A stretch of 64,000 bases of DNA, taken from positions 13,082,001 to 13,146,000 of the forward strand of contig CM075982.1 in NCBI GenBank assembly GCA_038087875.1, given 5' to 3'. Shown here piece by piece: positions 1-64,000 of this stretch. The notes under the pieces were generated by a model, which was not told the DNA's origin, searched no databases, and saw only the letters and a list, made by a program, of their open reading frames with translations. The stretch is from Malacoraja senta. Its lineage: Eukaryota. A program made the position numbers and the translations under genes. Each line of letters starts with the position of its first letter. The first letter of the stretch is position 1.

Positions 1-179
1 CAAGTCAACTGATTAGTATTAGTGAGGGCTAGTTTCAGAGCTCCTGAATCGGAAGTGCATTGTAGATGCCCCGTCGTCAAAAACTGGGCACAGGATTTTC
101 AAGAAGGTCTTAAACATAATTCAAGACTTCTCAAATCAGAGCAACAATGTAAATGAGACCGATCATGCAAGCAAAGTGT

Positions 180-720
180 AAATGGGTCAATTGGTAGCAG
201 ATGCAATTCAGTGTTGCGTGTGGGGGCAATGAGTGACGATGAGGTGGTGACGATAGCAAGTTAAATTAATCAGGCTGGGGAAAAGAGAAGCAGCGAGATG
301 GCTCATTGTGATCAGTCCAGGTTTCTTCATTCTGAGAAGAATACGACCTTGGGACAAGGCCAAAAAGGAACAAAGAGTACTGAATATCTAAGTGCCATTA
401 ACCTAATTGTTGGTTGACTGAATGTTCCTGGCTAACCTGGAAGTTCATTTCTGAAGAACAATTAAGGAAATGGACATTTCGAAAAGCGACCTAATTTATG
501 ATGGAAATTAACAAAGTTGATTGATGCCTGCTCTTCATTGTGGTGAAGGGTTCACATCCCAAGAGAGCGATTTAAAAATGAGGAAGTGTGGAGCAAGAAG
601 GCAAAGCAATGGGAACATTTCTACTCACAGATGAATACACTATTGGTATAACATACTTGGAATATAAAGCTAATCCTTGAAAACAAGACAGAAATGTGTT
701 ACTTAATATTTTTAACATGT
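180..720 (+). mobile_element. Highly decayed CR1-like LINE 3' remnant
   Basis: Residual similarity to CR1 ORF2 3' DNA seen elsewhere in the window (e.g. aatgggtcaattggtagcagatgcaattca; ttctactcacagatgaat). No ORF; boundaries approximate. Confidence 0.35.
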
Positions 721-1795
721 TTACAGACATTCTTATGTTCTAACAACTGTTTACGAGTTGCATTTTAATATAAATACTTTACTCATTACATTTTAGTTAA
801 ATGGCTTAAATTTGATTTAATTGAGCTGGTACATTCTGAATTTAATGCTTGATTTGAACAGCATCCATTGATTTGCACTGATCCATTCTCGATCCTGAAT
901 GACTGCAATACTAAGGAGATTTCAGTCAATAAAGAGAAGGTAATGCAACAATATAACTCAGAATGCAACTCAATATAGACTCAGAAATAAAGTTTATCGG
1001 ATAACTGATAGTGAGTCAGTTGATAAATTGCAAAGTAATTAGCGGATAATTGTAACATTACACTGGAGTATATCTAGCACTCCATCTGGCTGTCTTGTGC
1101 TTTACTCAGGATTAACCGTTGCCTTGGTGTTTGTTGGGCCTGAAGTAGTCACTTTGAAGTTCAAAACGATTTCTCAACTGCATTAACAAGTAGCTTGAAG
1201 ACAGATGCTGACTCAAATTCTGTGGGGGCTAAATTGGATAGTGCGGCCTGGAATTACAATATGAGTCCAATTGACCCCGTGCTGACTGCTACGTAAAATC
1301 TATGCTCCCACCTCATTGTGATTTCAAGCACCAGCCAGTGCTTACTGTGTGGTTTGTTGCCATTAAATCTCAACATAAAGCCCAATTTAATTTACTGCAA
1401 GTACCAGCTCAAGAAAGCCAGTGCCACTTAAAGACAGTAAATCCACCTCTTAAAGGGGAGGTGCTTTGTGTCTGCAATATGGGTCAGAGGTCAATATGCA
1501 GACCACTATAGCTTAATGGGTACGATGGGCGAACAAACAACCTTCTTAGGTTGGTGCATACATATTAATAAGTTGCAAGTCTTCGTTTTGTTCTACTTAC
1601 AGAGGATATATGTGCTGTTTACAACTGGTGACATATTTGTTGGTACCATTTTGACCATAACTTCTGTCTTTGATAGAATTGTGGGTCTGGGTATAAAGAG
1701 CAAATAAAACACTGACTGTGGTAAAATGATGGTACATCAACTGTCCAGATTAGTAGATGGTGGAGGCAGGTGCTCTCATAATATTTAAGAAATAT

Positions 1796-3388
1796 TTTCA
1801 TTAGGCGAGAAATAGTATTGGGTAAGCTAATGGGACTGAAGGATGATAAATCCCCTGGGCCTGATGGTCTGCATCCCAGGGTCCTCAGGGAGGTGGCTCT
1901 AGAAATAGTGGACGCATTGGTGATCATTTTCCAATGTTCAATAGATTCAGGATCAGTTCCTGTGGATTGGAGGATAGCTAATGTTATCCCACTTTTCAAG
2001 AAAGGAGCAAGAGAGAAAATGGGGAATTACAGACCAGTTAGTCTGACTTCGGTGGTGGGAAAGATGCTGGAGTCAATTATTAAAGAGGTAATAATGGGGC
2101 ATTTGGATAGCGGTAAAAGGATTAGTCCAAGTCAACATGGATTTATGAAAGGGAAATCATGCTTGACTAATCTTTTGGAATTTTTTGAGGATGTGACAAG
2201 TAAAATGGATGAAGTGGTGCCAGTGGATGTAGTGTATCTAGACTTTCAGAAAGCCTTTGATAAGGTCCCGCACGGGAGACTGGTGACTAAAATTAGAGCA
2301 CATGGTATTGGGGGTAAGGTGTTGACATGGATAGAAAATTGGTTGGCAGACCGGAAGCAAAGAGTAGGAGTGAATGGGTCCTTTTCCGAATGGCAGGCAG
2401 TGGCGAGTGGAGTGCCGCAAGGCTCAGTGTTGGGGCCGCAACTGTTTACCATATATATTAATGATTTGGAAGAGGGAATTAGGAGCAACACTAGCAAGTT
2501 TGCAGATGACACAAAGCTGGGTGGCCGTGTGAACTGTGAAGAGGATGTTAGGAGGTTGCAGGGTGACCTGGACTGGTTGAGTGAATGGGCAGATGCGTGG
2601 CAGATGCAGTATAATATAGGTAAATGTGAGGTTAATCCACTTTGGTGGCAAAAACAAGGGGGCAGATTATTATCTCAATGGGGTTAGGTTAGGTAAGGGG
2701 GAGGTACAGCGAGACCTGGGTGTCCTTGTACACCGGTCACTGAAAGTTGGCGCGCAGGTACAGCAGGCAGTGAAGAAAGCTAATGGAAAGTTGGCCTTCA
2801 TAACAAGAGGATTTCAGTATAGGAGTAAAGAGGTTCTTCTGCAGTTGTATAGGGCTCTGGAGTATTGTGTACAGTTTTGGTCTCCTAATTTGAGGAAGGA
2901 CATCCTTGTGATCGAGGCAGTGCAGCGGGACTGTCATATGAGGAAAGATTGAAAAGACTAGGCTTGTATTCACTGGAGTTTAGAAGGATGAGGGGGTATC
3001 TTATAGAAACATATAAAATTATAAAAGGACTGGACAAGCTAGATGCAGGAAAAATGTTCCCAATGTTGGGCGAGTCCAGAACCAGGGGCCACAGTCTTAG
3101 AATAAAGGAGAGGTCATTTAAGACTGAGGTGAGAAAAAACTTTTTCACCCAGAGAGTTGTGAATTTATGGAATTCCCTGCCAAAGAGGCAGTGGAGGCCA
3201 AATCACTGGATGGATTTACGAGAGAGTTAGATAGAGCTCTGGGGCTAGTGGAGTCAAGGGATATGGGGAGAAGGCAGGCACGGGTTATTGATAGGGGACG
3301 ATCAGCCATGATCACAATGAATGGCGGTGCTGGCTCGAAGGGCCGAATGGCCTCCCCCTGCACCTATTTTCTATGTTTCTATGTTTCT
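1796..3388 (+). mobile_element. 5'-truncated CR1 LINE (RT domain to 3' tail), nested in an older CR1 3' end
   Basis: ORF 1818-2687 has RT motifs (KSPGPDG, NYRPVSLTS, YLDFQKAFD, GVPQGSVLGP, FADD); frameshifted continuations at 2626-2952 and 2949-3230; (TTTCTATG)n tail; AAATAT TSD at 1790-1795 and 3389-3394. Confidence 0.95.
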
Positions 3389-3544
3389 AAATATCTAGAT
3401 GAGGACTTGAATCTCAAGTCATGGAAAACGACTGGACATGTGTTGGACATTAGTGTAGATGGATATTGTTAAGGATTATTATCAATATTATTTAGGAGGA
3501 TGTGGTTTGCAGCCATTAATACAAATGAGAATCAGTTTTCAATG

Positions 3545-4020
3545 TCAGACAAGGACAAGAATGATCCCAGGAATGAGTAGGTTTACCATGATGAGCGTTT
3601 GTTGGCACTGGGCTTGTACTCGCTGGAGTTTAGAAGAATGAGGAGGGACCTTATCGAAATACAGAATAGTGAAAGGCTTGGATAGTGTGGAGGTGGGGAG
3701 GATGTTTCCACTAATGGGAGAATCTAGGACTCAAGGTCATCGCCTCAGAATTAAAGGACGTTCTTTTAGGAAGGAGATTAGGAGAAATGTCTTTAGTCAG
3801 ATGGTGGAGAATCTATGGAATTATTTGCCGTAGAAGGCTGTGGAGGCCGTCAGTGATTATTTTTAAGGCAGAGATGGATAGATTCTTGATTAGTACCGGT
3901 GTCAAAGGTTATGGGAGAAGGCAGCAGAATGGGTTTGGAGGAGAGATAGATCAGCCATGATTGAATGGCAGAGTAGACTTGATGGGCCGAATGGCCTAAA
4001 TCTACTCCTTTCTACTCCTT
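3545..4020 (+). mobile_element. CR1 LINE 3' fragment
   Basis: Matches the 3' end of the CR1 at 2949-3360 (gggcttgtactcgctggagtttagaagaatgagg ... gatgggccgaatggcctaa). Confidence 0.85.
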
Positions 4021-4094
4021 TAACAGTACTCTGACAGTTGCATGAATATGCACCATGGTCTGCAAAGAACCATCTCCCAATGCATTGAATGAAA

Positions 4095-4242
4095 GTAACG
4101 GCATGGAAACAAGCCCTTTCACCCACCGGGTCCATGGTGACGATTGATCACCCGTTCTTACTAGTCCTAAGGTATCCCACTTTCTCATCCACCTGCTACA
4201 CACTAGGGCCAATTTACAGAGGCCAATTAACCTACAAACCAA
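4095..4242 (-). mobile_element. V-SINE 3' half
   Basis: Reverse-complement similarity to the 3' half of the SINE at 4819-5127 (ggaaacaagccc...aattaacctacaaacc). Confidence 0.7.
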
Positions 4243-4818
4243 ATATATGAATCATCGTTAGACACCGGTTAGGTGCCGGATGACTAATGGGTGGCTACTG
4301 TTAGACCTCTATTTTAGATTACATTCAGACCTATGACATTCCATTGGTTAATTTTTACCATTTATCATCAAATTCTCTCACCGTAGACAATTGCTGGCTT
4401 GCTGAGTATTTCTGAGGATTTTTTATATTTTGGAGTTCAGACAATTACTGAAATTTTGTGATTTCCTTGCAGAGTAGGAACAGCTTTGAGGACATTCCTA
4501 ACCTTTGTACTCTGTCAATAACCAGATAACACATTAGCAGAGATGCTTTAAATTAACAAGAAAATGCAATCGGTGCTACTGCGAGATCGGTAGTATGTAG
4601 ATGTAATAGGATTACTCTATAAAAAATATGTGTGGAATTTATCAGGAGAGATAATCTTTGGTTTGAGATTCTCATGCAAGAGTAAAAAGGAAATTGAAGG
4701 CCCATGGTGTGGTTGACAGATTGTTGAGCTGCATTGTGAACTGACCTGGCCACAGAAAACACAGGATAGGAGACATGGAAAATGCAATTTGCCATTTGAT
4801 GATGAATAAGGAAAAGAT

Positions 4819-5127
4819 GGGTAGCACGGTGGCACAGCAGTGGAGTTGCTGCCCTACAGTACTTGCGGCGCCGGAGACCCGGGTTCGATCCAGGTGCTGT
4901 CTGTACGGAGTGTGTACGTTCTCCCCGTGACCACGTGGGTTTTCTCTGAGATCTTCGGTTTCCTCCCACACTCCAAAGACGTACAGGTTTGTAGGTTAAT
5001 TGACTTGGTGTATGTGTAAATTGTCCCTAGTGTGTGTAGGATAGTGTTAATGTGCGGGGCGATTGCTGACTCGATGGGCTGAAGGTCCTGTTTCCACACT
5101 ATCTCTAAACCAAACTATACTAAACTA
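4819..5127 (+). mobile_element. Full-length tRNA-derived V-SINE (HE1-like)
   Basis: A box (tggcacagcagtgg), B box (gggttcgatcc), V-domain-like core (ggtttcctcccacactccaaagac), CR1-like 3' end with (CTAAA)n tail; AAAAGAT TSD at 4812-4818 and 5128-5134. Confidence 0.9.
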
Positions 5128-5619
5128 AAAAGATAACCCATGGAATGTCATGGGAAATTCTTCTGAAGCTCCACAGATAGATTAATATCAACTGTTCATC
5201 ATAGACAAAGAATCAGAGCTGGTATAAATTCAGCTCCAGATGGCTGGTTACTTACTGAACATTGTATTTAGCAACTGAGCAGTTGGAGGAACATATTCTA
5301 TGCATTATATACACAGTTGCAGCATGTAGAGCTGGCAAAGTGGTCGCTTCTGTTAAAGTGTCAGCACTACAGATTCAAATTAGTTCATTGTCATTCACAC
5401 CCGAGTGCAATGAAATTCCTTGTTCACACAAAGCTCGCAGTGTGAACAGTATAGTAAAATGATAAATACGACAATATATGCAACGACAAGTGCAAAATAG
5501 CAGAATGGTACACGGTTGAAGTGCAATGCAAAGTAGTACAAAACATTAAAGTACAGTAATGGAAAAAAATGAATGAAGTCGAGTTAACAGTAATAGTTCA
5601 AGGCAGCACCTCTGGGAAG

Positions 5620-5710
5620 GGAGTGTGAAAGAGATGATAGCAGTGGGGAAGAAACTGTTCTTAAGTCTGGATGACCAGGTTTTTAAGCTCTCGTATCTTC
5701 TCCCAGAAAG
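5620..5710 (-). mobile_element. Rex1/Babar-type LINE 3' fragment
   Basis: Translates as SGRRYESLKTWSSRLKNSFFPTAI, matching the C-terminus of the Rex1-type ORFs at 7548-7862 and 25766-26650. Confidence 0.75.
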
Positions 5711-5830
5711 GACTGCAGATGTTGGTTTGCAAAAAAGATACAAAATGCTGGAGTAACTCAGTGGGTCAGGCAGCATCTCTGGAGAACATGGATAGATGAC
5801 ATTTCGGTCTAGGACCCTTCTTCAGCCTGA
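5711..5830 (-). mobile_element. Short Penelope-pLTR-derived element with degenerate hammerhead motif
   Basis: Minus strand reads ctgaagaagggtcctagaccgaaatgtc...ctccagagatgctgcc...ttactccagc, as in the terminal repeat of the Penelope element at 58592-58690. Confidence 0.75.
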
Positions 5831-7424
5831 GAAGAGGGAAAAGGGAATGGTCAAGATGGCATGTAACCTTGACGATCCTTCTATGCATGGTGAAGATGGA
5901 CTAGACCTTTATTAGCTCTACACGTGGGCATTCCAATGCCTTCTCAGCTAACTTCTTATCATCCATCCTCTCTAAACAGAGGCGCATCTAAAGCTCAACT
6001 GTTTGCGTCTTTTCACATACTGAGTCATCATTCACCTGCCCTTAATGATTATGTTGAACATTATTAATTTAAAGCAATTGCTTAATCTTTCTGTTGCCTT
6101 GTCTTTCCACATTTCTGTGACATTTCCACTCCGCAGATCTCTGCATGGCTGTTTATGTATTCCTCCTCCGTATGCTTCCTTATGAGCACTCATGCTATTT
6201 GACATCTTTGATAACCTTTTAAATCCGTCCCTGAACTGTCTACCATTCCTCCTTCTTCTTCTTCTGCCTCTGCCTCATTAACCACACGTTTTGTTGGCCC
6301 TTCCTAATAATTTTGTTTTTTTGCCCATTTTTCTCTGACAGCACTTTCAAGGTATTCAGAAACTATTTTATAAAAGTGCGATGTAAGTGCAAGTTTTGAG
6401 TTATTTAATACTTTCCTAATAATATTTTTTAGTGTTTCTGGCCTTAACTTATCAAATATTGTCCATTTTAAAATGCCAACTTAGCGTTTACACTTTCACT
6501 TATTCATATGGGTTCTAAACACAATCACAAACACAATCACGAACAACATATTTATATTACAGAGCTATGAGAGAATTCTCAGCTAACATTACTATCCAAC
6601 TCTCCTTCCCCGATCCAAAACCGGGCATATTAAATTATCAGTTCCGTCCAAATTTATGTTGCTTTCCATTATAGCTAATGCATCATATCACTTCATTGTT
6701 ACATATAGGTCCAGCACTCCATTTTTGTTTTTGAATGCTTTCGTGTATATAACATTGTTCAAGTTTTTAAAGTACCTACCCCGTCCTTTATCGTATTTCT
6801 TGTTTACTTTAGGGTATTTCTTGCCTCTTTCCCTCTATCATAGTTTTTTCCTTTCCCTTTCCCTCATTTTTAATGACAGATCTTTCGTACGTGCAATATT
6901 CACGAGATTTTGTTAATATCGGGCTAGAGACAATAGGGTGAAAATGTTTTACTGGCTGTGACACAGAGCCCTGGCATTGTGTGGGGAGTGTTGTTGGGAA
7001 GCTAGTTGCACTTTTGTATTCATGCAGAATCGCCTCTCTGCTTAATCATATTAACTGTTTGACTATCATTTATGTTTACATGGCTCTTAAAATACAGGCA
7101 GTAAATTGAAAGAAAAATGCTCCTTCTGCCTCTAGAGTGTTTCAGTATAATGACTACTCCAAATGAAGGTCGTGGCTTGACTTCTGCATTTATTTCCTGA
7201 AGGATCGGTTAATTCACAAAACTGTCGGGTGATTGCAAAACTGTTAAGAGAGTCACTTCAGTCATAATCACAGTTTTCCCAACAAAAACAAAAGCACAAT
7301 GGAGAACCCTCTATTGGAAAAAAAATCTCACCAATGGAAAAAAAAAACCCTCCCTATATCATCTCTGTGCACCTGTAATAGCTTTAAAGTGTCAGCCATG
7401 GGCATTACTCTTTGTCCTTGAACC

Positions 7425-8140
7425 AGAAGATAGGCAATTTGGACCATCGAATCTACTCCACCATTCAATCATATCTGATCTATCCTTCCCTCTCAACCCC
7501 ATTCATCTGCTTTCTCCCCATAACCCTTTACACCCTTAAAAGCGAGCATGCTGACCGGTTGCATTGTGGCTTGGTACGGCAACCTGAGCATCCAGGAACA
7601 GAAAAGGCTGCAAAAAGTAGTAAACACTGCCCAGTCCATCATCGGTTCTGACCTCCCTACCATCGAGGGGATCTATCACAATCGCTGCCTCAAAAAGGCT
7701 GCCAGCATCATCAAGGACCCACACCATCCTGGCCACACACTCATTTCCCTACTGCCATCGGGTAGAAGGTACAGCAGCCTGAAATATGCAACATCCAGAT
7801 TCAGAAACAGCTTCTTCCCCACAGCCATCAGACTATTAAACACAACTTCAAACAAACTATGAACTATAACAACCTATTGCACTTTATCTGTTTACTGATG
7901 TGTGTATATATATATATTTTTGGTATACGGACACACTGATCTGATCTGTATTTATGACTACAATATTCTGTTGTGCTGCAGCAAATGCAAGAATTTCATT
8001 GTCCTATCTGGGACACATGACAATAAACTCTCTTGACTCTTGACTTGACTTGAAACACCTAATGACTTGGCCTCCACAGCAGTCTGTGGCAATGAATTCC
8101 ACAGATTCACCACCCTCTGACAAAATAAATTCCTCCACAT
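7425..8140 (-). mobile_element. CR1 3' fragment (minus) split by a Rex1-type insertion
   Basis: CR1 3'UTR at about 7425-7540 resumes at about 8053-8140 (tgacttggcctccacagcagtctgtggcaatgaattccacagattcac). Confidence 0.75.
7541..8052 (+). mobile_element. Rex1/Babar-type LINE 3' end
   Basis: ORF 7548-7862 (CIVAWYGN...IIKDPHHPGH...LPSGRRY...RFRNSFFP); 3'UTR ending gacaataaa followed by a (CTTGA)n tail. Confidence 0.85.
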
Positions 8141-9352
8141 GTTCCGTAGCACATGTATTCATGTCCCAGTCTGACAGAGGAAGTGTTACATTGTTGGAGA
8201 TGTCGTCTTTCACATAAAGCACTGAACTGAGGTCCCTTCTGATCTTTCAGGTGGATGTTAATGATCTCACCATTTGAAGAGCAGGCACGTTGACCCCAGT
8301 CGTTGCTCATTACTCAAATAACTAAAATACTCAGTTCTGCCTGGAGATTAGTACATCACTATTTGCCAAAGCTAATTACGTATGTTGATTCCCAACTTTC
8401 GGATATGGTAACAATTATTCTGCTCAAAAGTCTTTCTGTAAAGGGAAGTATATAAAGACAAGACAAGTTACTAGAAGTTCTTCATGTTTTAGTAGCCATA
8501 GATTTTCATCATCTTGAAGGAATGTTTTCTTTAGAGCGTTGAGAGATCACAGAAATTCCTTATTCCGCCTGAGTAAATTACAGCTTGGAAGACTTGTGCC
8601 TAGTGACAAATTCCCCTCCATCAAATTGTGGCAGCATGTAATTTATTTCAGTAACAATATGCCTCCAACCCCAGTAAAGTTAGATGTATTGATGAATTTA
8701 TCTGTTGTTATGAAAGTGACTAGTATAGGAATGATTCATCATCTCCAAGGGCAGTTTATCGTGACAACTGTCATTTTAATGTTATAAATTGCCACACGTT
8801 GTTAGCAATGCTAATCTGCTACTTGACGTAGTTCTCAGCGAGATTTGGGCTTACTTGGATTCTTAATGTGGATGGACTCGGAACAATAGGATGCAAATTA
8901 ATTTGTTGTATTTGCACTTTGGCCCTGGTTGCACATATAAAGTTGATTTGTAGAGTTGGGAGTGAAAGTCTTTATTGCTATCCTGATTATCACCAACCTA
9001 CATGAGATGTGTTCACTCTGGAGTTGGACCATCTCTTTCTAGTTTCGTTTAGAGTGATCCACAGTGATTCTAACCCTACCCCAAAACCCTCATAACACAA
9101 TCGCCCCAAACAGGTCACCAAATGGTGCTTCATTGAGTTTCTGGTCAATGATGACACTCATCCCCACCCCTTACAATTGTTGGAGATAGATACTCGGCAC
9201 TGATATCGCCACTGAACGTCAAGGGTAAGTGAATATACTCACACATATTGGAGGTGGTCATTTCGAGACACAAATGTCGTTGCCTTCTATCCAAGCCTGG
9301 GCATTATTGCTTACAGTAATAAAAACAGAAGATACCAGAAATACTCAGCAGG

Positions 9353-9657
9353 TGTTACGAGGGAACAGGTTCAAGGATTTGACTGAAATTAGAACAGAAA
9401 AAGGCTCTCTCATCTGTTTAGTTACAAATTCGTTTTATTGGCAAGAGAGAACAAAAACAGTACTTGTCTTGGTATGCGCGGGGTCCGGTTTACAGCAGCA
9501 CACCTCTCTCTCTCTCTCTCTCTGCCTCCGTCTGCGGCGCTGATCACCACTCAGCCCGTCGGTCAACCCCTCTCGTACATAAAACTAAACTGATGGCTTC
9601 TGGCGCCTGCCTTTATACACGTAAGAAATCAGGTGTTGGCATATGGGCTCCAAGACA
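9353..9657 (-). mobile_element. Probable solo or partial LTR
   Basis: On the minus strand a TATA-like TATAAAGG (about 9616) precedes AATAAA (about 9436) and the segment ends in GTAACA (9353), the U3-R-U5 order of an LTR. CpG-rich relative to flanks; no TSD found. Confidence 0.4.
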
Positions 9658-10718
9658 AGCTGGCTAATTGGATACATAATTGGCTTGGTGATTGGAAGCA
9701 GAGGTTAGTCGGAAGCATATTTTTCTGATTGGAATTCAGCAACCAGTGTGTACCAGAGGGATTGGCATCTTGTTGTTTGTGATACATATTAATAACTTGG
9801 ATGTCGGTGCAGGAGGTATACAAATGTAAGTTTGCAGTTAACATGAAAAAATGTGCTTTTTGTATATCAATGGAAGTCTACGGCTAAGCAGGATAACGAT
9901 CGAAGGGAAAATTAAACGAGCGTTGGCCGATGGAATTTTATTTTGGCAAGTGTGACGTGATGTATTTTGGGAAGTCATATAGGGGTAGATTATTTACAGT
10001 AAATGACAGAGCGCTAAGGAATGTTGGAGAACATTGGGGTTCAAGTCCATTGTTCCCTGAATGGGGAAACACTGGTAGATATGGTAGTGGAGAGGCCATG
10101 TGGAGTGCTTGTCTTTGTGGGTCAGAATGTAAGAGTTGGTATGTTATGTTGCAACTGTACAAAGCACTGGTTAGGCTGTACATGGAGTATTGTGTGGAGT
10201 CTGGTCTCACAGTAGAGGAAGGAAGTGCCTGCGCTGAAGAGAGCACAGAGGAGACCCATAAGGATGTTGTCTGGAATGGAGGACTTTAGGTATGGGGAGA
10301 GATTTGTTAGGCTGGACTTGTTTTCCCTGCAGCGAAGGAGGCTGAAGGCTAACCTGATAAAAAATATATAAAATGAGCAGAGATATAGAAAAGAAGTCAG
10401 AACCGTTATCTTACGGTTAGGAGTATCGAAAACATGAAGACATAGGTTGAAGATGAGAGGAAAGAGTTTTAAAGAGAATTTGAGGGAACGTTTTTTACAC
10501 AGATACTGCTTGACATCTGGAACGCGCTGTCAGATGAGGTGGTGGAATTAAATACATCACTATGTTTAAAGAGATGTTTAGCCAGGTGCTTGTATATGCA
10601 AAGCATGGAAGGATACAGATCCAGCAGAAGCAAATGGATTGTGCAAAAGGCACAAAATAGTCAGCATGAATATGGTGAGCCAAAGGGACAAATTCAGGGG
10701 CGTACAACTCTATGATGC
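9658..10718 (+). mobile_element. Decayed CR1 LINE (RT C-terminus to 3' end)
   Basis: Remnants MEFYFGKCDVMYFG and MLQLYKALVRLYMEYCV; many stops and frameshifts; ends ctctatgatgctctga. Confidence 0.85.
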
Positions 10719-11754
10719 TCTGACCTGTGAATCTTTCTGTTCTGGTTGTTTTTGTGAGTTGTATGAAATGAATTATTTCAGAAAGTCCTCCCACATGCTG
10801 CAGTTGTTTGTTCTGTACAACAACAGATTCTAAATTACTGTCTCTGACCCCCGCCTCCACACCGCTGCCTTTATCTCTTTGTCTTGACTATTTTTATTTT
10901 TCCGTAGGAACAATTTCTTATTTAAGTGTGCAGCAGGGGGCGAGGATGGCATCGGAGATTCAGCTGCACAGATGAGATAGCTGGAGACCTTGTCTATTTT
11001 CCAGGACACTCCCAGCCATAACTCTGCCGTCATTCTGTTAACACGAGTCACTAATGTGCAATGTCTTCTCCTTAAGCAGATCAGAAACTATACCTTGTCT
11101 GCAACCATGTCTGTAGCAGCCGCTTACAAGGCTAGGATCTCATTAAGAAACCACATTGTTGATTGGGAGATAATTTGATTTCAGGACGAAACTACATCTC
11201 AAAGGACTTTCAGACGCTTTGGAGATGAATCAAGCAAGAAGCATCTGCAACATATACATCTCCATATATTCCTTGCAGCAGTAGCTGGGAGCAGCTGTCA
11301 ATATCCTTGGAGATGGCGGCCTTCCGGCTTGAGAAATGGATGTTGTCTCTTGGCTGCTGTCTTTTTTATCTGGGATTGCTGGTTCTCAGGAATTATGTCT
11401 GCAAGTGAAAGAAGCACAAAATGTATGCGACTTGCAGCCAACTTTTATTCTACCACAGTAAATGAAAACAAATAAAATCTGTTCAAGCTGGAAATGTGCA
11501 ATAAAAAAATAGAAATTGCAAGAAAAACCCAACCGGGCAGGCAGTATAAATGGAGGGAGAAACGATTAATGTTTCAGCTCGGAGAGACCCTTTAAGAGAA
11601 CTGAGAAAGAGAGAATTAAGTCAGTCCGAGAAGATGGGGGAGATCAACGGGTGGAGCAAAGGGGGTTTCTCTGATGGGGTTAACTCAGGGAGAGTCAATC
11701 TCCTATAATGTCCTATTATATTATTTTATCATATTGTAGCACCTTACCTTTGTG

Positions 11755-12315
11755 TGACAGCAGGGCATTGAAACCACAAAGATGTATCTCTGATTGTCTC
11801 TTGTCTCCATGTCATTTCCAGCCAGGTGTAGTTGCCAAAATCAGGTGGTCATGTGAGTTCTCATAATGAAAACCATCTCATCAAATTATTCTGGTGCGCA
11901 AGCCATGGTGTGGTTGTGAAGTCTTAAAGTTGCAAAGCCAAGCTCCGGTCACCATAAAGGTGTGACACCCTCACCCACTTCTGTTTCATGAATCTATGAC
12001 TGGATTTGCCACTTGCCCAAAATATTTTATCTTATCCTACCACCTTACGATTGCATGTCAACCAGGCTTTGAAATCACGAAAATGACTCACTTTGTATCT
12101 CTGACTATCTCTTGTCTCTGATTATTTTGCAACCATCTGTCACTGCCAAAATCAAGGGGCTGTGTGTGTTCTAATTAAAAATCATCCAATTGAAATATTC
12201 TGGTGCACAACCCATGGTGTGGTTGTGAAGTCTTAAAGTTGTAAAGCCAAGCTTCGGTCACAGACAAGTGTGGGTCAACGGGTCTGTTTCATGAGTCCAT
12301 GACTGAATTTACCAA
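11755..12315. repeat. Diverged direct tandem duplication, unit about 305 bp
   Basis: Segments at about 11755-12010 and 12060-12315 align; a core of about 65 bp (11888-11952 vs 12197-12261) is nearly identical. Confidence 0.8.
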
Positions 12316-12829
12316 CGTATTTGGTTCCTTTTTGGATTTGCTGATGTAAATGTCTCTATTTTTGCAGCTAATGGATTTGCATTTCACATTAACTGTGTTT
12401 GTATCTATTTGCTGAAGGCTGTCACAATTAATATCCTTATCTTTCTCAACACTTATTCTTTTTCTTTTTTTTAATCCCTCCATCTCCCATCCCGTTTTCT
12501 GCAACAGCTTTGATTACCGCATCTTGACGTGGGATGGTACAACATGCAGCCACGCAACAGATGGGAAGAGCATTGCTGCATATTTCCCTCTGTTGACTTA
12601 GTTAATGGCAGTAAAATCAAGAGAAATCTTTGACAGTGAGCCAATCCAAATCATTCCCTCTACACCCTCGCTGGTATCTACGGTGAAGACTGCTATTCAT
12701 TGGTGAATAGCTCACTACTACAGACCTTGCACTTAACATTCCAATAGCGCAACAATGTGTACAGCAGTGGTGAGCCACTATATAGCCTAAGGACACAAAA
12801 GAAGAAGCTCACTTTGTTCAACATTTTAA

Positions 12830-13120
12830 CAGCCATGGAGTGATATAGTGCAGGAACAAGCCCTTTAGCCACCAAGTGTGTGCTGGCCATCAAGTATCCA
12901 TGTTGCAGTAATCCTGCATGAATCCCATTTAATTCTCCTTGCATTTCCATCAAATCCTTCCAGATCTAACCACACACCTACAGCCGACAACAATTTACAA
13001 TGGCCAATTAACACGTGCAGAGCCAGGGAGAATAAGCAAAAAACCACGCGGTCAGCAGCAGAGGTCAGGATTAAACCAGGGTCGCAGGAATTGTGAAGCA
13101 GCAGCTCTACCAGCTGTGAC
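12830..13120 (-). mobile_element. Old V-SINE
   Basis: Degenerate reverse-complement match to the 4819 SINE (gcaggaacaagccc ... ggtcaggattaaaccagggtcgc ... gcagcagctctacc). Confidence 0.65.
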
Positions 13121-14979
13121 ACTAGTCAGCATGTGCCCTAATTCAAGCACATGATTAGTGAGTTACTTCATGCACCTCTTTCATTTGTGTTTCTCAGCCC
13201 CTCAGTAAAACAAAGCCCTTTGCACTTATGTGTTGAGCCATTAGGAGGAGCCCTGATCACAATATCAAACCGCTCATGGCCTGTTCCTTGCCCTGGCTTT
13301 TCACCGCTGAGAATTTATCTTTCTAATTGGATCAGCTCTTTTCTCTCTTCAAGGACACTTCATTCCCAGTTTATACTCACTGTTCATTCGGATGAAAGAT
13401 GAATTGAAACCTATTTCTCATTAAGAAGCACTGCATAACGCGATCAGCTAATTTGAAGTGAACTCTTATTAAAAATATATTTTCAGTGCTTGTTCAATCG
13501 GAATGAGCAAGTCAGAGTCACAGATTGGTGCTTGGATGTACACCCAGAATCCAGACACAGTAATTAAATTTTTACAGCTTTACTTATGAGCACATCCTGG
13601 CTGTGAAGAACTATCCGATGTGTGAATGGAATGATGAGCACAGAATTCAATGTCACAAAATTGTTCCTCTCTGTATAATCTTTAAAATCCATTTCTTTTC
13701 GTTGAGCTTAGTTAACCTGCTAAGGTTCAGTTAATTGTCTGTCTTCTATCTGCCCACAGTGCAGCTCTGCACAATTCAGTCTTTTAAATGCCACTTTCTT
13801 CCACCAACTGTACAGACAATGGTCCTGTGACCCATTTTTTTCTCCCTGACATGAAGCGAGTTTGATATAAACTGCAGAGGTCGTGCAGTGCAGAATTAGA
13901 GATTGTGTTATCTGCGCACTGTACACCTATACCTCCACTTTCTCAGTCACTGGAATACACTACACAATTCAAAGATGTTACAAGCTAAATTCATTATGCT
14001 GTTTCATTGCAAATTACACATTTGCAATGCAAGGCACTAATGTTGAGTTTTATTCAGAATTCAGTGTAATGACCATGCCGCATGCAATTACAGAAATTAG
14101 AATACCATCAGCTGCTATTTGGACCATCGATTATTGACGCTGGTGGTAGGTCATCAACTGAACTGCATGAGCGGTTTCAGTTAAGTGGAGAAACTGACAA
14201 ATCTAGGATCCCCCCCCCCCCACCCTAGAGCAGTAAAAAGTCAAGTTGAGATTAAATGGGTGATTATATTTCTGAAAAGTGTTAGAGTAAATAAAGTGAA
14301 ATGATTTTCAATGGCAGGGGTTTGTAACCAAGCACGGTGAAGTGAGGATAATTGGCTAAAGAGCCAGGGGAGATGAACAGATCTAAAGAAATGCAGTGTC
14401 AAGAATGCAGTGACTGAAAGAGCACTGGATACTGATTCAATGGTGTTAGTTGTGATTAAAAAAGAGAAACATGCTTGGGTTGTGGGGAAAGAGCAGAGGA
14501 GCAGGACTGACAGATCTCCTTCGAAGAGTGGGCACAAACAGACTGAAAGGCAACTCCTGTCCCTTACAATTCACTCTTTATATTTTTTTCCATAAATTTT
14601 TCAGATTTTCTGTAAGGTTATAGATCAAACTTTAATAGTCATTTGTTTTGTTAAGACTTTCTGCTCTAATAATCTTCCCTGCGGAAATCTACCCCATTCA
14701 CCTATCCATCACTCTGATCTCATGTTCTCCTTGCTATTGATTTGATACACACATTTAATTTACATTGTCAAACCTTTTGAAACATTTTGAAATTTTCCAT
14801 TAACACCTCGGCACCAGGAGAAAAATGTGCAGGTTTTGCAGCCTCCAAACTATACATAGAATTCCTCTGGTACTTCACTGAACTCATTCCATGGCACAGA
14901 TAACCTTCCCAATCATGAATGGCCATTATATCATGCACGTTGTGTCTGTCCAAACTACATCCACCTTACTGTGGCTTAA

Positions 14980-15200
14980 AAAAGACACAGAGTGCTGGAG
15001 TAACTTTGCGGGTCTCTCAGCATCTCTGGAGAACAAGCATTGGTGATGTTTTGGGTCAGGGCCCTTTTTATGACTGAATTCTTAGAAAGGGCCCTGACCC
15101 AAAATGTCACTATCCTTGTTCTCCAGAGATGCTGCTTGACCTGTGGACTTATTCCAGCACTTTGTGTCTTTTCGTTTGTAAACCAGCATATGCAGTTTGT
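14980..15200. mobile_element. Palindromic (inverted-arm) Penelope-derived element
   Basis: Arms of about 90 bp are inverted: aaagacacagagtgctgga...gggcccttt and aaagggccc...tccagcactttgtgtcttt. Confidence 0.8.
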
Positions 15201-15448
15201 TGTGTCTCCATTACTCTGGCCTAAACCTGTTATTTTCTAAACATCTTCACAGGCCAGCCAAATGGGCCAGCCAAATATTCCATTGTTCCCAACCAGATTC
15301 TTTCATCCTTCACCATCGCATGTACATAAACCCTTCATCCCTACCCCCAATCGTCATTACATTTTGAGAAACACATACCTGACATCAAGATATTCAGATG
15401 TTTTATGATGTACCTGTAGTTCAAAGGTGAGATGTTTCACTATCTTAA

Positions 15449-15956
15449 AGGGCCTGTCCCACAAGCATGCGACTGCATGCGGCAAGCGCGACCAAACCGG
15501 AAGCGGGGGCCGCGCGGAGGTCGAGTGATCCCCGTACAGGGCCTGTCCCACGAGCATGCGACTGCATGCGGCGCGTGCGACCAAACTGGAAGCGGCGGCG
15601 GCGCAGAGGTCGAGTGATCCCGTACGAGTTGACGTGAAGTTCGAGCGAAGTCCGCGGGAAGTTCGCACGTGACGTACGGCGTCAAGACGCTGCATACGGC
15701 GTCGAGACGCTGCGCACGCCCATCAAGGCGATGCGTACGGCCTCAATGTGGCTGCGGGCCGGCAGGCCGTTGCCTCGCGGAATTTTTGGACAGTGTCAGT
15801 TTTTCGGGGGACCCGCGCGATGTCGGGACCAGCTCCGCACAACTCCATACGGCTCCGGCGATCGAAGTGGGACCGGCCCCGCAAGGCCGTACGGCTCAAG
15901 CGACCACGTTAGGTCGCACTTGCCGCATGCAGTCGCTTGCTCGTGGGACAGGCCCT
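15449..15956. mobile_element. PIF/Harbinger-type MITE
   Basis: TIR AGGGCCTGTCCCAC ... GTGGGACAGGCCCT, extending imperfectly to about 45 bp; TAA TSD at 15446-15448 and 15957-15959; no transposase; CpG-rich, suggesting a young insertion. Confidence 0.9.
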
Positions 15957-17049
15957 TAAGGTCCCTCCATTTCGAGCCCAGGATTTTGAAGTGAATTAGG
16001 TTTGAATCAACGAACATTCTTTGATAGCGCTTCAAATAAATATTTTAACTTGGTGATGCTGGCTGTACGGCCCAAAGTCTTTTACCGATGAGCCATTATC
16101 TAACCACTGCTGCTTATCCTTACGGCGGAAGTGGAATTGAACAGTATGCCCACTTTTTGTGTTAGTTATAAGTAACTATGGTCGAGTTAACATTTTAAGC
16201 ATTTAAATAAGATAATGCCACTGTGCTAATTGATGAAATAAGTTTATTTATGGAAGGAGAGTGTCTGGGGAAAGTATGGAGAAAGAGGCTGTTTCACAAT
16301 ATGGTCATGCATAATGGAGACATCTGAGGGTGTCCCTGTGAGCCGATTAAGGTGGGGCCCGGAGTAACATGGAGGAGATGTGGCAGCTTTGATTACCAGC
16401 CTGTGCCATCATTGGGACAGCAGAGTATGCTCATTTAGTCAGACCATGCGATGAGCCAGAGCTGGCTGGAGAGGAGGGAAACGGAAAATAATGGAAATCA
16501 ATGCAACTTTTCATCCATAAAATGCATGTATTATAGAGGTGTTGGAATAGTACCATCAACACATCAGATCGCCACTAACATGAAGCAGACTGAGGAAGCA
16601 CTGAAGTGGTAGGGTAATACAAACAAAACTTTTTCCCTTTGAGCATTGAGCCTGATTTTATGTGATAGTCACTACCACTCCAGTGTGCCCAGCATTAGCA
16701 TTTGTATTTTAGTTGATCAATAGCAATTTAATTAAATCAGGCAATCCATGATTATTTAATTATGTGAACGAGATGCATGCACTGATTCATTCAGCCACGC
16801 GTTCTTTCTTAAAAATATTACTGCGCAATCGATCCCAATAAACCACCCAGCCATTGTTTATTAGAAAATCATATCAACAAATCCTTTTACCTGGAACTCT
16901 ATAGAAACTTGGAAAGAAATGGAAACGTCTGATGCAAAGTAAAGAGGGCAAATAGTTTCTTTTTTTTTTTATCGCCTCTTTAATGGTTAGGTTCTCCTAA
17001 CAGTTTAAAATAATACTCTCAGGAAGGAAACATGAGGCACAAGTTATTG

Positions 17050-17292
17050 AAGACAGAGAGTTCCTAACAGTGTAACTAGTGAGAGTGAGAATAACCAATA
17101 GTGTAACCAGTGGAACTGATAATAACCAATTATGTAACCAGAGTGATTGAATAACTAGCAGTGTAACCAGTGTGACTGATAATAACCAATAGTGTAACCA
17201 GTGGGACTGAGGGTTTCCAACAATGGTACCAGTGGGGCAGAGAGTAACCATTCATGTAACCAGTGAGGCTGAAGTAACTCGCAGTGCAACCC
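17050..17292. repeat. Minisatellite, about 30-31 bp unit, about 7 degenerate copies
   Basis: Recurring gtgtaaccagtgNNactgataataaccaat (e.g. 17101, 17161, 17192). Confidence 0.85.
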
Positions 17293-17357
17293 TCTGTTTC
17301 TGATCCAGTCTACCACCTCACTGAAGGCTCCGCTCCTTCAACATCTGCAGTAAGATG

Positions 17358-17901
17358 CTAGAGATATTCTACCAATCGGTGGTAGCCAGTGCCATCTTGT
17401 TCGCTGCCGTGTGCTGGGGCAGCAGGACGAAGGCCGCGGATTCGAAGGCCAATAGGATGAACAAACTTATCAGGCAGGCTGGCTCCGTCCTGGGGGCAGA
17501 GTTGGATTAATGGGAGGAGGTCTAGGAGGGGAGGATGCTCCTCAAACTGTGGAGCATCCTGAACAATACAGCTCACCCTCTCCATGACACACTGGTCAAC
17601 CTGAGGAGTACCTTCAGCAACAGATTGGTTCAACCAAGATGCAGGACAGAACTGCACAGGAGATCCTTCTTCCCCGTGGCTATCAAACTGTACAACTCCT
17701 CCCCCTTCTGTCCTGAGGTAGACTGAGACTGACCCCCTTTCCCCCCCACCCCCCCCCCCCCCCCCACACCTCCCCAATCCTTGCACATCCCCTATCCTTT
17801 CCACTCGTCACTTTAATTTCATGTTTCATGTATCTTGTGTTTTAATGACTGTTGGCAGATGAATTTCCCTCCTGGGATAAATAAAGTTCTATCGTATCGT
17901 A
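17358..17901 (+). mobile_element. Rex1/Babar-type LINE 3' end
   Basis: Remnants FYQSVVASAILFAAVCWG and HPLH...RCRTELHRRSFFPVAIKLYN; C-rich 3'UTR; aataaa followed by an (ATCGT)n tail. Confidence 0.8.
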
Positions 17902-18254
17902 ACAGAAATAATCGATTTTGATGTGTGGTTTAGAAAGAACACTCTGCTTTCCTAATAAAATCATTGTTAACTTGAGACATTTAAAATGTTTTGCAGTAAG
18001 TACACAGTACAATACACCCTTAATCTACACGCTGTATCCAACTTTAACCTTATTATGTTGCTTTTACATGGCCATATGTCTCATCGGAGAGCCTGGGTTA
18101 GGAAGGATGGGCTAATACTGACACCATCTTCATTTTACTTAGGGCAGTGCAAGTTGCCGGTCAGGACAACACTCAGTTGTTCGTGAACAAAAAGAGAAGT
18201 ATGCCCATATTATGGTTTTAAAATCATATTGGTAGTTGGAAGAAGAGTAAAACT

Positions 18255-18650
18255 CAGGTAGGTGAGTAGCTGAGGGGTGATATTATAGAGGTGTATAAAC
18301 TCATTAGGGGGAATAGATCGGCTGAAGGCACAGAGTCTTTCCCCCAGGATAGGATAATCAAAAACTAGAGGACACAGGTTTAATGTGAGAGGAAAAACAT
18401 TTAATGGGAACCCGAGGGGCAATATTTCACAGAAGATAGTAGGTAAATGAAACGAGCTGCCAGAGGAAATAGTTGAGGCAGTTGCAGTTACAACATTTAA
18501 AAGCCATTTGGGAAGCTAGATGGATGGAGAAGATTTAGGGGGATCAGGTGCAAACATGGCAAAATGCGACTAGCGTAGATGGAGCAACTTGGTCACCATT
18601 GACGAGCTGGGCTCTAAGGCTTGTTTCCGTGCTGAATGACTCCATGACTT
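18255..18650 (+). mobile_element. Old CR1 3' fragment
   Basis: gctgaggggtgatattatagaggtgtataa ... ggcttgtttccgtgctgaatgactccatga. Confidence 0.75.
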
Positions 18651-18789
18651 ACAAAGCTTAAAAATAAACTTCAAACTTCCAGAAGAACTCAGCAGTGCAT
18701 GCAGCATCGGTGGAGATGAATATTACATTTGTATCACGTCTGCCTCCCTTCCTGGTTTGCTTTTAGCCACTTTTGCACGCTTGAGCTGA

Positions 18790-19712
18790 CAATAGGCAAT
18801 AAACAATAGGTGCAGGAGTAGGCCATGCGGCCCTTCAAGCCAGCACTGCCATTGAATGTGATCATGGCTGATCATCCACAATCAGTACCCCATTCCTGCC
18901 TTCTCTCCATATCGCCTGACTCCACTATCTTCAAGAGCCCTATCTAGCTCTCTCTTGGAAGTTTCCAGAGAACCAGCCTCCACTGCTGTCTGAGGCAGAG
19001 CATTCCACACTCACAACTCTCTGTGTGAAAAAGTGTTTCCTCATCTCCATTCTAAATGGCTTACCCCTTATTCTTAAACTGTGGCCCCTGGTTCTGGACT
19101 CCCCCAACATCGGGAACATGTTTCCTGCCTCTAGTGTGTCCAAACCCTTAATAATCTTATATGTTTCAATAAGATCCAATCTCATCCTTCTAAAATCCAG
19201 AGTATACAAGCCCAGCCGCTCCATTCTCTCAGCATATGACAGTCCCGCCATCCCGGGAATTAACCTTGTGTACCTATGCTGCACTCCCTCAATAGCAAGA
19301 ATGTCCTTCCTCAAATTTGGAGAACAAAACTGCACACAATACTCCAGGTGTGGTCTCACTAGGGCCCTGTACAACTGCAGAAGGACCTCTTTGCTCCTAT
19401 ACTCAACTCCTCATGTTATGAAGGCCAACATGCCATTTGCTTTCTTCACTGCCTGCTGTACCTGCATGCTTACTTTCATTGACTGATGAACAAGGACCCC
19501 CAGATCCCGTTGTACTTCCCCTTTTCCCAACTTTACACCATTTAGATAATAATCTTCCTTCCTATTTTTGCTACCGAAGTGGATAACCTCACATTTATCC
19601 ACATTAAACTGCATCCGCCATGCATCTGCCCACTCACCCAACGTGTCCAAGTCACCCTGCATTCTCATAGCATCCTCCTCACAGTTCACACCGCCACGCA
19701 GCTTTGTGTCAT
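18790..19712 (-). mobile_element. 5'-truncated CR1 LINE
   Basis: Minus-strand ORFs 19411-19689 (WADAWRMQFNVDKCEV) and 18940-19374 (YRALVRPHLEYCVQF); 8-bp repeat tail (caatagg/caataaa on the plus strand). Confidence 0.93.
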
Positions 19713-20671
19713 GAATGTAGCTGAATGTAGCTAAACTGCCTGCTGAATGTAGCTAAACCTGGAAAGAAACAAATGGTGCAAAGATTATTGATTTGTTTTT
19801 GATGTCATTACCTGAGGCCATAGCACCTCCTAGTCTGCACTTCTTGAAATGCTCCATCTTTCAGTAAATACAGTGGTTATTAATTCACATATATACACAC
19901 ACACACACACACAAAATGTCAAAATAATTTCCATGTATTTATCAAAGTTGCAGTAATGAGACAGCTTGACAGCAGCGAGCATAGCCTGCTTAATGAGTCT
20001 GTGCTGAGTTAATATCAAAACTGATCAGAGCTGTACATGTTGCCATAGCTGCCTGGCTTGTTGATGAGTTGCAAAGCTTTAAACTGGAGGGTCAGTGTTG
20101 AAATGAGCAGTCGTGATTTTATGAATATTTGCTGACAATGTTTGAAACGTTAACCAGACATTGAAGAAGTGTTTGAAGCATGTATCTGTCCCCGTGGAAT
20201 AGTTTACATTTCAAGGAGATGCTGTGGGGATTTGAGCCTTCCATTGGTAGCATGAGGAAGAATTGAAGTCGGTGTGAGCAGGTTATAGAAATAGAAAAGA
20301 TGCATACTTCATCCGTGCCGGGATAGTGAAGTGGGGTGGGGGACTGCTCTGTAGTAAATAACACATAGCTTCTTTAATAAAATGAAAGTTTAGAAACTGA
20401 ACATGTTATGCCCATTGTATCAAAACATAACCAATGTCCGGGCTGCAAATGGTGAATGCACTTGTTCTCCATTGGAAGTCTGCTGCATGCTGTGCTGCAT
20501 TTAATATTGATTGCAAAACGGGCTTTGATACTGCTGACTCATCAAATGTAGTGTTTTGTGACCAAGTAGCTTCTGTATTGTTGGGGTTGTCTGGGGAAAC
20601 CTACACAATCAGCCTGGAGATATCCTTGACTTAGGGAGGTGCTGTCAGAGCAGCCTTGGTGTGCCTGGGCG

Positions 20672-20960
20672 TCTGGGCAGTATAGTTGCGCAGCGGTAGA
20701 TTTGCTGCCTTACGGTGCCAGAGACCCGGGTTCGGTCCTGAATACGGGAGCTTATCTGTACGGAGTTTGTATGTTCTCCCCGTGACCTACGTGGGTTTTC
20801 TCCAGGATCTCCAATTCCCTGCCAAAGACGTATGTAGGTATAAATGTAAATTGCCACTAGTGTGTGTGGATAACATTAATGTGCGGGGATTGCTGGTCGG
20901 AACAGACTCGGTGGGCCGAAGGGCTTGTTTACACGTTGTATCTCTAAGCTAAAACCTAAA
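20672..20960 (+). mobile_element. V-SINE
   Basis: A/B boxes (ttgcgcagcggtag; gggttcggtcc), SINE body and ctaa-type tail. Confidence 0.85.
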
Positions 20961-21049
20961 GTATCTGCAATGTATTTTGTAGATTTTACATGCTTGAATC
21001 ACTATGGAGAGAATGAATGATTAATAAGGTGTCGCCCAGGCTGCCTAGT

Positions 21050-21280
21050 CCTGGGCGATGTCCAGAGTTGTTGTTGATACACTTAGTCAGGCAAACGGAG
21101 AGTCTTCTGTCACACTCTTGACGTGCCATGTAGTGGTGGAAAGGCTCTGAAGAGTTAGAAGACGGGTTACTCACCAACTTCCTGACATGCACGTAGCCAA
21201 CATATTTATGTGGTTGGTCCAGTTGAGTTTCTGGTGAGTGTGACCTCCAGGATATCGATGGTGGAGGACTCGACAATGGT
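21050..21280 (-). mobile_element. Ancient LINE remnant (L2/CR1 group); related pieces at about 9040-9300, 23560-23850 and 55600-56020
   Basis: Shared degenerate motif ttgagtttctggt.a.tg.tgac.c..ccc between about 9133 and about 21223; no ORF. Confidence 0.4.
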
Positions 21281-21290
21281 TAAGCTATTT

Positions 21291-21420
21291 TCATAAGATC
21301 ATAAGATAGGAGCAGAATTAGGCCATTCGGCCCATCAAGTCTACTCCGCCATTCAATCATGGCTGACCTATCTCTCCCTCCTAACCCCATTCTCCTGCCT
21401 TCTCCCCAGAACCTCTGACG
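21291..21420 (-). mobile_element. CR1 3' tail fragment
   Basis: (CATAAGAT)n tail plus CR1 3'UTR (aattaggccattcggcccatc). Confidence 0.8.
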
Positions 21421-21824
21421 CCTGCTCCTGACATGACATTTTGCCCTCATGTGATCTGTGGTTTCCACACTGAGTATTTCACTCAGCATCGGATGATCAA
21501 GGTCTGCAGGAGAAGGCATTACCATTGCCCAAAGCATGCAATTGCATGTGTCCTTCACTGGACCACATACATTTTACACTTCAAACTGTTGCAGCCTCTC
21601 TGTGCATTTCAGCAATTGATCTAAGAAATAAATTGAGTAAATTGAAGGTCGAGTGAAGAATAGTGGTGCTTCCAGAATTTAGATTTTATAAAAGAAGACT
21701 GATAAATATTTGAGTAGGAGCAAGTTAAACACGGATGATAGACTGAAAAATGAGAGAAAATGGGTTGCATTTTCAAAAGCTTGAAGCAAAGCACTGTAAG
21801 AACATTTGTAAATTCCAAGAGCCT

Positions 21825-22205
21825 TTGTTACAGGTAGATCGTGTTTGGATCTTGATGGAATCTATTGTGCACTCTGTGCATTTCATCATGAGGATGTTGC
21901 CAGGACTCAAGGGCCTGAGCTATTGGGAGAGGCTGAGCAGGCTTGGACTTTATTCCTTGGATCTTACAGAGTTGTATAAGATCATGAGAGGAACCGATAG
22001 GCTAAATGCACAGAGTCTTTTATCCAGAGTAGGGGAATTGAGAACCAGAGGACATAGGTAAAGAGTTAAAGATTAGATAGGAAATAAGTTTAGCCAAATA
22101 TGGGCCAAACACAGACAAGTGGGACTACTGTAGAAGGGGCATGTTGGTTGGCGTGGTCAAGTTGGGCCAAAGGGCCTGTTTCCATGCTGCACAACTCTAT
22201 GATTC
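21825..22205 (+). mobile_element. Decayed CR1 3' fragment
   Basis: RMLPGLKGLSYWERLSRLGLYSL; 3' end gggcctgtttccatgctg. Confidence 0.75.
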
Positions 22206-23999
22206 AGGTTGATTTGTACCTTGAATACTAGGATTGCCTCTGCTCTTTGCATTTTGTCCGGGGCAGTCAAACCATCCGCAGTCGGGGCGATCAAAACCAT
22301 TATTTAGAAGAGATATTAATTACCTGTTTTCACGTTTCTTCTTGCTGTGTGCAGATAGGTTCCATGATGCCTACACTAAAACAGTAATCACACTTCCAAT
22401 TCACTTCATTGACTGAAGGGCTTTGCAATGTCTTGTGGCTGCAAAAGGTGCTTTCTAAATGCAAGACTTTCAGGCAGATTATGGCACCTCGAGAGCCATA
22501 AATGAAGTTTTAACTTCAAGTGTCCATTTATTGTTGCTAATGTTAACAGATGGTCTGATTTTGGATTTATCCGGCAACGAAGACCAGGCTGATAAAAGGC
22601 TAAATGCAGATCTTCAACCCACAACGCTCAAACTGTTGTGATCAGCAACGATTAACATCAATAGTTGCCAAGTTGCTTGGACCAGGGGGCCATCCATAAC
22701 CCACGGGCACTAAGTCCCAGAGATCTGATCAATGCAGAGCTGAATGACAACTGATGTCTGCACAATTTAGTTCTCTGGCAAGGCTTATTGGACAGTCGAG
22801 AGCAGGAATCATCTGATTTAATCCACTCCCTGGGCTGGAGGTGTGGAGACCGATCATGGCAGATGGAGTGCTAACAGTATTTGTCTTGATTAACTCAGCC
22901 CAGACTGAAACAACGAGCCTGTGAGCTCCCTCATTTCCAGTCTTCTGCAGTGTACCAGGTAGTGAATTAACGCAAGGCCATTCAGGGACCAGGCAGAGAG
23001 CAACGATCGATGCATCCCAGCTTGGAAGCAGCCCCAAGCTGTGCCCTGTGGATGTCACATGCTGATGAACAATATAATGGGAATGCAGCCAGTTAGTAAG
23101 AAGCCTTCTGTTTCTCCATAAGACAGTCAGTTCTGTAGTAATATACAATCCTAATATTGATAGACCATGGGAGTTCTTGTCTGTAGTTATTCTTCGTGTT
23201 CAGCTTATAGCTGAGTTAAAATTCTTAACATGAATGATCCTGATGCTAATTATTTATTTGATCACATTCTGTTCTAATCTGTGACTAGAAAAGTAGAAGG
23301 GTCGGTTACACTCTAATTATGTGTACGCACTGTTTGCATTAGCAGATAATAATCTATTGACAAACTATAAATTCAGTATGCCAGTAAAAATCCAAGCTTG
23401 GATCTGTCAGCCACATTCGTACAAATCCAGGTCTACTGTTTATCTGTGGTGCTCTTTGTGCTGTTGTGAATCAAGTTATCTAAATTTGTTATTTGTTTTG
23501 CACCATCTCTAACTCATTCTCAGTTCAAAGCCGTAATTGGCTGCCTCGTACAATCTCTTCCTCTGCAATCAATGGGACTAGAAAAGATGAGTATCTTGGA
23601 AACCTTGAGCAGTGTAGACCTCACACTACTGTAACTGGAATGCTGATCTACCCTGTTCCAGCTTCCACCGGGTAGTTTATTCAATGAGCCATAATCCAGC
23701 TGCCACGGGGACCAGTGAGGGAATGAGGTCTGGGCCCCTCCAAACTCCTGGGACAGAGTCACTGTCACAGCCCTGGTCCCTTCAACACTGGTGTGGGAGA
23801 TGGGCAGAGGTTCTGCTACAACAAAGGCCTCAGAAAGGTCAGGATGGCCTTTGTCGAGTCCTGGTGTAATTTGTGCACTGTCACTTCTCTACCCGGGAGA
23901 GCTGTGCACTCTGTGTTGGAGTTTACCCCTCTAATCGGAGCACTGCTCTGATTGATGAATTCAAGGAAACTCCAATAGTTTCATGTTGCATAAAGACGT

Positions 24000-24600
24000 G
24001 TCATAAAACCAGAATTAGGCCATTTGGCCCGTCAAGTTTAATCCGCCATTCTGTTGTGCCTGATCTATCTTTACCTCTCAACCCCATTCCCCTGCCTTCT
24101 ACCTGTAACCTTTGGCACTCTTACTAATAAAGAACCTGTCAATCTCCATTATAAAAATACCCAATGTCTTGGCCTCCACGGCCGTCTGCGGCAATGAATT
24201 CCACAAATTGACCACCCTTTGGCTAAAGAAATTCCGCCTCATCTACTTTCTAAAGGTGCGTCCTTTTATTCTGGGACTGTGCCTTCTAGTTCTAGACTTT
24301 CCCACTAGTGGAAACATCCTCTCCATATCCACTCTATCTATGCCTTTCACTATTCGGTAAGTTTCAATGAGATCCCCCATCTCATCTTTCTAAACATCCA
24401 GTGAATACAAGCTGAAAGATGTCAAACAATCAACAATGTTAACCCACTCATCCGCGGGACATTCTCGTAAACCTCCTCTGGACCCTCCCCAATGTCAGCA
24501 CATCCTTCCTCAGATATGGGCCCCAAAACTGCTCACAATACTCCAAATGCAGTTTGACCAGTGCCCTGAAAAGCTTCGACATTGCATCCCTGCTATATTA
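24000..24600 (-). mobile_element. CR1 3' fragment
   Basis: Reverse complement of the CR1 ORF2 C-terminus and 3'UTR (aattaggccatttggccc ... gctcacaatactccaaatg). Confidence 0.85.
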
Positions 24601-25409
24601 CTCTAGCATTAGAATGCAAAGGATTTTCACTGAAGTGTAAGCGTTGTATGTATGGTGGAATTTATTACTCCGTGATTGTAGTATTTTATAAGCAGACTTT
24701 AATGTGTTTTTGTTAACGTATTTTGTAGTAAGCGATTTTTAAGAATTTGAACACATCATTGAGAGGATAATTCATGAATTCCAATAGTCTAAGCATTCAG
24801 TGGTGTTATACGATCACCACTGCTTTTTTAATCCGCATACACTGAGCATGATTTCCCACTGAGTATCCAAGAGCGATGAATACAGAGGAGATTTGCTCAT
24901 TCACACTGTTACCCAACACCTTCTTGTATGGCTTCTCTTTCTCCTGTCTCTCCTCTGCTCTTTGCACCTCACTTACATGACTCTCCATGTATCGGTAGGT
25001 TTCAGTGGGCTATATCACTGAGTGTGTGTCTCTGCAATTATCCATCATTTATTCTTCACCAACAGCTTCACCTTTTTAACAGAATAGAGATTGGTCACTG
25101 TAATCCCACGAAACTGACCGCAGTCACAGCCCCCCAAATCTATCTCGTTCTAAAGAAAAGTTTGGCTTCATTTATACGGGACTCTTCTCAACACGGCAAT
25201 GTCTCAGAGAACTTTGCAGTCACTGTTGTCGAGTTGATGCACACACTCTTTGTTAGAATCAGCTTATGTACACATTGCATGGTCCCATGTGTATGGCTTA
25301 TCTGCTTATCAACAAACAAGACAATTGATCTTTGAGATCCAGCTGACAGTTCAGCTTTGGCTTGATATTCATGCCAATCCTTCAGACGAATCACCAAAAT
25401 CACCAATTG

Positions 25410-26952
25410 GGCAGCACAGTGGTGCAGCGGTAGAGTTGCTGGCTTACAACGCCAAGGACCTGGGTTTGATTCTGACTACGGGTGCTGTCTGCATGGAGTT
25501 TGTACGTTCTCCCCGTGACTGCATATGTTTCCTCTGGGTAGATAGATAGAATCTTTATTTGCCACATGACCAAGGTTGGTGGTATTTGGGTTCGGTACAT
25601 GATGGTACGCTGCTTTATTCACATTAACACTAATAACAACACAAATCATAATAATAAAGTGCATCCATACCACATCACAAATCACAAATCTCACCAAATA
25701 TACAGAGTGTAAAAGAACAGACAAAAACCATAGACAAGACACTGTATACATCAAAAGTCAAAAAGTTATTGGAGGGAATTAGGTGTTCTTATTGCTGAGG
25801 GGAAGAAACTGTTTTTAAAGCGGGTGGATTTTGTAGCAAGTGACCTAAGGCGCCTCCCTGAAGGGAGAGACTGGAAAAGGTGGTTTGCTGGATGGGAGGG
25901 GTCCGAGATGATTTTTGTTGCCCGTTTTGAGGTACGTTGGAGGTAAATGGAGTGGATTGAGGGGAGGGGAGAGTTGATGATCCTAGAGGCCTTGGAGACA
26001 ATGCGCTGTATTCTGTGTAGTGAATGACTGTCAGTGTTTCCGTACCTGACTGTGATTGAGGAGGTGATGATGCTTTCAATGATGGATTGATAGAAACGGA
26101 CCAGGAGGTGTTTGTGGACTCTGAACTTTTTGAGCTGTCTGAGGAAGTATAGGCGTTGTTGTCCTTTCTTGATGATGTGGTCTGCATTGATGTTCCATTT
26201 TAGATTATTGCAGATATAGGTGCCCAGAAACTTAAATGAGTTCGTGGAGGTTATGGGATGGGAGTTGACATGGACCGGGGGTTTGAGGTTTTGTTTGCGT
26301 CTGAAATCTATGATGATTTCTAAGGTTTTTGAGGTGTTAAGCTGGAGGTCTGCGCACCATTTGACTGCGCTGTCGACTGTTTGATGGTATTGTGATTCGT
26401 TGTTGTCTGAGATGAGGCCAATTATTGTTGTGTCGTCTGCATATTTAAAAATTTTAACTGAGCTGCATTGGGATGTGAGGTTGTTGGTGTAAAGTGAGAA
26501 GAGCTGAGGTGACAGAACGCACCCTTGAGGGGCTCCTGTATTGAGAGTCAGAGGGCTGGAGAGTTTTTCACCCACCTTGACTCTTTGCTGTCTGTTTGTT
26601 AGGAAATGCAAAATCCAATGGCACATGGCTAGGTGAATGCCCATGTCCAACAGTTTATTGCTCCGGTTTCCTCCCAGTTTCCAAAGACATGTGGATTTGT
26701 AGGTTGATTAAGGTCATATGGTCATATGGAATAGGAGTAGAATTAGGCCATTTGGCCCATCAAGTCTACTCTGCCATTTAATCATGGCTGATATATCTCT
26801 CCCTCTTAACCCTATTCTCCTGCCTTTGGCCTCTGCAAATTGTTCCTAGTGTGTAGGATAGAACTAGTGGATGGGTGATCTCTGCTCGGTGCAGACTCGG
26901 TGGGTGGAAGGGCCTGTTTCCATGCTGTATCTCTAAACTAAACTAAACTAAA
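25410..26952 (+). mobile_element. V-SINE interrupted by a Rex1-type LINE and a CR1 tail
   Basis: SINE head at 25410-25539 resumes at about 26659 (tgctccggtttcctccc), is interrupted again by a minus-strand CR1 tail (about 26712-26825) and ends in (CTAAA)n at 26933-26952. Confidence 0.85.
25540..26658 (-). mobile_element. 5'-truncated Rex1/Babar-type LINE with uninterrupted RT C-terminal ORF
   Basis: ORF 25766-26650 (294 aa): TGAPQGCVLSP, YADD, KFLG, QQRLYFLRQLKKF, HPANHLF, LPSGRR, RFKNSFFP; 3' AATAAA and (TCTA)n tail. Confidence 0.92.
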
Positions 26953-27419
26953 AGCACCACTGAGTCGAGGATGCCAACTAGAGCCCTTGTGCCTGTAGCC
27001 TGCAGGTTTTGTTGGAGAAGGGGATCCCTGAGCTTGTTCCCTGATTGAACAATCCTAGTAAGGCTGCCCTGCCAGAGAATGTAAGTGAGGCTATGATCCT
27101 TGCGTATTAAATAATTAAAGCAGTAAATTAAAGTTTACAGGCTTGAAATTTCCTTTCCAGCACACCACTAAAATACTGCTTCACAGCGGAGGTTCTAATC
27201 AGGAAATCCATTGCTGGTGAATCATGGAGTCTTGGAACAGGCTCAAGATTCCACCATGCCCATGTCATCTATCAGACGCCTATCTGCACAGCATCTCACT
27301 TTTTCTCTCGCATTCCCATCAATTTCTCCCTCGTCAATTCTCCTGCGCCCTCTTACCCACCACCCCCATGTCCTCCACACTCCTCCACCACCCCCCCCCC
27401 CATCCTCCCAAACCTTACA

Positions 27420-27610
27420 TTAGGATCAATAGGGCTATTAGCTATTATCACATTTTTACATGAGGAAACCAAGAATGCACAGGGGAAAGCCACGCTTTCT
27501 CAGCGAGAATGTGAAAATTCCCCCACAGATGGCACCCGAGATCAGCATTGAACGTGGGTCTCTGGAATGGCAAGGGAGCAGTGCTAACTACTGGGTCACC
27601 TATGTGCCTC
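27420..27610 (-). mobile_element. Old SINE 5' portion
   Basis: Degenerate tRNA-like head on the minus strand (plus strand: gcattgaacgtgggtctctgg...gcagtgctaactactg). Confidence 0.55.
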
Positions 27611-28944
27611 TGCTGCAAATGTATCAACCGTCTTCAATGCGCTCACCGAAATAAACCAATTGCCGTCTGCAGAAGGAAATTATTTTGTAACAGACTCAGT
27701 TTCCATGATCCTTTGAGTTTAATCATCCTGTCCCTTCAACGTTTGCAAAATTCTCACCCTGCATCCATTTATACTGCCCTTTAATCTTCTTTTCAAGAAG
27801 AATAGGTTTAACTTCCACGGTGGCTTTCCTTGCTGGGTGATATATAACCTCGAATGAATCTCACGTCCTCTCAATTCAATCCAAGCCTGGGAAGAAAAAA
27901 ATCACTGTGCCGAAACAGCATCTGTTGTAAAATAAACGTATTGGACCATCGAACATGGCAGCTCAGCTATGCAGTTCTTATTTATTCTTGTCTGCACCAG
28001 GGCCCAAGCTGATAAGGCGATCCTGTCCCTTAAACACCCAGAAGATAAGAATATAAAAATACTATAGGGGGCAGATAAAGGGGGCAAGCTTGAAGGAGCC
28101 TGTAATCCTTTCATGAATCAATTTAGCATGTCTACCTTCTTACAGTATTTTCCATCTCAATCCCCTCCTTCAACAGTTGCCCGTCTGTTTTTGTCAGCAG
28201 TCTCAATGACCTTTCCTTATAACATACATCAGGAATGAACAGTAAAGATTCACCTTAGCACTAAACGTTGCAGTTTAATCTTGTTTCACAGTGCCATGCA
28301 ACATCAGTCGTTCTTCTAATACTGCACTCTGCATCCTTATTGTCCGTGGCACATAGAACTTCAAGTGAGATTCTAAGCGGCAAGTTATGCCAGAATTTAC
28401 ATCCGATGTCCCTCCACCTCCCCCCCCCCCCCCCTCCCCATTCTTCTGGTGGCGGGAGATCCAAAATATCTGTCCGGTTTTATTGGCAAACTTGGAATAT
28501 CTACAGCAGCAAGGAGAAATCAGCAGGTATAATCACGAGGTACGGAATGCATGGACACACATCATGCGTTGCAACTTCATGCGTCTGTCTAATCTTCATG
28601 CTTGCCCATCAGGCAATGAATTAAGAACAAGCAACTTTTCGTCATTTTAATATGACTCTTGTCGATGATAGAATAATACATTTAAAGAAGAAATAAATAG
28701 ACGGCACGTTTCAGTGAGCAGAAACAAAGACAAATTGCTTTAAAAATGCCAGATATGCTCGGTTCCCAATGTGTTATTTTGCACACATTTTTATTCAGTG
28801 TATGTACAGGAAAATTGTGTTTCCTTTACCAAACGATCAGAACTATTACATGATCTATTATGCACCTGTATACTGGTGGCCCCTCAGGTATGTGAACATT
28901 TTACTTAGATATTCAGGCTTCACACCCTCACTGAACAGCCTTCT

Positions 28945-29650
28945 CAAGCTTCTGGTTACTCGTCATTTAAATTCTCCTTCCCACTCCCACACTGACCTGA
29001 CTGTGCTCAGCCTTCTCCATTGCTGCTAACATACATTGGAAAGGTGACACATCATATTTCCACTTGCGTAGCTTAAACCCCAATGGTAGAATGCTTACAT
29101 ATGTCGGGGTTGCTGCAGAATGAGCGGTCTGAAGAAGGGTCATGACCTGAAACGTCACCCATTCCTTCTCTCCAGAGATGCTGCCTGTACCGCTGAGTAA
29201 CTCCAGCTTTTTGTGCCTATCTTTGGTTACATCAAACCGGTATGAACATCAAACATTGAATTTTCCAGTATCAGGTAACTCACCCCTTCAGTGCTCTCCT
29301 CCGATAAACACTCATCTATCCACCATCTTCTCCCTTTGTTCATCCCTTCCACCCCTTCTCCTCACCTGATTTCATCTTCCAGCATCCTCTTCCCAACTGC
29401 CTCCACCTACCCCTCTCTGTCCCACCCAACCTCCCCAGCTGGTCCCACCTGCCGCTCATCCCCCTCACAGCCCTCATTTGGTTCCACCTATTACCTCCCA
29501 GCCTCTGTCCCACCACCATTTGTGGTGCTATACACTGGCGATCTATCCTGTTCCCTCTCAGTCCTAAAGCAGGGTCTCGACCCAAAGCCTCAACTTCTAG
29601 ATTTTACTTTCACAGATGCCAATTGAGCCGTTGAGTTCTTCCAGTTCCAT
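28945..29650 (+). mobile_element. Decayed Penelope-like 3' end with nested younger hammerhead-bearing unit (about 29126-29230)
   Basis: HLNSPSHSHTDLTVLSLLHC matches the GIY-YIG C-terminus at 58803-59050; motif ctgaagaagggtcatgacctgaaacgtc at 29129-29156. Confidence 0.75.
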
Positions 29651-30329
29651 TTTTCTTTTTTTGATTTTTTATTGATGATGCAAACTCAGGTAAATATAAA
29701 AAGGTCACCTACAAAACACTCTCTATTGAAGGCAGTAAGGCCTCAACTCTCTATGATTTCCGATATAGAAAATTATCAAGTCACACCACACGCTGCACAG
29801 TTATTAAAGTTAGACTTATAAATTGCTACTCTGCTACCCCTTTAAACAAATAATAAATGTATTCATCCTTCAAGTATTTACAATGTTAATGGATGGTATA
29901 TTTATCTTGTTACACATAAGAAATTATGCATTTGACTATTTATTTTCAGAGCAATATATATAGAATTAAAAACTTAACTAATCATTAATTTATTCAGTCT
30001 CTTCGTCTTCTCATCGACAAACTTTAGTCTTAAGTAACACTTCACATTTCTGAAGGGTCCACTCGAATCTCTGATAATTTCAGTGGATCGCTTCTACAGA
30101 TAGGCTCCATACACATCCAGATTCATATCTTGCTCCTGAGTTGTTGCTCCAACATAATTATCTTCATAATTATGCATAACCATGAACACACGTTCCAAAC
30201 ACCAACTGTTAACTGCAACACAAACTAATAACTCAGCAACTACTGTAGTAATTGCAGTTATACATCGTGTTTGGTATGGAACTACTGTAAATACCTTGCA
30301 TTCATTCACAACAAAAGACATAAAGTATT

Positions 30330-30550
30330 GAAGGTAGATAAAAATGCTGGAGAAACTCAGCGGGTGAGGCAGCATCTATGGAGCGAAGGAAAAGGTGACT
30401 TTTCAGGTCGAGACCCTTCTTCAGACTGATGGCACCCTCGACCCGAAACGTCACCTATTCCTTCGCTCCATAGATGCTGCCTCACCCGCTGAGTTTCTCC
30501 AGCATTTTTGTCAACCTTCGATTTTTCCAGCATCTGCAGTTCTTTCTTAA
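30330..30550. mobile_element. Palindromic Penelope-derived element
   Basis: Near-perfect inverted arms of about 80 bp (gaaggtagataaaaatgctgg...ggtcgag and ctcgaccc...tttttgtcaaccttc). Confidence 0.85.
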
Positions 30551-30554
30551 ACAA

Positions 30555-31030
30555 CGAAGTAGCTCAGCAGTTCGGGCAGCATCTCTGGAGAACACGGATA
30601 GGTGACATTTCGGGTCGGGACCCTTCTTCAGACTAATTGTAGGGGAGGGGGGGATAGAAAGCTGGAAGAGAAAAGGGGAGTAATAGGGAGTCATCTGGCG
30701 AGTAATAGGTGGATGTAGGTGAGGGGGGTTTTGATAGGCAGTTTGTTGGACAAAGGCCAGAGAAGAAACGGCAAAAGGTGTGAGGTAAGGATGGAGGAAG
30801 TGACAATTGTGAAGCCAGAGGAAGGAATAGTGGAAGGGGAGGGGGAGGGTAAAAATGAGTCTGTCAAACTCCCCCACTCCTGTATCCACCTGGAAAGGCC
30901 CGATCTCTCTTCCAGCATTCTCCCCCACCACCACAAACAGTCTGAAGAAAGCTCTCGACCTCAAAAGTCACCTATTCATGCTCTCCAGAGATACTGCCTG
31001 ACCCCAGCATTTTGTGTCCTTTTTTGTAAA
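30555..31030. mobile_element. Penelope-derived element with inverted terminal arms and purine-rich interior
   Basis: Minus-strand hammerhead-type motif at about 30601-30633, purine-rich 3'UTR-like interior, plus-strand degenerate motif at about 30939-30972. Confidence 0.75.
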
Positions 31031-31797
31031 TCACCATTAAAGTAATGCCCACATGCCATGTATGAAGAAAGTCAGGGGCGTCACCAACACATTAAAGGAG
31101 CCGGTGAAGAATTCTCTGCAAACCCCAGTTTCTAACATTTGGCTCTTTTATCTGCTTCGGGGCTGGAAGCATTTTAATTAGAAAACCTTCAAGGAGTAGA
31201 TCATCTCGGTTACAGTGGGGGGTCTGGTTATAGAAGCCAGGAGCCTTTTTAAGAAGCTGCCAGAATCTGTCGACAACCATCTGCTCAAACCTCTGACAAA
31301 AATTTCTCCTTGATTGAATAGACTATTCATTTACAAATATTAATCACAAATCAAAATATGCAAGAGGAGGAGTGAGGCAGCAATTTCTGCTCACAGTGAA
31401 TATAATTGCATGTTGCTTAATATAGAATAATGTGTGGAATGGGATGAAAATGCACACTAATTTACTGTTTATAAATATCAACGGTTAGAGAAATGTGCAT
31501 TGTGGTAAAAGATGCATTAAAAGGTATTATTTATTCATTGGCAAACTGCGACACGGTCCCCAAACTCATAGATGTGCCTGTCATTGTCCTGCCTAGAAAA
31601 TTAAGTAAATAGAAAGGAGTCTCTGACATCTCCTGCTTGTCGTCAAAGAGTAAGAGTGGGTGTGGGAGGTGCCTGACTAGCCTGCCTTCTGTGTGGAAGC
31701 ACATGTAACACCCTAAAGCATCTGTGAAACAGCCAAGGACAAAATAATCTAAACAGATATTTATATTAGTTTAGTTTAGAGGTAAACAGGCACTTTA

Positions 31798-32058
31798 GCC
31801 TCTCTCTCCCTCTCTCCCCCCTCCCTCTCCACCTCTCTCTCTGTCTCCACATCTCTCTCTCTCTCTCTCTCTCTCCACCTTTCCCCACCTCTCTCTCTCC
31901 ACCCCCCTCTCTCTCTATCCACCCCATCTCTCTCTGTCTCCACACACTCTCTCCCTTTCTCTCCATCTTTCTCTCTCTCTTTCTACCCCTCTTCACTATC
32001 TCTCTCCACCCCCTCTCCACCTCTATCTCTCACTTTCTCTCTCTCTCTCAACCCCTCC

Positions 32059-32115
<57 letters not shown>

Positions 32116-32137
32116 TCTCCACCACTCTCCCCTCCCT
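31798..32137. repeat. (CT)n-rich polypyrimidine tract / microsatellite
   Basis: About 340 bp almost entirely C/T, including a pure (CT)n run at 32061-32110. Confidence 0.95.
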
Positions 32138-33750
32138 ATGTTTGTCATTTCCTATCCTTCACAATTCATTCCTGTTAGCATCAATACCTGTCTCATTCCC
32201 TTCTTCCTTGAAGCCAGATACAATAGATTCCAGCCTTTGCTGTTGTGACCCTCACAGTACAAGGCACTCCAGGAGAAGTCTGACATGCACTTTGCAGAGG
32301 ATTACAGGAGACTTTGAATTTCATTATCATTGGGTGATACATCCTGATCTATTGTTAATTTTTATTTATTCACCTTTGTCATATTACAGACATTTGGCCA
32401 AGGCAACGCAAATATATTTTTACGGTTGAAAGATCTTGCACTGACAGTCCGTGCTTGATTTGTCTTCTTGATATTTATGAGCTTCCAGGGTACTTCCAGC
32501 ATCTTCTGTGTTTTTGTTCTGAGTTACCTTGTACTCATTCCATCTCAATGATTTTGTATTTATGACGCACATTATTATGTCAGATATTGGTATTAAATTC
32601 GAACATGTCCATCCGATTGAAAAAAGATGCAAATCTCTTCTCAAGTCCTGAGCTACATTCTGCGGATCACAGCCATTCCAATCTTGGTGCAATTCACAAA
32701 GTTTCATAATTGTGCTTTTTGAATTCAGAAACCAGGTCAATGATGTAAATGAGAACTGGAGGTTTCAGCAAAGGCCTCTGTGGAATTGCATACAAGACCT
32801 CTCCCTCACACTCTCTGTTTCCTAATTTCTCATCCAATAACATGCTGTACCCTCAATTCCCAGGGCCTTCAGTTTAATTATAAGTCTTTCATGCAAAAAG
32901 ACTTTGGAAAGTCTGAATTACACTTTGTCAAAGGGAATTTGACAGTCCTCTTCATCTGTAACATGCACCGCATCATTTGGCTTCTGCAAGCGGGAATTTT
33001 AGTAAGAAAGACTAAATGTTCACAATTTATGTAGCATTTACCATGTCACTCAGTGTGACTCAGAAAGCTTTACATTTGGGACATGTGATTAACAACGTTC
33101 TCTTCAAAAGGAATACTGCTTTTTGTGGACTAATTTCCGCACAGCCTCACTTCCTAAAGCTCTTCAGAACTGCTTCCATTACTTTTCCAGGTGAGGAGTT
33201 CAGTTTAATATATATATATATATATATATATAAGTGCCCCAAACTCTCCCCATTTGCACATTGGTATCAGAGATGATAGGGAGATTTGCAATAGTAATTG
33301 GATCTATGGAAAGGAAACAATTAATGTCCCCTCATCAGAACTAAGAAAGATGGAAAACAACATGGTCTAGGTAGTTGAGAAGATGGGGAACAGTGATGGG
33401 TGCACTAGCGGGAATCTCTCTGATAGGGTGAGGCAATTAAGCATCATTGATGGTCTGTGATGGTTTTCTAATGTTTACCCTGGCTGATCATTTGACAGCA
33501 CTGGGCCTCTATTCGCTGGAGTTTAGAAGGTTGAGGGGGGACCTCATTGAAGCTTACAGAATAATGAAAGGCGAAGATAGAGTGGATGTGGAGAGGATGT
33601 TTCCACTGGTGGGAGAGTCTAGGACCAGAGGTCATAGCCTCAGAATTAAAGGGCTCTCTTTTAGAAAGGAGGTGAGGAGGAACTTTGTTAGTCAGAGGGT
33701 AGTTAATCTGTGGAACTCATTGCTACGTTCCATTCAAGTTTCATATAAGT

Positions 33751-33832
33751 GAGGAAGCCGCTGATTGGTGGAAGAGGACTAAGAGGAAGCAGCTGATTGG
33801 TGGAAGAGGACTAAGAGGAAGCAGCTGATTGG
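33751..33832 (+). promoter_or_regulatory. CR1 5'UTR tandem 32-bp monomers (about 2.5 copies), putative internal promoter
   Basis: gaggaagc(c/a)gctgattggtggaagaggactaa at 33751, 33783 and 33815 (partial); each has ATTGG (inverted CCAAT) and two have the E-box CAGCTG. Function is inferred. Confidence 0.5.
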
Positions 33833-33893
33833 GAGTCAGATCCTTGCTGATTTCCTCCACCAGTTTGTATTGTATCCAGGGTAAGGGGGGAGA

Positions 33894-34830
33894 ATGAGGG
33901 CCAGGGCAGTTTACTGTTCTGGATGTCAGATGTGGGAGGTCATGGAATCTGATACCCCTCCAGACGTCCACATCTGTGCCAGGTGCGTCGAGATGGGGTT
34001 CCTAAGGGACCGTGTTAGGAACCTGGAGCAGCAGCTCGATGACCTCTGTCTGATCAGGGAGAGTGAGGAGGTCATAGAAAGGAGTTATAGGGAGGTGGCC
34101 ACTCCAAGACCACGGGAGGCAGAAAACTGGGTCACGGTTAGGAAGGGCAAGGGGCAGAGGCAGGGACTAGTGAGTACCCCGGTGGCTGTACACCTTGAAA
34201 ATAAGTACTCCTGTTTGAGTACTGTTGGGGGGGGACAGCCTTCCTGGGGGTAGCGACAGCAGGCGGGCCTCCGGCACAGAGACCGGCCCTATTGCTCAGA
34301 AGGGTAGGGAAAAGAAGAGGAGGGCAGTAGTAATAGGGGACTCTATGATTAGGGGGTTGGATAGGCGATTCTGTGGACGCAGTCAGGAGACCCGGATGGT
34401 AGTTTGCCTCCCTGGTGCCAGGGTCAGGGATGTGTCTGAACGCGTCCAAGATATCCTGAAATCGGAGGGAGTGGAGCCTGAGGTTGTGGTACATATAGGT
34501 ACCAATGACATAGGCAGAAAAAGAGAAGAGGTCCTGAAAGGAGAATTTAGGGAGTTGGGAGGAGAGTTAAGGAGAAGGACCGCAAAGGTAACAATCTCAG
34601 GATTACTACCTGTGCCACGCGACAGTGAGAGTAGGAATGGAATGAGGTGGAGGATAAATGTGTGGCTGAGCAACTGGTGCAGCAGGCAGGGATTCAAATT
34701 TCTGGATCATTGGGACCTCTTTTGGGGAAGGTGTGACCTGTACAGAAAGGACGGGTTGCACTTGAACCCGAGGGGGACCAATATTCTGGCGGGGAGATTT
34801 GCAAAGGCTACTGGGAAGACTTTAAACTAG
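33894..34830 (+). pseudogene. CR1 ORF1: zinc finger/coiled coil plus SGNH-type esterase, one frameshift
   Basis: CSGC...CARC followed by a heptad helix (33894-34253); GDS, PGA, GTND and DGLH blocks (34225-34830); frame change at the G8 run 34227-34234. Confidence 0.88.
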
Positions 34831-34835
34831 AACGG

Positions 34836-37765
34836 TTGGGGGGAGGGACTCAAATAGAGAAAGCTAGTAGAAAATGTGGGAGGCAGGAGGCAGAGAAGGG
34901 AAGTACTCGGACCCAAAATGTAGGGGAGAAAGAAGAAAAAGATAATAAACAGAGAATAAGTGGTGGTGGGTTTCTTAAATGTGTATATTTTAATGCTAGG
35001 AGCATTGTAAGAAAGGTGGATGAGCTTAGAGCCTGGATTAACACCTGGAAGTATGATGTTGTGGCGATCAGTGAAACATGGTTGCAGGAGGGCTGTGATT
35101 GGAAACTAAATATTCCAGGATTTCGTTGCTTCAGGGGTGATAGAATTGGAGGGGCAAGAGGTGGGGGTGTTGCATTGCTTGTCAAGGAAGATATTACAGC
35201 AGTGCTTTGGCAGGATATATTAGAGGGCTTGTCTAGGGAGGCTATTTGGGTGGAACTGAGAAATGGGAAAGGTGTAGCAACACTTCTTATAGACCGCCAA
35301 ATGGGGAGCGAGAATTGGAAGAGCAAATATGTAAGGAGATAGCAGATATTAGTAGTAAGCACAAGGTAGTGATTGTGGGAGATTTCAATTTTCCACACAT
35401 AGACTGGGAAACACATTCTGTAAAAGGGCTGGATGGTTTGGAGTTTGTAAAATGTGTGCAGGATAGTTTTTTGCAGCAATACATAGAGGTACCTACTAGA
35501 GAAGGGGCAGTGCTGGACCTCCTGTTAGGAAATGAGACAGGGCAGCTGGCGGAGGTATGCGTTGGGGAGCACTTCGGGTCCAGTGATCACAATACCATTA
35601 GTTTCAATATAATTATGGAGAGGGTCAGAACTGGACCTAGGGTTGAGATTTTTGATTGGAGAAAGGCTAACTTTGAGTAGATGCGAAAGGATTTAAAAGG
35701 AGTGAATTGGGATGTTGTTTTATGGGAAGGATGTAGAAGAGAAATGGAGGACATTTAAAGGTGAAATTTTAAGAGTACAGAATCTTTATGTCCCTGTTCG
35801 GTTGAAAGGAAATAGTAAAAATTGGAAAGAGCCATGGTTTTCAAGGTAAATTGGACACGGTTCAGAAAAAGAGAGAGATCTACAATAATTATAGGCAGCA
35901 TGGAGTAAATGAGGTGCTTGAGGAGTATAAAGAATGTTAAAAGAATATTAAGAAAGAAATTAGAAAAGCTAAAAGAAGATATGAGGTTGCTTTGGCAAGT
36001 AAGGTGAAAGTAAATCCAAAGGGTTTCTGCAGCTATATTAATAGCAAAAGGATAACAAGGAATAAAATTGGTCCATTAGAGAGTCAGAGTGGACAGATAT
36101 CTGCAGAGCCAAAAGAGATGGGGGAGATATTGAACAATTTCTTTTCTTCGGTATTCACCAAGGAGAAGGATATGGAATTATGTGAGGTAAGGGAAACAAG
36201 CAGAGTGGCAATGGAAACTATGAGATTCAAAGAAGAGGAGGTGCGGACACTTTTGAAAAATATGAAAACGGATAAGTCTCCAGGTCATGACAGGATATTC
36301 CCTAGGACATTGAGGGAAGTTAGTGTAGAAATAGCAGGGGCTATGACAGAAATATTTCAAATGTCATTAGAAACGGGTATAGTGCCGGAGGATTGGCGTA
36401 CTGCGCATGTTGTTCCGTTGTTTAAAGAGGGTTCTAAGAGTAAACCTAGCAATTATAGACCTGTTTGTTTGACGTCAGTGGTGGGCAAATTAATGGAAAG
36501 GATACTTAAAGATAATATATATAAGCATCTGGATAAGCAGGGTCTGATTAGGAACAGTCAACATGGATTTGTGCCTGGAAGGTCATGTTTGACTAATCTT
36601 CTTGAATTTTTCGAAGAGGTTACTAGGGAAATTGATGAGGGTAAAGCAGTGGATGTTGTCTATATGGACTTCAGTAAGGCCTTTGACAAGGTTCCGCATG
36701 GAAAGTTGGTTAAGAAGATTCAATTGTTGGTTATTAATGGTGGAGTAGCAAGATGGATTCAACAGTGGCTGAATGGGAGATGCCAGAGAGTAATGGTGGA
36801 TGGCTGTTTGTCAGGTTGGAGGCCGGTGACTAGTGGGGTGCCTCAGGGGTCTGTGTTGGGTCCACTGTTGTTTGTCATGTACATCAATGATCTGGATGAT
36901 GGTGTGGAAAATTGGATTAGTAAGTATGCAGATGATACTAAGATAGGTGGTGTTGTGAATAATGAAGTAGATTTTCAAAGTCTACAGAGAGATTTAGGCC
37001 ATTTGGAAGAGTGGGCTGAAAGATGGCAGATGGAGTTTAATGCTGATAAATGTGAGGTGCTACATCTCGGCAGGACAAATCAAAATAGGACGTACATGGT
37101 AAATGGTAGCGAATTGAGGAATGCAGTTGAACAGAGGGATCTAGGAATAACTGCATAGTTCCCTGAAGGTGGAATCTCATGTAGATAGGGTGGTAAAGAA
37201 AGCTTTTGGTGTGCTGGCCTTTATAAATCAGAGCATTGAATATAGAAGTTGGGATGCAATGTTAAAATTGTACAAGGCATTGGTGAGGCCAATTCTGGAG
37301 TGTGGAGTACAATTTTGGTCGTCTAATTATAGGAAGGATGTCAACAAAATAGAGAGAGTACAGAGGAGATTTACTAGAATGTTGCCTGGGTTTCAGCAAC
37401 TAAGTTACAGAGAAAGGTTGAACAAGTTAGGTCTTTATTCTTTGGAGCGCAGAAGGATAAGAGGGGACTTGATAGAGGTCTTTAAAATTATGAGCGGGTT
37501 AGACAGAGTTGACGTGGATAAGCTTTTCCCATTGAGAGTAGGGAAGATTCAAACAAGGGGACATGACTTGAGAATTAAGGGCCAGAAGCTTAGGGGTAAC
37601 ATTAGGGGGAACTTCTTTACTCAGAGAGTGGTAGCTGTATGGAATGAGCTTCCAGTGGAAGTGGTGGAGGCAGGTTCGATTTTATCCTTTAAAAATAGAT
37701 TGGATGGGTATATGGACGGGAAAGGAATGGAGGGTTATGGTCTGAGTGCAGGTAGATGGGACTAG
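34836..37765 (+). pseudogene. CR1 ORF2: apurinic-type endonuclease plus reverse transcriptase, with frameshifts and stops
   Basis: APE motifs (NARS, ISETWL, GGGVALLV, YRPP, GDFN, LDLLL, SDH); RT motifs (NYRPV, DFSKAFD, GVPQGSVLGP, YADD); broken into ORFs starting at 34836, 35246, 35992 and 37169, with a stop at 35678-35680. Confidence 0.93.
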
Positions 37766-38174
37766 GGGGAAGTTAATTTAAAAAAAAGTGTTCGGCACGG
37801 ACTTGAAGGGCCGAGATGGCCTGTTTCCGTGCTGTAATGGTTATATGGTTATATGGTTATAGAGGCCTATGGAGGCCACGTCAGTGGGTATTTTTAAGGC
37901 AGAGATAGACAAATTCGTGATTAGAACAGGTTTCAAGGGTTAAGGGGAGAAGGCAGGAAAATGTGATTAGGAGGCAGAGATCAGCCTTGATTGAATGGTG
38001 GAGTAGGCTCGATGGGCCAAATGGCTTAATTCTACTCCTATCACTTGTGAACTTGAACTTGTGGAATCCCCAGATCTTAGGGTCAAAATAATAGATCAAC
38101 CATTCAGGTTGGAGAAGAGAAGTAATTCTTTTTCACAGACAGCGCATTGAATCTATGGAACACATTACTCAAGA

Positions 38175-38325
38175 CCGACAGGTATATTGGTTAATTGGCT
38201 TGGTATAAGTGTAAAATTGTCCCTAGTGTGTATAAGATAGCGTTAATGTGCGGGGATTGCTGGTCGGTGCGGACTCGGTGGGCTGAAGGGCCAGTTTCCG
38301 TGCTCTATCTCTGTATATCTGTATC
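38175..38325 (+). mobile_element. V-SINE 3' half, within decayed CR1 sequence (about 38060-38690)
   Basis: ggttaattggcttggtataagtgtaaaattgtccctagtgtg ... gggctgaagggccagtttcc. Confidence 0.7.
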
Positions 38326-39694
38326 TCACAAATATGGGACACAGTTACAAGATAAGGGTCTGATCATTTAAATCTAAGTTGCATTTAAATATCTGTGTTC
38401 CGAGTGTGGTGGATCTCTGGAGTTCTCTGCCCCTCGTGGCTGATGGAGGCCAGATCACTAGATATTATTTAGTTGGAGATAGATAAATTGAGGAATTGAG
38501 GGATGAGGAATTGACACTGAAGAGGAGTTAAGGTCAGCATTGTTCCGTCATGATCATATTGAATGGTGGGGCCGACTTGAGGGACCCGGTGACTTACTCC
38601 TGGTGGCGTAGACTCGATGGGCCGAATGGCCTCGTTCATCTCCAATGATATGAACTCCTGCTCCTATTGCTTTCTGTTCTTGTGTTATCTTGAAAGAACA
38701 CTGACTCGTGGATTTCCAGCACTTCCACAGCTGCTGCTGTTTGCTTGGAAAAATGGAGAAAGTAGATCGGAAATTCTGAATTTTTTCATCTACATTAACC
38801 TCCTGTAGTGCAACAATTTATTCTTGTAACTGCTACAAACTTGCAGTGCACTGACTCAATCTAAAACAGCGGGAACTTGGAACACAGAGGCAACATAAGG
38901 GAAACTGGTTTCAAAGCTGCCAGTGAGAAACTGCCAAGGAATGGACAGTCAGAAATGGCCCTGTCTCACGGTGCGAGTCCACCCACGAGTGATCCCGAGT
39001 GAAAGAAAAAATCAAACTCATGGTTGTCTACGAGATTCCAAGTTTATGTTCACGAGTTTAAACGAGTTCCCACGTGTATGTCTACGTTTGCCATTTACTT
39101 GTCATTTCTGCGATGTACCAAGTTCCTCTCCCGAGTTACCAGGTTCCTCTCCCGAGTTACTCTTGAGCCAACAACGACTACCGACGTGTGGAAAAATCAT
39201 CACATGGATAAAAATGTCATGCAGTTTTTTAAAACTATAAAAAGCCTCCCTTGACCATGGACAGAACTGCCCCGATGATCAGTTTCTCCGTGTCTCTTAT
39301 GTAGCTGCATGCTTCTCTTGTCATGTAATTAACCGCTTTTATCAAATCCTTGCCTATCATTGCTACAATGCAATAAATGGCATTTAAAGTACTTGGCTGT
39401 CAAAGAAAGCGCAAAACGTAAAGGTGATTAAGAAACGTACTGCAGGGAGAACTTCAAAGATTTTGTAAATGGATAGAAGTTGAACTCATGATTGAAATCC
39501 CCTGAAAGTTAGGTTTCTTAACACAGGATAGATGTTCTGCAAGAACGGAGTTGCTGAATAAAATCGTCTCCCGATTTCTTCCGTTTCTTGCATGACCTCG
39601 GCTTGCCAGCTTTATTTCACACTCCGTGATCTGTGTAATGTATATAAGTGTCAAATAATAAACTGACCAAGAAGGTCCAGTGTTCTCCCCTGTT

Positions 39695-39991
39695 AGTTTA
39701 GTTTAGAGATACAGAGCGGAAACAGGCCCTTCGAACCACCGAGTCCGCGCCGACCAGCGATCCCCGCACACTAACACCATCCTACACCCACTATGGACAT
39801 TTTTACATTCACCAAGCCAATTAACCTACAAACCTGTACGTCTTTGGAGTGTGGGGGGATCTCGGAGAAAACCCACGCAGGTCACGGGGAGAACTTACAA
39901 ACTCAGTACAGACAGCACCCGTAGTCGGGATCGAACCTGGGTCTCCGACGCTGCATTCGCTATCAAGCAGCTGCACCACCGTGAATGAAGG
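39695..39991 (-). mobile_element. V-SINE
   Basis: Full reverse-complement SINE with (TTTAG)n tail on the plus strand; possible CCTGTT TSD at 39689-39694 and 39992-39997. Confidence 0.88.
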
Positions 39992-40011
39992 CCTGTTTTA
40001 AGTATCAAATA

Positions 40012-40599
40012 GAGGAGCAAGAGGGTGATCAAGGCGGAGAAAGTGCAGAGGCCAATGCCCAGGTAGTCCAACTCGCAGGAGTGCAGGTCCACCATGACGA
40101 CGCAGTGCCCGCGGTGGGCTTTGAGGGAGGTGCAGGTGACATTGGTGACCAGGTGAGAGATGTAGACCGTGGTCTGATTGATCCACCACACGAACCACCT
40201 GGCGTCGCAGGTGCAGAGAAAGTGGTTGCCGCTTAGCCGCAGCTCCCGAAGGTGTTTGATGGCGCTGTCCGGGAAACTGGAGGCCTGGATGGTCTTCAGG
40301 TTGTTGTAGCTGAGATCATGGTACTGCAGGGAGGTCACGTCCCGCAGGAAGTTCTTGGTCAGCTTGGAGATCTGGTTGCGGGTGAGGTTGAAGACTAGCA
40401 GCGTCTGGGTGCAGTTGGACAGCATACGAGTCACCGTGGTCAACAGGTTGCTACCGAGGTCCAGCAGCTCCAACCAGCCTAGCAGGTAAAGCCTGCCCCA
40501 GTTGAAGCTCCGCAGCTGGTTACCGCTCAGCACAAGCTCCTTGAGTAGCGGGGCCAGGTGGTCAAACACATCGTGCGGCATGAACGCGAGTTTCTTCCC
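40012..40599 (-). pseudogene. TLR7: Toll-like receptor 7 fragment (C-terminal LRRs, LRRCT, transmembrane helix); no N-terminus, no TIR domain
   Basis: 196 stop-free codons: LELLDLGSNLLTTV..LSNC, NQISKLTKNFLRD, SFPD, GNHFLCTCDARWFVWWINQT, VTC..AHRG, DLHSCELD and a hydrophobic TM. By recall, colinear with vertebrate TLR7 (LETLDLSHNQLTTV..LSNC, NRFLCTCDAVWFVWWVNHT, DLYTCELD). In-frame TAG immediately upstream; the ORF (39895-40581) runs out into a SINE. Confidence 0.85.
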
Positions 40600-40670
40600 C
40601 TAATAATCCGCTGCTATCTGTGTTCGAGAGTGAAAACTTGCAAAGGGCATGCACGGTTCCTCGCCAGCGA

Positions 40671-40896
40671 AGATGAACACAGAATGCTGGAGTAACTCAG
40701 CGGGACAGGCAGCATCTCTGGAGAGAAGGAATGGGTGACGTTTCGGGTCGAGACCCATTACTTCTCTCCTGAGATACGGCAACAGCACAGCACAAAACCA
40801 GTCTGAAGAAGGGTCTCGACCCGAAACGTCACCAATTCCTTTTCTCCAGAGATGCTGTCTGCCCCGCTGAGTTACTCCAGCATTTTGTGTCTATCT
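40671..40896. mobile_element. Palindromic Penelope-derived element
   Basis: Inverted arms at 40671-40756 and 40811-40896, around a 54-nt centre containing the start of a hammerhead core. Confidence 0.85.
40801..40833 (+). ncRNA. Minimal type I hammerhead ribozyme motif (Penelope-associated)
   Basis: GU-CUGAAGA-A-GGGUC(UC)GACCC-GAAACGUC-AC: conserved core, stem II hairpin and palindromic ACGU stem III; predicted cleavage after C40830. Activity untested. Confidence 0.65.
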
Positions 40897-42874
40897 CCCA
40901 TGGCTTATAATGTCACCACACATTGTAAAATCATTATCTGAAGAAATGTCTCCTCGCTGGCTCAAACACAATCTATGTAGAACTCACGTTTCTCTCTGCT
41001 TCATATATGTGGGAATTCCCTCAGTATGGTCACTTTTCACGCGTCCCGCATGGTGTTAACCCTTCCCATCAATGCTTGAGCCCCCATCTTCGCTCTGTAT
41101 TTTCAGCTTCATCGGCGGCTCTCTCCCATCGAAAGTATCCAAGTTAATTTCAGACTCCTATATCCATCCATCCATTCATTCATTTCCCATTAAGATCTGA
41201 CTAATCTTCAACATTTCACTTCTGGCACTCAGGCCAAACCCACGAGTTACTCACGAGCCACTACGGTAAACTCACGGGCTACTGCGGTATTACAACGAGT
41301 TTAAAAGTTTCAAATTTTTCCTTCAAGAGTAAATTTGACTCGTGGAAATCTTTCAAAATGATGAAACATTTTCACGAGTTAACAAGTTTCCTGAGTACCT
41401 GCCGTTAGCGTTACGAGTCGCTAAGTTAAGTCCACGAGTTCCGACGTTCCCGCTAGGTTAATTCTACGTGGTTACCATGAGTTTGATTTGTTTTTAACGG
41501 GCTCACTCGTGGGTGTACTCGCACCGTGAGATAGGGGTTTTAGGAACTTCACTGAAACACATCTCAGTGACTTAAAAAAAAAGGATAACAGCAACAAAAT
41601 CACACATTTCAAAATAACACTCAAAGCTATCAATTAAAGTATCCTTTGTGCATTAATAGATTCATTAAAGTTTCTATTTCAATGCCTCAGGCTAGCCTGG
41701 AATTCACAGCCTCCACTGATTATTTTTCTCAACAGCGATCAAAGTTACAAATAATGGATTATGAGCCGCTACATTTTAATTTGTTTCTCCGTATTGTATA
41801 TACCTAACAAATGCTCTCATGGCTTTGAGCGATTGGCTTTTTTCTCTCTGTTACTGTCCATCCATCCCCCTCCTTGCATCTGATGCTGACTGCAGCTGCA
41901 TACACCCATTGATATTGAGAGAGGTTTGAGACGGCAAAAGAGCTGAGAGCTGCTTAATGGCTTTATGAAGCAACCAAGAAATCTGCAATAACACTACGCC
42001 AGCAATTCTGACAGTATAAAGAATTAGTTATCGCCACTCTTGGATGCTTAATTACTTTTTTTATTGGTTGCTTTTATGCCCTCATGCCTGATAACACTGG
42101 AACTGGTAAACAGCCCACAAGCAGATGAAGCACCAAATTAACTGATCAAAAGCATCTGCTAATGTGGCCAGCTGATGGTGAGGAATTGTACAATCGAGAT
42201 TTGAATGCGGGTTGGTGCACGGTGGGGTTAGGGGTGGGGTGAGTCCGTCGTTTGTGCAGAAGGATGGATTACAGCAGGGGATGAATGTTAGTGCATCCAG
42301 AAACCAGTTGCAATGTTCCAACTCCTAGGTTTGACTCGACCGCCTATAGCTGTTGGATCGTATCTGCTCCGAAGAGCTAGATTAACACTGAGTAGTTGCC
42401 TGAAGTTTCCATCTTTAAATTAAGGATAAATTATTATTTTAGAAACAAAACAAATGTTATAAATACATCAGGTCAGATATAAATCATATTTCCTCTTGCC
42501 ATAGAATGTGGGCTTTCAACTCATGGAGTTTACATTAGCACTCAAAATGATCCCATCAATTCCATTTCCCCACTCACCTCATACAATATAGATCGTGGAA
42601 AAGTAAAGCATAGGAACGGGCCCTTCAGCCCACAATTCCCGTGCCAAACATGATGCCAGGTTAAGTGAATCTCTTCTCCTTGCACGTGATCCATATACCT
42701 CATTCCCCGTATATCCATATGCCTATCTAAAAGCCTCTGAAATGCCACTATCATATCTGACTCCACCACCACCCCTGGTAATGCATTCCAGGCACCCACC
42801 ACTCTCTGTAATAAAATTTGCCCAGCTCATTTCCTTTAAAAAATCCTCCATTCACCTTAAAGCTATGCCCTCTA

Positions 42875-43406
42875 TAGACAATAGACAATAGGTGCAGGAG
42901 TAGGCCATTCGGCCCTTCGAGCCAGCACCGCCATTCAATATGATCATGGCTGATCATCCCCAATCCTGATCATCCCCAGTACCCCGTTCCTGCCTTCTCC
43001 CCATATCCCATGACTCCGCTATCTTTAAGAGCCCTATCTAGCTCTCTCTTGAAATTATCCAGAGAACCGGCCTCCACCAGGCCTCCATCACTAAGGCAGA
43101 GAATTCCACAGACTCACAACTCTCTGTGAGAAAAAGTGTTTCCTCGTCTCCGTTCTAAAGGGGCTTACCCCTTATTCTTAAACTGTGGCCCCTGGTTCTG
43201 GACTCCCCCAACATCGGGAACATGTTTCCTGCCTCTAGCGTGTCCAAACCCTGAACAATCTTATATGTTTCAATAAATTCCCTCTCATCCTTCTAAACTC
43301 CAGAGTGTACAAGCCCAGCCGCTCCATTCTCTCAGCATATGACAGTCCCGCCATCCCAGGAATTAACCTTGTAAACCTACGCTGCACTCCCTCAATAGCA
43401 AGAATG
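42875..43406 (-). mobile_element. Young 5'-truncated CR1
   Basis: Closely similar to 18790-19300; (TAGACAA)n-type tail on the plus strand; CTCTA TSD at 42870-42874 and 43407-43411. Confidence 0.9.
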
Positions 43407-43579
43407 CTCTAGTCTTTGACATTTCACCCTGTGGGGAAAAGGTTCTGACTGTCAACCCTACCTAGGCCTCTTATAATTGTATATGCTTTTATAGGCCTCC
43501 CTTCAGCCTCCACACTCCAGAGAAAACAATCCAACCTCTCCCTATAGCTAATACCCCAAATCCAGTAGCATTCTGGTAA

Positions 43580-43711
43580 GTCTGAAGAAGGGTCTTGACC
43601 CGAAACATCACCAATTCCTTCTCTCCAGAGATGCTGCATGTCCCATTGAGTTAATCCAGCATTTGGTGTATACCTTCGATTTAAACCAGCATCTGCAGTT
43701 CTTTCCTAAGT
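43580..43711 (+). mobile_element. 132-bp hammerhead-headed Penelope-derived insertion
   Basis: Starts gtctgaagaagggtcttgacccgaaacatc; 10-bp TSD ATTCTGGTAA at 43570-43579 and 43712-43721. Confidence 0.88.
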
Positions 43712-44235
43712 ATTCTGGTAAACCTCTTCTGCACCCTCCGAAAAGCCTCCACATCCTTCCTGTAATGGGGTGGGCAGAAACACACACAATCATCCAAATG
43801 TGGTCAAATTAAAGTGGTATAAAGCTGCTGCATGGCTTCCTGACTCTTACACTCAATCCACTGGCCTATGAAGAGAAGCAGACCATACAACTTATTTCCC
43901 ACCCTGGAACCTATTCTCTCTGAGGTGCCCAATCCTTTATGCAGTGACTTTATTGCATGATACAATTGCTGGATACAATACAAAAGGGTTTCTGCATATG
44001 TACAGACAATGCAGAATATCCTGTGTTGGTGCCAGTGAGATGCAACAATACTTGCAGATTTGTACAGCACATGGATTTGGATACAGGATATTTCTGTGAC
44101 CTTTTTTCTGAGGTCTGATGGACTGTTTTCACATTTCTACTACATGGAATTATTGATTTAAACAATTTGCTGCAGGATACCTTGTACCTTGTACCTTGTG
44201 GTCATCACTTCCGTAGAGTCCACCATACTGGAAGT

Positions 44236-44448
44236 TGGACAATTTTTACATTTATCAAGCCAGTTAACCTACAAACCTGTACGTCTTTGGAGTGTGGGAG
44301 GAAACCGAAGATCTCGGAGAAAACCCACGCAGGTCACGGGGAGAACGTACAAACTCCGTACAGACAGCACCCGTAATCGGGATCGAACCCGGGTCTCCGG
44401 CGCTGCATTCGCTGTAAGGCAGCAACTCTACCGCGGCGCCACCGTGAC
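44236..44448 (-). mobile_element. Young V-SINE (5' two-thirds)
   Basis: Intact A/B boxes on the minus strand (ggtggcgccgcggtagag; gggttcgatccc); CpG-rich. Confidence 0.88.
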
Positions 44449-44499
44449 TTGTCACGCTTGATACCCTTGTCACGCTGGATGAATGCCAAGAAGGTTAGA

Positions 44500-45050
44500 G
44501 ATTGCACAACGAGAAATGTGGCAGTCATACAGTCGAATGTCATTTCATTCCTTCTCCTATGTACCTTCATCATCCCGGGGTGTCAGATTTCCACTTCCAA
44601 TTTTGTGACTTAGTTCAGGTAAGAATCCAGATCCTCCCACATATACCTTCCTTTCCCACCAGCCCTCTCTCATCCAGCTTCTTCCCCATTGACCCCATCT
44701 CTCCATCACCAGCACATTCTTCCATCAAATCCCCCCATTGTTCTCAACTACCTGCCTCCCCTCCCTTATTTGGTTCCATCATCTACCTTCCTTTCCCACC
44801 AGATTCTCTGCCGACCCTGGCTACCTTTACCAATCACGTCGCAAACTCTGATGCTATCTCCACCCCTGTGTCCCTGACCTGACTCCATCCACCAGAACCA
44901 TCTCCTGCTATTTCTTGTGTCACCCTCTCACCCCTCTATACTGGCGATCTCACCTCTACTCTTTCAGTCCAGATGCAGTATCTTGATCCAAATCCTCGAC
45001 TGTCCATTTATTTGCCTCCACAGATATTGCCCCGACATGTTGAGTTTGTT
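44500..45050 (+). mobile_element. Decayed Penelope-like 3' end
   Basis: Parallels 29050-29650: pyrimidine-rich UTR followed by tcagtccagatgcagtatcttgatcc. Confidence 0.5.
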
Positions 45051-46564
45051 CTGGTAGAGCCATAGAGAGATAAAACAAAGAAGATAATTGACGATCTAAA
45101 GTCTCTTTATGCGACGGCTCTGTAATCCACCAATATTAACTTGCGTTTCATGAACATTTTTACTGTACAACCCAAAGCACCTAAAATATGTAGTTATGCA
45201 GCGCAGAAACAGGCCCTTTGGCCCAGCTCATCCATGCTGACCAAGTTGCCTAATATGCCCGCTAGTCTCACATGCCCGCAAAGGAGTATTACTTGAAGGA
45301 GTTATATCATTTGAAGGAGTATAACCAAAATTAATAAGGAGGTTTTTTTTTTTTCATTTTATGTGTTCACGGTATATGGCTGTCAATGGCAGTATCCATC
45401 CCTGTTCACTGTCCACCCCAGATTATTACCAAGTTGAGGGAACAATTAATGGGTCTGAGGTCATGTACGTCAGACCCAGTAACAATGAGACATGTATTTC
45501 CCTGAGGCATGTAAGTGACAGATCCTGTGATGTTATACTCACTATTGCTAAGAATAGCTTTATTTTAATATTTTCAGATGTTTATAATTACTTTAACTTA
45601 AACCCCAGTCTCTCGATTAATGGACTGGAATTCTGTATGCAAGTTAATAGTTTCATTACTATGCCCTGGGTTTTATTGAATGTTTTAAATAAGGAGCAAA
45701 AGTGAAAGAACAGGAATAAATTTGGGAGTTCCAATGTTTTATATAGCCAAACTAAAGCACAAATGCAGTTGGCGGAGCAATTAAAATTTGGGATGAAGAG
45801 GAGAGCACAAATCAAGGAGTGTGTTGTTTTTCTGCTGTCGGCAGTCAATTGCTGTCGTCCTATCATTAAGTACTCCTTGTCACATTCTGTGGGCTTTTAG
45901 TGAGTCATGTTGGAAGGTGTTCAAATTTCTGTTCATTTCAATAACCATTGTTCATAATCTAATAAGCTTCTGAAATACCCTGAATCCCTACGAACTGAAT
46001 AACACTACTTACTGACAGTCATTATCTGTTTGAGGTTGCTCTGAATCCCTTTGACCAGACCTGAATGTGCAAATGAAAATTAATTATCATGCTTCATTAA
46101 TATGACAAAAAGATGTGCTTTGTTCAAATCAATTAGTACTTTTCTTAAATGTATTTACCTGTCAGTTTGATTGATTGTTTCATCAAATTAAGTTTCTGCA
46201 GTTAATTATGCTCTTCTATTTCAAATATGTTTTAGTCCTGGTGTTGTTTGGATAGCACGGTTTGGCCAGTTTGAGCTTTTTTCTCACCCTGAGGTGAACA
46301 CAATGAATGCCTTCTGCAGCAACAAAAAACAAGTGCTTACTGCCATGACAGAACAGAATACTGAATACTAGTAATATTTAAGGCCCTCAAGTCATACCTG
46401 ACCACTAATGAGTGGCTGAAAGAATCTTAACCTGTTGCAGATCTGGTAGCTTTTAAGCTCTTTCTGCAGTTGAAAAAAAAGAAGGTTGAATGAGCTAAGG
46501 GTTGGGGTGAGGTCATATGATGGTTTTTCCTTTTCCCTTTCCTTGAAAGAACATTCAAAACTTG

Positions 46565-46805
46565 AACCATCCAACCAAAAACTAGAGAACTACCTCATAG
46601 GAGACCCTCAGACTATATTTGATTGGACTTTATTGGACTTTATCTTGCACTAAACATTATTCATGTTATTCCCTTTATCATGTATCTGTACACAGTGGAT
46701 GACTCGATTGTAATCATGTATTGTCTTTCCGCTGACTGGTCAGCACGCGGCAAAAGCTTTTCACTGGACCTCAGTACACGTGACAATAAACTGAACTCAA
46801 ACTCA
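46565..46805 (+). mobile_element. Rex1-type LINE 3'UTR/tail
   Basis: cttttcactggacctcagtacacgtgacaataaa followed by a (CTGAA/CTCAAA)-type tail. Confidence 0.6.
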
Positions 46806-47540
46806 TCATCAATATCTAAATGAGAAATTGTCTGTGCCTTCCTTAAACTGAGGATATTTTGTTATGCCTCACAATCTTGAGTCCCTTTTTTCTTTCTTGT
46901 TGATATTGCTCATGCTTATCATTTCTATTTGTTAATAATACATGAAAGGATGTAACAGGGAGGAGTTTCACGAAGAGGCAGTTAAACGGGCATCGCCTCA
47001 TGGTTCTTGATGGCTGAAGTATCGTGAGGTTAATAACTGCACCTAATGTTGAACTCACCTGTTTTGTTGTGCTAGGTTTCGTATTTTTTCCCAAATGGGT
47101 GCCTGGTGCGGAATACGTGTTTCATTATATAAGGAGTCAACAGATGTTGAATTTTATCATAAAACTCGGTAGCTGTTTGATTATTTAAGTGAGCCGGTGG
47201 CCGCAGAGCACCCTCATTAAGAACGTTTATTCTCATGATGAATTATTCAAAGCTGTGTCAGACAACCGGGTGGGGGAGTAAATAGATTATCATGGGAAGG
47301 ACACAGTGATTCTAAGGTTTACAAGCAGACGTGTGGCCTTGAACAGTCATTCTAGTTTCTTCATTAATAATTCCTTCATGTGGAGATAAATCTATGCCTG
47401 CAGCCAATGAATATGTGTTTATTATTTTTTTGGAATGCCTCTTTGACCTTTGTATGTTCAAGGATAATGGGTGGTTTAAAACCGAAAGACATGGAAATTG
47501 AAAGACACCAAAGAAATCAGTTTTTGAGAGAAGGTGTGCA

Positions 47541-47541
<1 letters not shown>

Positions 47542-47571
<30 letters not shown>

Positions 47572-47970
47572 TACAGTATTGAAACAGGCCCTTTGGTCCA
47601 TCTCGTCCTTGCCAACCAAGATGCCACATCTAAACAAGTCCCTTTTGCCTGTGTTTGGCCTAAATCCCTCTAAACCTTTCCTATCCTTGTACCTGTCCAA
47701 GGTTCTTTTAAATATTGTTATTGTATCCGCCTCAACCACAGGAAGCTCATTCCTTTAACCCACTACCCAATCAGCAAAAAAAATGTCCATTGGATTCCTA
47801 TTAAAAAAACTCCCTCCCACCTTGTTTTTGATTCCCCAACCCTGGATAAAAGACTCTGCATTCCCATCATCTACATGTATTCCCCACATTATTTTATGCA
47901 CTGCTATATGATCTGCCCTCAGCCTCCTGTACTCCAAGGAATAAAGTCCCAGCCTGCCCAGCCTCTTCCT
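47542..47970 (-). mobile_element. Old CR1 3' fragment with (GA)n at the tail
   Basis: EYRRLRADHIAVHKIM remnant; gaaacaggccctt 3' end; (GA)n at 47542-47568. Confidence 0.75.
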
Positions 47971-48017
47971 CTTGCCTTTGAACTCAGTAGTTGCTCAGCT
48001 ATTTTGGAATTAATCTT

Positions 48018-48289
48018 AGATAGACACAAAAAGCTGTAGTAACTCAGCGAGTTAGACAGCATCTCTGGAGAAAAGGAATAGGTGACATTTCGGGTTGAGA
48101 CCCTTCTTTAGACTGAAGAATAGGTGACATTTTGGGTCGAGACCCTTCTTCAGACTGAAGAAGGGTTTCGACCCGAAACATCACCTATTCCTTTTCTCCA
48201 GAGATGCTGCCTGACCCGCTGAGTTACTCCAGCTTTTTGTGTTTACCTTTGGTTTAAACCAGATTCTGCAGTTTCTTCCTACACATTCA
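48018..48289. mobile_element. Palindromic Penelope-derived element with a tandem-duplicated hammerhead unit
   Basis: Inverted arms centred on 48154; 42-bp tandem duplication at 48076-48117 and 48118-48159; imperfect TSD GAATTAA(T/C)CTT at 48007-48017 and 48290-48300. Confidence 0.85.
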
Positions 48290-48701
48290 GAATTAACCTT
48301 GTTGGTGGGTCTGGGGCCAGGTCATGATGGTGATTTCACAGCCTGAAGGGCATTAGGAAATCAGATATATTTCTAATGACAACCTAGCAGCTTGGTGTCA
48401 TTATTACATATAGCAACTTTTAAAAGAATCGTGACTATTCACTGAACTTAAATTCCACAGCAGCCGACACTAGATGTGAATTTGGGTTTAATCAATTATG
48501 AGTCTTGGCCTCTGTTAACTTAACCATGGCATCACCACTGGAAGTGTGTTGAGTGAGCCTCAATGCTTCCCTGCAACATGTATTTACCCAAGTAAATAAT
48601 ATTAACAGATAAAAGTAAAAAGTTTTCACAAAGAACCCTCACCCAGAACTCTATGTCCACCTGTTTATCTATTTGCAACTACCCAGTAGGCTCAGGACAG
48701 T

Positions 48702-48815
48702 AAACCCGCGCGGTCACGGGGAGAAGGTACAAACTCCGTAAAGACAGCACCTGTAGTCAGGATCGAACCCGCGTCTCTGTCGCTGTAAGGCAGCAAATCT
48801 ACCGTTGCCTACGGC
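48702..48815 (-). mobile_element. V-SINE 5' portion
   Basis: ggtcacggggagaaggtacaaactccg ... ggatcgaaccc ... gtaaggcagc. Confidence 0.75.
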
Positions 48816-49751
48816 GTCGTCCTATTCTGTGGAGGAATCCGCTCTGGAAGTGCTACATTCTCAGAAGATGTTTCCATCACTCGCTCCTTGTGGCTGAACC
48901 CTGCCAACGGTCACGTGACCGGCATAAACACTGCGGGAAATGTTCATGCTTCCATTCCCCCTAGTGTGCTTTCCCACAGATGGCGGCTCTTCCTCAACAC
49001 GTGGCTATGCAGGACACAGAGAACTCCAGGCCTTGAATAGACTATGCTGCCCCTCCACTCCTGCATATCTTTTTCTTCCCCTCAAGAAAGACCCCAAGCA
49101 CCTCTTTTTCAGTTGAGTTGATGATTTTTTGTCTTTAATTGTTCAGAATGTAATTACATTTTATAATCCCGTTTGTCTTAGTTTTAAATTGCCCTTCTCT
49201 GCGACATCTTTGGCAGATCCGCTACAGATCAGGTGTGACACTTCAAGATATCAAAACTATATTTATGCACTGATTTCATGTGAGGTTAATTACAGTGACT
49301 GAAAGCAGCTTGAAGATTAATTCAAAGTGGGAAATGTACAAGCACCTGAGTGTCAGCAAACATCTGTAACGACTGGCAATTAAACATACTGATTTCAGAT
49401 TGTCCTGATATTCCGCAATTGTGCTGTGCCATCAGTGGAACAGGCCAGTGTACAAATCAATCCATCGATAGATGTAGGCTGGATTTCCCATTAGAAAACT
49501 ACTAGCTTTTGGTTCCAAAATGCAAAAGAAAAGACACCCCTCTTAAACATTACACTTTAAAGGGTCTCCCTCTAAAGCGCACTCTGTTACGTTAAATAAA
49601 GTTGGGTCTGAGGATGTTGGATCAAGGCTGAGAAGGTGAAACGTCACACTGCGGTGTGATTCAGCAACATTCTTAAGGCTTGGAGGTGAAAACCACCACT
49701 TTGAGGGCAGACATTCTATGCAGTTAGGTCAATCTTGTTTCCATTATCCCT

Positions 49752-49785
49752 GGTCTGAAGAAGGGTCTCGACCCGAAACGTCACC
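49752..49785 (+). ncRNA. Minimal type I hammerhead ribozyme motif
   Basis: GGU-CUGAAGA-A-GGGUC(UC)GACCC-GAAACGUC-ACC; stem I GGU/ACC; predicted cleavage after C49782. Confidence 0.65.
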
Positions 49786-49847
49786 CATTCCTTCTCTCCA
49801 GAGATGCTGCCTGTCCCGCTGAGTTACTCCAGCTTTTTATGTCTATT
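49755..49847 (+). mobile_element. Short hammerhead-headed Penelope-derived insertion
   Basis: Starts at CTGAAGA; possible CCTGGT TSD at 49749-49754 and 49848-49853. Confidence 0.75.
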
Positions 49848-50019
49848 CCTGGTATGGATGCTGCGAATGACTACCAGCAGATATGGCATCCTGAATGCAA
49901 GCAATACATGTCCTTCTTCTCTTTCAGCTATCTTCGACAGCCTCTCCTCTGATCTTATCTTGATGTTTGGACCTTGGGTTAATTGGAAATGACCCTCAAA
50001 TTTGTCTGCAAATATTTAT

Positions 50020-51236
50020 AATCACATATGGTTAAAGTACACATTGTCAGATTTTATTAAAGGCCATTTTTATACATTTTGGTTTCACCATGTAGAAATT
50101 GCAGCTGTGTTTATACATAGTCCCCCCCATTTCAGGGCACCATAATGTTTGGGGCACATGGCTTCACAGGTGTTTGTAATTGCTCAGGTGTGTTTAATTG
50201 CCTCCTTAATGCAGGTATAAGAGAGCTCTCAGCACCTAGTCTTTCCTCCAGTCTTTCCATCACCTTTGGAAACTTTTATTGTTGTTACAGAGGCTGCACT
50301 ACAAGATGCAAACCACTGGTTTGCCGCAAAAATAGGATGGCCGGGTTACAGTTTGCCAAGAAGTACTTAAAAGAGCAACCACAGTTCTGGAAAAAGGTCT
50401 TGTGGACAGATGAGACGAAGAATAACATATTAGAGTGATGGCAAGAGCAAATTATGGAGGAGAGAAGGAACTGCCCAATATCCAAAGCTTACCAGCTTGA
50501 AACATGGTGGTGAGGGTGTTATGGCCTGGGCATGTATGGCTGCAGAAGGAACTGGCTCACTTATCTTCATTGATGATACAACTGTTATGGTAGTAGCATA
50601 ATGAATTCTGAAGTGTATAGACACATCCTATCTGCTCAAGTTCAAACGAATGCCTCAAAAAACATTGGCCGGCGGTTCATTCTACAGCAAGACAATGATC
50701 CCAAACATACTGCTAAAGCAACAAAGGAGGCTTTCAAAGCTAAAAAATGGTCAATTCTTGAGTGGCCAAGCCAATCACCTGATCTGAACCCAATTGAGCA
50801 TGCCTTTTATATGCTGAAGAGAAAACTGAAGGGGACTAGCCCCCAAAACAAGCATAAGCTTAAGATGGCTGCATACAGGCCTGGCAGAGCATCAACAGAG
50901 AAGCCATCCAGCAACTGGTGATGTCCATGAATCGCAGACTTCAAGCAGTCATTGCATGCAAAGGATATACAACAAAATACTAAACATGACTACTTTCATT
51001 TACATGACATTGCTGTGTCCCAAACATTATGGTGCCCTGAAATGGGAGGTCTATGTATAAACCCTGCTGTAATTTCTCCACGGTGAAACCAAAATGTATA
51101 AAAATGGCCTTTATTTAAAATCTGACAATGTGCACTTTAACCACATGTGATTTTTTCTATTACAAATCTCAAATTGTGGAGTACAGAGGCAAATAAATAA
51201 ATGATTGGTCTGTCCCAAACATTATGGAGGGTACTG
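50020..51236 (+). mobile_element. Tc1-family (DD34E, IR/DR-type) DNA transposon, internally deleted and with truncated left TIR
   Basis: Transposase remnants VLWTDETK, QQDNDPKHT and SPDLNPIEH with 34 residues between D and E; inverted repeats at about 50020-50156 and 51016-51152; direct repeat gtcccaaacattatgg twice in the right IR; ends ...ACTG followed by TA (51237-51238). Confidence 0.92.
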
Positions 51237-51349
51237 TAAGTGCTTCCTGGTGAGGCAATTAAACATGCCTGTCATTAAAATCTATTCACAGACGACAAAA
51301 AACATGCATTTATTTCAAATCATTTTAACATTACGGTGATATGGTGCCA

Positions 51350-51640
51350 TAACGATGGCGCAGCAGTTGAGTTGCTGCCTTACAGCGCTCACGCGCCAGT
51401 GACCCGGGTTCGATCCCACTACGGATGCTGTCTGTGCGGAGTTTGTATGTTCTTCCCGTGACCGCGTTAGTTTTCTCCGAGATCATCGGTTTCTTCCACA
51501 TTCCAAAGACGTTGTAGGTTATTCTGCTTGGTATAAATATAAATTGTCCCTTGTGTGTGTGTAGGATAATGTGTGGGGATTGCTGGTCGGTGCAGACTCG
51601 GTGGGCCGAAGGGCCTGTTTTTGCGCTGTATCTCTAAAAA
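51350..51640 (+). mobile_element. V-SINE
   Basis: tggcgcagcagttgag A box, gggttcgatccc B box, SINE body and gctgtatctctaaa end. Confidence 0.88.
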
Positions 51641-52432
51641 TTTTAAATAACTAATTAACCTTTGATTTTACAATATTGTTTACAATATTATAAAATGTAC
51701 AATATTGTTAACTATTAACTTTTAATATAATATTGATAAATAAATTAGGACTTGCACATAGACAGGCAGAGTGAGGAAGAAGCCCTTCCAGTGTAGTGAT
51801 TAAGTATTTAGTGTTTAGTGGTGAAACCTAGTTCAGTTTAGTTTATTGTACACTCATTATTTTTCTTTATTGTTCACTATTGATACACTGCTAAACCAGG
51901 AGGGTAACACTTCTTTCACTTTCTTGTCTCCAACTTATTTTGTGACATAAAAATTACTTATTTCACCCTTTCCTTGCAAATGTCATTACTTGGTTTCTTG
52001 GCTTCAGACCACGTTTAAGATTTGAAGTAATCAATTGTTCAAAGCTGGCTTGCAAATACTGTTCAGAATGCTTGAAATTAAAGCAATATGAAAATAAATT
52101 GATTTTTCATATTTTGGTTAAATTGTGCAGAAAATATTGTTTCGGAGCGTGCAGCGAATTGTTACTGACATTGAGAAATGACCCTTGGTGAGATATGGGT
52201 TGTGGTGACTCTGCGGCTGCTGCCAGGTATTTCCTGCCAGGTGGTAAAGTGGAAATGTATAAAACGTTAAAATCTGGCATCACAAACCTGTTACCAAGTC
52301 ACTGTGCACACTGATTTGGTGTCTTATGTATGGATGTATTGTGAATTGGACAGCATGTTGAGTGTGAAGGAATTGTCCACCAGAATTAGGCAAAATGGCC
52401 CAATCCAGACACCAGTCAGGATCCGATCCTGA

Positions 52433-53300
52433 GTGTGTCGGAAGGAACTTTAGATGCTGCTTTACACCGAAGATAGACATAAAATGCTGGAGTATCTCAG
52501 CGGGTCAAGCAGCATCTCTGGAGAAAAGGAATAGGTAACGTTTCATGTCAAGGTTTCAAGGTTTCAAGTTCAGTTTATTGTCACATGTACCAATTAAGTT
52601 ACAGTGAAATTCAAATTACCATACAGCCATACTAAAAAAAAGCAACGAGACACACCACCACATAAAAGTTAACATAACCATCCACCACAGAAGATTCCCC
52701 ACGTTCTGCACTATGATGGAAGGCAATAAAGTCCAAACTTCTTCCTCTTTTATTCTCCTGGGGCAGTCGAACCATCCGCAGTCAGGGCGATCGAAGCTCT
52801 CGCAGCCAGCGGTCGAAGCCCTGCTTCAGGACGATCGAAGCTCCCGCGTTGGAGCGGTCGAAGCTCCTGCGGCTTGGAGTTTCCCAAGTCAGTCTCTAAC
52901 CAGAGGTCACGAGCTCCGTGATGTTAAGTCCGTAGGCTCCCGCGGTTGGAGCCCCAGAGTCGAGCCCCGACATGGGATCATTAGCTCCACGATATTAAGT
53001 CCGTAGGCTCCCGTGGTGGAGCTCCCGAAGTCGGTCTCCAGCAAAGACCGGCAACTCATCGATGTTAGGCCGCAGTGCGGATGGAGATACAATGTGGAAA
53101 AAAATGGCAACGAGGTAAGAGATTAGAAAACGTTTCCCCCAACTCCCTCCCCACCCCCCACATAAAGCAAGTTAAACAACACTAAAAACATACATTTAAC
53201 ACATACAAACAAACAACAAAGAAGGAAGGGAAAGACAGACTATTGGCGAGGCAGCCATTGCTGGCGCCACCCGGTGTGTCGAGACACTTCTTCAGACTGA
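52433..53300 (-). mobile_element. Penelope-derived hammerhead unit split by a 727-bp insertion
   Basis: 52433-52549 continues at 53277-53300 (tgtcgagacacttcttcagactga). Confidence 0.75.
52550..53276 (-). mobile_element. Non-coding retroposon with a Rex1-type 3' tail and internal repeats
   Basis: TGTC TSD at 52546-52549 and 53277-53280; minus-strand 3' end ...catgtgacaataaactgaacttgaaaccttgaaacctt resembles the tails at 46780 and 8015; no tRNA head and no recognisable ORF. Confidence 0.7.
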
Positions 53301-53789
53301 GAGGGGTTGAGTGGACCCATCTTCCGATCCTGAGTTACTGCCTGTACTGGATTCAACATTGGAGCTAGTATTTAACATGGGAGCTGCTATTAAGCACACT
53401 TGATGGATCGAGTGTGGAGCACCAGTAAGAACATTTACCAATGTAATTTGAAGCAATTATCATTTGATTGAGGTTAGCCATTGATTGACTTCCACTGTAT
53501 GTTACTTTGAGATGCCTAGTATTTGAAGGTTCTTTATTGTTCCTGAAATGCACAGGGAACATTGCAGCAGCAGCTGACAGCTTGTCTTTTGTGTAAAGCT
53601 TCTGTGATCATTGGTACTCCTAGATCTGAAGGCTTTAGGTGACTGATCCTCTTGACGCTCAGCTGGGAGAAAGAGGAGAGTGGGAGGAGGGAGGGGAGAA
53701 GGGCTCTTGTTAGAGGAATGTTAGCAAGGCACAATGACTTTCATTAAGGATGTTCTCACTGAAATATACTACATAGTCCAGCGGGTCAG

Positions 53790-54115
53790 CATAGCGACAC
53801 TGCACATAGACCCACTGTTTCACAGTGCCAGAGACTCAGGCTTAATCCTAACCTCAGGGGCTGTCTGTGAAGAATTCACATGTTATACCTTTGACCGTCT
53901 GGGTTTCCTCTGGGTGATCCAGCTTCCTCCCGCATACCAAAGACATGCAGGTTGGTTGGTTAATTGGCCACTGTAAATTGTTCTGAGTGCGTGTATGAGA
54001 GGAGCTGTTGAAAATTGTAATAGAATGAGAAATGAATCAAGGATGAATTTAGTTGATAGTCAGTGTGGACATGATTGGCTGCACTCTATCTCTCTATATC
54101 TATCTCTCTATGACT
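53790..54115 (+). mobile_element. Old V-SINE
   Basis: cacagtgccagagactcagg...gggtttcctctgggtgatccagcttcctccc...ggttaattggccactgtaaattg. Confidence 0.65.
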
Positions 54116-54441
54116 CTTCTTTTAGAAATGAACCTCAAACCACAACTGATTCCTCTTACCCCCACATATGAGACAAGGAGTTGTCATAAAGGAAGCAAGG
54201 CTCCCCAAAACTAGAACAACAGCAATAGGATCAGATATAAAAGCTAATGCAATGTCTACTTTATGCTCTTCAAAGAAAACGGTATTATTAATGTACAAGT
54301 GGCTGGAGAATTATGAGTTTCATTTGGATGCAGGGCGCAGTCTCCTTTGATCTCAAGGCATAGTTCTCAGTGAAGACCAGGTCTCTATCAAAGAAAAATG
54401 AAGCAACTGCATCTTGCCCAGAGATCAAACTGGGTAATCTC

Positions 54442-54610
54442 CAGAGATAGACACAAATTGCTGGAGTAACTCAGCGGATTAGGTACCATATCTGGAGAAA
54501 AAGGATGGGTGACAGGCAGCATCTCCAGAGATGCTGCTTGACCCACTGAGTTACTCCAGCATTTTGTGTCTATCTTTGGTATAAACCAGCATCTGCAGCT
54601 CCTTGTTTCT
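54442..54610. mobile_element. Palindromic Penelope-derived element lacking the hammerhead centre
   Basis: Inverted arms; 13-bp TSD ACTGGGTAATCTC at 54429-54441 and 54611-54623. Confidence 0.88.
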
Positions 54611-54924
54611 ACTGGGTAATCTCTAGTCTCTCGTACTGATGCGTCTTGATGCAGATTTGATTCCTCATTAGTATAATTGTCTATTCGTTGTTAATACTTT
54701 TACATAAATAAAGATAGAAATGTATGCCAATACTCAGCAGCTCAGGCAGCATCCGCGAGAAGAGAAACAGAGTTAATATTTAAGCTGCAGAGAGGGTGGG
54801 GGAAAATGGATAGGACAAAGGAAATTTCTGTGCAGTGAGGCCAGAGTTTCCTTCACCAACTTACATCCCACTCATTATCTCTCTTTCCTAGTTCTGAGAC
54901 AGAATCTTGAAACAAAATTGTTAA

Positions 54925-55223
54925 ACGGGCTGTCCCACTGTACGAGCTAATTCAAGAGCTCTCCCGAGTTTTAAACAAATTTAAACTCGTGGTAAGTACG
55001 TAGAATGTACGTAGCGGCTACATCGGAGCTCGGGACGTCTCTTAGGAGCTCGTAACGCTAACGGCAGGTACTCGGGAAACGCGGTAAGCTCGTGAAAACA
55101 TGTTGAAAAATGTCCACGAGAGCCCCAAGTACCTACGAGCGGCTATTACCGTAGTTCTCCGAGTTCGAATCAGGGGAAACTCGGGAGAACTCTTGAATTA
55201 CCTCGTACAGTGGGACAGCCCCA
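54925..55223. mobile_element. PIF/Harbinger-type MITE inserted in an older palindromic element (about 54710-55320)
   Basis: TIR gggctgtcccactgtacgag.taattcaagag.tctcccgagttt and its inverse; TAA TSD at 54922-54924 and 55224-55226. Confidence 0.9.
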
Positions 55224-56733
55224 TAACTTTGTTTCTCTTTCCACAGATGCTGCCTGACCTGCTGAGTACTTCCAGCATTTTCTGTCTTTATTTCATAATC
55301 CCAACACATGCAGTTATTTGATTTTCATTTTTTCTTGATATTTTAAAATAAAGAAATGAGGATTGGTTAAGATTTGGGATCAAATTCAAATCTGTTACAC
55401 ACCTTAACCTTTTGATACACATCTCTCTTAATATCTAACTCACGCTAACGGAGACTGGTCATCTGAACGACAGTATGATTGCAAGAGTTATCCATGAGCC
55501 CAACTATCTTCATGATGACCCATCCCCCATCACAAGGTCAGAGTCGGGTCTGCTTGTTGGCCAATTTTCAACTCCCTTCAGCTTTCTCTCAGATATCTGC
55601 ACATATCTAGTCTCGGGCTGACAAGTGGTGAATACTATTTATATCAAACATTGGATCTCAGAGAATGCATAAGCACCTCATAATAACACTTAGTATCATT
55701 GCTTATGATAACCTCTGGTCATCAACACCCTTGAACTGGTGAAGCAGCCCCTTTAATGCCTTGGCAACTAAAGCAAGATGGGTGAAGGGGTTCAAAGGTG
55801 CAGGTGGCTTCCTTTCTAACTCTCTAAATGCTCTCTACCAGGCCACCAATGTGTGGCGGGGTGATCTTCATTTGCTTGGTTAGTTACGACTGCTGCACTG
55901 CTCAGAAACTCCTTGCACGTGAAGCAGCCACCTTCATCAGCCCCCTCACCCCCTCGTCCCTTGCTTTAGCATAGACTTCCAACACTTCCACCGACAGTGC
56001 TTTGGCACCTGCTTTGCAGCTGTGAGATGCCCACAGAATCATCGAGCCTCTGTGGGAATGTAGCTTTAAAATGAGTCTGGCTGCTTTTTCGTGGGATGTA
56101 AAACCGACAGAACTGAGAGAAGTTACAACCATCAAGCTGGCTGCCTGTGACATCCCAACTGACCCCACAGTGGATTTCATGGCAAATTTTCACGGATTGT
56201 GTGCAGAATGGAGTCTGAATATTCTTGATAACAATAGGAGACTGAAAAGTTATTTGAATAATTCAAGCCTCCTACACCAAAGAGCTTCAGAACAAAAAAA
56301 AAAATCTAATTACAGCAGTGCGGTACGAGGAGGTAGTGGGTGGTATAGCCATCTGTAATACCTTCTGAGTCGAAAGGTCACATTGGAGGTTCCTCCGCTT
56401 TATAATTCATTACTCAGGAGGTGCCTGTCACTGGCAAGGCTGGAGTTTAATGTCCATCTTCAGCCACCTTGAGAAGGGGAATGTAAACCTTCTCAGCTAC
56501 GCATTCAATGCAGGGAATTTTGCTATTTTGAGAGAAGGGGTACAGATATATTTCCATGTGTAGGAAGGAACTGCAGATGCTGGTTTACATCGAAGAGAGA
56601 TACAAAAATGCTGGAGTGCACCGGTTCCTCCCACCACTCAAAGACATATAGCTTGGTAGATTGATAAGTTACTGATCAACTACTGTAAACTGTTTGAAGT
56701 GCGTGGATGAGCGTTGGAAGCAGCCAGCTTTCA

Positions 56734-57320
56734 TTCACAGACTGATTGTAGGAGGGAGGAATGAAAGCTGGAAGAGAGGAGAGGCAGGACAAAGCCTGGC
56801 AGGTAATAGGTTGATGCAGGTGGACAAAGACCAGTGACGAAAAGACAGAAGGTGTGAGACAAAAAGATGGAAGTTGTGAATTGTGAAGCTAGAGGAAGGA
56901 ATGTAGGAGGACGTGGAGGGGGAGGGGAGAAATAGGTGGTGCACTGGAGAGGAAGGTGGGTGGAGACGGGAGGTGTGGTGAAAGAAGAGAGAGGGGGAGG
57001 GTTTGTAGTTACCTAAACTTGGAGAATTCGATGTTCAGACCATTGGGTTGTAAGCTACCTAAGCGAAATGCGAGGTGTTGTTTCTCCAGTTTGTGTGTGG
57101 CTGCACTATTTCAGTGGAGGAGGCCCTGAACAGAAAGGTCAGTGGGGGAATGGGAAGAGGAGTTAAAGTGGTTAGCAACCGGGAGATCCAGTAGGCCTTG
57201 GCAGATTGATCGCATGTGTTCGGCAAAACAGTCGCGGAGTTTATGCCTTGGTCTCTCCAATGTACAGGTGGCCATATTGGCAACAATGGATGCTGTAGAT
57301 GAGGTTGGAGGCTCTTTAGC
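56734..57320 (-). mobile_element. Penelope-like element 3' fragment (GIY-YIG remnant)
   Basis: LRDCFAEHMRSI...LPVANHFNSSSHSPTDLSVQGLLH, homologous to ORF 58803-59543. Confidence 0.85.
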
Positions 57321-57410
57321 ATAATTTAGAATAAAGGCGGAAAAAGCCAAAAATAAAACCAGCAGATCAGCCAAGCATCGGTGGTACGGGAAGCAAAGTT
57401 AACATTCCTG

Positions 57411-57825
57411 TTAATTAAATCAGAGTGAGGCCACACGCAAATTGGAGGAACAGCAACTCATATTTCTCTTGGGCAGCTTACAAGCCAGCAGTATGAATAT
57501 TGATTTCTCTAACTTCAAGTAACCCTTGCATTCCCTCTCTCTCCGTCCCTCCCCCACCCTAGTCTTCCTGCTAGTTTCACCCTTTGTATCCCTTCGTTAT
57601 CACCTCTTCCCCAGCCAACAATGAACCATTGTGGGCTTCACCTTTCCTTGGTCACCGGTGCTTGCTCTGATTAGTTCTGTACCTTTTCATACCTCTAGTT
57701 TCTCTCTCCCTTAACTCTCAGTCTGAAGAAGAAGAAGAAGAAGAAGAAGAAGATACGTCACCTATTCCTTTTCTCCAGAGATGGGGCCTGACCCGCTGAG
57801 TTACTCCAGCATTTTGTGTCCATTT
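57411..57825 (+). mobile_element. 5'-truncated Penelope-like 3' end
   Basis: RKLEEQQLIFLLGSLQASSMNIDFSNFK, 3'UTR and terminal repeat; 12-bp TSD TTAACATTCCTG at 57399-57410 and 57826-57837. Confidence 0.88.
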
Positions 57826-58107
57826 TTAACATTCCTGGTCAATGGCATCTCATTAGTTATGAAATGACCTGAACTTGTTAACCTGGAGAGTATTTGCAGC
57901 ATTTTCTGCAGCCAGCCCAACAGAATCAGGGTCTCCTCACGAATAAAAGGTTCCAGCCTGAGCAGCGTTGAAAATCACACCAACTACATATTATCTTCCT
58001 CTGAATAATGGGGTGCTCTGACATTAAGACTCTGGTCTCTGAGAAAAATTCATGTCAGCCATCTGTGATCTGGATATCCAAGACTCCAGTAAAACAAACC
58101 CTTTGTA

Positions 58108-58237
58108 TTGTGTAGGAAGGAACTGTAGATGCTGGTTTACACCACAAATAGGCATAAAATGCAGTAAAAACTCAGTGGGACAGGCAGCATCATTGGATAG
58201 AAAGAATGGGTGAAGTTTTGGGTCGAGACCCTTCTTC
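58108..58237 (-). mobile_element. 130-bp hammerhead-headed Penelope-derived insertion
   Basis: Imperfect TSD AAAC(C/T)CTTTGTA at 58096-58107 and 58238-58249; the 5' end lies within the hammerhead core. Confidence 0.8.
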
Positions 58238-58591
58238 AAACTCTTTGTAATGGCGAGTCTTACTAACCTCTTTGAAATTGATCCCAATGAAAATAACAGT
58301 GAATTCAATTCATGGCTGTAAGTTACGAATGTAGGTTCTGAAATCCCCAAACTAATCTATTTAACGTGCTATCTTTACAAATGAACAACACTATTGCGTG
58401 GCCTTGAATATTGTATTAGTTCGTACAGTAGCCATTTTCAAATCAAGAATTTGGCCCAGACTTGAGTTACAAATAGGAAAGTTCACCAGAGGGAATCTAA
58501 AATTTAGAGCAAAAATAATTCACCGTGCTTGGGTTTTGTTTTGTTTTGAAAAGCATACTTAATTCTGTAACACAAATCTTGAAGGCACTGG

Positions 58592-59717
58592 AAGGTACAC
58601 AAAAATGCTGGAGAAACTCAGCGGGTGCAGCAGCATCTATGGAGCGTAGGAAATAGGTAACGTTTCGGGCCGAAACCCTTCTTCAGACTGATAGGGGGTG
58701 GGGAGAAGAAAGGAAAAAAGGAAAAGGAGGAGGAGGAGCCCGAGGGTTGGGGGAGGGGAGGAGACAACCAGATGGCTGATGAAGGGGAGGGGACAGCCAG
58801 GGCTAGCAGAATTGGGAGAATTCAACGTTCAGGCCACCAGGGTGTAGACTGCCCAAGCGGAATATGAGGTGCATTTCCTCCAATTTACGGTGTTGCTCGC
58901 TGTGGCCATGGAGGAGACCCAGGACAGAGAGGTCAGATACGGAATGGGAGGGGGAGTTGAAGTGCTGAGCCACCGGGAGTTCAGGTTGGTTATTGCGGAC
59001 CGACCGGAGGTGTTCGGCGAAACGATCGCCAAGCCTCCGCTTGGTCTCACCGATGTAGATCAGCTGGCATCTAGAGCAGCGAATGCAATAGATGAGGTTG
59101 GAGGAGATGGAGGTGAACCTCTGTCGCACCTGGAACGACTGCTTGGGTCCTGGAATGGAGTGGAGGGGGGAAGTGAAGGGACAAGTGTTGCATCTCTTGC
59201 GGTTGCAAGGGAAAGTACCAGGGGAGGGGGTGGTATGGGAGGGAAGGGAAGAATTGACAAGGGAGTTACGGAGGGAGCGGTCTTTGCGGAAGGCAGACAT
59301 AGGGGGAGATGGGAAGATGTGGCGAGTGGTGGGGTCACGTTGGAGGTGGCGAAACTGACGGAGGATCACTTGTTGTATGTGACGGCTGGTGGGGTGAAAG
59401 GTGAGGACTAGGGGGACTCTGCCTTTGTTGTGAGTGGGGGGATGGGGAGAGAGAGCAGTGTTGCGGGGTATGGCAGAGACCCTGGTGCGAGCCTCATCTA
59501 TGGTGGAGGAGGGGAACCCCCGTTCCCTGAAGAATGAGGACATTTCAGATGCCCTGGTGTGGAACGCCTCATCCTGGGAGCAGATGCGGCGTAGACGGAG
59601 GAATTGGGAGTGGGGGATGGAGTCCTTACAGGAAGCAGGGTGGGAAGAAGTGTAGTCCAGATAGCCATGGGAGTCGGTAGGTTTGTAGTGGATGTCGGTA
59701 AGGAGTCTATCACCTGC
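58592..59717 (-). mobile_element. 5'-truncated Penelope-like retroelement (RT thumb plus GIY-YIG endonuclease)
   Basis: ORF 58803-59543 (open further upstream): PLVLTFHP, CNRKRCNTC linker, NLIYCIRCSRCQLIYIGET-RRLGDRFAEH, E..LIFRLGSLHPGGLN; 11-bp TSD GAAGGCACTGG at 58581-58591 and 59718-59728. Confidence 0.95.
58656..58688 (-). ncRNA. Minimal hammerhead motif in the Penelope 3' terminal repeat
   Basis: GU-CUGAAGA-A-GGGUU(UC)GGCCC-GAAACGUU-ACC; stem II is retained through G-U pairs. Confidence 0.65.
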
Positions 59718-60122
59718 GAAGGCACTGGGTTCAGCTGAGATGTTATTTTCAAAATAAAATGGTGAATCATTTGACTTACGGTAAGTGGAGCTGAAATAAA
59801 TTAAAAATAGATTTATTCATGGGCCTGCCTCTCCAGGATCCACATTGAAAACACAATCAGAAGGACTGTATCCCTCCCCATTCTCACCTTACAGATCTTT
59901 GAATTCTATGGGGCACAGTGAAAGGCACAATTGTTGCAGCAAAGATCATTGATAAATCAGTATTTGCCTTTCAAGATAAAGAGAGGAGATTCAACATTCT
60001 GCACATTAAATATGTGCGGAATTTTTTGCTTCTCTCTCCTCTCTCTATTTTTATCGTTTCGTGTCCTTCCAATTCATCCCCATTAGCACCAATACTTATT
60101 TCAATCCCTTCAATTCCATGAA

Positions 60123-60254
60123 GTGTAAGAAGGAACTGCAGGTGCTGGTTTACACCGAAGATAGACACAAAATGCTGGAGTAACTCAGCGAGTCAGCAAG
60201 CACCTCTGGAGGGAAGGGAATAGATGACGTTTCAGGTCGAGACACTTCATCAGC
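60123..60254 (-). mobile_element. Hammerhead-headed Penelope-derived unit
   Basis: Minus strand begins CTGATGAAGTGTCTCGACCTGAAACGTC and continues with the family body; further partial copies at about 61452-61538 and 61692-61762. Confidence 0.75.
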
Positions 60255-61845
60255 TCCACTGCTTTTGCACTAGAGGGAACGCCAATCCCACTCTGTTCCC
60301 ATATTCCAGTCCTTCATCCTTATCTATCCTCCTTCCAACAATCTTGAACTTTCTCCACCACAACTCTAAGCTCCTGTTAACTTCTCAAAGAGACTTGGGA
60401 TGGGAAGGATAAAAATCTGCCTCTAATGCTGCAAATGTTAAATCTGATCTGACATCGATAGAATATACAGTGAATGGAATAATTGGTGTTAGATTGTGAG
60501 ATTGTAAATTGGTAGGTTAGGGGTGGTCTGAGCGTGGTTGAATGGGCCCGTTACCTTTATAATTTATGGTCTTGGGTCTGGGTAGTTAGTTACTCCAGGA
60601 GTGATTTAACTATTCTGGATTTTGCTTTGGCTGGTAGAGGGAAGGCTCTGGATTCAGCTTCCGTGGTCCACCCTGGAAACTGAGATTTCCACAAGATTAA
60701 AAAAGATATGACCTGCTGATGTCCAGAAGGGGTTCCAGTGTTCTACATGCCACATGCTCTACTGTGTTGGGCACATAGTCTGGATCAAGCAGGCAGGTTT
60801 GCCTCTGGTTTGGGTTTTAAGATGCATTACTGTTTATGGATGACTTGGAACCAGTTCATTGCTGGCTTTCAGGAAATTGAGGACTTTTTTTTCAGGATCC
60901 CAGCATGAGGAACAGACAGCTGGCTATTGGACCTAACTTATGAAGCTAAGCCTGAACTCACAAACTAGGCTCATGTGGAATTTGGGATGCCAAATGTTCA
61001 ACGCTGAAACTTTCATGGTGGCGGTTATGTTGTAAACTGATCAAAGTGTGCAGAAGTCAACACTGCCGGTTTTCAGATGTCCTGCTGGATGTTTTCTGCA
61101 TCCAATTTCAGAATTGCATCATCCACAGTATTCTACTTTTGTATTTAGGGGATTGTTGTACATGGCAAAAGATGCAATCTACCAAAGTTAACCTATTTAT
61201 TTGCAGCCAGTTGATGTGGGGAGTTTGGATTTTATTGATGTGTGCCTCTTGCGCTCATTCAGAATTAATTGCTAATCGTGTTCGCTGTGTTTTGGCACAG
61301 GATTTAACTCCCCCGGATGCAAATAAAACTCAGTTATTAATTTCAGAAGCAGCCCAATATTTATTGGCTATCCTCTACTTGCTCTACCATGACCACAGCC
61401 AATCAGTGTGGCCTCGTACTTCAATCCTAGCCAGGCTCAGCTCTGCTGGGTAGAACAGAAAGTGCTGGAGTAACTCAACGGGTCAGGCAACATCTCTGGA
61501 GGACAGGGATAGGCAACGTTTCATGTCGAGACCCTTCTCCGCTTGGGTCAGATTCCTGAGGGAATGCTATTCCCTATCTATTTGTTCATGAAAAGAATAT
61601 CTAAAGGAAGTAACTGGATGTTGAAAGATCAAAGGAGGAGGAAGGGAACACAACTGATATTGCAGGTCTTAAAACACCCAATGTAAATCTTAAGGATACA
61701 CAAAAAGCTGGAGTAACGCAGCGTGTCAGACAGCATCTCTGGAGAATAGGAATAGGTGATGTTAAGGAATCATGGTTCTGAAGGACAAATGGAGGTGAGA
61801 CTTGGATACTTCCGATGCACTTCATGCACAAAGAGAGACACAGTT

Positions 61846-62045
61846 NNNNNNNNNNNNNNNNNNNNNNNNNNNNNNNNNNNNNNNNNNNNNNNNNNNNNNN
61901 NNNNNNNNNNNNNNNNNNNNNNNNNNNNNNNNNNNNNNNNNNNNNNNNNNNNNNNNNNNNNNNNNNNNNNNNNNNNNNNNNNNNNNNNNNNNNNNNNNNN
62001 NNNNNNNNNNNNNNNNNNNNNNNNNNNNNNNNNNNNNNNNNNNNN
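61846..62045. other. Assembly gap (200 N)
   Basis: Run of N. Confidence 1.
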
Positions 62046-64000
62046 TCAGTTGTTCGTGAACAAAAAGAGAAGTATGCCCATATTATGGTTTTAAAATCAT
62101 ATTGGTAGTTGGAAGAAGAGTAAAACTCAGGTAGGTGAGTAGCTGAGGGGTGATATTATAGAGGTGTATAAACTCATTAGGGGGAATAGATCGGCTGAAG
62201 GCACAGAGTCTTTCCCCCAGGATAGGATAATCAAAAACTAGAGGACACAGGTTTAATGTGAGAGGAAAAACATTTAATGGGAACCCGAGGGGCAATATTT
62301 CACAGAAGATAGTAGGTAAATGAAACGAGCTGCCAGAGGAAATAGTTGAGGCAGTTGCAGTTACAACATTTAAAAGCCATTTGGGAAGCTAGATGGATGG
62401 AGAAGATTTAGGGGGATCAGGTGCAAACATGGCAAAATGCGACTAGCGTAGATGGAGCAACTTGGTCACCATTGACGAGCTGGGCTCTAAGGCTTGTTTC
62501 CGTGCTGAATGACTCCATGACTTACAAAGCTTAAAAATAAACTTCAAACTTCCAGAAGAACTCAGCAGTGCATGCAGCATCGGTGGAGATGAATATTACA
62601 TTTGTATCACGTCTGCCTCCCTTCCTGGTTTGCTTTTAGCCACTTTTGCACGCTTGAGCTGACAATAGGCAATAAACAATAGGTGCAGGAGTAGGCCATG
62701 CGGCCCTTCAAGCCAGCACTGCCATTGAATGTGATCATGGCTGATCATCCACAATCAGTACCCCATTCCTGCCTTCTCTCCATATCGCCTGACTCCACTA
62801 TCTTCAAGAGCCCTATCTAGCTCTCTCTTGGAAGTTTCCAGAGAACCAGCCTCCACTGCTGTCTGAGGCAGAGCATTCCACACTCACAACTCTCTGTGTG
62901 AAAAAGTGTTTCCTCATCTCCATTCTAAATGGCTTACCCCTTATTCTTAAACTGTGGCCCCTGGTTCTGGACTCCCCCAACATCGGGAACATGTTTCCTG
63001 CCTCTAGTGTGTCCAAACCCTTAATAATCTTATATGTTTCAATAAGATCCAATCTCATCCTTCTAAAATCCAGAGTATACAAGCCCAGCCGCTCCATTCT
63101 CTCAGCATATGACAGTCCCGCCATCCCGGGAATTAACCTTGTGTACCTATGCTGCACTCCCTCAATAGCAAGAATGTCCTTCCTCAAATTTGGAGAACAA
63201 AACTGCACACAATACTCCAGGTGTGGTCTCACTAGGGCCCTGTACAACTGCAGAAGGACCTCTTTGCTCCTATACTCAACTCCTCATGTTATGAAGGCCA
63301 ACATGCCATTTGCTTTCTTCACTGCCTGCTGTACCTGCATGCTTACTTTCATTGACTGATGAACAAGGACCCCCAGATCCCGTTGTACTTCCCCTTTTCC
63401 CAACTTTACACCATTTAGATAATAATCTTCCTTCCTATTTTTGCTACCGAAGTGGATAACCTCACATTTATCCACATTAAACTGCATCCGCCATGCATCT
63501 GCCCACTCACCCAACGTGTCCAAGTCACCCTGCATTCTCATAGCATCCTCCTCACAGTTCACACCGCCACGCAGCTTTGTGTCATGAATGTAGCTGAATG
63601 TAGCTAAACTGCCTGCTGAATGTAGCTAAACCTGGAAAGAAACAAATGGTGCAAAGATTATTGATTTGTTTTTGATGTCATTACCTGAGGCCATAGCACC
63701 TCCTAGTCTGCACTTCTTGAAATGCTCCATCTTTCAGTAAATACAGTGGTTATTAATTCACATATATACACACACACACACACACAAAATGTCAAAATAA
63801 TTTCCATGTATTTATCAAAGTTGCAGTAATGAGACAGCTTGACAGCAGCGAGCATAGCCTGCTTAATGAGTCTGTGCTGAGTTAATATCAAAACTGATCA
63901 GAGCTGTACATGTTGCCATAGCTGCCTGGCTTGTTGATGAGTTGCAAAGCTTTAAACTGGAGGGTCAGTGTTGAAATGAGCAGTCGCGATTTTATGAATA
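62046..64000 (+). repeat. Near-identical copy of 18173-20127 (includes CR1 fragments)
   Basis: Constant offset of 43,873 bp; identical ORF translations; the only difference I noticed is T20114 vs C63987. Confidence 0.97.

Follow-up and report, generated by a model that had tools for sequence, protein, structure and literature searches.

Within the 64,000-nucleotide stretch of Malacoraja senta DNA analysed here (contig CM075982.1; hereafter the window), positions 38956-41539 are, judged from their sequence, one non-autonomous PIF/Harbinger-type DNA transposon that carries an internal piece of the toll-like receptor gene TLR7. A second full copy of the loaded element is found at an unrelated site in Leucoraja erinacea. 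The TLR7 piece probably formed the 5' part of a chimeric retrocopy that landed in an older Harbinger element, rather than being captured at the DNA level.

The element ends in inverted arms at 38959-39024 and 41474-41536 (66 bp, 88% identity), in line with a preliminary description of this DNA that had placed two inverted termini of about 65 bp at 38956 and 41539; the span of 2,584 bp follows from alignment with the second copy. The left terminal inverted repeat (38956-39024, plus strand) has the core motif CTRTCYCACNGTRCGAG in common with a TAA-flanked MITE at 54927-55221, and the right one (41474-41539, minus strand) is its inverted-arm match, with a terminus that is kept in the second copy. 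Across the window, exact matches to the 15-mer TCTCACGGTGCGAGT are confined to these two termini. Between them lie a left subterminal and internal backbone (39025-39678), with repeated ACGAG/CCGAG motifs, no long ORF and 95-96% identity to the second copy, and a right internal and subterminal backbone (40905-41473), the right part of which is homologous to the MITE. ORFs in the element reach at most about 105 amino acids once the TLR7-derived cargo frame is excepted, so the element has no transposase ORF of its own; an autonomous partner would be expected to share its termini and to encode a DDE transposase and a Myb-like protein.

Members of the Harbinger superfamily are recognised by target-site duplications of 3 bp together with terminal repeats of 25-50 bp (PMC2572040), and the target of PIF elements is TTA/TAA (PMC8903248). 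Here the 66-bp arms supply terminal inverted repeats of tens of base pairs, with termini conserved in the second copy, and the 3-bp TWA duplication is seen as TAA/TAA in both the L. erinacea copy and the related MITE. At the position expected for this duplication the window copy is degenerate, with AAA on the left (38953-38955) and TTA on the right (41540-41542), the same flanks that had been read before; each is one change away from TAA, and the L. erinacea equivalents are both TAA. Against the assignment, these mismatched flanks need two mutations in six sites, which is about 1% likely at a divergence of about 3% per copy, and the first bases of the left terminus differ between the window copy and the second copy. 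We also considered piggyBac, which makes a TTAA duplication, and rejected it because no copy has TTAA on both sides.

The MITE at 54927-55221 has perfect 20-bp terminal inverted repeats with TAA on both sides. The preliminary description had matched the right subterminal region of the element to a MITE near 54925 through a 25-mer, which we find exactly at 41393-41417 and 55049-55073; the homology extends beyond it, to 157 bp with 78% identity and, in a further alignment, to about 200 bp, with 41339-41493 of the element homologous to 54973-55120 of the MITE. Two TAA-flanked MITEs with similar termini had been described, of which this one was recovered and the second was absent from our motif search.

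The second copy lies in an intron of a calcium-channel gene of L. erinacea (CM054022.1, about 815,950-818,479; locus L001). Window positions 38951-41543 align to positions 11738-9200 of this locus over 2,627 columns, colinear from end to end. The L001 copy starts with AGCCCCTGTCTCA directly after one TAA and ends with TGAGATAGGGGTT directly before another, a perfect TAA/TAA target duplication. The TLR7 breakpoints, the SINE and the palindromic repeat have the identical arrangement in both copies, and backbone, SINE, filler, TLR7 piece and palindrome are each 94-96% alike. A palindromic repeat also flanks the L001 copy. A 249-residue NCBI protein of L. erinacea named 'toll-like receptor 7' (P0001) is the cargo of this copy and has the same non-TLR residues as the window copy on both sides of the TLR7 piece; it was the only short annotated protein resembling the cargo that the protein search returned.

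The same breakpoints, the termini-exact ends and the TAA/TAA duplication at the second locus together indicate that the loaded element transposed as one unit, evidently by cut-and-paste transposition with transposase supplied in trans. Since the composite is colinear and 94-96% alike in every segment, all of the cargo was aboard before the copies separated. The SINE and the palindromic insert, which had earlier been set apart from the TLR7 piece, are not later additions: they are present in both copies at backbone-level divergence. It is extremely improbable that two related MITEs inserted independently on either side of a TLR7 relic, with no single element; the mismatched AAA and TTA triplets had suggested this caveat, and it is refuted by a second locus where the identical arrangement spans both termini, next to TAA on each side and amid unrelated flanking sequence, and by the lack of TLR7 sequence beyond the termini. 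A segmental duplication in place of transposition fits the fact that only two copies are known, and is very improbable, as the match between the copies gives out within 4-5 bp at either terminus, a clean TAA duplication of 3 bp brackets the L001 copy, only scattered repeats align beyond the termini, and the joined window flanks find dispersed repeats only, leaving the two copies at non-homologous sites.

The cargo is a TLR7 coding fragment on the minus strand at 40013-40600. It aligns without gaps over 588 bp to Amblyraja radiata TLR7 at 93.5% DNA identity (84.6% for Rhinoraja TLR7), which bears out the earlier reading of a 588-bp piece from inside the TLR7 coding region; also as described before, there is no further TLR7 sequence in the window. 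The homology is unambiguous over 40013-40591, and the last 9 nt are shared with a direct repeat. The minus-strand frame at 40003-40599 matches human TLR7 residues 661-855 with an E value of 2.8e-56 (1e-25 for TLR8), and the cargo matches TLR7, not TLR8 or TLR9, with protein identities of 87% to Amblyraja, 77% to Rhinoraja and 62-65% to shark TLR7. It corresponds to codons 654-852 of skate TLR7, that is, LRR22-26, the LRR-CT and most of the transmembrane helix, and includes neither the signal peptide nor the TIR domain; in the window copy, a stop stands just upstream of the TLR7 homology. The GC content of the cargo is 57-60%, versus about 40-45% in its surroundings. A representative search gave no close TLR7, and skate TLR7 was reached via coelacanth and then sevengill-shark TLR7; the matches of the TLR7 protein searches included no full-length L. 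erinacea TLR7. With the termini, the TAA/TAA duplication of the second copy and this 588-bp match, the proposal of a non-autonomous Harbinger carrying a TLR7 coding fragment stands.

Animal Pack-TIRs are DNA transposons with terminal inverted repeats that contain host gene fragments, and multicopy examples are known from frog, alligator and Drosophila (Tan et al. 2021, PMC8277862). The skate element resembles them in that a non-autonomous element with terminal inverted repeats brackets a GC-rich fragment of an identifiable parental gene and, so loaded, occurs with the same breakpoints at more than one locus, in the second case with a target duplication of its own. The preliminary description had proposed a search for such a structure elsewhere, and the L. 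erinacea copy, with its identical TLR7 breakpoints, is one; the fragment is hence not single-copy outside the true gene. The suggestion that it was possibly amplified is borne out for two copies only. Unlike the animal Pack-TIRs listed, the skate element is Harbinger-type, comes from a cartilaginous fish, has TLR7 as its cargo and is shown in two copies, and its cargo appears to have come in fused to a SINE, as a retrocopy that made a target duplication of its own, and not through DNA template switching.

The sequence adjoining the TLR7 piece bears on how it entered. Reading on the minus strand, the piece is followed by a 28-nt filler (39985-40012), for which no source was detected in the window or the TLR7 loci, and then by a full-length tRNA-derived SINE (39692-39984), whose head, TCACGGTGG, starts at 39984, a start position that independent copies share, and whose (CTAAA)n-like tail ends at 39692. 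Directly 3' of this tail is the first copy of a direct repeat (AGGGGAGAACACT on the minus strand, 39679-39691), a putative target-site duplication of a retro-insert that is kept in the second element copy; the other repeat copy (AGGGGAAGAAACT on the minus strand, 40589-40601) stands at the 5' end of the TLR7 piece, and its last 3 nt (ACT) overlap the TLR7 homology as microhomology. On the far side is a palindromic high-copy repeat (40663-40904) with 94-nt arms that are 89% complementary, present in both element copies; it and the SINE are both high-copy within the window. Rfam gave no hammerhead and no tRNA-like match on the element at E<=0.01, with only a sub-threshold mir-734-like hairpin match on the palindrome, and neither SINE copy was called as a tRNA by ARAGORN.

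The 13-nt direct repeat, AGGGGA(A)GAA(C)ACT with two 1-nt gaps, brackets exactly the TLR7 piece, filler and SINE (p=0.0038). With alternative boundaries, around the SINE alone or the filler and SINE, there is no flanking repeat (p=0.78). The TLR7 piece and the SINE are co-oriented, with TLR7 lying 5' of the untruncated SINE head. Within the 9 nt at the TLR7 edge there are 3 differences from the real gene, and the rest of the inferred ancestral cargo is about 3% different from the Amblyraja gene; these 9 nt would fit target-site sequence rather than TLR7. Since TLR7 is encoded in one exon, an RNA intermediate would leave no trace in the form of intron loss. The co-orientation and the 13-nt repeat around the whole insert point to a LINE-mediated chimeric retrocopy. 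Both known copies of the backbone contain the insert, so the case for nested retroposition depends on this single 13-nt repeat and its two one-base gaps.

Such an insertion may have begun at a nick in the older Harbinger element, where a LINE reverse transcriptase used a SINE tail for priming and then copied this SINE as far as its 5' end. A template jump, or possibly two given the 28-nt filler, would then have moved the enzyme onto a TLR7 mRNA within the transmembrane-coding region, where 588 nt would have been copied before it stopped; alternatively, the template may have been a single TLR7-SINE read-through transcript. Joining of the cDNA at the 3-nt microhomology would have left the 13-nt target-site duplication around TLR7 piece, filler and SINE, and the loaded element was then copied to at least one other locus with TLR7 as passive cargo. 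LINE template jumps are documented as a source of chimeric retrocopies, some of them tripartite (PMC2104539). Like the tripartite pseudogene of Magnaporthe (PMC2104539) and the U6-L1 chimeras (PMC4476161), the skate insert joins RNA pieces head to tail in one orientation, with a truncated 5' part, a 3' retroposon tail that abuts the 3' repeat, and a target-site duplication around the whole that is found in both copies. Unlike them, it has a tRNA-SINE at its 3' end, an internal mRNA piece at its 5' end and a 28-nt filler between, and it became the cargo of a DNA transposon.

A classical Pack-TIR capture, in which TLR7 genomic DNA would have been taken up through template switches in the course of gap repair or of replication and the adjoining SINE would be unrelated, is the main competitor, and we regard it as rather unlikely; the models considered were gap-filling and FoSTeST, with the SINE inserting earlier or later and transposition following. 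Vertebrate Pack-TIRs, multicopy ones among them, are documented, and the multicopy ones favour GC-rich sequence (PMC8277862), as in this cargo. The fragment also derives from mid-exon coding sequence, with abrupt ends and no poly-A tail, and the filler and short microhomology fit template-switch repair as well. Template switching does not, however, predict a duplication of the acceptor on both sides of an insert, the 13-nt repeat brackets TLR7 and SINE jointly while the SINE alone has no flanking repeat, and chance would have to account for the co-orientation and for an intact SINE head right next to the cargo. Pack-MULE-style DNA capture, as first suggested, is accordingly disfavoured by the repeat around the head-to-tail pair, and the same repeat favours what had been a caveat, namely insertion of the TLR piece into a pre-existing element. 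The skate element does share with plant Pack-PIF, Pack-TYPE and Pack-MULE elements the TAA/TTA duplication, the terminal inverted repeats and the non-autonomous shuffling of coding DNA (PMC8903248), and differs from Pack-PIFs and Pack-MULEs in its vertebrate host, its single fragment and the lack of any clear sign of DNA-level capture. Turmoil-1 of C. elegans is likewise an animal Harbinger-superfamily element with host coding fragments; it is autonomous and bears transduplicated cargo in 760-bp terminal repeats, whereas the skate element is non-autonomous with internal cargo (PMC2572040).

The chimeric retrocopy that we prefer, like the other structural readings, would be compatible with a functional cargo, for instance a truncated LRR-CT/transmembrane TLR7 decoy protein or a locus that yields small RNAs directed at TLR7 mRNA. 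In each copy the reading frame has stayed open over about 200 codons, one copy has an NCBI gene model, and small-RNA effects like those of Pack-MULEs have been discussed for Pack-TIRs (PMC8277862). We nonetheless think a function improbable. The dN/dS between the two cargo copies is 0.81 (about 0.8-1.1), as compared with 0.30 between Amblyraja and Rhinoraja TLR7, and changes unique to one copy or the other fall evenly on the three codon positions (5/4/5 and 8/5/5). The probability that both frames stayed open by chance is about 0.39, and the upstream stop in the window copy and the missing signal peptide and TIR domain also speak against a function. By these measures the cargo evolves neutrally, and what the element evidently spreads is a TLR7 segment, truncated and lacking a promoter, for which no function is detectable.

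Many plant but few animal cases of DNA transposons that carry gene fragments are known, and in the literature searched we found no paper on such elements from cartilaginous fish. The skate element is a clean vertebrate case in which part of a host gene has been moved by a DNA transposon, of a kind already known from the animal Pack-TIRs. It suggests an under-appreciated route of capture, in which a SINE retrocopy brings in a gene fragment and a cut-and-paste element then disperses it, and this route bears on how Pack-type elements are counted and explained. Because the cargo is named as a TLR7 gene in the public L. erinacea annotation, it could inflate TLR counts in comparative immunology. As a long shot, skate Harbingers may routinely gain coding fragments by SINE/LINE chimeric retroposition and then amplify them, with TLR7 pieces feeding small-RNA or decoy regulation. 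If this were true, such routine uptake would amount to a two-step, RNA-then-DNA route of exon shuffling, and the regulated target would be the antiviral RNA sensor TLR7.

The TLR7-carrying transposon at 38956-41539 has transposed as one loaded unit. The only short annotated protein resembling its TLR7 fragment, P0001 ("toll-like receptor 7 [Leucoraja erinacea]", 249 aa), runs on both sides of its TLR7 part into non-TLR residues that match the window frame, and its locus, L001, lies on CM054022.1 within an intron of a voltage-gated calcium-channel gene. Window positions 38951-41543 align to L001 11738-9200 over 2,627 columns that take in the SINE, the TLR7 piece, and the palindromic repeat; beyond the termini, scattered repeats alone align. 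The L001 copy begins with AGCCCCTGTCTCA and ends with TGAGATAGGGGTT, directly flanked on each side by TAA, and a 3-bp TAA duplication is diagnostic of PIF/Harbinger elements (PMC2572040, PMC8903248). The preliminary description had suggested looking for TLR7 between the same termini at another TWA-flanked locus, and L001 is such a locus. Its colinearity from terminus to terminus, with TAA at both ends, refutes the earlier caveat that the two arms might be independent insertions. Segmental duplication is likewise rejected, given these flanks and the restriction of outside similarity to scattered repeats. In a global alignment, the two copies are 94-96% identical in the backbone, SINE, 28-nt filler, TLR7 piece, and palindrome, the exception being the right subterminal segment (86%, around a 31-bp deletion). 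This uniform identity and the colinear second copy imply that all passengers were aboard before the copies diverged and that the composite moved as a unit.

The termini themselves were recovered as arm pairs at 38959-39008/41487-41536 and 39003-39024/41474-41495 in an inverted-repeat search, together forming a 66-bp terminal inverted repeat (TIR) at 88%, which confirms the inverted termini first placed at 38956 and 41539. The 15-mer TCTCACGGTGCGAGT occurs at only two positions in the 64 kb, one per terminus. The right arm is homologous over ~200 bp to the left half of a Harbinger-type MITE (54927-55221, ~295 bp) whose 20-bp TIRs are perfect and which is flanked by TAA left and right, and the 25-mer previously reported as common to the arm and a MITE near 54925 is an exact match within this homology. 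Two related TAA-flanked MITEs had been claimed; a degenerate TIR motif search of the window matched only the TLR7-carrying element and the MITE at 54927-55221, and did not find the second. The flanks of the window copy are mismatched (AAA/TTA), as originally noted, and its first left-terminal bases are unlike those of the L001 copy, both of which we treat as local decay.

The minus strand at 40003-40599 is an open frame that aligns without gaps to residues 661-855 of human TLR7 (E 2.8e-56), with E values of about 1e-25 against TLR8 and about 1e-15 against TLR9. Pfam returned LRR repeats only; the piece runs from the last five LRRs through the LRR-CT cap and takes in most of the transmembrane helix, and the signal peptide and TIR domain are absent. 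Against skate TLR7 proteins reached by stepwise search, the fragment shows 87% identity to that of Amblyraja radiata (aa 654-852) and 77% to that of Rhinoraja; identity to shark TLR7 is 62-65%. At the DNA level, 40013-40600 aligns to the A. radiata gene over 588 bp with no gaps (93.5%), bearing out the proposed 588-bp coding piece, and to the Rhinoraja gene at 84.6%. A tblastn search of the window with full-length TLR7 found no match besides this piece, in agreement with the preliminary description, and the window is therefore not the TLR7 locus. The searches returned full-length TLR7 from Amblyraja and Rhinoraja and none from L. erinacea.

The dN/dS ratio between the two cargo copies is 0.81 (0.74 and 1.08 from their inferred ancestor), and that of the real TLR7 between Amblyraja and Rhinoraja is 0.30. 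Substitutions specific to one copy fall evenly on the three codon positions (5/4/5 and 8/5/5); on the lineage of the Amblyraja gene, third positions are favored (4/2/7). Because the simulated chance of both cargo frames staying open is 0.67 x 0.59, the intact frames are no evidence of function. The publicly annotated 249-aa "toll-like receptor 7" gene at L001:10001-10750 (L. erinacea CM054022.1, ~816,747-817,496) is transposon cargo and likely a misannotation, being a truncated, neutrally drifting passenger in a calcium-channel intron. Synonymous distances are about 0.03 from each copy to their common ancestor, 0.055 from that ancestor to Amblyraja TLR7, and 0.34 between Amblyraja and Rhinoraja TLR7, which places the capture among rajids, around the time that Amblyraja and Leucoraja parted or later.

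In the TLR7 sense, the interior reads backbone, AGGGGAAGAAACT, TLR7 (588 bp), filler, full-length tRNA-type SINE, AGGGGAGAACACT, and backbone. The SINE is untruncated, since independent copies in the window and at three other loci share one head start position, and the filler matches neither the SINE nor TLR7. The stretch immediately before the TLR7 piece and the 15 nt past the SINE tail match with a local score that 0.38% of random pairs attain; against what precedes the SINE by itself, or filler and SINE together, the latter flank scores at chance level (p=0.78). This direct repeat is kept in both element copies. A duplication around a co-oriented mRNA piece and SINE, with the tail 3', is the signature of LINE-mediated chimeric retroposition. 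Because the duplication here brackets just such a pair, we favor entry by LINE-mediated retroposition of a chimeric TLR7-SINE template, a moderately probable route for which the support is one short repeat. Nine bases at the TLR7 edge are better read as the insertion target sequence, joined to TLR7 through 3-nt microhomology, because they mismatch the real gene at three positions and take the place of a conserved LRR asparagine codon, whereas elsewhere only ~3% separates the inferred cargo ancestor from the Amblyraja gene. LINE template jumps, double ones among them, have been described (PMC2104539, PMC4476161). The main rival, Pack capture at the DNA level (PMC8277862), keeps some probability because the source region of TLR7 is a single exon, both known backbone copies carry the insert, and the retroposition argument depends on that single repeat, but the repeat encloses TLR7 and SINE together, and we consider DNA capture rather unlikely. 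The original proposal that a Harbinger captured a TLR7 fragment therefore holds for the loaded element, as the L001 copy attests, and is less favored as to a DNA-level step.

The window is rich in other repeats. The palindromic repeat is very abundant, occurring at 40663-40904 and at >20 other window sites (e.g., 48018-48249, 49753-49846, 29127-29223, and 43579-43678); Rfam at 40663-40904 gave only a sub-threshold mir-734-like hairpin match, with the hammerhead family absent at E<=0.01. A near-complete LINE lies directly upstream of the element (33894-37765), with ORFs, interrupted by frame changes, that resemble an endonuclease/reverse-transcriptase pair, including a 388-aa RT-like ORF at 35992-37158. 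Identical 144-aa and 153-aa ORFs (LINE 3' region) at both 18940-19486 and 62813-63359 suggest either that the repeat copies are very recent or that a segment of the assembly is duplicated; the latter locus is just beyond an N gap at 61846-62045. On the minus strand, 58803-59543 holds an ORF of 246 aa whose motifs, cysteine-rich and GIY-YIG-like, are typical of a Penelope-like element endonuclease.

Pack-TIRs, multicopy ones included, were found in 55 of 100 surveyed animal genomes (PMC8277862), Pack-PIF elements abound in maize and rice (PMC8903248), and C. elegans has a Harbinger that carries transduplicated coding sequence (PMC2572040). The loaded TLR7 element is a further case of this known type among animals, and its particular interest lies in the identity of its cargo and in the probable RNA-then-DNA route of capture.
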